A stretch of DNA of 64,000 nt, taken from the NCBI RefSeq assembly GCF_035594765.1, contig NC_085845.1, forward strand, positions 33,164,024-33,228,023. Direction: 5' to 3'. A program made the position numbers and the translations under genes. The notes beneath the pieces are model-generated. The model saw nothing but the letters and a program-made list of their open reading frames with translations, searched no databases and had not been told where the DNA came from. This document shows, in pieces, positions 1-64,000 of the stretch. The stretch's first letter is position 1. Each line of letters starts with the position of its first letter. The DNA comes from Anolis carolinensis (lineage: Eukaryota).

Positions 1-109
1 GCCAATGTGCATTTAATTTCACTGTGACAGAGCATGAGATGCTCTTCCTTCTTCAGTGCATAAGAAATGTAGTACTTAACTTTAGACATTGCACTAAACT
101 AATACCAGC

Positions 110-390
110 TGTCAGAAATGGCCTGGATGAGGGCAAACAATTTGAAGCTTAATTCTGACAAGGTAAAGGTGCTCCTGGTTGGTCAAAAGGAATAGGGATT
201 CAGCCTGTCTTGGAGAGAGTTACTATTTCATCACATGGGGCTTGTCCTTACACTCACCCTGAAATCTCAGGTTCACAGCTTGAATGAGCTCCTGGACCCA
301 GATCTGAGCCTGCATGTCCAGATTTTAGCAGTGGCCAGGAGGGTATTGGGAAGGCTAATGCTGGTGCTCTAGCTGTGCCTGTCTAATGGC
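110..390 (+). mobile_element. Old L2-type LINE ORF2 fragment
   Basis: Degraded translation W-M-R-A-N-N-L-K-L-N-S-D-K-x-K-V-L-L-V-G from ~123 resembles the post-YADD region of L2/CR1 RTs; frameshifted. Confidence 0.55.
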
Positions 391-539
391 ACTGAAAAGT
401 TCAAGCGGGCCTTCCACCCACACCTAGCCATAGAATTCAATAAACAGGGCACCCACACTGAGAAGGTCTTCTCTTTTGTATTCCATATGCCCATTCAAAC
501 AAGGTATTCAGAGGGCATTTTAAAAGGTGACCTAAGAGT

Positions 540-667
540 CTGTCTTTGTTCTATGTTAAAAGGTATTGAATGTTTGCCTATATGTATAATGTGATTCGCC
601 CTAAGTCCCCTTCGGGGTGAGAAGGGCGGAATATAAATGCTGTAAATAAATAAATAAATAAATAAAT
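540..667 (+). mobile_element. 3' end of L2-tailed SINE/LINE with (TAAA)n tail
   Basis: CGCCCTAAGTCCCCTTCGGGGTGAGAAGGGCGGAATATAAAT stem-loop followed by (AAAT)n; same tail as the elements at 24371-24598, 44911-45402 and 50033-50510. Confidence 0.75.
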
Positions 668-1899
668 GAGGCAGTTAGGGTCGTGAATATGTAATGTGTG
701 TACTACATTTGCAAAATGTAAAATATGAGAAAAGAGAATTTAGGAGTGCACTTTTTCAAAGTGTAATTTGTAGCTTCAGTTTAGAACATAACTGTCTGAA
801 CACTTTTCATAATATAGCAGCAAACAAATATAATCACAGTAAAACAAAACATTCTGCACTATGGATCAATTTCTTTAAAAATCAAACTTATTTTCTTTTG
901 CTGCTACAGATTCAACATCAACATAACTGCTCCAGTGATTTAGAACAAACACAAATTTCAATAGCATCACTTTGCTTTCTTGTACTTAAGTTGCATGACT
1001 CTTTTCAGTTTGATAAAAGCTTATGGCATGGTCTTTGGTCACAAGGAGGAAAGTCTAATTGAGTTTTCTTTTGGGGATAGGGTGAATGCAGGCTTTGAAG
1101 ATTAACTTTTTCTAACTTTTAAATTATTTCAGTTCCAATGTAGTCTAAAAGTTACATGCCAAGAAAGCTGAGGCAAGCCGAGCAGAACATTCCTATAAGA
1201 CTATCTACTGTGCTTCAGAGAATTTGTTTGTATATCAGATGGTGAATCATTTCATACTTATTCCCAGCTTACCGCCACATACGTCTCAGAAAGCAAATCA
1301 AATTGTAAAATTCAGAAAATGCCAAGGTTGGCTAACATTGTGGCACATCACAAATAGCAGCAAATCCAGATATACTTGGGAAATGGTGCGGCTGGTGGCA
1401 CAACGCACTGGTCAAAATGAGAAACGTGAGGCAGAAATAAATCAGAAGCAGTGAGGAAATGAAGCAGACTTGGTGTATATTTGCTGTGGCTGTTATCTTT
1501 GGCCATTTTCAACAGATTTCCAGGCATATGTGCTTCCTTATTTATTTGACAAATTTATTGTTTCACTCTTCAATCACCAAAACTCAACAATACCTTAGTG
1601 AAAAATATTTTTTAGAATCACAGCTACACAATAAGGACCCAAGGAATACAAGATTATAAGCAACATTGGAAGGTTATGCGTATGGAGAGATGAACCATAT
1701 ACGTATATATGCATTTCTTTAGACCACTGGTGGGAATGGTGTCACCCTCCAATTATTATTGAACACAGATTTCCAGAAGTCATAGCTAATGGTGGAAAAT
1801 GCTGAAAGTTCCATCTGTGGAAGGTCCGTGTCATTACCACTTCTGCTTTATACACACTATTGCCCCTCGATCCATCATTTCCAACCAGGGCATAATCAT

Positions 1900-2453
1900 T
1901 GTTCTGCCCCCACTCTATCTTAACTACTTGGAAGGTGAACTGTCTGCACGGAGAACAGATCAGAGACTATATAGTTGAATCAAACAAGTGTTTTTAACTG
2001 ACAAGAATTTTCGACTTTCTCTCCTCCTAAGTCTCACTACAAAGTCTTTATGAGGAGACATTAAGTCTTTGAGAGATAGACACAGTTCTGACCAAACTGA
2101 GACTCTTGAATCTTTGTTTCTTCTTATTGTCTCTTTCTTGTATGGTGTTTAACTGTTTTTACGATGGTCTCAATATTTAATTCTGACTGGACTTGAATAC
2201 AGCTCCGACTGGATGTGCTATTTGTAGACCTTCCAGCCTTCCTCTCTCTTCACCTTCCAGTCACAAAAAAGCTGACTCTTCCAAGAACAAGAAGCCTTGC
2301 CTGACACCCCACCCTTGAGGAGATTCTTAAAGGGGCAGGGCGACAGAGGCTTCAAATGCAAAGAGGCTGTCTAGACTGACCTCCCAGAAACTGTACATAA
2401 AATATTAATCTCTCTAACTAAAAAGGGGTTAAGGGTCTTCATGGGGCATGACA
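1900..2453. mobile_element. Probable solo LTR (Gypsy-like)
   Basis: Starts TGTTCTGCCCC and ends GGGGCATGACA (imperfect terminal inverted repeat, TG...CA). Flanks ATCAT/ATAAT resemble a 5-bp TSD with one mismatch. Confidence 0.5.
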
Positions 2454-3853
2454 ATAATACTGATCCTACCTTATAAGGCCAGTGGAAATGGTCTGTGAAA
2501 GGACCAGTGGTGAACCACTTCATCCTAGGAACACAAGTCTAGTGGACTCACAGTTTGTTTCTTAGTTTTATTTATAATCTGCTCTTCCCCCCTCACGAAA
2601 TCCAAGGCATTGCTGCTGATGGAAGGGCGTCCTGTACCACATCTGAAATGGCAAGTTATATGCTGTGTCTATACAGGCTTGGAGTCATTGTTCCCATTGA
2701 ATCATTGATAAACAACCCTGCTGAAAGAAAGCTATGTTTGAAGGGTTTTCCTACTGTTGAAAGTTGTGAATTGTGGATCAAACAGCTATTCTATATATTC
2801 CATGTAATGATGTCACAGAATTTCAATGACAGACTTTGGTTTTAAGGGCCACAGGCTTTGTATCAAAGTTCTAATAAAAAGCATCAAATGTTTATATGTT
2901 TACTGAATGGCAAATGTGATACTGTAGTATTTTTTCTCAGTATTGTGCTAGATTTCATTGTGCAATTACTGTATTTTTTAAAATGTAAACAATAAAAATG
3001 AACTCCCCACCCCTCAGTTATTATAACTAATAGTAGTATTAAAATACACTTCATAGTTGATATGAAACTAAGTTCATTTTTCAGAGGAATTTTTCAACAT
3101 CAACTTTTGAAATTCTTCAGAGGATACATTTAAACAACATACATTATATTTATGTTTTTACTCCTTTTTGAGGAATTGAAATACTGTGGATTCACCAAAA
3201 CTGAAGAGTTAGAGAATTAAGAAAGAGAAAGAAAGGGAATACAAGCCTGCTGAAGTGCAGTCACACGACTTCGATTCTACTGTGATCTGAAATAAACTTA
3301 ATGGCTTACAAGTATTTTAACAGGCAACACTCTGTTTTTTCTCAACAATATGTCACCTGCTAATGGAATTCTTGTAAGACTGAAGACAAAATCATTTTAA
3401 AAAATCAATAAATACTAGCTTTAACATCTTCTACGATTTCAGACCCAAACCTAACTAATAAACAAGTATAACAAAGATACAGAACTGTGAAAACATTTTA
3501 AAAACTTTTTGAGGGTGGGGTGCAAGCCCGATTTGGGATTTTTTAAGAAAGGAAACAAAATGAGCTGTTTTATCAGAGAAGCATACTTTTTGTCAGAGAC
3601 TAGGCATCTTTTGCCAGATGTTTCAACTTATAACTGATCCTTTTTAGATTTTTTTTAACAATGTCATGATAACAATAAGGGGAACTCCTGGGGATTGCTG
3701 GAAAATCCCAGGAAGTTCTTACTTGTGAATTTATACTATAAGATGGACTTTTTCTTTCAAATATGGTTATTTAACTTGACAGAGGGAAGAGGAAGTGGAG
3801 GAGGGTGGTGGAAACAAGTGGTTGATGATCAAGCATTTCTGGCTTTGGGGGTA

Positions 3854-4176
3854 CAGTAGAGTCTCACTTATCCAAGCTAAACGGGCTGGCAGAAGCTTGG
3901 ATAAGCAAATATCTTGGATAATAAGGAGGGATTAAGGAAAAGCCTATTAAACATCAAATTAGGTTATGATTTTACAAATTAAGCACCAAAACATCATGTT
4001 ATACAACAAATTTGACAGGAAAAGCAGTTCAATACGCAGTAATGTTATGTTGTAATTACTGTATTTACGAATTTAGCACCAAAATATCACGATGTATTGA
4101 AAACATTGACTACAAAAATGGCTTGGATAATCCAGAGGCTTGGATAAGTGAGGCTTGGATAAGTGAGACTCTACTG
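3854..4176. mobile_element. Tc1/mariner (Tigger-like) MITE
   Basis: TIRs CAGTAGAGTCTCACTTATCCAAGC / GCTTGGATAAGTGAGACTCTACTG with a TA TSD; near-identical copies at 24958-25280 and 52609-52931. Confidence 0.9.
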
Positions 4177-4247
4177 TATTCGGAATTTGGATTTCCAAAT
4201 TAGGAAATGCTCTCCCTATACAATGCAAGACAATCTTTCATTGAACT

Positions 4248-4499
4248 GTGTGTTGTTGAAGGCTTTCATGGCCGGGATCACAGGGTTGTTGTATGTCTTT
4301 CGGGCTGTGTGGCCATGTTCCAGAAGTATTCTCTCCTGACGTTTCGCCCACATCTATGGCAGGCATCCTCAGAGGTTGTGAGGTATGGAATACCTCCATA
4401 CCTCACAACCTCTGAGGATGCCTGCCATAGATGTGGGCGAAACATCAGGAGAGAATACTTCTGGAACATGGCCACACAGCCCGAAAGACATACAACAAC
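4248..4499. mobile_element. Penelope-like element terminal remnant forming an inverted repeat
   Basis: Arms 4285-4389 and 4395-4499 are reverse complements (104/105) around a 5-nt loop. The sequence matches the Penelope terminus linked to GIY-YIG coding sequence at 21604-22245. Confidence 0.85.
4335..4375 (-). ncRNA. Minimal type-I hammerhead ribozyme motif (Penelope-associated)
   Basis: Minus strand reads CCU-CUGAGGA-U-GCCUGC-CAUAGAU-GUGGGC-GAAA-C-GUC-AGG: CUGANGA and GAAA cores, a 6-bp stem II, a GUC cleavage triplet, a CCU/AGG stem I and a palindromic ACGU mini stem III. Confidence 0.75.
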
Positions 4500-5149
4500 T
4501 TTTTCATTGAACTGTTTTTACATGATATTTAATAGTTAATTTATGTGCCGCATTTAATATAGAAGTTGAAAGGCAATTAGAAAATCTGAAAGACATAAAT
4601 CAAAAGGCACCACTAAAAGTATAACTCACAGTTCAAAGTTCCAATGCTGTATATAAGAAGGAAAAGTGAAACTGTGTTTGGAGAAAAAGTCAGAGTGACA
4701 ATGCAAGCGTGAGAACCTTAGTACATTCTTGAATTTTGATCTGCTATGTTCCTTTTTTATACCAAAGAATTAAATAGCACCCTCTGAAGCTTCAGCATTT
4801 GCAGAGGAGGGAAAGAAAGAAATTATTCTAAGAAAAAGTTGATGTTTGAAGGAATATTTAATGAAAGAAAAATAAGAGATAACAATAATCCGTACCAGAA
4901 ACAAAGATACTGGAATATTATTTACCTTCACAAACACATTACTCAAATCACTGTTGAATTTCAGATCCAATATAGATTTGTAGAAACTCAAGAATGTAAA
5001 TTGACCATAAACTATTCAAGTGTTCTCCTCATTATGTTTGGCTCTATGGGATATCACTGAGGGAGAATTCAGCTATTAGAATTTTCTGCCATAATGAAAG
5101 AATTTCTGTTGCACTGCTGTGTACTATGAAAAGGACAGAAGACATCATT

Positions 5150-5450
5150 TCTGGCTTTTTGATCTGCAAGATTTTTAATAACACCATCAAAATTGGTTTA
5201 CCTGGCATGCTTGATTCAATATTCGGACATGCTACATTAACAAATCAAGTCTGAGACATGGTAGATCTTTAAAAACTTTTTGATATGTTTGAGTTTGCTA
5301 AAAGATCTTTCTGCTGTGACTGGAATTGTCAACAATATTCTCAAACTAGCACGAACATTTGGAAATATCTCACAGATTTTGTAGTAAGTTGATAAATTTA
5401 GCAATTCTGAAGGTTTGCATTTCTGTGGCATCATTAATATCAGTAGAATA
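5150..5450 (-). mobile_element. hAT transposase C-terminal (dimerisation domain) remnant
   Basis: ORF 5237-5434 contains EIFPNVRASLRILLTIPVTAERSFSKLKHIK, the typical hATC motif; truncated and degraded. Confidence 0.75.
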
Positions 5451-8437
5451 TTGGTGTTGGTTTTTTTTTAAAAAAAAAAATTCTAGCTCAATTCCAGACA
5501 TTGTGGGATAATTTGACAAGAAATAAAAATGTTCAGCCAACCTCTTAACTGCACTAAAACATATCCTGCAATAACATTGTCAATTCAAACATAAAGCACA
5601 GATATGTGGGATGTGGCCACTGGTAACATATTTTTCAATTTCTACTTGAGCATGAAATTTATTTGTAATATACTGAATGTTAACGCCGACTCTTGACTTA
5701 ACACTCTTCCTGTCAAAACAATCAGAATGCAGCTCTTCTTCAATCTTGCTTACCACGGGAAAAGGAATTTAATTTGCTTCTTTATCAAGTGATTGGACAT
5801 TTCCTACATCCGAAACCATGTTTTTATTTTATAATGGCATATCTTCTTTAGGTTCCCTTGTGATTGCATCAACTCTTTCTTTAGAGGGTCACAAACTGGG
5901 CTTTCAACAGTTTTTTCTAATTCTTCCAAAAGAGAGGAACCTGTGAAGTTTTCTGCAGGAAATGTATTGAGTGCTTTTAGTCCTACCTAGAAGAGGTCTG
6001 CTCTCCGTTTTTCTGCCTTGACTCTCTTTTTGTCCTTTCCTGTCATTTCTGCCATCCTGATTTGTGAGGATACATTGTAAATTGGTGGTTTTTAAAAAGA
6101 ACTTGTCAAATTTGGACCTGGAAGACATAGTAAATATATGTTATATAATGAAATGCTGGCCTTCCTGGCTACAATGTCAATGTGAGCTATGATCAACAAC
6201 CAGAACTCAGAAGCCTAAGTAAACACACACCATTTCACACAGTGAAATAATCTAAAGATAGACAGGCCCCAATAAAAAGCCAAGAAAGTATAATAAAAGT
6301 TGCATGCTTACTAACTTTTGTAAAATAATGCAAGGGGAGGTGTCTGTCAGGGTTTGTTGTTATTGTCGATTTGTTTTATTTTTTTGATGGATGAGATGAC
6401 AGACATTTGTGGGCTCTTCCTTGGTTCTCCAGATGCCGAGCTCTGGATCAAGAATAGACCCCATTCTTGTAGGCCCTGCCAAAGACAGCAATCCTATGAA
6501 CAATATCCAGAGAGCAAGCTCCTTTTTAATTACAGCATGTGTTACTGCTGAGTCAACGATGGGATCCAGCTATGAGGGCGGACAAATATGTGTGCCAAAA
6601 GCACAGAACTTCTCTGTTATCGAATCATTTTAGCATTTTATGAACTTGTCTGTCAGCATCTGCTCAAATCTTTGCAAAACAGAACTAGTAACTATTTTCT
6701 TTTCATTCTCAGTTCTTTGGATCCCAGCTTCTGTGTTTAGACTCATGCCCTTCTTGTAATAAAAACTGGCTGGAAAGAGTTGGGATTATTATAGGTTTCC
6801 TGCTGGCAAGGCTGCAGTTAGATTGTGTCAGCAACTCTATTACTGCTGTTATATACCTTTTTCCTTTATCGTTTCATATTGTGCCTCTAAATATTTCTCA
6901 GGGGCTGAAGCTCACTGCAACACACCTGCACTAGAAACAAATGTATTTATTTACTTACTACCATACTGAAAACAAAATGAGTGTCTTTTAAATACGCTTT
7001 TCCTTTAATTTTGGATCCTTTTATAATTATGCTCAACAAATGGCTTTGATTTAACAGACTTTTAGTTAATCCCTTATTTTCTTCCCTTAAAAATGGTTTT
7101 TAGCATTTAAAAAAGTCCTTAAGAACTTTTACCTATAGTTTTACCTATAATTACCTATAGTTTTTCAGCCTATTTCCCAAGAAAATCACTTGGAATTGTA
7201 GCCTAGAATCACTTGAAAATCAAAGCTAGTCCACTCCTACAAAGTAGCCAAAGCTATATGTTACTGGTACTTCAGACAAGCCTGATGAAACAAGAATATA
7301 ATTGGTAGATAAAGAGTGAAAAAAGTGATCATTTCACTTCTACACAATTTTCCATTAACATGATAACTGTCAGCCTCAGCCTCCCAAGTGGGATTCTTAA
7401 GACTTGACCAATAATTGATATATGGAATCTTCCTCATAACGTTTGACATTTTAAGAGGTTCCACATGGTGGTACTATAGGTTCAAGCAAACGTAAACTGC
7501 TGTACCTTTCCCTTGCTTGCATGTCTTGCCTCATTAATAAATTTTGCCATTTTGACTACACTCTGAAGTTGTGTGGCCACCTATATCTGGGTTTTCATCT
7601 ACAAAATGTAGCATACTCTTCAGGTTGTACTCTCTCAGCTTTAGAGGAAGGCAACAACAAGCCACTTCTCAATGTATCTTGCAAGATAACACCATGATAG
7701 GTTTGTCTTAAGGTCTCCATTAATCAAAAATTACTTAAAGGCACATGACAATATATATCAGTGCTATTTAAATGTCTGCAAGCAATCAATGAATAGTTCC
7801 TGATGAGGGTCCAGGAAAGAAAGAAATAATGATTGACAATGCAAACAAACAAACATAGAACCATTCCCTGGCACATTGGTGGGTTTCAGATAGCTTGAGA
7901 CATACTGTTCTGTATTAATATTTTTAAAAATTAATATTTGCTTTTTAAGAAATACTACACCTTGGAAATAGATTGTCAATAGAGTCTTCTCAGAAGTTAA
8001 TTGCTCTTCTGTTTTCAGAGAAAAATAGTATTACAGCTGAAAACTCTGGAAATGGATCTGGGGCCTTTTCACATTGTACAATTTCAGTAGTCTTTCTACA
8101 GTTCCAGGAGTCATTCCATATTTGAGGGGGTAGGTTTCCTGAGAATGTGAAAATACTATTAATATAAATAAAAACACAAATGCTGTTTTTTAACATAGGA
8201 AAACATTTATCTAAGCATTTCTAGGTTCTCCAGCATGCTCCTATTTTGACTATCACCAAGAGTTGAGCAAGTGTACTGGCGGACCTAGAGATGTCCAGAG
8301 GAAACATATGTTTCATTTGCATATAGGGAAGCAACAGAGGCAGCAACAAATATAATAATCCTCAAATCTTAAAACCCAGAAATGTTTAATCAACAAATGT
8401 GGAAGGATGACTATATAACCATATGTTTTCACCTTGA

Positions 8438-8956
8438 CTGCTCTGGTTCCCCATCTCCCCCTATGAACCTGCACGATCTCTTCGCTCTTCGGGGGAGGCC
8501 CTCCTCTCGCTCCCACCACCTTCGCAGTTGTGGCTGGTGGGGACGAGAGAGAGGGCCTTCTCCGCTGTGGCCCCCCGCCTCTGGAACTCACTCCCGAGGG
8601 AGATTAGACAGGCCCCCACCCTCCTTGCCTTTCGAAAAAGCCTTAAAACCTGGCTTTTCCAGAGGGCCTTCGATGACTAATTTTTGGGGGTTGATTTGTC
8701 TGCCCATTTAATTTAATTAGAGAGTGTTCTGCCATGATTATTGATACCTTGCTGAGTACTTCTGCCACGAAGCTACAGAAGCCCTCTATTTCGGCCTAGA
8801 ACTGTTTTATCTCCTTGTTTTTAACATGTGATGTATGTATTGATTGTATGACTGCTTTTCATGTTTGATTTTACAATATGTAATTTGTCACTGTTTATTA
8901 TTGTTGTGAGCCGCCCCGAGTCCCCTCGGGGAGATGGGGCGGGATATAAGAATAAA

Positions 8957-8992
<36 letters not shown>
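8438..8992 (+). mobile_element. 5'-truncated L2 LINE 3' end
   Basis: Homologous to the 3' part of 30162-31070. Ends GTGAGCCGCCCCGAGTCCCCTCGGGGAGATGGGGCGGG, AATAAA and an (ATT)n tail. Confidence 0.8.
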
Positions 8993-8993
<1 letters not shown>

Positions 8994-10620
8994 GAAATCC
9001 TAGAATGTGCTATTTATGAAGGGGCATAATTATCAGTCACAGAGTGCTAATGCCTCACCAAAATGCAAATCTTTGGGTTACATAAGAATTTTGCCCTTGA
9101 ACTTAAAGTGGAATCATAGCTCTATAAGTGTGCAGTGTGAAAGGCCCCCTGAATCATTTTGAAATCTCTTACAATATAAAGATTTATAGCAGGCAAAAAT
9201 GATAGTGTCATCCTAAATATGTGTTAAATAGAAAGCAATTTCTTTCTTTGTACTATAGTTTATAGACTAGAGATGCACAATTTTATTTCTCCTGCACTAC
9301 AGAGCTCACAAAAGTGACCCAACTGCCAATTGGAGGCTTCAAAGGAAAAGTTGATTAAAACCATCTTAGTGGATGTGGAAAGAAAATAGTAAACATTACC
9401 TGCTTTAATTTGGCCATTGTAAAATGCACTGATGATAAGATTAAAGATACAATCTTATTCTTACACATTATTTTCATACTGTGTATTTTATTGCTCTTGT
9501 TGATTGTTCAGCAAACCATTTGCTACAAATTATGATTACACATGTGTGCTTTTGTAGAACTGTTTTTTGGAAATATATTAGCATATCTGTGTTATTTAAA
9601 GAGATTACAAATATCTGATTTATGGTGGCAATAAATTGTTGAGGTGTTTTAAGGAAAAAAATAGAAACCTAATGCATTCAGATTCATCAAAATGCAATCT
9701 CACAGATAACATCCCAAAGTGGTGAGTTTTCTACTTAGATGGCCCAGATTCTTTAATAGAGTGTACCAGGAGCTAGATTTATGTTTTAATAAATTGGAAT
9801 GTAAAGGTTGAAAGTGATTCTAACAAAGAACTATTGCATGCTTATGAGACATGAATACTAAGAGCTGAATATCCAGAACGCTGGTCTATATCAAGTAATT
9901 TTGCAAAACTTTCTGAGAAAATAGTCTGGCATACTTTATGGGCTGTTTTTATGTGAGCATTCAGAGTGCAAGACAACATGGATTATCTTCACATATTCAA
10001 GCAAGAAAGGCCATTCCCCTTTTAACTCACATCAAAATGCCTGCAAACTTGTGAAAAACCTTTGCACTATTTTGACTAGATATATAAACATGGAAGATGG
10101 AAAACTGGAAGACAAACATAAACACATATAGTTATAAAAGGAGCGTCCCTGAAGGTTATGCAGAGGAGACTTCTTCCCAGAATTAGGCAGGGGAGGGGGT
10201 TACTTTTGGCCTCCAGCTTCTAGAAACTCCCATCAAGTGTGACTATTTGCTGTTTTGAACTATAGCTCTCTTTATACACAAAGATTATAGCCAATAGCCA
10301 ATTTGGCAAAGGCATATCAAATCACTATATTATTACTTTCTTCTGAGGTTGAATTCAGAACTGTGGGTAAAGAGAGTCCTGCCTGGCAAATTGCGCTAAT
10401 AGCCCAGAGTTCCAGATTAGAAAATATGCTCACCGGGATAAAGATAGGCAAGAGGCTTTAATTACAATATGGCCAGAAAGAATGCAAGTATGGCTAGCGC
10501 CAAAAACATACTTGCATAACTATACAGAATACAAACCGGAGGTTTTATACAGTTGACAGCTATTCAGACTTGGATATATGTTGTCCAGAAAATTCCCTGG
10601 TGGGGTCAACAGAGATGCGA

Positions 10621-10886
10621 TTTTTTTTTTTTCGTGTCAGGAGCAACCGGAGTTGCTTCTGGAGTGAGAGAATTGGCCATCTGCAAGGACGTTGCCCAGG
10701 GGACGCCCAGATGTTTTGATGTTTTTACCATCCTTGTGGGAGGCTTCTCTCATGTCCCCACATGGAGCTGGAGCTGATAGAGGGAGCTCATCCACACTCT
10801 CCCCAGGTGGGATTCGAACCTGGCAGCTTTCAGGTCAGCAACCCAACCTTCAAGTCACTTAGTCCACTACGCCATCTGGGGGCTCC
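10621..10886 (-). mobile_element. tRNA-derived SINE with CCTGACACG(A)n tail
   Basis: Head GGAGCCCCC, B-box GGTTCGAATCC and poly(A) tail; near-identical to 23717-23982 and 38843-39138. Confidence 0.85.
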
Positions 10887-11443
10887 AGTTAGGGTGCGAT
10901 GACCCCATGGTTGTCTCTGATAGAAATCATATTATTAAATATATATTTTATTATGCACAGAAGGACAGGACAGGGAGTAAAAGTTGTAAATAAGGGATAT
11001 AATGTAGGCAGAAGCTGTAAAGGACACATTTTATTTAAAAGGTTGAGAAGCAATTGTCTTTGTAGGAGACTCATTGCTGCAGATCTGGTCTGTACATGCT
11101 ATGATATGAATCAGCGCATGTCTAGAAATTTAATTAAAAGATATAAAATGAAAAGTTAACTTTTGAGAGAGTTTGGTGGCTGTTGGTCCATCTGCCAGTG
11201 TTGTCCTTTACCAGAATCACTGGAGTTCCATGGAAAAGAACTGAAATTTTCATTTTCAGTTGGTGCCCTTGGAGAGCTATAAATTTATTTATTTATTTGT
11301 TTATTTACAGTATTTATATTCTGCCCTTCTCACCTCGAAGGGGACACATATAAGGCAAACATTCAATGCCATAACATAGAACAGAGACAGATGCTTGCCA
11401 ATGAGCAAGACTGATGGAAGTTGTAGTCTTGCATCCTCTAGAT

Positions 11444-11578
11444 CAGTGATTCCCAAACTTTGGGCCTCCAGGTGTTTTGGACTTCAACTCCTAAAAATGC
11501 CAGCCAGCTTACCAGCTGATAGGAACGATGGGAGCTGAAGTCCAAAACACCAGGAGGCCCAAAGGTTGGGAATCACTG
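11444..11578. mobile_element. hAT (Charlie-like) palindromic MITE
   Basis: TIRs CAGTGATTCCCAA / TTGGGAATCACTG in an NTCTAGAN target site. Confidence 0.8.
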
Positions 11579-12970
11579 ATCTAGAGGGTTTTTCTGTTGC
11601 TTCCCTACAATTTGGAAAAACAACACAAAAACAATAGTTGCAACTGAATTTGTATCTGAGAAAAAATATGCACACCTAGAAAACAGTGGGGAATGCCCAC
11701 ACAACAGTTTTAGAAGTTTATTTTGGAGGACAGCTTCCAGAATCCCCAGAGAAGGAACACTGACCTTACAGTGACAGTATATTACCCAATGTACTGTACA
11801 GCTGTACAACACACTGCTTCTGTGTTTTCTATTTCCATGTTCTCTTTATCTGTTCAACATCCCTGCTGGGGATGTGTGTGCGTGCTACTGGAATCTTGTA
11901 TGGCCCAAAAGACCTAAAAGTTGAGCCAACAATTGAAAGGAAATTTGCCTCTTGTTCTTAAGTAAAGTGGAGAAAATTACAGTAATGAAATCAGTGGAGG
12001 CTGGTGGTTTCTACATCAGTCAAATATTGAATGTGCTCAGACTTTAGTTTGAACTTTAAAACAACTACATTTCCTTTGAGCACCTCACATGGCTGCTTTA
12101 AAGCTTAGAGCAGATGCCTTATTGGGACTGGAGCTGCCAGCCTCCACTGAATAGCTGCAAAATAATGATGATGATGATTCAATGTTAAATACTCTCAGGA
12201 TGTCGGGAGCATCAGTTGGACACCAAGCATGAACTCTTCCCAGGCAAGGAAATTTTGTTCCAAGTCAGCAGCCTTTGCGTGACTATACTAATTGCTAGTT
12301 TGCATGTTTGTGACTTCTTGTTTGATTTTACCCATTCTCTTCCTCAGTTCTAACCTGCAGGCATCCTGTCATTTTCTTTCTTCTGCATATTTGATTAGGA
12401 ACAAGTTACTTGTAAGTAACGCTTCTGTTATACATTTAATGCATATATAATGCTAGTTTCTGGGGTTGTTGCTTAGCTTCTACTTTACCAGCTTCATCAT
12501 TTTTCTAAGATTCTCTATCTCTCATGTTTCCTAACAAATTTAAGTTCAGCTGCACATCCTGCACTAAGGCACCAGCCATATTAACATGGAGATCAACTCA
12601 GGTGAGTTGCTGTCAGATCAATAACTCTGTAGTGTCTCACTCAAAAGGATGCTTATCTCTAACATTATTACTTCTTTTAAAGGTCAGTTTAATATCCAAA
12701 TGTAATTTTGGATCCTTGCTCTTTCCTCAGATTAGGACATGCTTTTCTTTTCCCTGCTTGAACGAAACTATAAAGCTTACCAGGATCTTGACAGATCAGG
12801 TAATATCTGGCAAACTATTTTTGTCAATTCTTAGATTCATCACAAACTCTTTTTTTTTTTGCATGTTGAGTGTGTGCTTGGCTTATAGAAAAATATTTAT
12901 TTTTGTCACTTCTGAACACATACACATTTTCTCCATTTTCCTCTATCAGTCCCTAAAGCTCAAATTACTT

Positions 12971-13953
12971 GTTGTTGTTCAGTCAGTGACTCTTTGTGAC
13001 CTCATGGACCAGTCCATGCCAGAACTCCCTGTCAGCCGTCGCCATCTTCAGCTCCTTCAAGGTCAAGTCAGTCACTTCAAGGATACCATTCATCTATCTT
13101 GCCCTTGGTCGGCCCCTCTTCCTTTTTCCATCCTTTTTCCCCAGCATCATTATCTTCTCCAAGCTTTCCTGTCTTCTCTTTATGTGGCAAAAGTACTTCA
13201 TCTTGGCCTCTAATATCCTTCCCTCCAGTGAGCAGCTGGACATTATTTCCTGGAGTATGGACTGGTTTGATCTTCTTGCAATCCAAGGCACTCTCAGAAT
13301 TTCCCTCCAACACAATTGAAAAACATCTATCTTCCTTTGCTCAGCTTTCCTTATGGTTCAGCTCTCGCATCCATAGATTACTACAGGGAATACCATTATT
13401 TTTACTATGCAGATCTTCATTGGAAGTGTTATGTCTCTACTCTTCACTATTTTATCGAGATTGGTCATTGCTCTCCTCCGAAAAAGTAAACATCTTCTGA
13501 TTTCCTGGCTGCAGTCTGTGTCTGTAGTAAACTTTGTGCCTAGAAATACAAATTCTGTCACTGCCTCCATGTTTTCTCCCTCTATTTGTCAGTTATCAAT
13601 CTGTCTGGTTGCCATAATCTTGGTTTTTTTATGTTTAACTACAGCCCAGCTTTTGCACTTTCTTCTTCCACCTTGGTTATAAGGCTCCACGGCTCCTCCT
13701 CGCTTTCAGCCACTATAGTGGTATCATCTGCATATCTAAGGTTGTTAATGATTCTTCCAGCAGTTTTAACTCCAGGCTTGGATTCATCAAGTCCCGCACG
13801 TCGCATGATGTGTTCTGCGTACAAGTTGAATAGGTAAGCGTGAGAGTATACAGCCCTGCCGTACTCCTTTCCCAATCTTGAACAAGTCTGTTGTTCCGTG
13901 GTCTGTTCTTACTGTTGTTACTTGGTCGTTATACAGATTTTTCAGGAGACAGA
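12971..13953 (-). mobile_element. 5'-truncated RTE-BovB LINE fragment
   Basis: Frameshifted RT pieces GVRQGCILS, LFNLYAEHIMRRAGL, INNLRYADDTT and RRSNQSILQEI; (CAA)n tail; TSD-like CAAATTACTT (12961-12970) / CAAATTGCTT (13954-13963). Confidence 0.9.
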
Positions 13954-15249
13954 CAAATTGCTTAGTCCTGAATATTGTCAACTCTTGCACCTCCCTATTG
14001 TGCCTTTACAATGAAGGCCTGGATCATTAAAAAAAATAAACCCTAAATCCTTTGAGTTTGAGATAATAACTCCACATTATAAAACAATTCTGCTATATTA
14101 GCTGGTTATTTGTGTTTCCCATTTATTGATTGCAAAGGTAAGACAGTGAGTTTTATGAAGCTTTGTTATTTGCTATTCCATAATGCAATTATTGTATATA
14201 TATTTATTTTTCTGCCTCTAATAAGTTTCCCTATTATACAGCTCAGATGCTGTTTCTTTTCCTAAGACACATTATTGCCCGAGTTAAAATATTCCTGATG
14301 TGTTTATATACTCAGAATGTGTATAAATTCATATATGTGTTTACCTGATAACACTCTTTCCAATAAACTGCATGTGCATCTTTGTTCACAAATATGGCTC
14401 TGACACCATTAACCCTCCTAACCAAAATACACCCATGTTGCATCCTCCTGAAATTAATGGGATGTGGGAGATGTCTTAAAAAATAAGATATTCCTCTGAT
14501 TCTTACGGTTCATAGGGCAGGAAAAGCATGATTACAGTTTTTGTTATGACCACTAAAATTTGTGGATGAAATTCCTCTGTCACATGTGGTATGAATTTGT
14601 GGATGTGTGGAGAGATTTTCAGATTATAGTTTATTAACCTATAAATAAGTTTCCCAGACATTTAATGTTTAAAATATGCAGTTCTCCCACCATTTTCTCA
14701 GTTCCTTGCATTGCAAATATTTTGTGTTCCTTTATCATTTCTAAAAAATGATAGAACTCTCCTAATTAAATGCTGTCTCCTTAAGTATAACAAAGCTGTT
14801 GACTGGGAACACAGTGTCTCAATTTCTCTTTAATCTCTCACTTTGTCACTAGATGCGTTGCTCCAACCAATTTCAATATTACCAAGGACCTTTCAATCAC
14901 ATTGACATATATTCAAAACATCTCACTAAAATTAATACATTCTGAATTTCAACTACTATATATTGAATATGTATTAACCCATGAAATCATCTGAATGAAA
15001 CCCAACATAAGACAAGATAAGTAAGGGAGAGGAAATTTTTCACTTTTCCAGTAGATAACCTTTTCCCTAAAAGCGTAGGAAAATATATGACAAGGAAGTA
15101 TATCCAGTCCATCCATACTTATTTGATACTAAAGCCCACTGAGCAATGGAAGACATGTGATGTCATCAAAATATTAGGAAGCAATGCATGAAGTATTTGG
15201 ACTTCAGAAAATGGTGGACAGTCTCCAGAGTTAATGGATGTGTCTTCAG

Positions 15250-15471
15250 GTACATTTACACTGTAGTATTAATGCAGTTTGACACCACTTTAAGTGCCAT
15301 AGCTCAATGCTGTGTAATCATGGAAACTGTTGCTTGGTGAGTCACCAGCATTTTTTTAGCTAAGAAGGCTGAAGAATTTGTAAAGCTACAACTCCTAGGA
15401 TTCCATAGCATTGAGCCAGGACTGTTAAAGTAGTGAACAAACTACATTAAAGCTAAAGTGTAGCTGCATCC
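15250..15471. mobile_element. Old PIF/Harbinger-like MITE
   Basis: Ends GGTACATTTACAC / GTGTAGCTGCATCC with a palindromic interior; related decayed copies near 20483, 20817, 22533 and 28785. Confidence 0.55.
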
Positions 15472-15748
15472 TTCATTACGGTGTGTAAGCAGAGACGAAA
15501 TAGTTGCTGTCAGGAATGCTATAGCAGGATATTTCCTACAATGACAGTAGAGTGAACTACATAAATTTTGAGACTTCTTTCAGCTCTATGGTTTTGTACA
15601 TAACCATTCACTATCAGGGCTACTCATTAATTATGTGGGATGTGTTGAGCCAGTGCCTCGCCAATGCCTCACTAGTGCCCCACCAGGCTGCAAACCCCAG
15701 AATCGTTTTGGATGCTGCCATGGTAATTAAAGTGAAATCTTAGCACTA

Positions 15749-16074
15749 GGTAAAGTTTTCCCCTGACATTAAGTCTAGTTGTGTCTGACTCTGGGGGTTG
15801 GTGCTCATCTCCATTTCTAAGCCGAAGAGCTGGCATTGTCCGTAAACACCTCCAAGGTCATGTGGCTGGCATGACTGCATGGAGCACCGTTACCTTCCCA
15901 CCGGAGTGGTACCTTTTAGTCTACCCACACTTGCATGTTTTCGAACTGCTAGGTTGGCAGAAGCTGGGGCTAACAGCGGGAGCTCACCCCTCTCTCCGGA
16001 TTCGAACCACCATCCTTTTGGTCAGCAAGTTCAGCAGCTCAGCAGTTAAACCCGCGGTACCATAGAGGGCTCCC
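15749..16074 (-). mobile_element. Sauria SINE (BovB-tailed tRNA SINE)
   Basis: tRNA-like head, body with CCAACCTAGCAGTTCGAAAACATGCAA, and an (ACCTTT)-type tail; flanked by a 61-bp direct duplication. Confidence 0.9.
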
Positions 16075-16282
16075 ACATGACTGCAAATCCCAGAATTGTT
16101 TTGGATGCTGCCATGGTAATTAAAGTGAAATCTTAGCACTATAATTGTGTAATATGGAAGGACTTAGTGTAAAAATGTCTACATGCCTATTTATAGTAGT
16201 AGCAGCAGTATTATTAAAAACAATACAAAAACTATACAAATGCCTGGAGCGTTTAGAGTTGTCGGTTTCAAGTGCTATTTAA

Positions 16283-16605
16283 GAGCCTGAGTGGTGTAGT
16301 GATTTAAATGTTGGACTTAGACTCTGGAGACCAGGATTCAAATCACCAGTCTGCCATGGAAACCCACTGGGTGATCTTGGGTAAGTCACACACTCACTTC
16401 CTCAGAGGAAGGCAAAAAACCACTCTGAACAACTATTGCTAAGAAAAGCCCTTAGAACAGTGTTTCTCAACTCCCAAAAATCCCAGTCAGTTTACCAGCT
16501 GTTAGGATTTCTGGGAGTTGAAGGCCAAAACATCTGGGGACCCATAGGTTGAGAACCACTGTTAGAGTCACCATAAGTTGGAATAGTCTAAAGGTACACG
16601 ACAAC
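16283..16605 (+). mobile_element. Old tRNA/MIR-like SINE interrupted by a hAT MITE (16458-16560)
   Basis: A/B-box-like head and GGGTGATCTTGGGTAAGTCAC core; nested MITE with ends CAGTGTTTCTCAAC / GTTGAGAACCACTG. Confidence 0.6.
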
Positions 16606-19600
16606 CGTGAAGTATGATTTAATATATTACCTGATAGAAAGATGGATGAGAGGGTGGACAATAGAAGTTTAAATAGATGTGTGTATAGCTTTAATTTGTT
16701 GTAATTCACTCTGAACTTTTGAGTTGAAGAATAAATTATATTTATACTTTTCCACAGTTGGTATCAAACATGAATATACATTGTTCTTAAATCCACCATG
16801 CTGAGCCTATTAGATTGGATGTTGGCCATCTAACATGTTATGTGTCGTATTGGGTACACAGGGCACAATTCAGAATGAAACTTGGAAGCTAGTCTCATTT
16901 TTTCCTCATACCTGGGTGCACACACTAGTGTTATTTCTTTGCAAATTGTTTATCTTATCTCTTTGAAAACACTTAGGAGACTTAAAAAATACAGTCGTTA
17001 AATACTCCATAAACCTATCAACACAAATCAGCAGGGAAAACACAGATTTTTTGGGAGGATGTCTTGTTGAAACTAGAGTTTAGAACAAATTTAGAGGAAT
17101 TTAAGTACCATTAAAAACTAAAGCAGAAATGACGGGATATCTCTTGTGCTTAATAGGTATCAGCAATGATTACAGATGGATTACATGCCTGGAGAGAGAA
17201 GTCTATAACTGGAAGTGCCCAGATAAATTTCTAAGGAGGAAACATACAAAGAAAAGCATTAAGAAATTATTTATGCAAGCAACATCATTTTTCATACTGT
17301 AAGAGCATAGGCATCTGTCCCCAAATGAGCATAATCAGTAATTCAGTACAGGGTAACCTATAGTAGACAAAGGAATAAAAGGTGGGCAAGAATATGCAAT
17401 TACTTAAGTAGAAGAAGTATATTGCAGCAGTATTGGAAAATAATTGCAGATGATGTGTGAATTAGGCAGGTGTGTCTTTAAAATCTTTTCTGAAACCTCT
17501 GATCTCTAAAGCTATATCAGCAATATAGTGTATGAACTTCTAATACTAACAAGACAAAACAGTTACAGCAAGTGTTCAGTACAAACACATTTATCTAGAT
17601 ATGTTTTGGAGGGTACACAGTGGATGTTTGGTGTGGATTGGGTCCTAAAGGCAAGAGCTCATCTTTGATATCAACAATTCATCACTAAAAGCCTGAGGAA
17701 CCTTCAGATTGCTTCAGAGAAGCAAGGTATATATTGTAGAAAACAAGTTGTTGAGAAAATGAAACAAAAGCAAGTGAAGAGAAACAGCCGATGCTTTTCC
17801 AATCCGTTTTCCATCTATCTCCGACGATAGCGACACAGTGTAGGAGGATGGATAGCCTCAGCAGTAGCTTATAGAAAACATAACAAAACAAATCTTCAGA
17901 TAATACAGATATGAAATGAAGTGAAGCATAATAAAGAAAACAGGGAAGCCAATGTTTAATGTAGAAGGGCTATATATCTTGACCTGTTCTCTTCTCCTGG
18001 TCGCTTCTTAACAACCTCTAGAGAATGAATGCTTCAAAATGCATTCTCCTCTCAATGACATGAATGCTTCTAAATCTAAATCAAGTGTTATCATCACTGT
18101 AAATGAAAAAGGGAATTGCTCTTGCATTATTTGTTGCCCTCAAAGACCATTTGTTAGGTGAAGGAATAATGAACCTATGCTATTGAGATGTAATTCGGGA
18201 AGATACTTCCTGCACTCTCAAGCATCAGAAATAAAATCTTACAGTAAGCCTTGGCTGTGAACCTTGTTGGGAGACTGGCAGTTACCCAAGGATCCCAGAC
18301 GGATCAGGGCTGGATTAACCACAAAACAAAATAAGCAGGTGTTCAGGGCATCAAAGGGAGGGGGGAAGCATATAAATTTACAATTGATAAGATTTACCAT
18401 GGATCATATGATGCAAAACTGCAAATGGTGCAGCTGAACCAGGTTCCACAAAAAGGGACTCCCATTATAAAAAGGCTTTTCAAATATAAACAAAGTAGAA
18501 GCATACAAAATTAATCAATATTTTTCATATTAATGTAAGTTTTGTAACAGTTGAAAAACATATTTTAGAGTTTATTATTGTTTATATTTTGAATTAGATA
18601 TGTATGGGGCACTCAAATCTTTCATGCTTCCGGCCTCTAAAGGTCTTCAACTGTCCTTCTATGGATATAGGAGATTGTGCCAACAGCCCCTTCAGACCTT
18701 GCTGTTTTGTTGTGAGCAGTTGTTCTAGTAGATAATACTCACCCACATCATGTATAACAAATTAAAAAAGGACTGTGCATGTACAGAATGAGAAGCCTTC
18801 CTATTCATATGCACCAACAGTGGTTTATTGTGTTGTCAAAGGCTTTCGTGGCCGGAATCACAGGGTTGTTGTGAACATGGCCATGCAGCCTGGAAAACAC
18901 ACAACAACCCCATGGTTTATTGTGATACTGAATGTGCAACCTCGGAGGAATGGGCTGGTAGCTGCATCAGTCTTTTGAGGTGTAACAAAGAGTTATAGTG
19001 GTGTTTGAACAGTGTGATAAAGGCAAAATTCGGAAACATTCATTTTTGGAATGACAGACTCACCTCTCTGGAGGGTTATAGACGTTGTAGACCCTCAAAG
19101 GTGAATTCGGTGAATCAGAGGTCGGTCTCTATCATTCAGCAGACTGAGACAGGTACTTCATATATGTAGCTTATTCTGGATGACATGACAGAGAAATTAA
19201 TTACCAATGATTTATTATAGTATATTTTTACTACCTCTTGTCTTGAAAAAAGTCAGGTGGCTAGGTTAGTTGCTGCTCATAAGTTGCATCCAATCTTTTT
19301 TTTTCCTGAAATATACTGGGTTTTCTCCCTTGTACCCTTCCATGGATCATGTGTCACATCCAATCTCATGCAACTTTTCAGAAATTGATTTTCACCTATT
19401 TCCACAGAGTCTGCTTTATTATTCAGGAGTTTTCATCAAAGTGCGAACAATATTCCCATCCTCCCATATATATATTTTACAACATAAAGGGCTGCTCTAC
19501 TTGGTTTGACTCCTTCCACTACCATTTCAAGATGGGGGCTGTTTTCCTTCCAAAAATCAGTGCTATGGAAAAACCCACTACAAGCACAAGAGAAGAGAAG

Positions 19601-20288
19601 CCGTTCACTCACACAAAGCAATTCAAGTACACAATCCTGTTCCCAACCTTTGGTCCTCCAGGTGTTTTGCACTTCCATCCCAGAGTTCCAAGCTGTTAGG
19701 GGTTATTGGGAGTTGATGTCCCAAACACCTGGTGGACCAAAGGTTGGGAACCAGATTTGCACAGTTGCTCTAGAAGGCACAAGTGCTCACTCAGGAAAAA
19801 TTCTATTAAATTCAGCAAGACTTATTTGTAATTAAATGGATTTCAAGGGATTGCTCTGCATAAAATGATCGGACCTTTGGTGAGTTGGATGGGTTGAGGG
19901 GGAGGTGGGGGAGAGAGAAACTTGTACCAAATCAAATGGCCTCTTCCCAACCTCTCCAGCAGTATAAGAAAACTGGGACACTTTTTTCACACTATAAATT
20001 ATAGTGCTATTATTCCACTTTAATTCTCACAGCTATAACCACTGGAATCATAAAGCTTGAAGTTTGGGGAGGCACTTGGAGCTTTGGGACTGAGAACTCT
20101 CAATACTCCCTCCCTAAATTATATTTTATAGGATTCTGTAAGGTGGAATCCCAAGAATTAGAAGTAAAATCATATAAATACTTTTGCATAGTGTGAAAAT
20201 TATCCCAGGTTACTATAAGTTTACACACAAATCACAGCAAAAGCAGCACAACTTCAAAATGCACCCCAAAAATCATGTGATCCTTGTG

Positions 20289-20445
20289 TTGTCAAAGGCT
20301 TTCATGGCCGGAATCACTGGGTTGCTGTGAGTTTTCCAGGTTGCATGGCCATATTCCAGAAACATTCTCTCCTAGCCTTTCACCCACATCTATGGCAGGT
20401 GTCTTCAGAGGTTGAGGGATCTGTTGGAAACTAGGCAAGTGATCT
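20289..20445 (-). mobile_element. Penelope terminal fragment (hammerhead degraded)
   Basis: Homologous to 4248-4389, but the ribozyme core is mutated. Confidence 0.75.
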
Positions 20446-21486
20446 GTATTTAAGGAAAACAGTCTACATGCAATCCTCACCATAGGGGTTCATCTTCAGT
20501 ATAGAATCAACGCATTGGCCAAAATTTTTAACCGCCATTACCCAATGCTATGCCATTCTGGGATTTGAAGTTTGATGATGCAGCAGCACTCTTTAACAGA
20601 AAAGGCTAAAAGCCTTGTAATGCTCCAACTCCCAGGATCCCATAGCATTGACTCATGGTAGTTAAAGTGATACCAGGCTGCATTATATAATGAAATCACA
20701 GCAATCTCTTCACTTGGTGTGAAAATGGCTTTGAACAGAAGTAGCAAGCACTAAGCGCACCCCCCAAAATCATGTGATCCATATTTTAAGAAAAGAGTCT
20801 ACAGGCAATGAGCCATCTGAGGTTCATGTTTACTATAAAATCAGTGTGGTTGGGCACCACTTTTAACTGCAGTGTCTCAATGATGTGTAATTCTGGGATT
20901 TATAGTCTGGTGAAGCACTAGCATTCATTGACAGAAAGCGCTACAAGTCTCATGATCCCATGGCACTTAAAGTGATATCAAACTTCATTACAGTAGAGTC
21001 TCGCTTATCCAACCTTCGTTCATCCAACGTTCTATATTATCCAATGCAGTCTGCCTCCGGCCTGGATCCACAGCTGTTTCTCTAGGCAGGCAAAGATCAC
21101 AGATTTTTAAAAATCTTCACAGGACTGAACTTTTTACCACAAGTTGCGAGGTATTTTACAACACCATAAATAACAAGACCAGAAATGCAGTGACCAAGAG
21201 GAAGGTGGAAAGAGGAAGTCCTGATGGCTCTTCACCATAGAGAATGAAGCAACAGAACCCCTGGGACTGAATCCGAGCGCAACGTCAACCTCCAAGGCAC
21301 AAAAAAAACCCCAAAAAACTGGACTTCAAGACTACATACCTCCTTCTGGTTATCTTATTCTGTTCTCTCCTGACTCCAAATGGCATTGAAGCATTGAATG
21401 TTTGCCGTGTATGTGTTCTATGATCCACCCTGAGTCCCCTCGGGGAGATAGGGCAGAATATAAATAAAGTGTTATTATTATTATTA

Positions 21487-22245
21487 TATCTGTGGAATGT
21501 TCAGGGTGACTGAGAGAAAGAACTTTTGTCTGCCTGATGCAAGCTTGAATGTTTCAATTAGCCAGCTTGATTAGCACTGAATAGCCTGGCAGCTTCAAAG
21601 CCTGGAGTGTACTGTATACCATGCAGCTGTGGACAAGTCTACATAGGGGGCATCAAACGTAGCATTGCCCAAACATGAATCAAAGAGCATGAAAGGCACT
21701 GCAGACTAACTCAACCAGAGAAGTCAGCCATAGCAGAGCACTTGATGAACCAACCTGGACACAGCATATTATTTCAGAATACAGAAATGCTGGACCGCTC
21801 TCAAAACCACCATGTCAGACTACACAAAGAAGCCACTGAAATCCACAAGCATGGGGACAACCATGAAAATGAACAAAATCTGGTTACCAGTATTTAAAAA
21901 CTCTAAAATCTGGACAGTAAATAAAGAACAACACTAAAAAAAATGGGAACTCCAGACAGGAAACAATTAGGGACATCTAACACCTCCCAACAAAGGATTC
22001 TCCCAGACAGTAAGCAGCCAGACTTTGAAGCTGCAAGGCTATTCAATGCTAATCAAGGTGGCCAATAGCAACATTCACACTTGCATCAAACAGACACGAA
22101 TTTTTTCTCCCACCCTGGACCTTCCACAGATATTTAAACTTCCCTCACAACCTCTGAGGTTGCCTGCCATAGATGTGAGTGAAACGTCAGAAGGGAATGC
22201 TTCTGGAACATGGCCATACAGCTCGGAAAACCCACAGCAACCCAG
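21487..22245 (+). mobile_element. Penelope (Poseidon-like) 3' fragment with GIY-YIG remnant and inverted 5' segment
   Basis: From 21604 it translates GVYCIPCSCGQVYIG..KRSIAQT*IKEHERHCRLTQPEKSAIAEH (GIY-YIG endonuclease). 21487-21604 is an inverted copy of ~22020-22135. Confidence 0.85.
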
Positions 22246-22261
22246 ATTTGTGTGTGTGTGT

Positions 22262-22441
22262 GTGTCAGGAGGAACCTGAGTTCCTTGTGGAGTGAGAGAA
22301 TTGGCTGTCCGCAAGGACGTTGCCCGGGGGATGCTCGTCATCTGCGCTCTCCCCGGGTGAGATTCGAACCTGGCAGCCTTCAGGTCAGCAACCCAACCTT
22401 CAAGTCAGGAGGCTTTTATCCCCTAGGCCACCGGAGACTCC
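22262..22441 (-). mobile_element. Internally deleted CCTGACAC-tailed SINE
   Basis: Matches both ends of 23717-23982 with the middle missing. Confidence 0.75.
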
Positions 22442-22750
22442 TAGCAAGCCAGATATCAAACTCCATTATACAGTATGTGAAATCACAGCAGCCCCTTTGC
22501 TTACTGTGAAACAGTCTACAGCAGACACGGGCAATTAAACTGAATGCTGTGGAACCCTGGGATTTGTCCTTTGGTGAGGCACAGAAAAAACTAAAGACCT
22601 TGCTATGCTACAGTTCCCAAGGTCCCATAGCACTGCTCCATGGCAGATGAAGTGACACCAAAAAACTGCATTATATGTGAAAACACAGCAGTGTGGTGGA
22701 AATGTTTTTGGACAGCAAGTCCAAAGTGCGCACCCCCAAATAGTATTTTC

Positions 22751-22884
22751 CAGGCATGGGCAAACTTCGGCCCTCCTGGTGTTTTGGACTTCAACTCCCA
22801 CAATTCCTAACAGCCTACCGGCTGTTAGGAATTGTAGGAGTTGAAGTCCAAAACACCAGGAGGGCCGAAGTTTGCCCATGCCTG
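22751..22884. mobile_element. Young hAT palindromic MITE
   Basis: TIR CAGGCATGGGCAAACTT; 65-bp arms (1 mismatch) around a 4-nt loop; perfect 8-bp TSD GTATTTTC (22743-22750 / 22885-22892). Confidence 0.92.
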
Positions 22885-22889
22885 GTATT

Positions 22890-23640
22890 TTCGGAAAGCA
22901 GGCACTGAGTGGGTACAGAGGGGTTGTTGTTCCACGCACGCACCCGCGCCCCCTCTCCCTCAATTTGGGTCCCACGCCTCCCAGAGGAGACTCCTGCGGG
23001 GCGCCAAAGCTCCCCACGTCAGCGACATTGGCTCGTTTGCCCTCCGCGGAGGGAAGAGAGAGGAAGAGGAGAGCTTTCGGATTTGGCAGTGGCCGCACCA
23101 GGCGAGCATCCCTCCTCTCCGGAGGATCCGTCTCATCGCGGATCGGGCGGCCAGGGAAGGGCAGCCCCCACCCCCACCCCCACCAGGAAAGGGGACCTCC
23201 TCCCCCTCCCCCTCCTCCCTTCCTCGCGTGGGAGACGCAGCAGCAGCAGCAGCATCAGTTCCAGCATCCCGTCCAGGCGCCTCGCAAGGGAGGCTGTGCG
23301 TCTGGAGGCGGAGAGCGAATTCTCCTTTCTTCTTCTCCTTCCTCCCGCTTTGTACCCCATCGCAGCCTCCGCCGTGGGGTCTCCAGCCTCTTCCTCGTCG
23401 GCGGAGGGGACAAGCGCTTTCCTCGGCTTTTGCGGAGCCTGGAAAGGAGATTTCCAAGCGGCAGCGCCAGTCTTGCGGGGGAAGGAACTAACGGAGGAGT
23501 GGAAAGGCCACCATGGGGAGTCTGGAGGAGCAGGGCTTCAGGTAAGATGCTGCGGGGAGTGGGCGCCTCGGAGCCCTTCCCAAGTTGGGAAAGGCTCAAC
23601 TTCAGAGCCTTGATTCGGGTCTGCCTTTCCAATCCCGACC
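22890..23640 (+). promoter_or_regulatory. NDST3: CpG island / promoter of NDST3
   Basis: GC- and CpG-rich, non-repetitive island in an AT-rich background, ~8 kb upstream of the first coding exon. Contains CCACGTCA (23014-23021), an inverted CCAAT (23027-23031), a (CAG)5 tract and a strong splice donor. Confidence 0.8.
23100..23541 (+). other. NDST3: NDST3 non-coding exon 1 (start approximate; donor CAG|GTAAGA)
   Basis: Consensus 5' splice site at 23541/23542 inside the CpG island; vertebrate NDST3 has a non-coding first exon. The TSS cannot be determined from sequence. Confidence 0.65.
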
Positions 23641-23716
23641 AAAAAGTTCAGGGATGAGACTCCATATGGCTACTTCTCTCCCTCTCTCTTTCCTTCTCGT
23701 CATGGAAGGGGAGGCT

Positions 23717-23982
23717 TTTTTTTCGTGTCAGGAGCAACCGGAGTTGCTTCTGGAGTGAGAGAATTGGCCGTCTGCAAGGACGTTGCCCAGGGGACGCCCG
23801 GATGTTTTGATGTTTTTACCATCCTTGTGGGAGGCTTCTCTCATGTCCCCGCATGGAGCTGGAGCTGATAAAGGGAGCTCATCCGCGCTCTCCCCGGGTG
23901 GGATTCGAACCTGGCAGCTTTCAGGCCAGCAACCCAACCTTCAAGTCACGAGGCTTTTATCCCCTAGGCCACCGAAGGCTCC
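23717..23982 (-). mobile_element. tRNA-derived SINE with CCTGACACG(A)n tail
   Basis: Full-length copy with CpGs retained; TSD-like GGGGAGGCT (23708-23716 / 23986-23994). Confidence 0.88.
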
Positions 23983-24270
23983 TATGGGGAGGCTGAGTAG
24001 CCCTTATCCAAAAGGGATACTCCAGATTTCAGATTTGGAGAGATTTGGGGGAGATTGCCATTACACCATTCATGTATTGGTTTATTTACTGGTTTTTATG
24101 TTTAACCTTCTTTTTCTCACAATATAGGGACTCAAGCCAACAGGAAATATAAAATTATCTAGTGCATTGCCTGTTTCCCCAAAAATAAGACCTACCCTGA
24201 AAATAACACCTATCATGATTTTTCAACATTTCTGAGGATGCTAGAAATATAAGCCCTATTTTTTTTAAAA

Positions 24271-24838
24271 AGCCCTGGTAGCGAAGTGTGTTAAAGCACT
24301 GAGCTGCTGAATTTGCAGACTGAAAGGTCCCAGGTTCAAATCCCATGAGCGGAATGAGCGCCCGCTGTTATTTATTTATTTATTTACAGCATTTATATTC
24401 CGCCCTTCTCACCCCGAAGGGGACTCAGGGCGGATCACATTGCTCACATAAAGGCAAACATTCAATGCCATGACACAGAACAGAGACAGAGACAAGATGC
24501 AGGCACTGGGCTGGCCTCAAACTCATGACCTCTTGGTCAGAGTGATTTGTTGATTTGTTGCAGCTGGCTTGCTTTCCAGCCTGCGCCACAGCCCGGACCT
24601 GTTAGCTCCAGGTCCTGCCAACCTAGCAGTTCGAAAACATGCAAATGTGAGTAGATCAATAGGTACCGCTCCGGTGGGAAGGTAACAGTGCTCCATGCAG
24701 TCATGCTGGTCACATGACCTTGGAGGTGTCTACGGACAACGCCGGCTCTTCGGCTTAGAAATGGAGATGAGCACCAACCCCCAGAGTCGGTCACAACTGG
24801 ACTTAACGTCAGGGGAAAACCTTTACCCTTTTTACCTT
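24271..24838 (+). mobile_element. Sauria SINE interrupted by another SINE
   Basis: Head 24271-24370, body and tail 24605-24838; split by an insert with TSD CTGTTA. Confidence 0.85.
24371..24598 (-). mobile_element. L2-tailed SINE nested in a Sauria SINE
   Basis: Head GGTCCGGGCTGTGGCGCAGGCTGG, L2-like 3' stem-loop, (TAAA)n tail; 6-bp TSD CTGTTA (24365-24370 / 24599-24604). Confidence 0.85.
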
Positions 24839-24957
24839 ATTGTTAACCCTCCCTTTCTCCCAATATAGGGACTCAAGGCAGCCAACAGGAAATATAAAAC
24901 AATCTAATGCATTGCCTGTTTTCCCCAAAATAAGACCTACCCTGAAAATAACACCTA

Positions 24958-25280
24958 CAGTAGAGTCCCACTTATCCAAGCTAAACAGGCCAGCAGAAGC
25001 TTGGATAAGCAAATAACTTGGATCATAAGGAGGGATTAAGGAAAAGCCTATTAGACATCAAATTAGGTTATGATTTTACAAATTAAGCATCAAAATATCA
25101 TGTTATACAACAAATTTGACAGAAAAAGTAGTTCAATACGCAGTAATGTTATGTTGTAATTACTGTATTTGCGAATTTAGCACCAAAATATCATGATATA
25201 TTGAAAACATTGACTACAAAAATGGCTTGGATAATCCAGAAGCTTGGATAAGCAAAGCTTGGATATGTGAGCCTCTACTG
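24958..25280. mobile_element. Tigger-like MITE
   Basis: Same family as 3854-4176; TA TSD. Confidence 0.9.
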
Positions 25281-25549
25281 TATCATGATTTTTTCAACAT
25301 TTCTGAGGATGCTCGAAATATAAGCCCTATTTCAAAAAATATATAGTTCATTTAAAAGTCAATTTGGAAAAATAAGACTACCCCTGAAAACAAGCCCCAA
25401 CACATCTTTTGGAGCAAAAATTAATATAAGAGCCTGACTTGTTTTTGAGGAAACAGGGTATTTAAATGTATTACAATTACATGGGTCATACCCGTTGAGC
25501 ATCCCTTATCCGAAAAGCTTGGGATCAAATCTGGAGGAAATTACCATAT

Positions 25550-25790
25550 AGCCATGTTCTAGAAGCATTCTCTCCTGACGTTTCGCCCACATCTATGGCA
25601 GGCATCCTCAGAGGTTGTGTGGTCTGTTAGAGACTAGGCAAGTGGGGTTTATATACCTGTGGAAAGTCCAGGGTGGGAAATAGAACTCTTGTTTGTTGGA
25701 GGCAGGTGTGAATGTTTCAATTGGCCACCTTGATTAGCATTGAATAGCCTTGCAGCTTCAAAGTCTGGCTGCTTACTTCCTGGTGGTTTA
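25550..25790 (-). mobile_element. Penelope terminal fragment carrying an intact hammerhead motif (25574-25614)
   Basis: CCTGACGTTTCGCCCACATCTATGGCAGGCATCCTCAGAGG is identical to 4335-4375. Confidence 0.82.
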
Positions 25791-27947
25791 CAGCAATCCA
25801 GTGATTCCGGACATGAAAGCCCTCGACATCAAATTAACATATACTTTATTTTTAATCCCACCTTTCTCCCTATCCATCTAACAAGAAATATGACACAATA
25901 CACATTCAAACAATGTAAATGCATTACCAGTGTGACAACCACGTATGACAATTACATGGGTGTCATACAGGTTGAGTATCCTTTATCAGAAAGGCTTGGG
26001 ACCAAATTTGGGGGAAATTATCATATACATGTATTTATTAATTTACTTAATGACTTTATTTTTTAATCCCATTTTTCTCCCTATTCAAAGCAATTCACAA
26101 GAAATATGACAAAATACAAATCAAAACAATGTAAATCCTATTAAATTCATATGGATGTTACATAGGTTGAGTATTCCTTAAGCTGAAAGGCTAGGCACCA
26201 GATTTTAGATTTGGGGGAAAGTTGTCATGTCCATGTAGTTATTTGTTTGTAGTTGTAGTTATTTATAGACTTTATGTTTAATCTCACCTTTCTCTCAATA
26301 CAGGACTCAAGGCAACTAATCACAAATATGACAAAATATATAGTAGACTCTCAATTAACTTGAACCCATAGGGATTGATAGGTGACAGATAAATGTAGTT
26401 TCCGGTTGCTTGAGAGTTATTATTAAAATTAGGCCTAACTAATACTGTACCATAAATTCTGTATTGATTTTATATTAATATTGGAATACAGTAATTAAAA
26501 ACAAATCAGGCAAATAAAGACAGTCTTAACTTCATATAACACAGTTTTACTGTATAATACATGTATTTTAATTTTATTTAAAGTACTATTTTTTCAAATT
26601 TTGCCAGTTTGAGAGTTCCAGTTGTCTGAACTTAGAGTCTACTCTACATGTATTTATTTACTTACTGATGGACCTTATTTTTAATTCTCCCCCCTTTCTC
26701 CTGATACTCAAAGGGACTCAAAGCAGCTAACAATAAATATGACAAAATGCACATTAAAATAATGTAAATGCAATAAAATATAAGTATAAAATTTGAAAAA
26801 AAAACCCAATCTCTTTGTGTCGTTCAACCATTCAACTTAAAAATATTAAAACCATTACATGAGAGATGTATAGGGTAACCTGAAATTCATTGATGTTTTC
26901 CTATGTACTTTGTAAACATAGCCTGAAGGGACAGTATTTTGTAATAACTTTGTTCATCAAGCAAAGTTTGTATACATTGTGAGGTGTCACTATCTCAGCC
27001 ATCTTTGTGGATGGTTTTGGAGCATTTCCAGTTTCCTCATAAGCGATACTCAACCTGTTCCTCTATTAATTATGGAGGATGATTCTGATTAAAGATCAGG
27101 TTTCCATCTTTACAAACTTATTGGTTGAAAAATGAGTTCATGTGATTCTGCACAGCATACACATTTACGTATACAGTCCTGCAGGGAAAAAATATCCTCC
27201 CCCCTTTTCTTTTTGCACTGTGTTATCTTGGAGCTTGTCGTTTCATTCTATAAATTGCATTAGCTCAGTTTAACATCTGTCTTGCAAGGGTGGTACCAAA
27301 GCAAGTATTTTTGTCTTAAGGAGCTTTTCTGTGAGACATTGTTGCCCTCTAGTGTTTTGAGACATGGAAGGGTGTTCTGTGGATGTAGGAGTGAAAAAAA
27401 TTAATTAGACACCAGCTAATATTGTCACAGATATTATGGATACCTTTTCAAAACAACAATTTGAATCAGCTAAACTGTACAGACATGCATGTGTCCAGAC
27501 TTAAAACTTTGGTTATTGTGTAGGGCTTTTTATTTTCCAAAAATATAAGCCTTACTTAGAGGTCTCTTGTGTGGACAAGACTCAGAAATGAGGCAAGTGT
27601 ATATAGTCAGTATGGACATAAAAAACTGGTTTGGAATGCCTGTTTGTGGAATATATACTCAAAATGAAAGATCTACTGAGTTGGTAGCAATCTCTAGTAT
27701 TTTTAGCCCACAGTTTAGATGCCTTTCCTAATAAAAACAGTTCCCAAATAAATAGTCACTAGAAATAGATTAAAAGAAACAACAGCAAGGGGTGGATGCA
27801 CACATTCCTTTGCATATAAGACTCCTAAACTACAGTCTTATACATGGACATATGCAGGATTTACATCTGAGTAGACATGCATAAAATTGCATTGTGTTAA
27901 TTATATTTCAGTTTTTCCATTTGTAAAATAGTGGTATGAATAACTAG

Positions 27948-28268
27948 GGAGTCCTAGGTGGGGCAGTGGGTTAAACCGCTGAACTTGCTGACCAAAAGGT
28001 CAGCAGTTCAAATCTGGGGAGCAAGGTGAGCTCCCGCTGTTAGCCCCAGCTTCCACCAACCTAGCAATTTGAAAACATTCAAATGTGAGTAGATCAATAG
28101 GTACCACTCTGGCAGGAAGGTAACAACGCTCCATGCAGTCATGCTGGCCACATGACCTTGGAGGTGTCTACGGACAACGCCAGCTCTTCGGCTTAGAAAT
28201 GGAGATGAGCACCAAACCCCAGAGTTGGACATGACTGGACTTAATGTCAGGGGAAGACCTTTACCTTT
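27948..28268 (+). mobile_element. Sauria SINE
   Basis: Full head, body and ACCTTTACCTTT tail; homologous to 15749-16074. Confidence 0.88.
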
Positions 28269-30161
28269 GATAGGGAAGAACTATGTCAAAGTTGGAACAG
28301 TAATTTTAAGGAAGTACCCTTTGAAACAATAGATTGTGATAGAGGTTTGAGGAATAAGCAATACCATTCAAAACTCTCAATCCACAACTCAGTGAAGCGC
28401 TAAAGACATTTCACTCTAAGTATCTTTATTTCCAAATGAGCAAATGGCATGCATATAATGGATCTCAATAGTGTGCATAGGACAGCGTTGTTCATTGCAA
28501 TGAATTAAATTTGGTCAGAGCCCATGCTTGCTGAGACAGAATGGAAATGCATATGAGAGAGAAATAAAATGTACAGTCAGCCCTCTGCATCCATGGATTC
28601 AACCATGGAAATATTTCTAATAATCCAGAAGGCAAATCTTGATTTTGCCGTTATATATAAGGGATTCTATTTTACTATGTCATTGTGTATGGTAGGACTT
28701 GGGTCATTCACAGATTTTGGTATTCCATTGGGGGGGGGGGGGGAGAGAGAGATCCTGGAACCAAACCCTATATATGAAAACTGTGGGTGCATCCACACTA
28801 TAGAATTAGTTCAGCTCAGCCAACCTTTAATTGCAATGGATTGCAGGAGTTGTAATTTTATAAGGTTTTTAGCCTTCTCTGTCAAACAGTACTGGTGCAA
28901 CAACTTCCCACATTCCATAGCATTGATCCATGGCAGATAAAGTTGTGTCAAACTGCATTAATTCTACAACATCTTGTGAAATGCCTCACTTTGCATTAAC
29001 ACTACTTTGGGTATATTAGCCTCATATTTCAGTATCCCATAGAAATGTTTAAGGCTGGGATTCCAAATTAGCTTAAGTCCAATTACTATCATGTATCTGT
29101 AGATCAGACTAGAGTAAATCAAAGCAACAACAAGCTGCACGTGCCTGAGATTTAGTAAAAACTGATTTCTATTTGCTCAAATGCAGCTCAGTGCTTTGAA
29201 GTGTTTCCAAGTAGGCAGAATGGTGCACCTTAAAAATTGAAACACTATTACCTTGGGCAGGTTTTCTTGCTTATGTAGTCCTTCCTTGCAGAATGGTGCT
29301 TGTTTGCATTATGAGTTGTCGACCTTTGTAACAGTTCCTTACATACCATTGCAAGGGTATCTCTACAGCTCAACAGATCTTAATCTCTCTTAAGAAGAAT
29401 GCTGTTTGTTCATCTTGAATGTTATGTATTGGGGTGGGACTATACAGCATCCTTTTGACTGCCTGGTTTAGAAAATTGTATGTGTATACATCAGGATGAA
29501 GAGTTGAATTGAATATCTGTATGCTAAAAAAAACCAGCAAAAAAGATTATGATCCTAGGTGCTCAATCTCTAAGTATTTATCTATCAGGTCAAATGGTTG
29601 TGATTTAAGGCAAGAAAAATCTACCTAAACACTAAACATGTACTTTTTATTATTAATTTACTATTAATAATTTTCATTATTTTTTGTTATTAATTTACCA
29701 GTGCATGGAATGTATGTATACCTTTTCCCATATTTTAAGGAGAGTCTAATGAAGCGAACATCAAGCACTTTGGAATCACAATACTTTCAGTGGAGGAATT
29801 AAGAATGTGGTTAGGTATTTCTTCCATTGAAATAAACAAGACTTAACAATATTGAACATTATCTTGCCATAAATTAGAAATAAGAATTGTGCAGCCCTCC
29901 AGATGTTATTGGACTGCAACTTTTAATAGTAGTCATGCTGCTTAGCGCAAGTGGGACTTGCAGTACAATAGTATCTGGAGGTTAGATTATTTATATGCTG
30001 GTTGATTTGGAATGGCTTTGTAATCTTTAATTTTGTTTTAACATCCAGTATAAACAGTAATGTTGTGATTTTACTGGTACTGATTGTAATATAAACCACC
30101 ATCAAACTCTTATTAGGGCAAAGGACTTCATTGCAAATAAATAAAACATAATGTAGGCTAT

Positions 30162-31070
30162 ATGATCTGGCTACAGTGGTCCATGCCCTAGTTACCTCTA
30201 GATTGGATTATTGCAATGCACTCTATGTGGGGCTGCCCTTGAAAACGGCCCGGAAACTCCAACTAGTCCAGCGCTCAGCAGCCAGATTACTCACTGAAGC
30301 AACTTACAGGGAGCGGTCAACCCCCCTGTTTAAGGAGCTCCATTGGCTGCCGTTCACCTTCTGGGCCCAATTCAAGGTTCAGGTGATCACTTATAAAGCC
30401 CTGAAAGGTTCAGGACCCACCTATCTTTGTGATCGTATCTCCTCCTATGAACATGCACGTTCTCTTCGTTCATCAGGGGAGGCCCTCTTTTCGCTCCCAC
30501 CTCCATCACTATCACGGTTGGTAAGGACGAGGGAGAGGGCCTTCTCTGTAGTGGCCCCGCCCAGCTCTGGAACTCGCTCCCCAGAGAGATTAGGCAAGCC
30601 CCCACCCTGGCAGTATTTAGGAAGAGCCTAAAAACTTGGCTCTTCCAACAGGCTTTTGGAGAGTGAATGCCCCATCCCCATGACAGACTTTGTATCTACG
30701 ACCATTTCCGCACTTGTTGCACTTTATCTTGCCCTATCAGTTTATTATTGTCACAGGGTCCACCCCACCCCAAGTTGCTCTCCTATTGAAGATAGTATTT
30801 AATTAACTACTTTGTTTACAATATCCATTTGTTGCACTTTACCCAGTTCATTTTATCTTTTACTTGCGTGCCAAATCCATGTTTTTATTATGATTATCAT
30901 TTTATATTTTTACTATGTTTAGAATGTTAATTTTAATTTTTGTGTCTGTATTTTCTGATGTTATTTTATTTTGGTTTGCTGTTTTATCCGAGCTTGGCCC
31001 CATTTAAGCTGCCCTGAGTCCCTTCAGGGAGATGGAGGTGGGGTATAAAAATAAAGTATTATAATTATTA
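30162..31070 (+). mobile_element. 5'-truncated L2 LINE
   Basis: ORF 30176-30631 VHALVTSRLDYCNALYVGLPLKTARKLQLVQ...LHWLP is an L2 ORF2 C-terminus; followed by the 3' stem-loop, AATAAA and an (ATT)/(AGT)/(GTT) tail. Confidence 0.9.
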
Positions 31071-31329
31071 TTAGTAGTAGTAGTAGTAGTGTTGTTGTTG
31101 TTGTTGTTGTTATGGACTTGTATATGGGCATATTGTGACTTTGCACACAATTATTTTGAATGATCTTTCTATACTAGTAGAATATGAAATGGTTTCTGTT
31201 TTGTATTTCTGTTTGTTTCACTTTTGCAAAATTATTATTTTTAAATAGTTTGCCATTAGTTTGATAAAGTGCAGTGATGTTTTAACACTTGTCCAGAAAT
31301 CTGAACTCTCTCTCTCTTTTCTCTTTCAG

Positions 31330-31474
31330 CATATATTTTCTGTGAATCGTGCTGAAGATATACACGCTGCAATGGTGACATAAACTGCTAAACTGGACTG
31401 GGAAATTTTTGAAACTTCTCTCTTCGATCTAAATGTTGCTGCTCTTGGAAACCATCTAAGGAATGACTTACAAC
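31330..31474 (+). other. NDST3: NDST3 exon 2, 5' UTR portion
   Basis: Polypyrimidine tract CTCTCTCTCTCTTTTCTCTTTCAG| with acceptor at 31329/31330. Confidence 0.75.
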
Positions 31475-32458
31475 ATGACTTTTGTTGTGAAACTACATAG
31501 ACATTTTCAGCGAACAGTTATACTGCTGGCCACTTTTTGTATGGTGAGCATAGTTATTTCAGCATACTATTTATACAATGGCTACAAACAGGAAAATGAA
31601 CTTTCTGAGATCAATTCAGAGGTTGAATGTGGAGATCTTCCCATCTTACAACCCTACAAGATAACACCTTGGAAAACAGTAAAACCCACCAATCCCCTAA
31701 GGACTGATCCTGTAGTGCTGGTGTTTGTGGAAAGCCAGTATTCTGCCCTTGGTCAAGACATAGTAATGATTTTGGAATCTAGTAGATTCCAGTATCATAT
31801 AGAGATTGCTTCTGGGAAAGGTGACCTTCCCGTACTTATAGATAAAAACAAAGGCAAGTATGCTCTCATAATATATGAAAATATTTCTAAGTATGTGAAT
31901 ATGGATTCCTGGAATCAAGGCCTTCTACATAAATACTGTGGAGAATATGGTGTTGGGATGATTGGGTTCCATAAGAGCAGTGACAACACTTTGCAAACTT
32001 TTCGGTTAAAGGGTTTTCCTTTCTATGTCCATAGCAATGTGGGAATTAAGGATTGTTGCATCAATCCTCATTCTTCTCTGCTCCATATAACTAAATCGTC
32101 TAAATTTGATAAAGGCTCTTTGCCTGGAAACGACTGGACTGTTTTCCACATAAATCATTCAGCCTATGAACCTGTTATATTTGCAAAGGTAAAAGCACCT
32201 GAAAACCTCCCTCCACCTTTAGTTAAAAATGCTCTCCATGCAACTATCATTCATGACTTGGGTCTTCATGATGGGATTCAGCGTGTCCTTTTTGGCAACA
32301 ACTTGAACTTTTGGCTGCACAAGCTCATATTTATAGATGCTGTTTCATTCTTGACTGGAAAAAGGCTTGTGTTGCCTTTGGATAGATATATTCTTGTTGA
32401 CATAGATGACATCTTTGTTGGAAAGGAAGGAACAAGGATGAAAGCCAATGATGTTCAG
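31475..32458 (+). CDS. NDST3: NDST3 first coding exon (bifunctional heparan sulfate N-deacetylase/N-sulfotransferase 3; TM anchor and N-terminal region)
   Basis: [45 protein letters not shown]...[25 protein letters not shown] matches vertebrate NDST3 as recalled ([17 protein letters not shown] is NDST3-type). 328 codons end at the phase-0 donor CAG|GTGAAG. An in-frame upstream ATG sits at 31463. Confidence 0.93.
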
Positions 32459-34849
32459 GTGAAGTATGACAAGAATACCTCATATGATGTGCAAATTTTA
32501 TTTGGGAACTCTAGTTATTTTCTTTGACCATTATTATATTGCAGGGTTAAAATGAAAAAAAAATCAATTCTGCTATGTATTTACTTAGAAATTTACAGAA
32601 AAATCAACTCAGATGGTACAATCCAGAAACTAGTTGAACTGTTTGTTCTTAAGACTGTTTCAAAGGGGTTAAAATCTAACATCCCCCACACCTTGTAAGA
32701 TTTTATACATTTCTGCTATGTTCCACCATTTGATTTTTTTTCTAAGTGAAAACGTAGTAAACTTCCTGATAGCTATGGTACTATTTCCTTTATTGGTTTA
32801 GATGGAAATATGGTTTTAAAGAAATAGATACTAGAGAGTTGCACAAAATATTTATACAAAAAAACTTACGATATTGCCAATTCTATTTGAAATTCCTGCC
32901 CCAGTGATCCTGATTTTGGCTTTCGCACCACAGCTACATATCAGCTAAGTTTTTTTTAATTGAGCTATCCTCCACAACCACAATATCTCATTTCCTAGTC
33001 CTTCACTCTCATGTCAGATTACTACAATCTACTTTGATTTTCATTAAAATGTAGATGGATCAATTTACAAACAATATAGTAATTTTAATAGGAATTGTGT
33101 ATTATATTTGAAAAAATGGTCAGTAATTGCTCATGTATCTGGCATTGTCTGAGGAGGCTATGTGGTCATAGAATTCTTAATTTATATTCTGACTCACAAT
33201 GTTTTCAATTTATAACAATCTATGAATGTTAAGAAAAATACCTCCTACTCTACACATTCAGCCAGCTCTAAGTGCTCACAGAATGCAAAGCAGGCCAGAT
33301 AGTGCAGCACTGTTACCATTCCAATGAACATCTTGCTTCAAAAAGGTATGGAGCTTAACTGAAGACTTTTATTTCTATTAGGACAGGCTAAATTCGTAGG
33401 TTCTGCCCTTTTCCATACAGTGACAAACTTTAAAGGTTTGGGCTTGAAGCCTGGTGCTCTCTGTCTCTCCAAACCTAGGTTTGGGTACCTTGATGGTGCT
33501 GCTGACACCACAGCTGCAGGGATTGTGGAACTTTTAAAAAATTGTGTGTTATCCTACAATTTGATCACATGTGTCTTACGACACTTCACCCAGAATACTG
33601 GAAGGTTGTGATGGGAATGCATTGCTGTGGGCGAGGTGGGGTGATTGCATTGCCCCGCTAACCTGTGGATTTCCCACAGAGGCTGGCGAATCACCCCGCT
33701 GCCCCTCATCAATGTGATGAGGTCCTTTGTGTGTTTCATCACTTTTGTGAATTAAACTTTTAAGGCATAATTTTTGCTTGTTATAGTTGGTTTTGACAAG
33801 TCAGTGAATGGATGAATAGTTTACATATGGGCACTTCAGCACTGGTACCCTGGAACTATGGGGAAAAGAATGTTAACTCTATAGTGAAAACAAAGCTGAA
33901 ACCTTTCATAAATCTACATCTTCCAAGTTGCAGTACTCAGGAAAATGAGCAACCTGGGAGCATATGATAGGTCCTTGATATCTGATGGGATTTGGTTCCA
34001 AGACATTCCACCCCTCACCTGAGGAAACCATAATCCAATCATACACAAGAGCATTGTAAAATAGTCTCCCTTACATCAAAAAACTAAATTAATGTTTGGT
34101 CTTGGGATTTAGTTTCAATATTTTCAAGCCGTGGATGGTGGATTCTCTGAATGCAAAATTAATGGATTTGGAAGGCCAATTCTAATTTGCTCCAACTTGG
34201 GTTCTGAGAAGTCATTTGAAGGAATCTGAGATGTAATTTAAAAGAATCCACTCTTAAGCTGGTAGTTATTGATTCCACCCAAAGGATAACCTTTATCACA
34301 ATATTCCTTTATGTACCTCACTTTGCATTGTTTACCATTTCTAAGAAGTTGGGTTGAGAGGTAAAAAGTTCAGTCTGAAAAATAGATTCCTAACTTTTTA
34401 CTAAGGCATGCTATTGATATAAGTACAGTTTTGCCATGTTATCTCATTCATTCATTCTCTTTCCAAAGTCCCAAGGAGACAGTGGCGGTAGCACTTTTCC
34501 CACTGCAGTGAAGGTGAAATGTAGTTCATTTATCTCATTTTGAAAAATGAGGAGAAATTTAAGGACACGTTGATTGCTTTTTTACATAATGGGTATGTGT
34601 TCTCTTGTAATAGGATTGATGCCAAAATATGCTCAGATGGATCTCATTTTCCATAAATATCTCCTCTGCATAAAACTAGGATTTTTTTGGTGAAATCTGC
34701 TAATGTAACATATATGTAGATTCTTCTCAACAAGCTATAAAGTATGGGTATAATAATCTTTGGGAACAATGCGGCAAATGCCCTATTGCTTTCAGTGAGG
34801 TTAGCAAAGAAGTTCCTCGTTCAGACTTTTATTACTGGCTTATGAAACC

Positions 34850-36300
34850 ATTGTTTATTTAAAGCATTCCTTTATTGCCCCACTGCCACCTTTGCAACCC
34901 ACAAGGGCTTCCAAGCAGATGGACAAATAAAAATCAATTAAAACAATACAAACACAGAACATTAAAACACACATTAAAATACTCCTTTAAAAATCTTAAA
35001 AGAATACTAAAACAATCCTAGAATCCATTTTCAAAACAGTTGTAATATCAGTTTCAGACTTTAAATGTCATACAGAACAGCACTGTTTTGAGTTCCAGCT
35101 AGAAGATTACAAAACGATGAGGCCATCCTGGCTTCTTTGTGTAGGGAGTTCCACAGTTTTGGGAAGCTACTACAGAGAAATCCCTGTTATATGTACCCAC
35201 CAACCTAAATTAACAAGGTGTTAGGATTCCCAGAAAGGCCTCCTCTGAAGATCTCAAATCTCTGGAACATATGAAAGGAAATGTTCTTTCAGATATCCTG
35301 GTCCCAAGTTAATTTTGAATGCTATAGGTCAACACCAGCATCTTAAAATTGAGCTCAGAAGCAAATTCAAAGTGAATGCAGGCAGGGCCGTAGCCAGAAA
35401 AAAAATTCGGGAGGGGGGGGGGGGTTGAACACCTAGCACCCCCCACCCCCGCTACAAACCTGTCAATATCTGCTTGAGATAGTGCCTGGAGGGACTCTTA
35501 ATGTTTTGCGTCTCATAGATTTAGCATGGGGATTTGGTTAACCAGTTAAAATTCATGAGTAAACCAGGTTTTTTTATAACCTGAAAAATTTGGGGGGGGG
35601 GGGGTTTGAACCCCTAACCCCCCCCCCCCCCTCTCTACAGACCTGAATGCAGGTCTGGCAAGACTTATTATATATATTCTCTAAAATTCATACTTAACTC
35701 CAGTTTGGTTATCGTATTTTGCACCAGTTGTGACTTCAAACACTATTCAAGGACAGCATCATATAGAGTGTATTGCAATTGTCTAGTCAGAAGGCTAAAA
35801 AGGCATGAACCACTGTGGCCAGTTCTACCTTTCCCAAGAATGAGTGCAGCTGGCACACTACCTTATATTGGTTTAATTTATTCAATGATATGTTCAATTC
35901 ACTGATATTAGGTTTAATTTGATGTTAGGTTTTTAACGCTGTTTTCATATTGTTGAGATTTTATGCCAATATCTATCTGTTTTATGAAGGCATTGAATGT
36001 ATGCCGTTGTTTGTTGGAATCTTTCCTGAGTCCCTTCAGAGAAATAGGGTGGAAGAGAAATAAAGTTGTTTTATTATCATTATCATATTATTATTACTGG
36101 AAGCTGCTCCTGAGCATTGCAGCAACTTAGCTTTCCAGAGGCAATGCTGCACCCCAAGGTGTTAACTGTATATTACAGAAGGAAAGGAATTCCATCCACA
36201 ACAGGTTGTCATCCCAATCCCAAGTTTCTTTTCCTACTAACTAGCAGGACTTCCATCTTGTGTCATTTAAGCCTCAGTCTGTTCACCTGCATCTTTAGCA
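34850..36300 (-). mobile_element. Old, decayed L2-type LINE interrupted by a MITE and an L2 3' end
   Basis: Reverse-strand similarity to L2 ORF2 C-terminal region (e.g. AGAGTGTATTGCAATTGTCTAG, ~LDNCNTL). Confidence 0.5.
35383..35645. mobile_element. hAT MITE with G/C-run subterminal repeats
   Basis: Ends CAGGGCCGTAG / CTACAGACCTG; perfect 8-bp TSD AATGCAGG (35375-35382 / 35646-35653). Confidence 0.88.
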
Positions 36301-36930
36301 TTGGTACCATCCCACATCCACACAATGATTCAATACTATTATGGTGTCCTTGACATTAGCTACCATGTAGCAGAGAGAAAATAGTCGGTAAACTTTTGAC
36401 CCATCACTTCTGCTACATTCCCTTCTTGCTGGATCACATGAAATTTGATGTTCTGGCTTAATTCCATTTAATAACCAAATCTTGTGGGATTAGTGGATTC
36501 AGATTCTGGTTAATAAACTTGGTATACGTCATATATATCTATCTGTAACAGGGAACAATAGTTTAAGTCAGGAGTGGTCTAGATGCCAGTGTGGTGGCTC
36601 TAATTGTCAATTTATTGCCCTTGGAAATTCTGGGAGCTACATGGAATGCCAAAGTGCTCTCCTACCCTCCAAAAGTCAGACAACAGCTCCTGGTTTTGAG
36701 AAAGACCAGTATTTTAAATGGCTAAAATAAGGGCAAAGGTCTGCATCCTATTTAAAAATAAACCACCTATTCTGGAGGCTTCCAAGAAAAGGAAATTCAC
36801 CCTTTTAGGACTTTCCAAGGAATATGGAAAGGCCACGGACTCCAGCAAAAGCCTTCCAAGGCAATGTGGCCTCAGGGTTGCATTTTGCTTGCTCACAGCC
36901 TAACTAAAGCTTTAACATCTGAACTGGAGC

Positions 36931-37772
36931 CAGGGCCGGTTGAACATATTAGGCTGCTGAAGCGGCCGCCTCGGGCATGGGCCGCTAGGGGCGCTGTCGA
37001 GGCGTTGACAGCGGCCCGTAGCACCACCGATGCCGCCGCGCCGCCGCTGTTGGCGCGGGGCTTCGATCCCTCGCGCCCACACCAAACTGCACAGCACAGA
37101 TCGGCCATTTTTCCCTTAGTTCCTAGACGAAGGCGCAGATCGCCCGGGCAATCTGCGCCTGCGTCCAGGAACTAAGGGAAAAATGGCCGATCTGTGCTGT
37201 GTAGCGTGCGCACAGCTCAGATTGCCCATTTCGCCCTTCCTGGACGCGGCCGCAGTTCGCCCGGGCGATCTGCGGCTGCGTCTAGGAACTAAGGGCAAAA
37301 TGGCCCTTAGTTCCTGGATGCCCAGGCGATCAGCGGCCGCGTCCAGGAAGTAAGGGCGAATTGGGCGATCTGAGCTGTGCACGTGCGCACAGCGCAGATC
37401 GCCCATTTCTGCCCTGCCTGCTCAACGCAGGCGCAGATCGGCGGCGATCTGCGTCTGCCTTGAGCAGGCTCCGGGGAAATGGGCATCTGCCCTGTGCGCA
37501 CGCGCACAGGGCAGATCACCCATTTCTGCCCTGCCTGCTCAAGGCAGGCGCAGATCGCTGCCGATATGCGTCTGCGTTGAGCAGGCAGGGCGGAAATGGG
37601 CGATCGCACAGTGGCACCATTGCCGCCGCTGCCGCAGCCACCGCTGCCGCAGCAGCAGCAGCCGCCGCGACCTCTGGTTTGTGTGTGTGTGGGGGGTGTT
37701 GGGCACCAAAATGGGGGGGGGCACCAAGGAGTAGGTTCGCCTACTACTTGGAATGACCTCGGGCCGGCACTG
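36931..37772. mobile_element. CpG-rich non-autonomous hAT element with an internal palindrome array
   Basis: Ends CAGGGCCGG / CCGGCACTG; perfect 8-bp TSD ACTGGAGC (36923-36930 / 37773-37780). Confidence 0.9.
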
Positions 37773-38842
37773 ACTGGAGCATTGTGCAGATACATATTGG
37801 GTCAGTTCACATATACTGTAATGCTAAACTAGATTTCAGGTGAACGCTGGGTTGTTGTTTATGATCTTGGTGCTCATCCAGACTACTGGATCCCTTCTGC
37901 TGCATTCCAGTGTGTTTTAATATGTGGCCCAGTCTAGAAAGCTAATACGTGCAGTGGCCTTGTGATAATAATCCAGAATTCTAACAATCAAATACATTCA
38001 CTGCATGCACACCATTCATGATAAGTTTTGTCACTAAGCACTACTTGCATACTTAGGGATAACATGTTTGGTGGAACAAAATCTTCAATCTCAAATATAG
38101 TGTTTGATTTTCCCCATATAAATGCAAGGTAATTATTTATGTTGGAGAATATAAAAATTATTGTTGTTATGCACTATCAAGCCTACTTCAGTTTGTTGTA
38201 ATCCTATGACATCCAAGAAGTCCTATTATTAAGAGACCTGCTCAGATCTTGCAAACTGTGTTAAAATGAAAACAACTTAATGTGTATATGTATGTATACA
38301 CTGACCTCATGTATAAGTTGACAGGATGTCTTGAGGCCAAAATTATGGGTGTTGATATGATCTGTAGATAAGTCGAGGGCCATTCCACTGAGAAGGGAAA
38401 GCACCAATACTGCCTTAGGCAGTCAACCATCACTACTGCCACCATTTCCCTGCCAAAGCATTCAGCCTGGTTCTACACTGCCGTAGAATCCAGTTCAAAG
38501 CAGATAATCTGGATCAGAAAATGGATTACATGGTAGTGTACATGGGGCAACAGAAAGGCCAGAAGTTGTGCCACAGTGTAATGAGTGAAGGAAATTGGTG
38601 CTTGTTTTAGGGTCTCCCAGAATGGACTAACCTCTTGCCTTTTGCTATTCTTCTCAAAGAAAGGGATTATTCTTTTTCCAATAAGAGTCAAGGTACAGTA
38701 TTCACATTGACTTATGATAAGTCGATCCTAGATTTTTTGGATGGATTTTGACTAAAGTTCTAGACTTCTACATATATGATAATTACATCAGACAATGTTA
38801 AACCAACATACTTAAAACCAACCTTCATTGTATCTTCATAGT

Positions 38843-39138
38843 GGAGCCCCCGGTGGCCAAGGGGATAAAAGCCTCGTAACTTGAAGGTTGGGTTGCTGAC
38901 CTGAAAGCTGCCAGGTTCGAATCCCACCCGGGGAGAGTGCGGATGAGCTCCCTCTATCAGCTCCAGCTCCATGCGGGGACATGAGAGAAACCTCCCACAA
39001 GGATGATAAAACATCAAAACATCCGGGCGTCCCCTGGGCAACGTCCTTGCAGACGGCCAATTCTCTCACTCCAGAAGCAACTCCAGTTGCTCCTGACACG
39101 AAAAAATTAAATTAAATTAAATTAAATTAAAAAAAAAA
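38843..39138 (+). mobile_element. tRNA-derived SINE with CCTGACACG tail
   Basis: Full-length; A-rich tail expanded to (AAATT)n; TSD-like ATCTTCA. Confidence 0.88.
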
Positions 39139-41277
39139 TCTTCAGTCTTTCTACTATAACTTCTATCACTGTGTTCTGCTAAAGTTTTGCAAAGGACAAC
39201 TTCCCCCCAAAGAGATCTCAATATAAAAAGAATCCAAGCCTAGAAAAATAAATATGCAGAATTTTTGAGTTATGATATGTAGTCCTAATAAATTGTTAGT
39301 TCTCAACTATCTTGAAGCATATTCTCCATAATACCCAACTGGGTTCTGAACTAGATCCAGACAGATTTAGATGAATCAATGGATTTGATTTTCCTAGTTC
39401 TGGGAGTGGCTAAATACGTTATTTAGGATGTGAAGTTTAGAATGGCTACTGTCCATGTTGGCAAAAATTGTAGGCTGAACCCTGTGGGAGCACCAGGTTG
39501 GAATAAATTGAATATTCATCTTCCTTTGACTTCTCTGTACTCCAGTAATAATGAGATTTTCATCTTCTTTGGTCTCTGACTGGTAAGGAAAACTGGATGA
39601 ATCACTGAACGTGAAATCCCTTTGTAAACATTCTTAATAAATTAATTGGTTTACCAATGCAAGTTGTACTCACCTCTAATGAAATATCTGTAACTTTCTA
39701 TTTATATAGATATAGAACAAGCTTTATTTTCAGTGTGTTCCATTTAACAGAAGCAAAACATATATTTATATAACTAGCTATGTATGACCTTTTATGAAAA
39801 GAGTTTTTCTGCTCTTCAGCTTTTTTCTTCCTTTTTAAGAGAAATTTAGTGATAAAACAGATGGTGAGAGGGTTGCTTATAAAACTTGAAAATAGTTTTA
39901 TCAGAATTATTTATTTATGGCTTTAACTGTATGTTCTTGGAATACCAAAAAGGTGTTTTAAATAGCCAAGAACATAAGATTTATATATACAGGGGAAGTT
40001 AAGCCATAACCCTCAATACTTTTTTTGCTTATTAACTGCAGAATATTAAGTTTTACTTAAGGGAAAGAGTTTGATTATATTGATATCAAATATACTATAC
40101 AACATTAACAAGAATTTCAGATTCGTTATTCAGGTTAATCATGGTATTTTACAGTTATGGAATGCATATATATTGTCCCTGCTTCAGATGTAATAGAGCT
40201 GAGTGCTTCCTACACATATTCACATAATTGTATTCTTTGTTACATAAGCAGTTCAGTCCAGGCAAATAATAGTTAACATGCACTCTGTATGTAAATGCAA
40301 GTTTAATTTTTTAAATATCCCATTAAGTTACATATCCTTGATCTGCTCATTTTAAAGGCAGTATAAAACTTTTCCTTCATTGCAAATCCTAGTTACGAGC
40401 CAGTCAAAGATGAGAGCATTCAAAATTATATTAATTTCACAGACAGAATTAAGTGCTTAAGTGCTTACTTGAGTGATTCACACTGAAATCAATGGAATTA
40501 AGAAAAATGTTTTAACTTTTGCTTCCAATTTGGAATGTGGAATATATATGGAGAAATCTGTAATATTGCATATTACACAAATACATGATGGTCCCATTCA
40601 AATAGATAATTTGGGGATCCTGGTGGGGTCTGTATGGTTGTTCTCACCTATCCATTTTGTATGGAAGACATAGGAAACTGTTGCTTGCATTTTTTTTAAA
40701 AAAAACCTACAATTCTGCATAACGTACAAACTTAAGAAAATGTCATTCTAACTTAAGGTAATTAAAACAATCCAGGCTTCCATTTTCAGATCCTGGTCTA
40801 ATCAGTTTTATATGAAACTATCATTTCATAAGTTCATTATAAAATCACAGCTTACCTTTTCACTCTTGTCTTTGCCCACAAGGGAGGGAAGAAAAGGATG
40901 CCATCTTGCCAGGGCTTCACCTAAAACATTATTTAGGAACCGATAGTCTGGATTTTATTGGTGTGTTTGCTCCATTTAAGAACATATGTATACTTATTTT
41001 ATCATGCAACAATACAGTGTAGTCAATGATCACAAATGATGTTTTTTTAAAAAAACAGAAGTGGACACTGGCATAGCAACATAACTATCCATTTAAGCAG
41101 GATATTAAAGATGCGGCAAAGTGCATACTGTGATTTAAATATCAAAATGTGGCTTGGAGATATATTCTGAAACACTACAATGTTTACCTGTTTTATGAAG
41201 GCATTGAATGTATGCCGTTGAGTGTTGGAATCCGCCCTGAGCCTCTTCGGGAAGATAGGGCAGAACAGAAATAAAAT

Positions 41278-41309
<32 letters not shown>

Positions 41310-42940
41310 ATACAAAAGAAGCCATATTACATTGCAGAGTAGAATCCAAATTAAAAATCTTTTTAAACCTTAGTGCATTTAAAGCTAATGCATTTCATTA
41401 AAGATGTTAACAGTGCCTGATGCAATACCACTTTATTAGTAGTAGTACAGAAGGTGTCCACATCAGCAAAATAATACATGGGATGTGAATGTTATCAATT
41501 GAAAAAATGTGTGCATCTCAACAATGTTATTGTTCTAGTCGGTATATCACATTCATTAATGAAATATTTAAGAGGAAGTCTGCACATATTCAGCATCTTT
41601 ATTATGCTTATATTTGAACAGCTTATGAAAAATATCACCATCAACAGCTGCTACTCATAATGGCTATGAATTACTTCCAGCATAAAAAAAAACTATGCCC
41701 TCTAGTATCATTTAATAAGGACCACAACCAAGAAAATGCCATATTATTCATGCCCTTCTTGGGGGCCTCCCACAGACATCTGTGTACGGTGGGAGGTACA
41801 GAATGTCCCACAGATGATGTAGCATAGCTTTTAAAATAGTTTTTACTATATCAGTATACTAACTAGGAACTTAAGGAATTGTGTGGACATCTCTTTAGCT
41901 AGGATAATCTCAGTGTACAGTGGCATCAAAGGGATGCAAGTGTCAGTAAATATTTGTCCTCCATGCAATATTGCTGAAGGAAAGTAGTCACACTGCAGTA
42001 ATTACCAACTCCAGGAGAAGAGTTGTCATGGAGTGAAAGGATCAGTACTTTGAACACTGCAGAGCTAGAAACCAGCACTAAGGACTCTGAATGCAGTAAT
42101 GGAGCCAAGAACACTTGAGTCTGAATGAGCCACATTCACTCTGCTTCTTCAGTGCTTTTAAATTCTGGAGTGCTTGGGGAACAAAAGAATCTAACACCAG
42201 TAACCAAAGAGGAAATCGTTCTCATGTTCCCTGATGTTCAGGTTTCTTGGCAGCATGGCGTTCTAACAATAGATTTGTGAGTAAATTGTTTTGGACTTCC
42301 CTTTCTAGTGTTTGACATTTAAAAGACAAATTATAGCATTTGTTTGGCCTATTATGTATTTCATTTTTGCCTAAAATTTGAGTCTTTTGAGAGACTTGCC
42401 CTAACATTTGCATTCACCAGCAATCCCTGTTCTCGCTCCTTCCCACTATAAAGAAATCATATGCCAGCAAACCTCTATTTACTTGGAATTAAGGTTCACC
42501 AAGCACAATCTTACCCCTGAAAGGTTGTATATGATGATTCAAGAACAGTTGCATTAAAAATACAACTGAGGAGGACCTCCCACCAACAGTCATTAATTAC
42601 TATAGATAATAATATATATGCCAGAAATTTACTGGAGAGAGTATTACTGGAGAATTGATGAGATAATATTTGGAATTGCCGAAAAGGTTTAACATGATGC
42701 AGATCATCTAGCCTCGTTGTAGGGTTACATATTCCTCCACCCTATCTTCCCATTCTCTTGTGGGTTTGATAGAAGGAGATTGCAGAAGCTTTTTCTTCCA
42801 ACTTTACTTAAACACATTTTTATGTAACCAAAACCTAGCAAACTCCATAAGCGCTAGTTATTTTCATAAAAGCCAACTTCAAATGGCACTAATGTTAACA
42901 CATGATAAGGTTAACATAACATCAGAGTAGTTAATGCTAA

Positions 42941-43200
42941 GGAGCCCCCAGTGGTGCAATGAGTTAAACTCATGTGTTAGCAGGACTGCTGACTGAAAGG
43001 TCAGTGGTTTGAATCTGGGGAGCGGGGTGAGCTCCCATCTGTCAGTTCCAGCTTCCCATATGTGTACATGAGAGAAAGCTCCCACAGGATGGTAAAACAT
43101 CTGGGTGTCCCCTGGGCAACATCCTTGCAGACGGCCAGTTCTCTCACACCAGAAGTGATTTGCAGTTTCTCAAGTCGCTCCTGACATGAAAAAAAAATAA
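42941..43200 (+). mobile_element. tRNA-derived SINE (CCTGACA(C/T)G tail)
   Basis: Homologous to 38843-39138; 10-bp TSD TTAATGCTAA. Confidence 0.85.
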
Positions 43201-44910
43201 CCTTAATGCTAACATTAGTTCTGGGTTCAGAACTATACCACAAGGGATAATTAACCAAATGGGGAAATTGCAAGCTGCCCAACTCTTTTTTTCATTTGTG
43301 CAAGAGGAAGGGGAGATATAAGGTTTATCCTCTGCTATGGTCACCAAATGTGCAGGTTTTCTAACCCTTGGTCCACTAATTGTGGGATTTTCCACCCTGG
43401 CAATGCCACCAGTGCTACTAACTGTAAAGGTGCTCCCAAGTAATCCTACCACTGTGACCAAATGCAAGGCTTCTACCATTTAATCCACAAAATCCGAAGT
43501 TTCCCATGGTAAACACTGCAGTTATCAAGGATGTGGGCTTTCCCTAATCCTCACCTCTACCACAACGTCCCACCTGTGTGACATCCATTGTAAGGACCAT
43601 TTAAATGCTCATGGGATACATGTGTCATCAGTAGATATTACCATCTATATTCAGTGTTTCCATCAGAGATACTTTCTCAGAATACAAATTCTCAGATAGA
43701 TGGTGTTTCCAGAAGGCAAAGGTGTTTTAAAAAAAAAACAAATATTTATTTACAAACAGCAGAATCAAAGCAACATATTAATTACACCACATATCTTTTT
43801 CCACACTCCACGCAAGCTAACATAGAACTTTTACCAACCACTCAATTCCAACTCCCTTTTCTCACTCCAGCCCTTGTCTAACTACAACACTTCTCAACCT
43901 TTTTTCTACCTAGTCATTTCTTTAACTGAGCTTCCTTCTGGAGTGCTTAACTGTCACTCGCCAGCCTCATGCAAATCTCAAACATTCAACCAATTGACAT
44001 TCACTTCAACACCTCATTCTCCCCTCCCTCTTTTTCTTCATATTCTAATTTGCAATCCATAAATCAAGTAACATTTTCAAATACAAACCTGTGACATCAC
44101 AGGGGAGCTCTGTGCACTTGGCAAGAAGCAAGAATTATTGATGTCTTGCTGAATAATTTAATGTCATGCTCAAATGAGGTCTATTTATTAAAATAACTGG
44201 AACATCTGCTGGGCAGCTTTTTCATAACTTGTATTGACAACTGGTTTTTTTGTTTTTTTTTTAAAGAAAATAATCTTTCAGTTCTGCTGTTGGTTATATT
44301 TAAGTTATAGAACCTGACTGAACAGTTTAATTATACACACTAACCTTTTTTCAAAACCCTTTATTTTTTGCATATATAAATTCACTGATCTCTGTATGTA
44401 GAACTTCAGTGCTCTTGACAGACCTGATGATATGGAAAACACATTTGATATATCAAATTTACTCATTGTATTTGTTTTAGCCATAGGCTATAAACATTAC
44501 AAATGTAACCATCAATAAAATTGAATAAAGTAAGCAGCGATAAGAGAACAAATAATACCGAGATCCAAAACATATGGTATTATTTTCAGAATTTGAGTTG
44601 GACGTTGCCACTGTTTTTGCCTAAAGCAAGATTTCAAAGTGAATTTGGAGGTTTCTGCCTTCTCAAAGCATCACAGAAATTTTGAAAGATACACTGAGTA
44701 CAGTAAGATTAACACTGTTTCTCAGGAGGGTTTAACATATCCCTAATAGTAGTTATTTCCTCTACAATAAAGCCACACAGTCTTATTTGTAATGTGTAAG
44801 GCTGAAGCTATTGTGTCTTATATTGGTCAGTGGCTTCTTCAGGGTGATACCGAAGTGAATACGTGTAGCCATTGAACAATCTTTTTAATATAACACATTA
44901 AGTAGCAGTA

Positions 44911-45402
44911 TTTATTTATTTACAGTATTTATATTCTGCCCTCACCCCGAATGGGACTCAGGGTGTATCACAATGCACATATACATGGCAAACATTCAAT
45001 GCCATTGGACATAGAATATATATTGACAGACACAGAGGCAATTTAACATTCCAGCTTCCAGCTTCATGAGGGTATGCTCGATTCCAGCCACAGGGGGAGC
45101 TGCTGCTTCACCGTCCACTTGTGACTTGAGTCCTTGATGGAGTACTTCTCCATTCTTCCGCATGCTGCTGGAAGGTTTTATGGTGTCTTAAATTGGCTAA
45201 AATTCGCCTCCCTGAATAAAACAGTACCTACATTTCCTACTCCACAGATTCAACTGTCTTTCAGGCTGCATAGGTCAACAGCAAGCTAGACTATTAATGG
45301 TCAGGAGCTTAGTCTGACCCAGGCTGGCTTCGAACTCATGACCTCTTGGTCAGTAGTGATTTATTGCAGCTGGCTACTAACCAGCTGCGCCACAGCCCAG
45401 AC
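44911..45402 (-). mobile_element. L2-tailed SINE (long variant)
   Basis: Shares head and 3' tail with 24371-24598 and internal sequence with 50033-50510. Confidence 0.8.
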
Positions 45403-48400
45403 TTAGTGGAGAGCTATCCCATTAACATTCTGCTCATTTGGCATTCAAGAACAGGGGTTAATATTCCTGCTCCCACTTTCCTCTTCGAAAATGTGGCTGT
45501 ATTTGCATTTACCCACCAGTGAGAAGCAGAAGGGACGTCTTCTAAAATGAGTGGATCAGCAATTAAATTAACTACTTAAAGGGGTTGTTGGGATCTCTTT
45601 TCCTCAAAATCTTCAAAAAGAGGCTAGAGAGCTTCCTGCTGGGGGAAGTTCCTCCAAGGAGTAGATGATTGGACTTGATGGCCCCTATGAAACCCCTTCC
45701 AACTCTATGATCCTATTATTTCCTTGTGATGTTACCTTCCTTTTAATTTACCATTCCAATTTAATATCCTGAAAATCTGTACAATGTGATATATTGTGGC
45801 TGTCATACTTCTGTTAGAGATGCATCACCTCTCTCACACACACATCACTTTTTAAACACCAACAACTAGGAGGTGGGTGATTATATGTATAAAGTAAGTT
45901 GAGGTGCCAATAAAAGCAACTAATCTCTTCACTGATCTATGAAGGACAGTTCAGATTACCTCTTGTTGGGGAAAGGAGGATAGCTTGGAACCATGTCGTC
46001 CCCATGGTGATAATTCAGTGCGGCTGAACTGGTTTCATCCTGAGTGGACTTCCTGAACTTTTCCCCTGTGGTGGGCTGGTGTGGATTATTTGAACTCCAT
46101 GGAGTCTGTGGTCAATCTGATGCATTTCTTCTTTGGACTGATGTGAGATTTTTGTGTAGGTATAAATGAGCTTCCAGTCTTGCCTGTCGGAACTATGATG
46201 TGCATCATGAATAAATGGGAGTTAATATGCTAGCTGGCCAAGATTCCAATTCACTATTGCATCTCCATGCTCATGAATAGGCTTAATTAATATACAACCT
46301 CGCAGATCAAATCATGGTTCACAAGCAACCATAGAGTTTCTGATTTATATGTAACAGTAAGCCATGGAAGACCAAGAAGAAAGGAAATGTGGTCTAAGAA
46401 TTGTTGAAGGAAGCTCAAGACTTCTTCACTTAATAGCAAACCAAGCTTTAATGTTGCGTATGTTTGACACTCTCCATCAAAACAGCCTCTTCTGTTATCT
46501 GATTCTGTTGTCTCCTATTGAATTTTTTATTGATCCTACTCAGTTTCTATACTGAATAGTACAGAAAAAATATTTTTGGAATATAGTTTCCAGGTCAGCC
46601 GTGGGATTCTGGAAACACTACTTCAAAAGTAATGTTTCCAAGCCCTGTAGTAGAGCGTTGTGTATGCACGTTGTGTGTTTAATTTGATGTTGGGCGAGAT
46701 TCAGTGCTTAAATTTACTGCTTACAGTGAACAATTTAAGGTCATTAAAATAATAAAATGTGATAGATGTGACACTTAAAACCTCCTGAAACTAGTATGTG
46801 AAAAGTGCAATCCACCATATTTGTCTGACTGTTGGTCATAGTCAGTATAGCCAATGGTGAGGGATGCTGGGAGGTATTGTTCAGCATTGTCTGGAGTGTT
46901 ACATTTTGCTATCCTGGACCCCTGCAGGAAAATAAAATTGCTGAACGAAAACTGCAGATAGGCTCATGCTCTCGGGGATGAAGTTCAGCTTGGATGTCTT
47001 AATTTTATGGTAGAGTGTTGTGACTTGTTGTTTTGACCTCTATCTGTATTATAAGCTACCTAATGACAAAAAACAATGACAATAACACATTCTTTGTGCC
47101 ATGTAGCAATTGCACATGATTCTTATTTGAGCCCTGAGAGCCATAATCTGATTAGTTAATGAGTTCACATTTCATAGCACTTTGAAATTTGTCTGTTTGT
47201 AGCAGATATAAGGTCAAAGATGAGAGTGTCCAGGAAAATTGAAATGCTACCCACTGTTTTTATTATCTGTTTTTAATGTCTACTTTGGCCATTTGTTATT
47301 TTATATTGTGACTTTCGATCTGGCAACATAAACTGCTGTAGGTCATTTGCTGGCAACGGTTGATATATTGCAGATGTCTTCAAACTTGGCAGTCTGCAGA
47401 TGTATTAGATTACAGCAGGTAAATGCTCCTCCTTCACCATAGTTGATACCAGCTTGGAGTAATGGGATTTGGAGTCTACCACATCTGCGGTGTGCTGGAC
47501 TAGAAACATTAGTGCTATTGAGATTCACAGGTGAGGGAGTTTATATTTGAAATGTGCATTCCAAATATCTGGTTAATCACAGTTGACTATTCCTGTTCCA
47601 GAAACTAGAAAACACCTTCAGGAAAAACGCAGTGCAGTCTTCTGCACTCAGTTTTGTATATACATAATATTGTGTATATAAGCACAATATTTGTGATGTA
47701 AGAAAGTGATGTAAGGATGGCTGTTGACATTTTTGGAATTGGGGCAGGAAGAGTGACTGAAACCAAGACCAAAAACTGTCTTCACTGCACCACAGCCAAT
47801 TTCACCAGGTTTGGTAATACTCTTTCTGAAATATCTGCATTATATCTTGTTGCTCTTTCAAAAACCTGAATTCCTCGAGAACTGAAAAATAACAAGTAAT
47901 AGACTTTTACTGCTATAATAGGGGTTATTTTGTTTTGTTTTGTTTGTTTATTTTCTGTTCCTAATGATATCTCTGAAGTATAAAAATCTGAAGTTAAACT
48001 GCTAGAAATGTTTTATGATCTGGAAAGCAGGTGGATACATACATACACAATGAATCCTGAGTCTAGTTTTCTCTGCATTATCCTTTCGAAATAGTGCAGA
48101 TAAAAATATGTAAGTTATCCTATGCCATAAACTCTGTGAAACTGGAAGTTTTTATTGTTTTGGAAAAAAGATGTTTTCTAGCCAGTGCCTTTCTCCCCAG
48201 GCTAAGCATAGTTTCAAAACTAGAATATCTAAATGACTGGCCAAGATCTCCAAATTCTATTGAATCCATTAGGCACTTAGATCCTTGTAGGACTTGACCC
48301 AGAAAAGCAGATGGAGATAAAGGCAGATGGAAAGAAATCTAGATAAAAGTCAAAGTCAGAACAAAGAATCAGATAAAACCAGTTTAAATCTTGAAGATTT

Positions 48401-50032
48401 AAGCATTCTATAATTGTTCCCCAAGCTAAAATTCCTTATCTATTTAGGTATTTTAATGCTACTGTGCAAAGAGGCATCATTCTATTCCAGGCATCAGAAT
48501 TATGTGCCCTATTGGATCCAAGCTTGCCCCGGGAATAAATTGTATTAATGAGGAACAACAGACAAGTTAGGAGATGTTGTTGTCATTTGCTTTTGCCTGT
48601 GCCTACTGGGAAGAACAAGATTCTGTTCTCTCCTCTCCACTGCTGAATTAACTAAGTGGAAATTACTTTCATACACGGAACTCTATTTGCAGCAGTTGAA
48701 ACAAGATGAGGGACACTTCCACACATGGCAGAAATGCATGCCAAAGTGGATTTTTAAAACTCGCTTTGGCATGCATTTCTGTAGCTGGTGGTTTAACTCA
48801 CTGTACTAGCCATGGTATCAAATTAATTCAGGACAAAATAGGTTTACCTGATTTGTCCCAAATTAATTTCCTTTTGGGGCCTGTCTGGATTTGCCTGAGG
48901 ACAAAGAGGGAGAATAGGGTGAGAAAGAGAAAAAATGAGGCATTTTAAATAACAGTTGAAAAAGTGGAATAACAAATGATGTGTAATGCCTACTGAAATC
49001 ATTTAAGACTGCTTTTCAGTAGAGGGAAATACTGCATTGTTAGAAAGACTTTTAAAATTGGCATGCTCCAATAAGTGATCTTTGTTAAATACAGATTTGT
49101 TAATACAGAAAATTGTAATGGCTGCTTATACAGTTATCCAGAGAGTAAAAGCACTTCTGTATTCTGTTTCATTTTTCTCTAGGAAGTCATAAAGGACTTT
49201 TAGAGTGGGTAAATATTTACTTAGGAGCTGTTTGGAAAATTAAGCAGTAGGTAATCATATACATACTAGGTCTTAAAAGGATTGCACAATAGGGATTCAT
49301 TTGTTTTGTTGAGTTCTTAGAGGGCGGCTGTTTAGCATTTTGTATATATCACTGCCTGATTTTGATCATAGATATTATGTATGGAATGCGCACTTTCAGG
49401 CCATTGAGGAATACTGTGGAGTTTCTTCTTAAAAAAAAAAGTAGGACAGGAACAGAATACAACAGCTTTTATTGAACAGTCACATTACCTCATTTGCAAA
49501 AGTTCATGGAGGATTCCAGCGACATCTTATATTTGCAACCCTCCTGTGAGTGCCTACTGCTTCTTCCATGATTTTTCCCCTTATCATAAGAAAGTTGTTG
49601 TAAAGGGAAAAATCCCACAGTGCCATGTACTAACGAGTGATAGGAACTCTCTGCCTGTGAGAACACAATTTTTATAGTAGAGATATTTCTTTTCCCCACC
49701 ACATTAAATAACACTATGTAACACGATATTTGTTCCTGGGTTATAAATGTCATTTTGTAATTGGTTCTATCATAAAAACATGGGGAAAATTTATTAAACT
49801 GCAAAAATGTTTTTGCGAGACCCTGCAGCACATTTTGCTATAGTTTTTCAATGAATATCATGAGTCTCAATTCAACATCATTTGTAGCCACAAAAATGAA
49901 GGTTTTAGGGTATAACAACTACTTTTTAAAAATAAGCAAATACATTATCTCTTTGGTCCAGACTGGGGGCCGGAGGAGGGGGGGGGTTGCTTTAAAACGA
50001 GCCAAGATTTGAACCCATACACCTAAATCCCA

Positions 50033-50510
50033 TTTATTTATTTATTTACAGTATTTATATTCCACCCTTCTCACCCCGAAGGGGACTCAGGGCGGATCAC
50101 ATTGTACACTTATAAGGCAAACATTCAATGCCATATAACATAGAACAGACACAGAGACAGACACAGAGGCAATTTAAATCTTCTCCAGCTTCCAGCTTCC
50201 TTGATTCCAGCCACAGGGGGAGCAGCTGCTTCATCATCCACTGGGACGGCACTTCCTCATTCCAACAGCGGCTGGATGATTTTTATAGTGTCGTAAATTA
50301 GCCTCCCCACATATAAGTGGTACCTAAATTTCCTACTTGATAGATTCAACTATCTTTCAGGTTGCTTAGGTCAGCAACGAGCAGGGGCTATATTTTACTT
50401 TTAATTGTTGGGTGCTCACCCCAACACGGGCTGGCCTCAAACTCATTACCTCTTGGTCAGAGTGATTTATTGCAGCTGGCTGCTAACCAGCCTGCACCAC
50501 AGCCTGGCCC
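50033..50510 (-). mobile_element. L2-tailed SINE (long variant)
   Basis: Homologous to 44911-45402. Confidence 0.8.
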
Positions 50511-50594
50511 CAATCACCATACACTTGTTGAATCAATTGCTGAATGGTAGGTCAAGATAAATGTATTCATTTATTAATGGACGTAATTTGGTTG

Positions 50595-50840
50595 GGAGTC
50601 CCTGATGGTGCAGCAGGTTAAGCTGCTGAGCTGCTGAACTTGCTGACCGAAAGGCTGATAGTTCAAATCCGAAGAGTGAGGGGAGGTCCCACTGTTAGCC
50701 CCAGCTTCTGCCAACCTAGCAGTTCAAAAACATGCAAATGTGAGTAGATCAATAGGTACCGCTCCAGCAGGAAGGTAACGGTGCTCCATGTAGTCATGCT
50801 GGCCACATGGCCTTGGAGACATCTACGGAAAATGCAGGCT
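50595..50840 (+). mobile_element. Sauria SINE, 3'-truncated
   Basis: Head and body match 27948-28268; tail absent. Confidence 0.8.
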
Positions 50841-51535
50841 CAACCAGCCCAATATGCATGATCTAAGAAAAACGTCAGCACTGTCCCCCTTTTCACATGC
50901 ACATTTCCAATTCAATAAATACTGGTATTTGTGATCTGTTTTCCCATTGGAATTAAGTTTCAATTAGACTTTCCTACCCCCAGGGGAAAAATGCAAAATG
51001 CCAAAGATATAACTGAAACAAATGCAGAATTGACAAGAGGTTTTGGTTTATTATTATTTTTTGCTCATAGAGAGGGTATATTTTTGTTTATGAGAACACC
51101 TGTTATGTTGGCTTTCAGTCCTCTTCTTTTGTATGATGAAGTGGAGCTCCTACTGTTCCAACATTCTGTTGTCTCTGACTTGGCTTGCTCTGGTGAACTT
51201 GTTAATATTATAAGGCCAAATTAATTTCCCACAATTTGAAAGTGTGATTAAAAATCTTCTTTTTTAGAGTCCTCTGATAGCTAAAATATGTTTAAGGTTC
51301 AGTCCAAAATTCAAGTAAGCTGTAGAATAATGTTAGGAGTTTTGCAAGGGCTAGCAAACACTCAGTAATTGTGTTACTGCTTATGTTAGTTTGAGAATCA
51401 TACAGACAACTAAAGGTATCAAAGGAACCTCTCATATAAATATAGAGAGACTGGTGAAGTTGAATGAAAAAAAGTTGCATTGCTGATTTATCATTGATGT
51501 TCTTTATTTATATTCTATTCTCTTAATATGAGACC

Positions 51536-51839
51536 GGTGGCGGAGCGGGTTAAATCGCTGAGCTGTTGAACTTGCTGACCGAAAGGTCAGTGGTTCGAAT
51601 CCAGGGAGTGGGTGAGCTACCACTGTTAGCCCCAGCTTCTGCCAACTTAGCAGTTTGAAAACATGAGTAGATCAATAGGTGCTGCTTCAGCGGGAAAGTA
51701 ACGATGCTCCATGCAGTCATGCCGGCCACATGACCTTGGAGGCGTCTGAGGACAATGCTGGCTTTTCAGCTTAGAAATGGAAATGAGCACCACCCCCAAG
51801 TCAGACATGACTAGACTTGAAGTCAGGGGAAACCTTTCC
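51536..51839 (+). mobile_element. Sauria SINE
   Basis: Body and tail match the other copies; 14-bp TSD CTTAATATGAGACC. Confidence 0.85.
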
Positions 51840-52096
51840 CTTAATATGAGACCCAAATCAATGGTATATTGGTTTGTCAGTGGAAAAGAAGGAACAAAAT
51901 TTGTGAGGTGAAAATACATAACAGTGAATATTATTGATCCAAGCTGAGTGGCTGGAGCTAGAGACCCTTCCTTTAATTCCTTAAGTTTGTGATCTTGATT
52001 TGAGGAACAGCTCATGTCTCCAGGACAATTCTGCTTTTGTTTGTTTGGATGTGAATTCCTGATCGCAATGTTTGTTTTACTCACATTGCTCTACTA

Positions 52097-52505
52097 CCGT
52101 GTTTCCCCGAAAATATGACAGTGTCTTATATTAATTTTTGCTCCCAAAGATGCTCTAGGTCTTATTTTCAGGGGATGTTTTATTTTTCCATGAAGAAGAA
52201 TTCACATTTATTGTTGAACAAAAAATGAATGTTTATTATATACTCTACAGTAGTTGCCATCACAAACCAGCATAACCAGACAAACTGTGAATCCTATCAA
52301 GAATTTTTACGATTATTTCCATGTACAACACTGTATGGTATGTACATTTACCGATCCTGCATGCTCTGGTGTTCTGTTTGGCGGGTATGCTTCCAAACAT
52401 ACTTTGCTAGGTCTTACTTTCGGGGGAGGCCTTATATTTAGCAATTCAGAAAAACCTCTACTAGGTCTTATTTTCTGGGGATGTCTTATTTTAGGGGAAA
52501 CAGGG
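52097..52505. mobile_element. Tigger/pogo-like MITE
   Basis: TIRs CCGTGTTTCCCC / GGGGAAACAGGG, TA flanks, subterminal GTCTTATTTT repeats. Confidence 0.78.
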
Positions 52506-52608
52506 TACTTAGGAATCCAACTTCAGATTCTGGACCTGTGTTTTAAACATCTTTCAATATTTTTTCCTCACATAGATTGAAATTAACCACACCTCCAATT
52601 TACATATA

Positions 52609-52931
52609 CAGTAGAGTCTCACTTATCCAAGCTAAACGGGCCGGCAGAAGCTTGGATAAGCAAATATCTTGGATAATAAGGAGGGATTAAGGAAAAGCCT
52701 ATTGAACATCAAATTAGGTTATGATTTTACAAATTAAGCACCAAAACATCATGTTATACAACAAATTTGACAGGAAAAGTAGTTCAATGAGCAGTAATGT
52801 TATGTTGTAATTACTGTATTTATGAATTTAGTACCAAAATATCACAATATATTGAAAACATTGACTGCAAAAATGGCTTGGATAATCCAGAAGCTTGTAT
52901 AAGTGAGGCTTGGATAAGTGAGACTCTACTG
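52609..52931. mobile_element. Tigger-like MITE
   Basis: Same family as 3854-4176; TA TSD. Confidence 0.9.
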
Positions 52932-54336
52932 TACCATAATATGAACATTATTGAAACCATGAATAAAATGTGATCTATAGGAAGAAACGGTGGTAGATAA
53001 CTAATGTTCATAGCTTTCAAAACAGAAACAGTTATTGAGGATCTACCACAGATATCTCACCTGGATCTTTTACCCTAGCAATATCTGCACTGCTTTTCTG
53101 CTTTAGATAGATATAAATCCTGCATTATATAAAATTTTGTAAATAAGCTGGAATATAATGTAAAGTGTGTTTTAAACCATAACTTCTCAGAAAAGGCTTT
53201 CAGAAATAATAGTAATGTCTATTCTTGTTTATAACAGAAAACAGGTTTTTATTTCCTGAGGCCAATGTACAAGACCCAACTTCCAAAATATATTTATGAT
53301 TTTTATTTAAAAATTGTCACACAGAATAATGTTAATATTTTTCATCCTGTCAACTTTTAAAGACATCTATCATTCTTGTAATCTGAATGCATTTATATTG
53401 TTTTGGTAGTCACAGTCAGCATCATTTTTCCTCTTTGCTGCAATACACCATTATTTATTTTGCTGCTGTTAAAAACAATAGATGCCTGGTTCTATATATG
53501 CATTTCATGAAGTATTTATGACCTCTGCTAAAATGTGAAATAAGGTGAAGGAGTGCCAATTCTTTTGCATGTGCCAAAATCTCTTTCCTTAACTGCTACA
53601 AAAAGCAGACGTATTTCCTCCCCATTCCTCCATAATTTGACATTGCTGGCATAAACAAGATTTACTTAAATACATTTGGTTATCAATGAACAGGTCATAA
53701 AGTGTAGTTGTCTGTAGTGGTATGTTGTTTATAGCCCAACATACCCCTGAGCAGGGCCGGCCCTTGATAATTTTCAAGTGTAAGTGAACAGAATTTTGGT
53801 GCCCCCCCCAAAACCAATCAATGAAAAATAAAAGCATTGGATAATAAGGAGGGATTAAGGAAAAGCCTATTAAACATCAAATTACATTATGATTTTACAA
53901 ATTATGCACCAAAACATCATGTTTTACAACAAATCAACAGAAAAAGCAGTTCAATACATGGTAATGTTATGTAGGAATTACTATATTTGCGAATTTAGCA
54001 CCAAATATTGAACTGGGATATAGGGCAGTGTGGACTCAGATAACCCAGTTCAAAGCAGATATTGTGGGTCATTCTGCTTTCAGTCAGTCAGTCAGTAGCC
54101 TTTATTTCGGTCAACAAACCATTGGCTAGGATCAAGTTATAGTACAGATGTAGTACAGATCAAGTACAGATGGAATACAGCATTTGAGTAATTTATGACA
54201 ATTGCATTTGACTTATGGTTAATAACAGGTATGTACAAACTCTATTGGCTATTTGACTAACTTTATAATCTAAAACAAAAACTGTTTGCAGATTAGTAAA
54301 CTGTCCCCTAGATATTCTTTGTTATACTCTCAACAC

Positions 54337-57300
54337 TTACAGATTTTTCATGAAGCACTTGCGGCTTTTTGCCGCTGAAAAGAGAAATTTAGCCACCTGC
54401 TCCGTTATCCTTTTGTCAAAGTCAGACAGTAAATAACTGCGGTACCAATTTAGGGTTCTTCCTGGCCATTTAGTGAGTAGAGGTGATATTAACCTTAATC
54501 TATCATCTTTGTAAATTGTACAAATAAAAAGTACATGTATAACAGTTTCGACATTTCCCTCCCCGCAAGGGCATGCTCTGTGTTCGTATTTAATGCCTTT
54601 GTATCTGCCCTCTAGTATGGCTGATTTGAGTGCATTGAATCTGGCCCAGCTAAAAGCAAGGCGAAACTTTGGTATATTTAAGTTTTCTAGATATTTAGCA
54701 CCTCCCATAGAATTAAATGTTAGGCCTAGAGTCAATGGGGAGCATGTGGAGCGCGCCTGAGTCATTGAGGTTTGTTTGTCTATGTCACTAATTCGCTCTG
54801 CTAAGATCTTCACAGTCTTTTTATACTCAAAACCCCTCAGTATATTCTCTGAAAGCCCCAATTGCCTAAACTTCTCATTTAATGCTTTGATTTGGTGGGA
54901 TTTGAAGAGGTCTTTTTGAATCAAATATATATATCCTGCTTCAGGTCCTTTATATATCCTCTCAATCCAATATCCTAGGGCCCTTCTCCAAGCTGTTGAT
55001 TCCAATGAGGCTGTTCCAGATTCAAGTCTTAAAACAGCAGATGGAACACAATTGGGGACAGCGAACAGTTTTCTAAGGAACCCTGATTGAACTTGTTCAG
55101 CTTTAGATGAGAAGCCTGTGATCCAAACAGGAATTGCGTAAAGTAGCTGGGCTGTTACCTTTGCTTGGAAAACCTTTATTGCAGCGGGGATATATTGACC
55201 ACCTTTTGTGTAGAAAAAGCGTATTATAGCTTTACTACTGGATAAAGCATTTTGTATTGCCATTTTTTGATGACAACCCCAGGAGCCCGAGGCCTGAAAG
55301 GTCACCCCCAGGTATTTAAAGGAAAAAACTTGTTGTATTAAGTTTTCTCCTATATACCAGTTGTGTCTGGCTCGCTTTTTTGAGAAAATCATGATTTTGG
55401 TTTTACTGTAGTTTATCTTTAGATGATTTTTCTCACAATATTCGTAGAATGCCCTCAGCACTCGCTTGAGTCCTACCATGGTGTAGGATATGAGGGCAGC
55501 ATCATCTGCATACAGCAATAGGGGTATATTGGTGGATGAAATTTTAGGGGGATGTCCATTTGGTAGTGAAACATGGGCGGCCAAGTCATTCAGGTATAAA
55601 TTAAACAAAATAGGGGCCAGGATACAGCCCTGGCGCACCCCCCTGTTGACAGCTATTGGTTTTGAGAGGTTGCCTTGTACACCACATCTTACTTGTGTTG
55701 TAGTGTCTGAGTATAAGCTCTTGATCAGCCAGAGCAATCTTTTGTCGATTGTGGTCTCCTGCAGTTTTTGCCACAGCAAATTTCTTGGGACAGAGTCAAA
55801 CGCGGCTTTTAGATCGATGAAAGCAGTATATAGTCCCTTGTAGGGACGTTTTTGGTATTTTTCAGCTAGGTGGTTTAGCACAATACAGTGGTCTATGGTA
55901 GACCTCCCTTTTCTAAAGCCTGCCTGTTCCTCGCCTATTATTTTTTCGGAGTCCAACCAGTCTAGGAGCCTGTTATATAAGTGGCGAGAATAAAGTTTTC
56001 CCACCACCGAGAGCAGGCTGATGGGACGGTAGTTTGCTGGGTCGTTTTTGTCCCCTTTTTTATAAATTGGGATTATAATAGATTTTGACCACGGGGCAGG
56101 AATTAGGGCTGTGCGGTTAATGTGTGTGAAGAGGGGGGCCAGAAAGGCTGTCCACCATGAGATGTTGTTTTTTAGATGTTCGGGGGCTATTTGATCTGGG
56201 CCTGGGGCTTTACCGTTTTTCAGTGATGAAATCAAACTTTTAATCTCCCTACCGGTCACCGGGGACCATTGTGGTGCATCTGTGCTACCGAAGGAGATCA
56301 CTGGATTTTCTTCCCACTCCCTTCTGGGTATCTCTTCATTTGACCCATATAGTATAGTAAAATACTTTTCCCACACCTGAACTGGTATATGGCATTTGGG
56401 AGAGGTTTTCCCAGATCCCAGCATTCCCGTGACCAGGGTCCAGAATTGCTTGGAGTTGTTGTTTAAGGAAGCATCTACAAGGGCATCCCATCTTCTATTC
56501 ATTTTCTCCCTCTTGTTTCTCACTAACATGGCTTTGTATTGTTTTTTGATTGTATAGTACATTTTGGGGAGATTCTGGGAGTTTTCTGCTCTATAGGACT
56601 GATAAATCTGGTTTAGCTTCTTTTTTAGTATTGCACATTCCTTCTGTGTATCTGTTGTCCCCTCTCCTTGGCTTTGGGTCCTAAATCTGCCTACTAATTT
56701 TTTTCCTGAGACTATTAATTCTTCTGTGAGATGTGAGTATTTTGATATTGCTTCCTCCGCACTTTCTGTTTCTGCTATGATCTTTCCCAACTCCAGCAAG
56801 AAGGGGTCTGAAGTTGCTGGAGGTTTGTTTTGCTTCTTTGTATCCCATCTAAGTCTGTTTCATCTTATGTCTAGGGTGGAATTATCTAGATAGTGTTGTG
56901 GACTTAAGCGTTGCGCATTAGGAAGACTTACTATATAAGAAATCGGGAGATGGTCACTTTCTGTTCTGGATACTGTGGTGAAATTCTCTATATGTTTATA
57001 CGTGTGATTAGCTACCAGAACGTAATCTATCACACTGCTGCCACTTCCTGATATATAGGTAAATTCGGCACATCTCTCAAATTTAGGGTCTCCATTTATT
57101 ATGTTTAGGGCTAGTCTTGATGTCAACTGCGCTAAGCATATCCCAGCTAAGTTGATCTTGTTATCCTTAGATTTCCTGTCAATCTTGTTTAAGTGGTCTT
57201 CCAACTCTTCCAGGTGCCATAACTTAGAGGCAAATAAGGTTGTATTATCAGGGCCCAGACGAGCATTAAAATCTCCTGTAACAATTAGTTTAGATTTTGG

Positions 57301-57807
57301 GAAGCGTGATTCCAACATTACTATGTAATCTTCCAGTTCCTCCCAAGTGCGGGTAAGCTCTAGCTTTTTGGGGCTGGGGGGAATATATACGTTGACCAGG
57401 AGTATCTGTGTAGGCCCATATTCTATGTGACAAGCCATAGCTATATGGCTGCAATTGTCAACTGATTTGATTTTTGCCCCAAGGGATGTGGACAGCAGAA
57501 TGGCCAGGCCTGCTTTCGGTCGCCCTCTATCTTTTTCCATTTTAGCCGGGGAGTCAATTATAGTGTATCCGTTGAAATCTATAGGCCCTTTACTCCATGT
57601 CTCCTGAAGCGAGATCACATCAAACTTCCTCAAAAATTTGCTTACCCCTTCCTCTTTACTTCTGGTCTGCCATCCTGCTATGTTCCAAGATAGACAGTTC
57701 AGGTTAGATGATTTTGTTTGCAATGTTTTCACTTTTGGGACTGTTGGAGGTTGCGGAATGATGGACTGGGTGGGACGTGTTTCATTTTTTAGTATATTCC
57801 TGACTAG
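54337..57807 (-). CDS. LINE ORF2 (APE endonuclease + reverse transcriptase), in frame with ORF1; one internal TGA at 56860-56862
   Basis: EN motifs SWNIAG, LQETW, NVYIPP, GDFNAR, IDY, SDHLP; RT motifs KAPGPD, NYRPISLL, QAGFR, FIDLKAAFDSV, GVRQG, YADD, FKYLG. ORFs 56860-57732 and 54337-56799 are the same frame, joined by 20 sense codons. Confidence 0.88.
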
Positions 57808-59622
57808 TCAGTGATCACCCTTAGAATGGCTCACTGGTTCTGTTTGTCGCCCTCCTCTAGCCCTTCCATACGTCATGTCCGTCTCTGCTAGATCCCCTAT
57901 GCAATGTCCTGGATCAGGTTGAATTTTATCCCCCTTGGTCATCCTGCTGAGAAGCTCTACCCGTAGCAAAGTCAGTCTGTCTATTATTTCCCTTTGACTT
58001 AATTGTGGCAAGCATTGGAATGTTTCCAGCAGGTCACTTTCCTCATCTATGTATAGCTCACTAAAGGGTGTTTCAGTTATGAGCCAATTGGGCACTGATT
58101 CCAGCTGCTTTGCTAGAGGGAACTGTTTTAGAGGTTTAGGGGTATCTGTTAGATCTATGAGATTGGCTTCATTGCAATGGATTTGGTTAGACCTGGAGAG
58201 TTGTTTAGGTTCCTGTTTGAATAGTGGGAAGGGAGGGGAGCTGTTAATAAAGTACCGAGAGATGGACATCCCGAGCTCCATAAGTTTTTCCTTAAGGCAA
58301 TACAGTTTGTTAGTTACTTGCTTGTTTGTACATGTTATAACTGCCCGGGCATGTGAGTAGTTGTAAAAGAGGTATTCTATCTGGGTTATTTCAGCTAGAC
58401 TAATGACATTGCACCCCACAACTTCTAAAACCCTTAGAAGGTGGCCTTTCCGTTCTGCTGGTGAGAGGAGGCCCAGGGGCTTAGGGTAGTTAGAGATCAC
58501 CAACTTGTTTGGCACAAGTATCATCTCCCAATCCCCCACATCTGGAACATCAAAGTTCTTTACCCATTTCTTTTCATTGTTGTCCTTGTTTTCCTTTCCT
58601 TTAGCAAAGACGGTTTCCCAGGGATCCTGTGTGACTTGTGGGTCTGCTAGTATTGCTGGGTCACACAGGAGGGGTGTCGCTTGATTGACTTCCAGGACAT
58701 CAAGAACTGTTCTTTGCTTGATCTGATTTATTGATGTCTCGTTTTTAGATTCCGGTTTACAATTTATTTTGTCTATCTTATCTTTAGGGGGCTTCGCAGT
58801 AGTACCTCGATCTTTCTTCTTATCTGTGTGTTTATACTTGAGGATCTTTTGAGAGTTTAAATTTGATTGTTTTACTGTGGATGTGGCCACTTTCTTCCTT
58901 TCTTGATCTTTTTGAAGACTTCTGCATTTGTACTTTATCCTTTTGTGAGCCTTGCTGTGTTTGGGGGAACTTATTGTGTTGTTGTTTTTGTTCCTTGCCT
59001 TTTTTCCAAGATGCCCTTTTATGCTGGGGTCGTTGACCTCCGTGTCTTGATTTAAAGTTGGGAAGGTTTTCTCCTTGCTTGCTTCCTGTTTGACCATAAA
59101 TTGTGTTATTGTAATCAGGAGGGCATTGGTTTCTGCAAGGTAAATCTTTATAGCCTGAATATCAGCGTTCAAACTGGTTAATTGATTGACCAGATCCTCT
59201 GCAATGAGTGGTTTTTTGAAGGCCTCTGATGTTAGATTTGTCTCTAGATCGCCCTCTGTTATATTCATAGGGACCTCCACCACGTCTTCATTGGGGGATG
59301 ATAAAACATGCCTCCTGTGCCCTCTCCTACTATCCAGATTATCCAAATTGTCAGTAGCGAAGGCAAACTCCTCAGCAATACTTATGCCTGAGTTCTCATA
59401 AGGATTAAAAATTACCCGACAGTGATCTAGGGTCCAGTCGAGAGGCGAAGCTGAGGGGGTGTTCTGTTCCTGCTCCAGCTCCTGTATTTTGACTATGGGA
59501 GAGAAGTAAGTTTTTATCTCTGTTTGTTTTGTTTTCTTTCTTTTCCCAAACGGGGGAGATGAGATTAGCGGAGACAGGGACTTGTCACTGTTTCTGTAGG
59601 TCTGTCTTGTTCTGATTACCAT
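57808..59622 (-). CDS. LINE ORF1 protein (604 aa; coiled-coil, basic region, probable RRM-like domain)
   Basis: Uninterrupted ATG-initiated ORF upstream of EN/RT, with a heptad repeat (LVNQLTSLNADIQAIKIYLAETNALL) and a Lys-rich segment. Confidence 0.8.
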   Translation of the reverse strand: MVIRTRQTYRNSDKSLSPLISSPPFGKRKKTKQTEIKTYFSPIVKIQELEQEQNTPSASPLDWTLDHCRVIFNPYENSGISIAEEFAFATDNLDNLDSRRGHRRHVLSSPNEDVVEVPMNITEGDLETNLTSEAFKKPLIAEDLVNQLTSLNADIQAIKIYLAETNALLITITQFMVKQEASKEKTFPTLNQDTEVNDPSIKGHLGKKARNKNNNTISSPKHSKAHKRIKYKCRSLQKDQERKKVATSTVKQSNLNSQKILKYKHTDKKKDRGTTAKPPKDKIDKINCKPESKNETSINQIKQRTVLDVLEVNQATPLLCDPAILADPQVTQDPWETVFAKGKENKDNNEKKWVKNFDVPDVGDWEMILVPNKLVISNYPKPLGLLSPAERKGHLLRVLEVVGCNVISLAEITQIEYLFYNYSHARAVITCTNKQVTNKLYCLKEKLMELGMSISRYFINSSPPFPLFKQEPKQLSRSNQIHCNEANLIDLTDTPKPLKQFPLAKQLESVPNWLITETPFSELYIDEESDLLETFQCLPQLSQREIIDRLTLLRVELLSRMTKGDKIQPDPGHCIGDLAETDMTYGRARGGRQTEPVSHSKGDH

Positions 59623-61309
59623 GGTTCTTTTAAAATGAAGTCACAGAGTCTTTAAGCAACCAAGAGTTTTAGGTACTAGTTAATAACTGTTAGTTGGTAT
59701 TTGATAGAGATTGCTGCAATGACTTTGATAAAGCATGCCAATATATCTTGATATGTTTTAATACTTGGCCTTTATCTGCAGTCCTTATATCATCTACTGT
59801 TTTGTTCCTTGCAGTTTGTACCTATTTAGCAGAGATTAGTGCTTTGAAAGAGCTCTGAAGTAAAACAGCTCAAAGAGTGTTCCTTGAGTCAGCAGCCTTG
59901 AGTAGTAGAGGGCTCTCTGCTTCCTAGTATGTACTCCAGGGTAGCAGCCAGCAAACAAAAGGAGACCAGGAAAAAAAAGTAAAAAGTAAAAAAAAATATT
60001 TTAAAAAAACCTTTGGAAAACTGGAACACTGCAAGCCATCCAGCCAGCCGGGAAGAAAGCAGTTTGAGGCAAGCAGAGATTCAGCAATGTGATCCTCTTC
60101 TTACCTTACCTCCTTCAAGGGAGGCTTAGGCTTAGGTGTTTTCCAAACAGTTGCCGATAAAATCTTTAAAACTGCATTAGCTTCATATGAACAGTCTTTA
60201 GTAAAAGCAAGGAGTTCAAGGGCAACAGTCTTCAATTAAAATTGAGAGTTTAAGATAATATAAAAGCAATAAGATAACAGCTTCAGAACTTGCCCTTGAG
60301 CATATCTGCTTTGATATTCGGGTTATATGGCTGTGTGGAAGAGCCCTGAGGGTTCTTCCACACAGCCATATAACCCAGAATATCAAGGCAGATAATCCAC
60401 AATAGCAGCTTTGAAATGGATTATATAGAAGTGTGGACACAGATAACCCAGATCAAGGCAGATATTTTGGGTTATTCTGCCTTGATATTCCGGGTTATAT
60501 GGCTGTGTGGAAGAGCACACAGCCATCCTCCGCCTTTCCATCATTCCCTTTTCCCGCTGTGTGCCATGTCCTGCACCGCCTTACTCTCTCCCTCCTTCGT
60601 ACACGTGCTCCCCGCCTGGTAACGGTCACCACCAAACCTCCACCTCGGGCCGCTTCCAGAACACGGCATTCATTGGCTCCCGGCCTTTACCCGCAGGACC
60701 CCAGGGTTCCATATGAGGGGCCTCGCATGGCGCAACCCTTGTTTGGCCCGGCACGCGCATGGCGGCAGTTTCCACTCACCTTTTATATTTTCTGCCATCT
60801 TGCACCTCTTTTTTCCCCCTCCCTCTCCAGCCACTGAGCCCGCCAGAAACTTTTCATCACACTGGAAAAGAGAGATGAGTTGGGGGCAGAGCCAGACAGG
60901 GAGGTGGGAGCAGCGGCGCTTTCTGATTCACTGCCCTTCAGCCTCAGCCGCACTGTCCGCCCATTAGGAAGTCAAGGAGCGTTTCTAGTCCTTCCCTGAC
61001 AATATTTGTATTGCGGGGCAGACAAATGGGCGTGAAGGGGAACTGGGAGTGCTTGGGAGGCTCTCAAGGGGGCGCAGTCACCTCAACTGTGCCCCCAGAG
61101 GATTGCGCCTTCCACAACGGCATAGTTCGCATAGCGCTTGAACCGCCCCTGCCCTTGAAGAACCAGATCCTGTCCAATCTTTGAAGGGTCAGCGCTGATT
61201 AGCATTTGAATGAGAGACCATGAACAAATGCCAGCTTCTATAAGCTATATTCACCTCTGAGCATTCATTGTCTTAGAAAACTCTATGAACACATGGAGTC
61301 ACCCTAAGT

Positions 61310-61476
61310 CAGTGGTTCTCAACCTGTGGGTCCCTAGGTGTTTTGGCCTACAACTCCCAGAAATCCCAGCCAGTTTTTCAGCTGTTAGGATTTCTGGGAG
61401 TTATCTGAATTTCTGAGAGTTGTCTGAATTTGCAGTAAAAGATAAAATGGAGATAGGATCTTTGTCTAGACACAAA

Positions 61477-61525
<49 letters not shown>

Positions 61526-61570
61526 ACATTGGACCAAAACATCTGGGGACCCACAGGTTCAGAACCACTG
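61310..61570. mobile_element. hAT MITE with an internal ~130-bp (ATT)n-tailed insert
   Basis: TIRs CAGTGGTTCT / AGAACCACTG; TSD CCCTAAGT / CCATAAGT; same family as 16458-16560. Confidence 0.78.
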
Positions 61571-63798
61571 CCATAAGTCAAGAGGAATCTTGAAAGTGCA
61601 TGTACACACACATATATGCAGATAAATTTTCCATAAAGAAAAGCCTAAAAGTGTAGAGCACACCTTTCAAATAGCTGACCCTGACTATATAAAATGGCAT
61701 TTAGAAATGAAAATCTGCTCTCTGCCCCCACATACCTACTCTCTCTGAGAAAGTCATGTACTTAACAATCTATTAGTCTGTTCCATCTGCTGTTGTATAT
61801 TTTTCATGAGCTTTAACATTCTGGTTGTAGAACTTAAATGATGAGTAAAATGTCAAATCACCTAAAATAATCATAGGCATGACAACCAAAATGTTAGCCC
61901 GGCTTGTCTGTCTAGAAAATAGTTCACAGGAGAGCAGTATCTCTCTGCCTCAGAGATGCTACTGTGTTCTTTTTTTCTAGTAAACTTTCAAAGACGTGCT
62001 GGATTTTAGCAGCATGACTCATTGATTTTAATGAAAATCATGTGGCTTACAACCCATAGAAATTTCAAGGCTTCTTGCAACTCACAAAACCTAGATTATT
62101 GGGAAGATTAGTAAATGTTGTTTATATCTGGAAAGAGAAGCCTGTTGGTAGTCCTTATTAGAGAAAAGTATTCTATCAATGGAATGTATACAATTGTTAA
62201 TTGTATATAATCAACTATTGATTCATTGCATTTAGTCTAGTTGGTACCATCAATAGGAATCAGGATTTACACAAAACATAACTAATTGGGGTCCTTTACA
62301 TTTGACTGGCAGCTGTCTTGAGTACTGACAAGAGATGTGCCCTCATGTTTCAGGTACTAGCTTAGTCAAATATTGAATGATAGCTGTGAGAAAGTAATTG
62401 TCTAGGTCTCAACTATCCACCTAGTTTCAAGTGGAAATAACTGTGCTTTGGTTTATATTTCTGTTCCAAGTGCTATTTAATAGGTATATGTTGCTATGCA
62501 AAGTTTTCAGCATATTTCTCTTCTACATGTGGGCAGTGAGGTGCAGCTCCCCATGGAATTGATGAAGATTGATGAAGCCATGTGGAGCGTATTTAGATCA
62601 TTGCCTTTGCAAAGGAAGCACAGATTTCTTCCTCAGGTGTCGCTTATACCATCACCACTACGTTCCTCAAATTTCAAGCAATTTTTAGCAAATTTTAAGA
62701 TGAATTAATTGAGCTACAACAATATGACAAGAAATAGTAAAACTCCATTGAGTGAGCATAGCACTGCTGATGTTTTGAGTCACCAATTTGGGGGGTGGAG
62801 TGGGGTATTACAGCACAGCAAGAGGAAATGCCCTTTCTTCATACTAAAAACATTTACTACTTTATGTTCTGCCCTATTGCTGCTTAATTTGTATGTGAAA
62901 TCCTTTCGGACGTCTTCAGAGCAAGGTATCACCAAACAGACATCCATATCCAATTCCAGTTCTAGACCAAGATGTTGAAGTAATGGTGGAGATACTAGCT
63001 GGCTAAATGCATTGAAACCAAATAAACCCAAATCAAATCAATGCTTCTTTCCTTTTGTTGATCAGGTGTGGAATTTAGGGATCTTCTTTGATCTCCCTGA
63101 CATTGTGGTTAGAAATGCCTTTAATCAACTACGTCTAATTTGTCTTTTTTCTAGAGGAGGATTGCCTAGCAAATATCACCATCCATGATTACTACACTTT
63201 GAGAACTATTTCAATGTGTGTTCATTAATCACTCCAGTCCTGTGCACACTTTCCTGGGATTAAGTCTCTTTCAGCATAGTAGAATTTAACATCCAGAAAA
63301 TAATGCAAAGGACTGAGCTATTTGTTTTTCAACTTCCTTGGGATAGACACACTTCACAGAACAAAGTCATGAGAGAGATTCAATGGGCCTTTTAGGTCAT
63401 AAGGCTGATTAACTGCAAATATTAGGTCTATATTAAATTCATACAATATTGTTTATGCTGGCATATAATGCTTTCAAGGTTAGTGAGCCATATTCTAGGG
63501 ATTAGATTCCAATTGGTGCTGAACAAACTTGAAAAAATATTTAGCTTCAAAGTTTTTCCTTACACAAAATATAAGAGACTCTTATTCAAAGGTTCATACA
63601 GAATAGATAGTGGCATGTTTGAGCCTTCCTTATCCTTAATTCTTATCTTTGAAATACTCCCAGATCTGAAATTGTCCACATGGGTAGCTAAGATAGTCAC
63701 AGTTCTGCTTTCTGAGGGTTCAGTATATACCAATTTTGTTTCCTACAGAGAATTATTAAATATATTATATGCAATTATCTTCAGGCTATGTGTATAAG

Positions 63799-63901
63799 GT
63801 GCTTCCTCGGCACATATACTAAAACTGGAATGATACAGAGAAGATTAGCATGACCCCTTCACAAGGATGACACGCAAATTTATGAAGCATTCCTTATTTT
63901 T
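63799..63901 (+). pseudogene. RNU6: U6 snRNA retropseudogene (near full length)
   Basis: GTGCT...CACATATACTAAAACTGGAATGATACAGAGAAGATTAGCATG...AAGGATGACACGCAAATT...ATTTTT. ACAGAGA box and AGC are intact, but there is CpG decay, a small 5' deletion and no obvious upstream PSE/TATA. Confidence 0.9.
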
Positions 63902-64000
63902 CTCTGAATATATTGTAATCCGTTAAAAGGATGTAAACTTTATTTTTATTTAATACAATTGATGTTTAATTATTTTTAGATTTTAAATTTATTGAAATGC

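Follow-up and report, generated by a model that had tools for sequence, protein, structure and literature searches.

The LINE copy on the minus strand of the window (the whole stretch of 64,000 nucleotides analysed here) has ORF1 and ORF2 in one reading frame, with a TGA codon between them. We consider it probable, at about 0.75, that this LINE produces its endonuclease and reverse transcriptase (EN-RT) through programmed readthrough of the UGA, in the form of a minor ORF1-EN-RT fusion; this reading rests on sequence comparison. The layout is conserved over 16 families, known readthrough motifs are enriched at the junction stop, and no AUG precedes the EN motifs in 11 of the 16 families.

Structure of the LINE copy

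The following features were assigned.

54080..60302, minus strand: LINE copy of 6.2 kb (bounds from blastn against sister copies; ends and flanks inspected)
57811..59622, minus strand: ORF1, 604 aa, start at 59622, AUG in a strong Kozak context (ACC-ATG-G)
57804..57810, minus strand: TGA-CTAG, stop codon of ORF1 with the sequence context of type II readthrough (UGA-CUA; motif definition from passages of PMC13517186 and PMC4132726)
57800..57811, no strand: 12-bp palindrome CTGACTAGTCAG spanning the ORF1 stop; incidental, absent from 15/15 other families
57691..57807, minus strand: in-frame spacer of 39 codons without AUG; near-cognate ATA, ATC, ATT, GTG, TTG and CTG present
56863..57690, minus strand: APE-type endonuclease (EN; Pfam PF03372, E = 4.8e-13; PF14529, E = 1.6e-10)
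56860..56862, minus strand: premature in-frame TGA of the window copy; the frame is open at this position in most young sister copies
54337..56859, minus strand: remainder of ORF2 with RT, a C-terminal Cys/His motif and the terminal TAA-G (Pfam and reading of the translation)

The arrangement is that described in the earlier note. The ORF1 stop TGA is located at 57810-57808, CTA GTC AGG comes next, and the same frame continues into the APE endonuclease and then the RT. The RVT_1 domain lies at about 56049-55297 (Pfam PF00078, E = 8.4e-41), and the best PDB match of ORF2 is L1 ORF2p (E = 3e-29). The spacer is in frame and open as that note had claimed, but its 25 codons to the endonuclease should be 39 codons to the EN motif: the W of SWN is codon 40 after the ORF1 stop, and the GTG at 57732 is codon 26. 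The first in-frame AUG after the stop is codon 90 (57540-57538), downstream of both SWN and QE. The polyprotein of ~1760 aa proposed in the note fits copies with an unbroken ORF2 (predicted fusion, 1762 aa), and does not fit the window copy, which has a second in-frame stop at 56862-56860 and would thus give a product of 920 aa at most. Another copy examined, L051, likewise halts after 315 codons.

The 5' end of the copy is slightly truncated compared with sister copies according to blastn. At the 3' end an (ACTG)n tail comes after AATAAA; a probable target-site duplication of 8 bp, AAAGCAGA, was found. The element is an APE-type LINE: an APE endonuclease precedes the RT in ORF2, and the dispersed copies lack LTRs, carry a simple repeat as their 3' tail and include 5'-truncated ones, with a target-site duplication checked in the window copy only.

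No Pfam match of ORF1 was detected at E <= 0.1. A ferredoxin/RRM-like domain is predicted at about aa 373-457. In the AlphaFold model of the C-terminal 264 aa of ORF1 (mean pLDDT 60), the domain shows values of 64-88, and the last ~35 aa show values below 50; according to this model, the C-terminus is likely disordered. Foldseek with the model gave weak ferredoxin-fold/RRM matches (best E = 9e-4). The EN as a single sequence gave 0 matches in the PDB search, whereas the family profile matched L1 EN structures (E = 1e-14), and SWN and QE were aligned to Asn14 and Glu43 of human L1 EN, which we take to be active-site residues. The residues aligned with Asn14 and Glu43 are invariant in 14/14 aligned families, and they are codons 41 and 68 in the window family. 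Thus, an ORF2 starting at codon 90 would have a crippled endonuclease. Automated protein models (P0001, P0017) start inside the endonuclease, which an ORF2 dependent on UGA readthrough would explain. P0001, from UniRef and labelled Anolis carolinensis, shows 99% identity and begins at the codon-90 Met; the host is accordingly taken to be the green anole.

As for clade membership, RTEX elements have a real ORF1, contrasted with RTE/BovB (PMC3905857, in part), and RTEX is recognised in amniotes (PMC5753468, in part). A full ORF1p of 450-680 codons was found here, unlike RTE/BovB, although this trait is not diagnostic. The real ORF1 of the window LINE and the occurrence of RTEX in amniotes fit a putative RTEX label. 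The SGNH esterase, optional in some RTEX members, was not seen in the window ORF1, which has no Pfam match and of which the modelled part is ferredoxin/RRM-like. The traits of the L1 clade are lacking: the tail is (ACTG)n instead of poly(A), and no AUG precedes the EN.

The junction stop in the window family and in related families

In the window family, a genome-wide pattern with exact flanks and the stop given as NNN found TGA in 21/21 matches, and the control pattern gave 0 matches, so that the stop is there more often than by chance. The DNA search gave 30 loci: 22 with TGA-CTAG, three with TGA-CTAT, one with TAA-CTAT and one with TGG-CTAT; of the remainder, two rows are one copy interrupted at the junction, and one row is not alignable. 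TGA-CTA is retained in older copies to about 80% identity, and the preceding codon and base +7 vary, with CTAT in older copies. Of the 27 copies whose junction is intact, 24 have no AUG upstream of the EN motifs, as had been claimed from the single copy, and the other three have one at codon 18 or 26; in most copies codon 90 is the first in-frame AUG. Among 30 long stretches, 24 fit the junction pattern, and in seven of these the 604-aa ORF1 occurs together with an ORF2 that stays open over 1156-1157 codons. The young copies are 98-99.8% identical. The in-frame TGA of the window family is ancestral and is no copy-specific mutation.

At least 15 further families in the Anolis genome share the in-frame ORF1-TGA-ORF2 layout, with identities of about 30-40% in EN and 48-57% in RT. 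The families were gathered by protein searches with three EN queries (150 scored of 992, 368 and 377 candidates). The analysis set aside 19 of 120 distant rows, most of them near-identical F1 copies and two of them window-family fragments, plus one more. The decayed singleton L186, which joins F5/F8 at 70%, was excluded from the family count. The junction DNA is from a single genome throughout; other squamates have homologues, labelled Rhineura and Pogona, which are known here as proteins without DNA context. In the other families 124 copies were examined, of which 15 are truncated or rearranged at the junction; the 109 alignable copies have 105 TGA, two TAA and two TGG. Families with homologous junction flanks were pooled by judgement into nine junction lineages.

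TGA-CTA-G: window family
TGA-CTA-GAT: F7
TGA-CTA-GGA: F10
TGA-CTA-AAA: F13
TGA-CAA-CTA/TTA: F3, F6
TGA-CAA-TTA: F5, with the decayed F8 (CAA-TCA/TTG in decayed F8 copies)
TGA-CTG/CTC-TC: F1, F4, F12
TGA-CTC-ACA: F9
TGA-AAG/AGG: F0a, F0b, F2, F11

The flanks are unrelated between the nine lineages (median pair identity 0.29 upstream and 0.27 downstream). The stop is TGA in 9/9 lineages, C is present at +4 in 8/9, and the exact CUA or CAR-YYA readthrough motif follows in 6/9. In the background of 1265 off-frame stops of the same elements, the proportions are 29% for TGA, 6% for TGA-C and 0.24% for the motif. The nominal P values are 2e-5 (TGA), 1e-9 (+4 C) and 1e-14 (motif) if the lineages are independent, and they overstate independence because the lineages are related by descent (a single RT clade, 96/99). 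As an internal control, the terminal ORF2 stops of seven families are four TGA, two TAA and one TAG, with TGA-C in 1/7 and the motif in 0/7. UGA-C is kept while the flanks drift to random similarity, which implies selection.

The frame is also kept. In every lineage an open frame of 228-682 codons terminates at the junction TGA, and ORF1 homology connects seven of the nine lineages, with none found for F7 and F10. The distance from the stop to SWN takes 12 different values, from 6 to 115 codons, all in frame. Spacer indels of 3 and 84 nt between F0a and F0b keep the frame, and the spacers of F1 and F12 have 33 nt differences over 20 codons without a stop or gap. In F3/F6 the stop adjoins the first EN strand, five codons ahead of W, which leaves no space for an AUG. 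Upstream of SWN, an in-frame AUG is present in 5/16 families (F0a, F0b, F2, F10 and F12; in F10 and F12 only two codons upstream of W) and absent in 11/16. Near-cognate codons are present in frame in all 16 spacers; in F3/F6 there is only one TTG/CTG, two codons before W.

According to the RT tree, the 14 lizard families with RT and four database proteins form one clade (96/99). The RT tree does not include F8 and F11, and the EN tree does not include F8, because an unbroken segment was lacking. The RT branching does not track the junction type: the AAG/AGG junctions, and also the CAA junctions, are each found on separate branches. This suggests that ORF1-junction modules may have been swapped between RT lineages, or that the junctions are convergent.

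Readthrough and other explanations

Several signals were searched for around the junction. The 12-bp palindrome reported in the earlier note is present, but it does not stand as a relevant feature, being absent from the 15 other families (longest palindrome 2-6 bp) and from the older CTAT copies. No conserved RNA structure was detected 5' or 3' of the stop in 100-150-nt windows of 15 families (F8 left out); z was below -2 in 1/15 families and was +1.2/+0.1 for the window, in a folding test of local, pseudoknot-free pairing. The Rfam scan of 53900-60500 (E <= 5) gave neither a SECIS nor any other relevant match, and no 2A (NPGP) motif was found near the junction in 16/16 families. An AUG overlapping the stop (A-TGA; F0, F2, F5, F8, F10 and some F11) is shifted to the -1 frame, where the reading frame stays open for just 7-84 codons, and it is not the ORF2 start.

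At the level of products, contigs of four sequencing runs, of guessed type, with rare variants dropped and possibly representing DNA, show no joint, indel or base change at the stop, a result that carries no weight for expression, splicing or editing. No natural ORF1-ORF2 fusion protein with the window ORF1 appeared among 868 candidates, a weak test in which none was scored. Among longer proteins, 14 matched the EN query, none over 1136 aa. A metagenome scan for relatives gave two loci aligned only to query residues 452-924 and 633-807, with the junction outside both. In a database protein of a distant element, P0058, an L1-like ORF1 and EN appear by eye to be joined in one chain, which hints that ORF1-EN fusions may exist.

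With no conserved structure, SECIS or 2A motif found and the palindrome unique to the young window family, we infer low-level, sequence-driven readthrough and an uncleaved ORF1-EN-RT. Most ribosomes would halt at the UGA and release ORF1p. A few per cent would insert a near-cognate residue at the UGA and then translate about 1157 further codons. Near-cognate residues at UGA are Trp, Cys and Arg. The signal would be the local sequence (UGA-CUA or UGA-CAR-YYA) rather than RNA structure. No cleavage of the fusion is expected, as neither a 2A motif nor a protease domain is seen, and the ORF1 C-terminus of low model confidence may serve as a linker within it. Readthrough would set a high ORF1p:ORF2p ratio, and fusion could place the enzyme in the ORF1p particle on the RNA that encodes it.

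In support of this mechanism, an in-frame stop lies between conserved coding regions, as in programmed readthrough. The context is UGA-CUA(G) in the window family and of type I or II in 6/9 lineages, with 3/9 lacking an exact motif; types II and III can have a conserved 3' stem-loop or pseudoknot, and no conserved 3' stem-loop was found here. Among readthrough signals, UGA-CUA (type II) and CAR-YYA (type I) are the two that act by sequence context alone. UGA-CUA alone gives 1.5% readthrough, and CARYYA after the OPRL1 UGA gives about 15%, in HEK-293T cells (passages of PMC4132726). Native CUAG genes give 0.5-6.4% in a newer reporter, depending strongly on the surrounding sequence (bioRxiv 10.64898/2026.07.14.738498, in part). 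A 3' structure is needed neither for type I readthrough (PMC13517186, in part) nor in the mammalian CUAG cases (PMC13517186, PMC4132726, both in part). Against readthrough, the TGA-AAG/AGG lineage (F0a, F0b, F2, F11) keeps the in-frame TGA without C at +4, and the CTG/CTC-TC and CTC-ACA lineages have only the +4 C. F11 has neither motif nor AUG, which shows that an in-frame TGA can be kept where no recognised signal is present. The in-frame AUG of 5/16 families and of 3/27 window-family copies, and the failure of the Tca2 junction in a readthrough reporter, also count against it. The TGA-AAG/AGG lineage probably departs from readthrough, with some of its families using the in-frame AUG.

The missing AUG alone proves little, because L1 ORF2 reinitiation is thought to be independent of its AUG. 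Initiation of L1 ORF2 is unconventional and AUG-independent (PMC5009743, PMC10760644, PMC5972666, each in part). An L1-like termination-reinitiation, in which ribosomes stop at the UGA, ORF1p is freed and a restart at a near-cognate codon yields free ORF2p, could draw on the near-cognate codons of all 16 spacers and on the AAG/AGG lineage, which has no leaky context and carries an AUG in three of its four families. In a variant of this mechanism, the 80S ribosome would restart at the next codon and keep the frame. However, reinitiation gives no reason why 9/9 junctions should be in frame when the spacers have 12 lengths (nominal (1/3)^8 = 1.5e-4), why the stops should be UGA only or why two known readthrough motifs should occur. 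In F3/F6 the sole candidate would be the one TTG/CTG two codons before W. Lizard L1 families instead show overlaps or long spacers (PMC5381506, in part), and at GCN4 uORF4 a leaky stop lowers, not raises, reinitiation (PMC5972666, in part). We regard reinitiation as unlikely, with a modest chance of being correct.

A separate or processed ORF2 message, produced by an internal promoter, by splicing across the stop or by A-to-I editing that turns the UGA into a Trp codon, seems very unlikely. A minor promoter does lie inside the gag-pol junction of Tca2 (PMC2194720, in part), and TGG is seen in three old copies. But a shorter message would still have no AUG ahead of the EN motifs in 11/16 families; the copies with TGG are isolated cases from decayed families, and no conserved structure that could guide editing surrounds the stop (1/15 families below z -2). 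Selenocysteine recoding via a SECIS would account for UGA as the stop in all lineages, but no SECIS turned up in the Rfam scan of 53900-60500 (E <= 5), and the UGA is positioned in an unconserved linker rather than an active site; this explanation has next to no probability. A start at the internal AUG (codon 90), with the in-frame TGA-C as a neutral leftover, agrees with the UniRef model labelled Anolis. Such a start removes the residues aligned with L1 EN Asn14 and Glu43, the copies are young with a probable target-site duplication, and a neutral TGA would not persist across 30%-identical families; by the EN residue alignment, the family invariance and the lineage counts, this explanation is largely refuted and hardly credible.

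Readthrough is the reading to which the conserved stop and frame point, and in the window family none of the sequence findings that the earlier note had named as contrary to its proposal holds: stop and frame are conserved, and most copies have no AUG before the EN motifs. The comparison of 16 families, nine junction lineages and two known motifs lends it further support.

Comparison with known systems and significance

The junction probably works like type I/II programmed readthrough set between ORF1 and ORF2 of a LINE, a view well supported comparatively. MoMLV uses UAG-G plus a pseudoknot, and its fusion is cut by a protease. As in gammaretroviral gag-pol (MoMLV; PMC13517186, in part) and Candida Tca2 (PMC2194720, in part), a structural and an enzyme ORF share one frame with one stop, which would set their stoichiometry. 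MoMLV and Tca2 are LTR-type elements, and the in-frame UGA junction of Tca2 alone gave no readthrough in a reporter in S. cerevisiae (PMC2194720, in part). Type II UGA-CUA readthrough is known from alphaviruses and from vertebrate AQP4, MAPK10, OPRK1, OPRL1 and MDH1 (passages of PMC4132726, PMC13517186 and bioRxiv 10.64898/2026.07.14.738498). The window family, F7 and F10 resemble these cases in UGA-CUAG, and F13 in UGA-CUA-A. Unlike them, the junction would gate an essential retrotransposon enzyme of ~1150 aa, and it has no conserved 3' stem-loop. F3, F5 and F6 have CAA-TTA or CAA-CTA directly after the stop, like the type I CAR-YYA of TMV, but the lizard motif follows UGA and not UAG. Type I has not been found in animal viruses, yet it works in mammalian cells (PMC13517186, in part).

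Mammalian and lizard L1 and SART1 are likewise bicistronic LINEs with an RRM-like ORF1 and an APE-RT ORF2 (PMC5972666, PMC5381506, PMC10760644, PMC5009743, each in part). According to the same passages, reinitiation yields their ORF2, which carries an AUG of its own behind a spacer or overlap, whereas the window LINE has an (ACTG)n tail and no such AUG. In non-LTR retrotransposons, 2A/StopGo recoding is located at the N-terminus of an APE-type ORF2, with two cases between ORF1 and ORF2 domains (PMC13405545, in part); unlike these elements, a real stop codon is used here, and no NPGP is found in the 16 families.

Readthrough at a LINE ORF1-ORF2 junction is not wholly new as an idea. It was suggested earlier for the ORF1 stop of Paramecium Group 3 non-LTR elements (Guerin et al. 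2017, PMC5405496, in part), in one line, from consensuses of a ciliate-specific clade, and in that passage without a motif analysis or test. The lizard LINEs differ in the vertebrate host, the 16 families and the two recognised motifs. No prior report for a vertebrate LINE or RTEX was found among literature listings and the openings of abstracts, a search that does not extend to Repbase Reports and subscription journals. Passages of one lizard LINE survey (PMC7140322) mention neither readthrough nor a stop codon, and those of another (PMC5381506) describe L1 overlaps and spacers without mentioning readthrough.

We give even odds to a broader proposal, that a whole squamate LINE clade runs on readthrough, with both viral signals repeatedly adopted, junction modules swapped and one lineage switched to AUG reinitiation. 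Translation of LINE ORF2 is still only partly understood (PMC10760644, PMC5381506, both in part). The known routes to ORF2 are reinitiation, stop-start overlap, frameshift and 2A, and readthrough, if true, would add a retrovirus-like route. The nine naturally diverged junctions are available for one reporter series. If ORF2 depends on readthrough, EN-RT would function while fused to ORF1p, and under the broader proposal the families would form a natural test series for LINE ORF1p:ORF2p ratios and cis-preference. A covalent, uncleaved ORF1p-ORF2p would then represent a Gag-Pol-like LINE in vertebrates.

Surroundings of the LINE copies

The LINE copy on the - strand (54080..60302) appears to have been inserted into a small inverted-repeat, MITE-like element (positions 60305-60530 and 54000-54080 of the window). 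The Rfam miRNA-precursor matches at 60307-60390 are all under the gathering score, and they probably reflect the hairpin of the MITE-like element. The 5' UTR of the LINE (59623-60302) contains five upstream ATGs before the ORF1 start, at 60186, 60177, 60039, 59793 and 59736. In the fetched genomic locus L038, a second 3' fragment of the window family (667 bp, 511-1177) is located immediately upstream of a full-length copy, as a tandem insertion. The window also contains two GC-rich islands (22000-24000 and 37000-38000), with 51-61% GC versus approximately 38% in the remainder.

The junction of ORF1 and ORF2

Counted from the first base of the stop codon, A is present at +9 in seven of the nine junction lineages, including the TGA-AAG/AGG lineage (background 36%; nominal P 0.013, which overstates independence because the lineages are related). 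This A is the same as the final base of the type I readthrough motif CAR-YYA.

The database protein P0058 is a possible natural single-ORF relative, a single chain that seems to combine an APE endonuclease with an ORF1 resembling that of L1.

Apparently mosaic families

The family F1 shares most of ORF1 with F3 and F6, but its ORF1 C-terminus and junction are shared with F4 and F12. One ORF1 type and junction are common to the families F0 (copies L121/L125), F2 (L102/L097) and F11 (L198/L219), and the endonucleases of these three families are unrelated. In F2, the in-frame spacer of F11 is followed by a remnant of the F11 endonuclease start, then by a Met and a second endonuclease start, related to that of F1 and F12. 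Therefore, F2 looks like a chimera.
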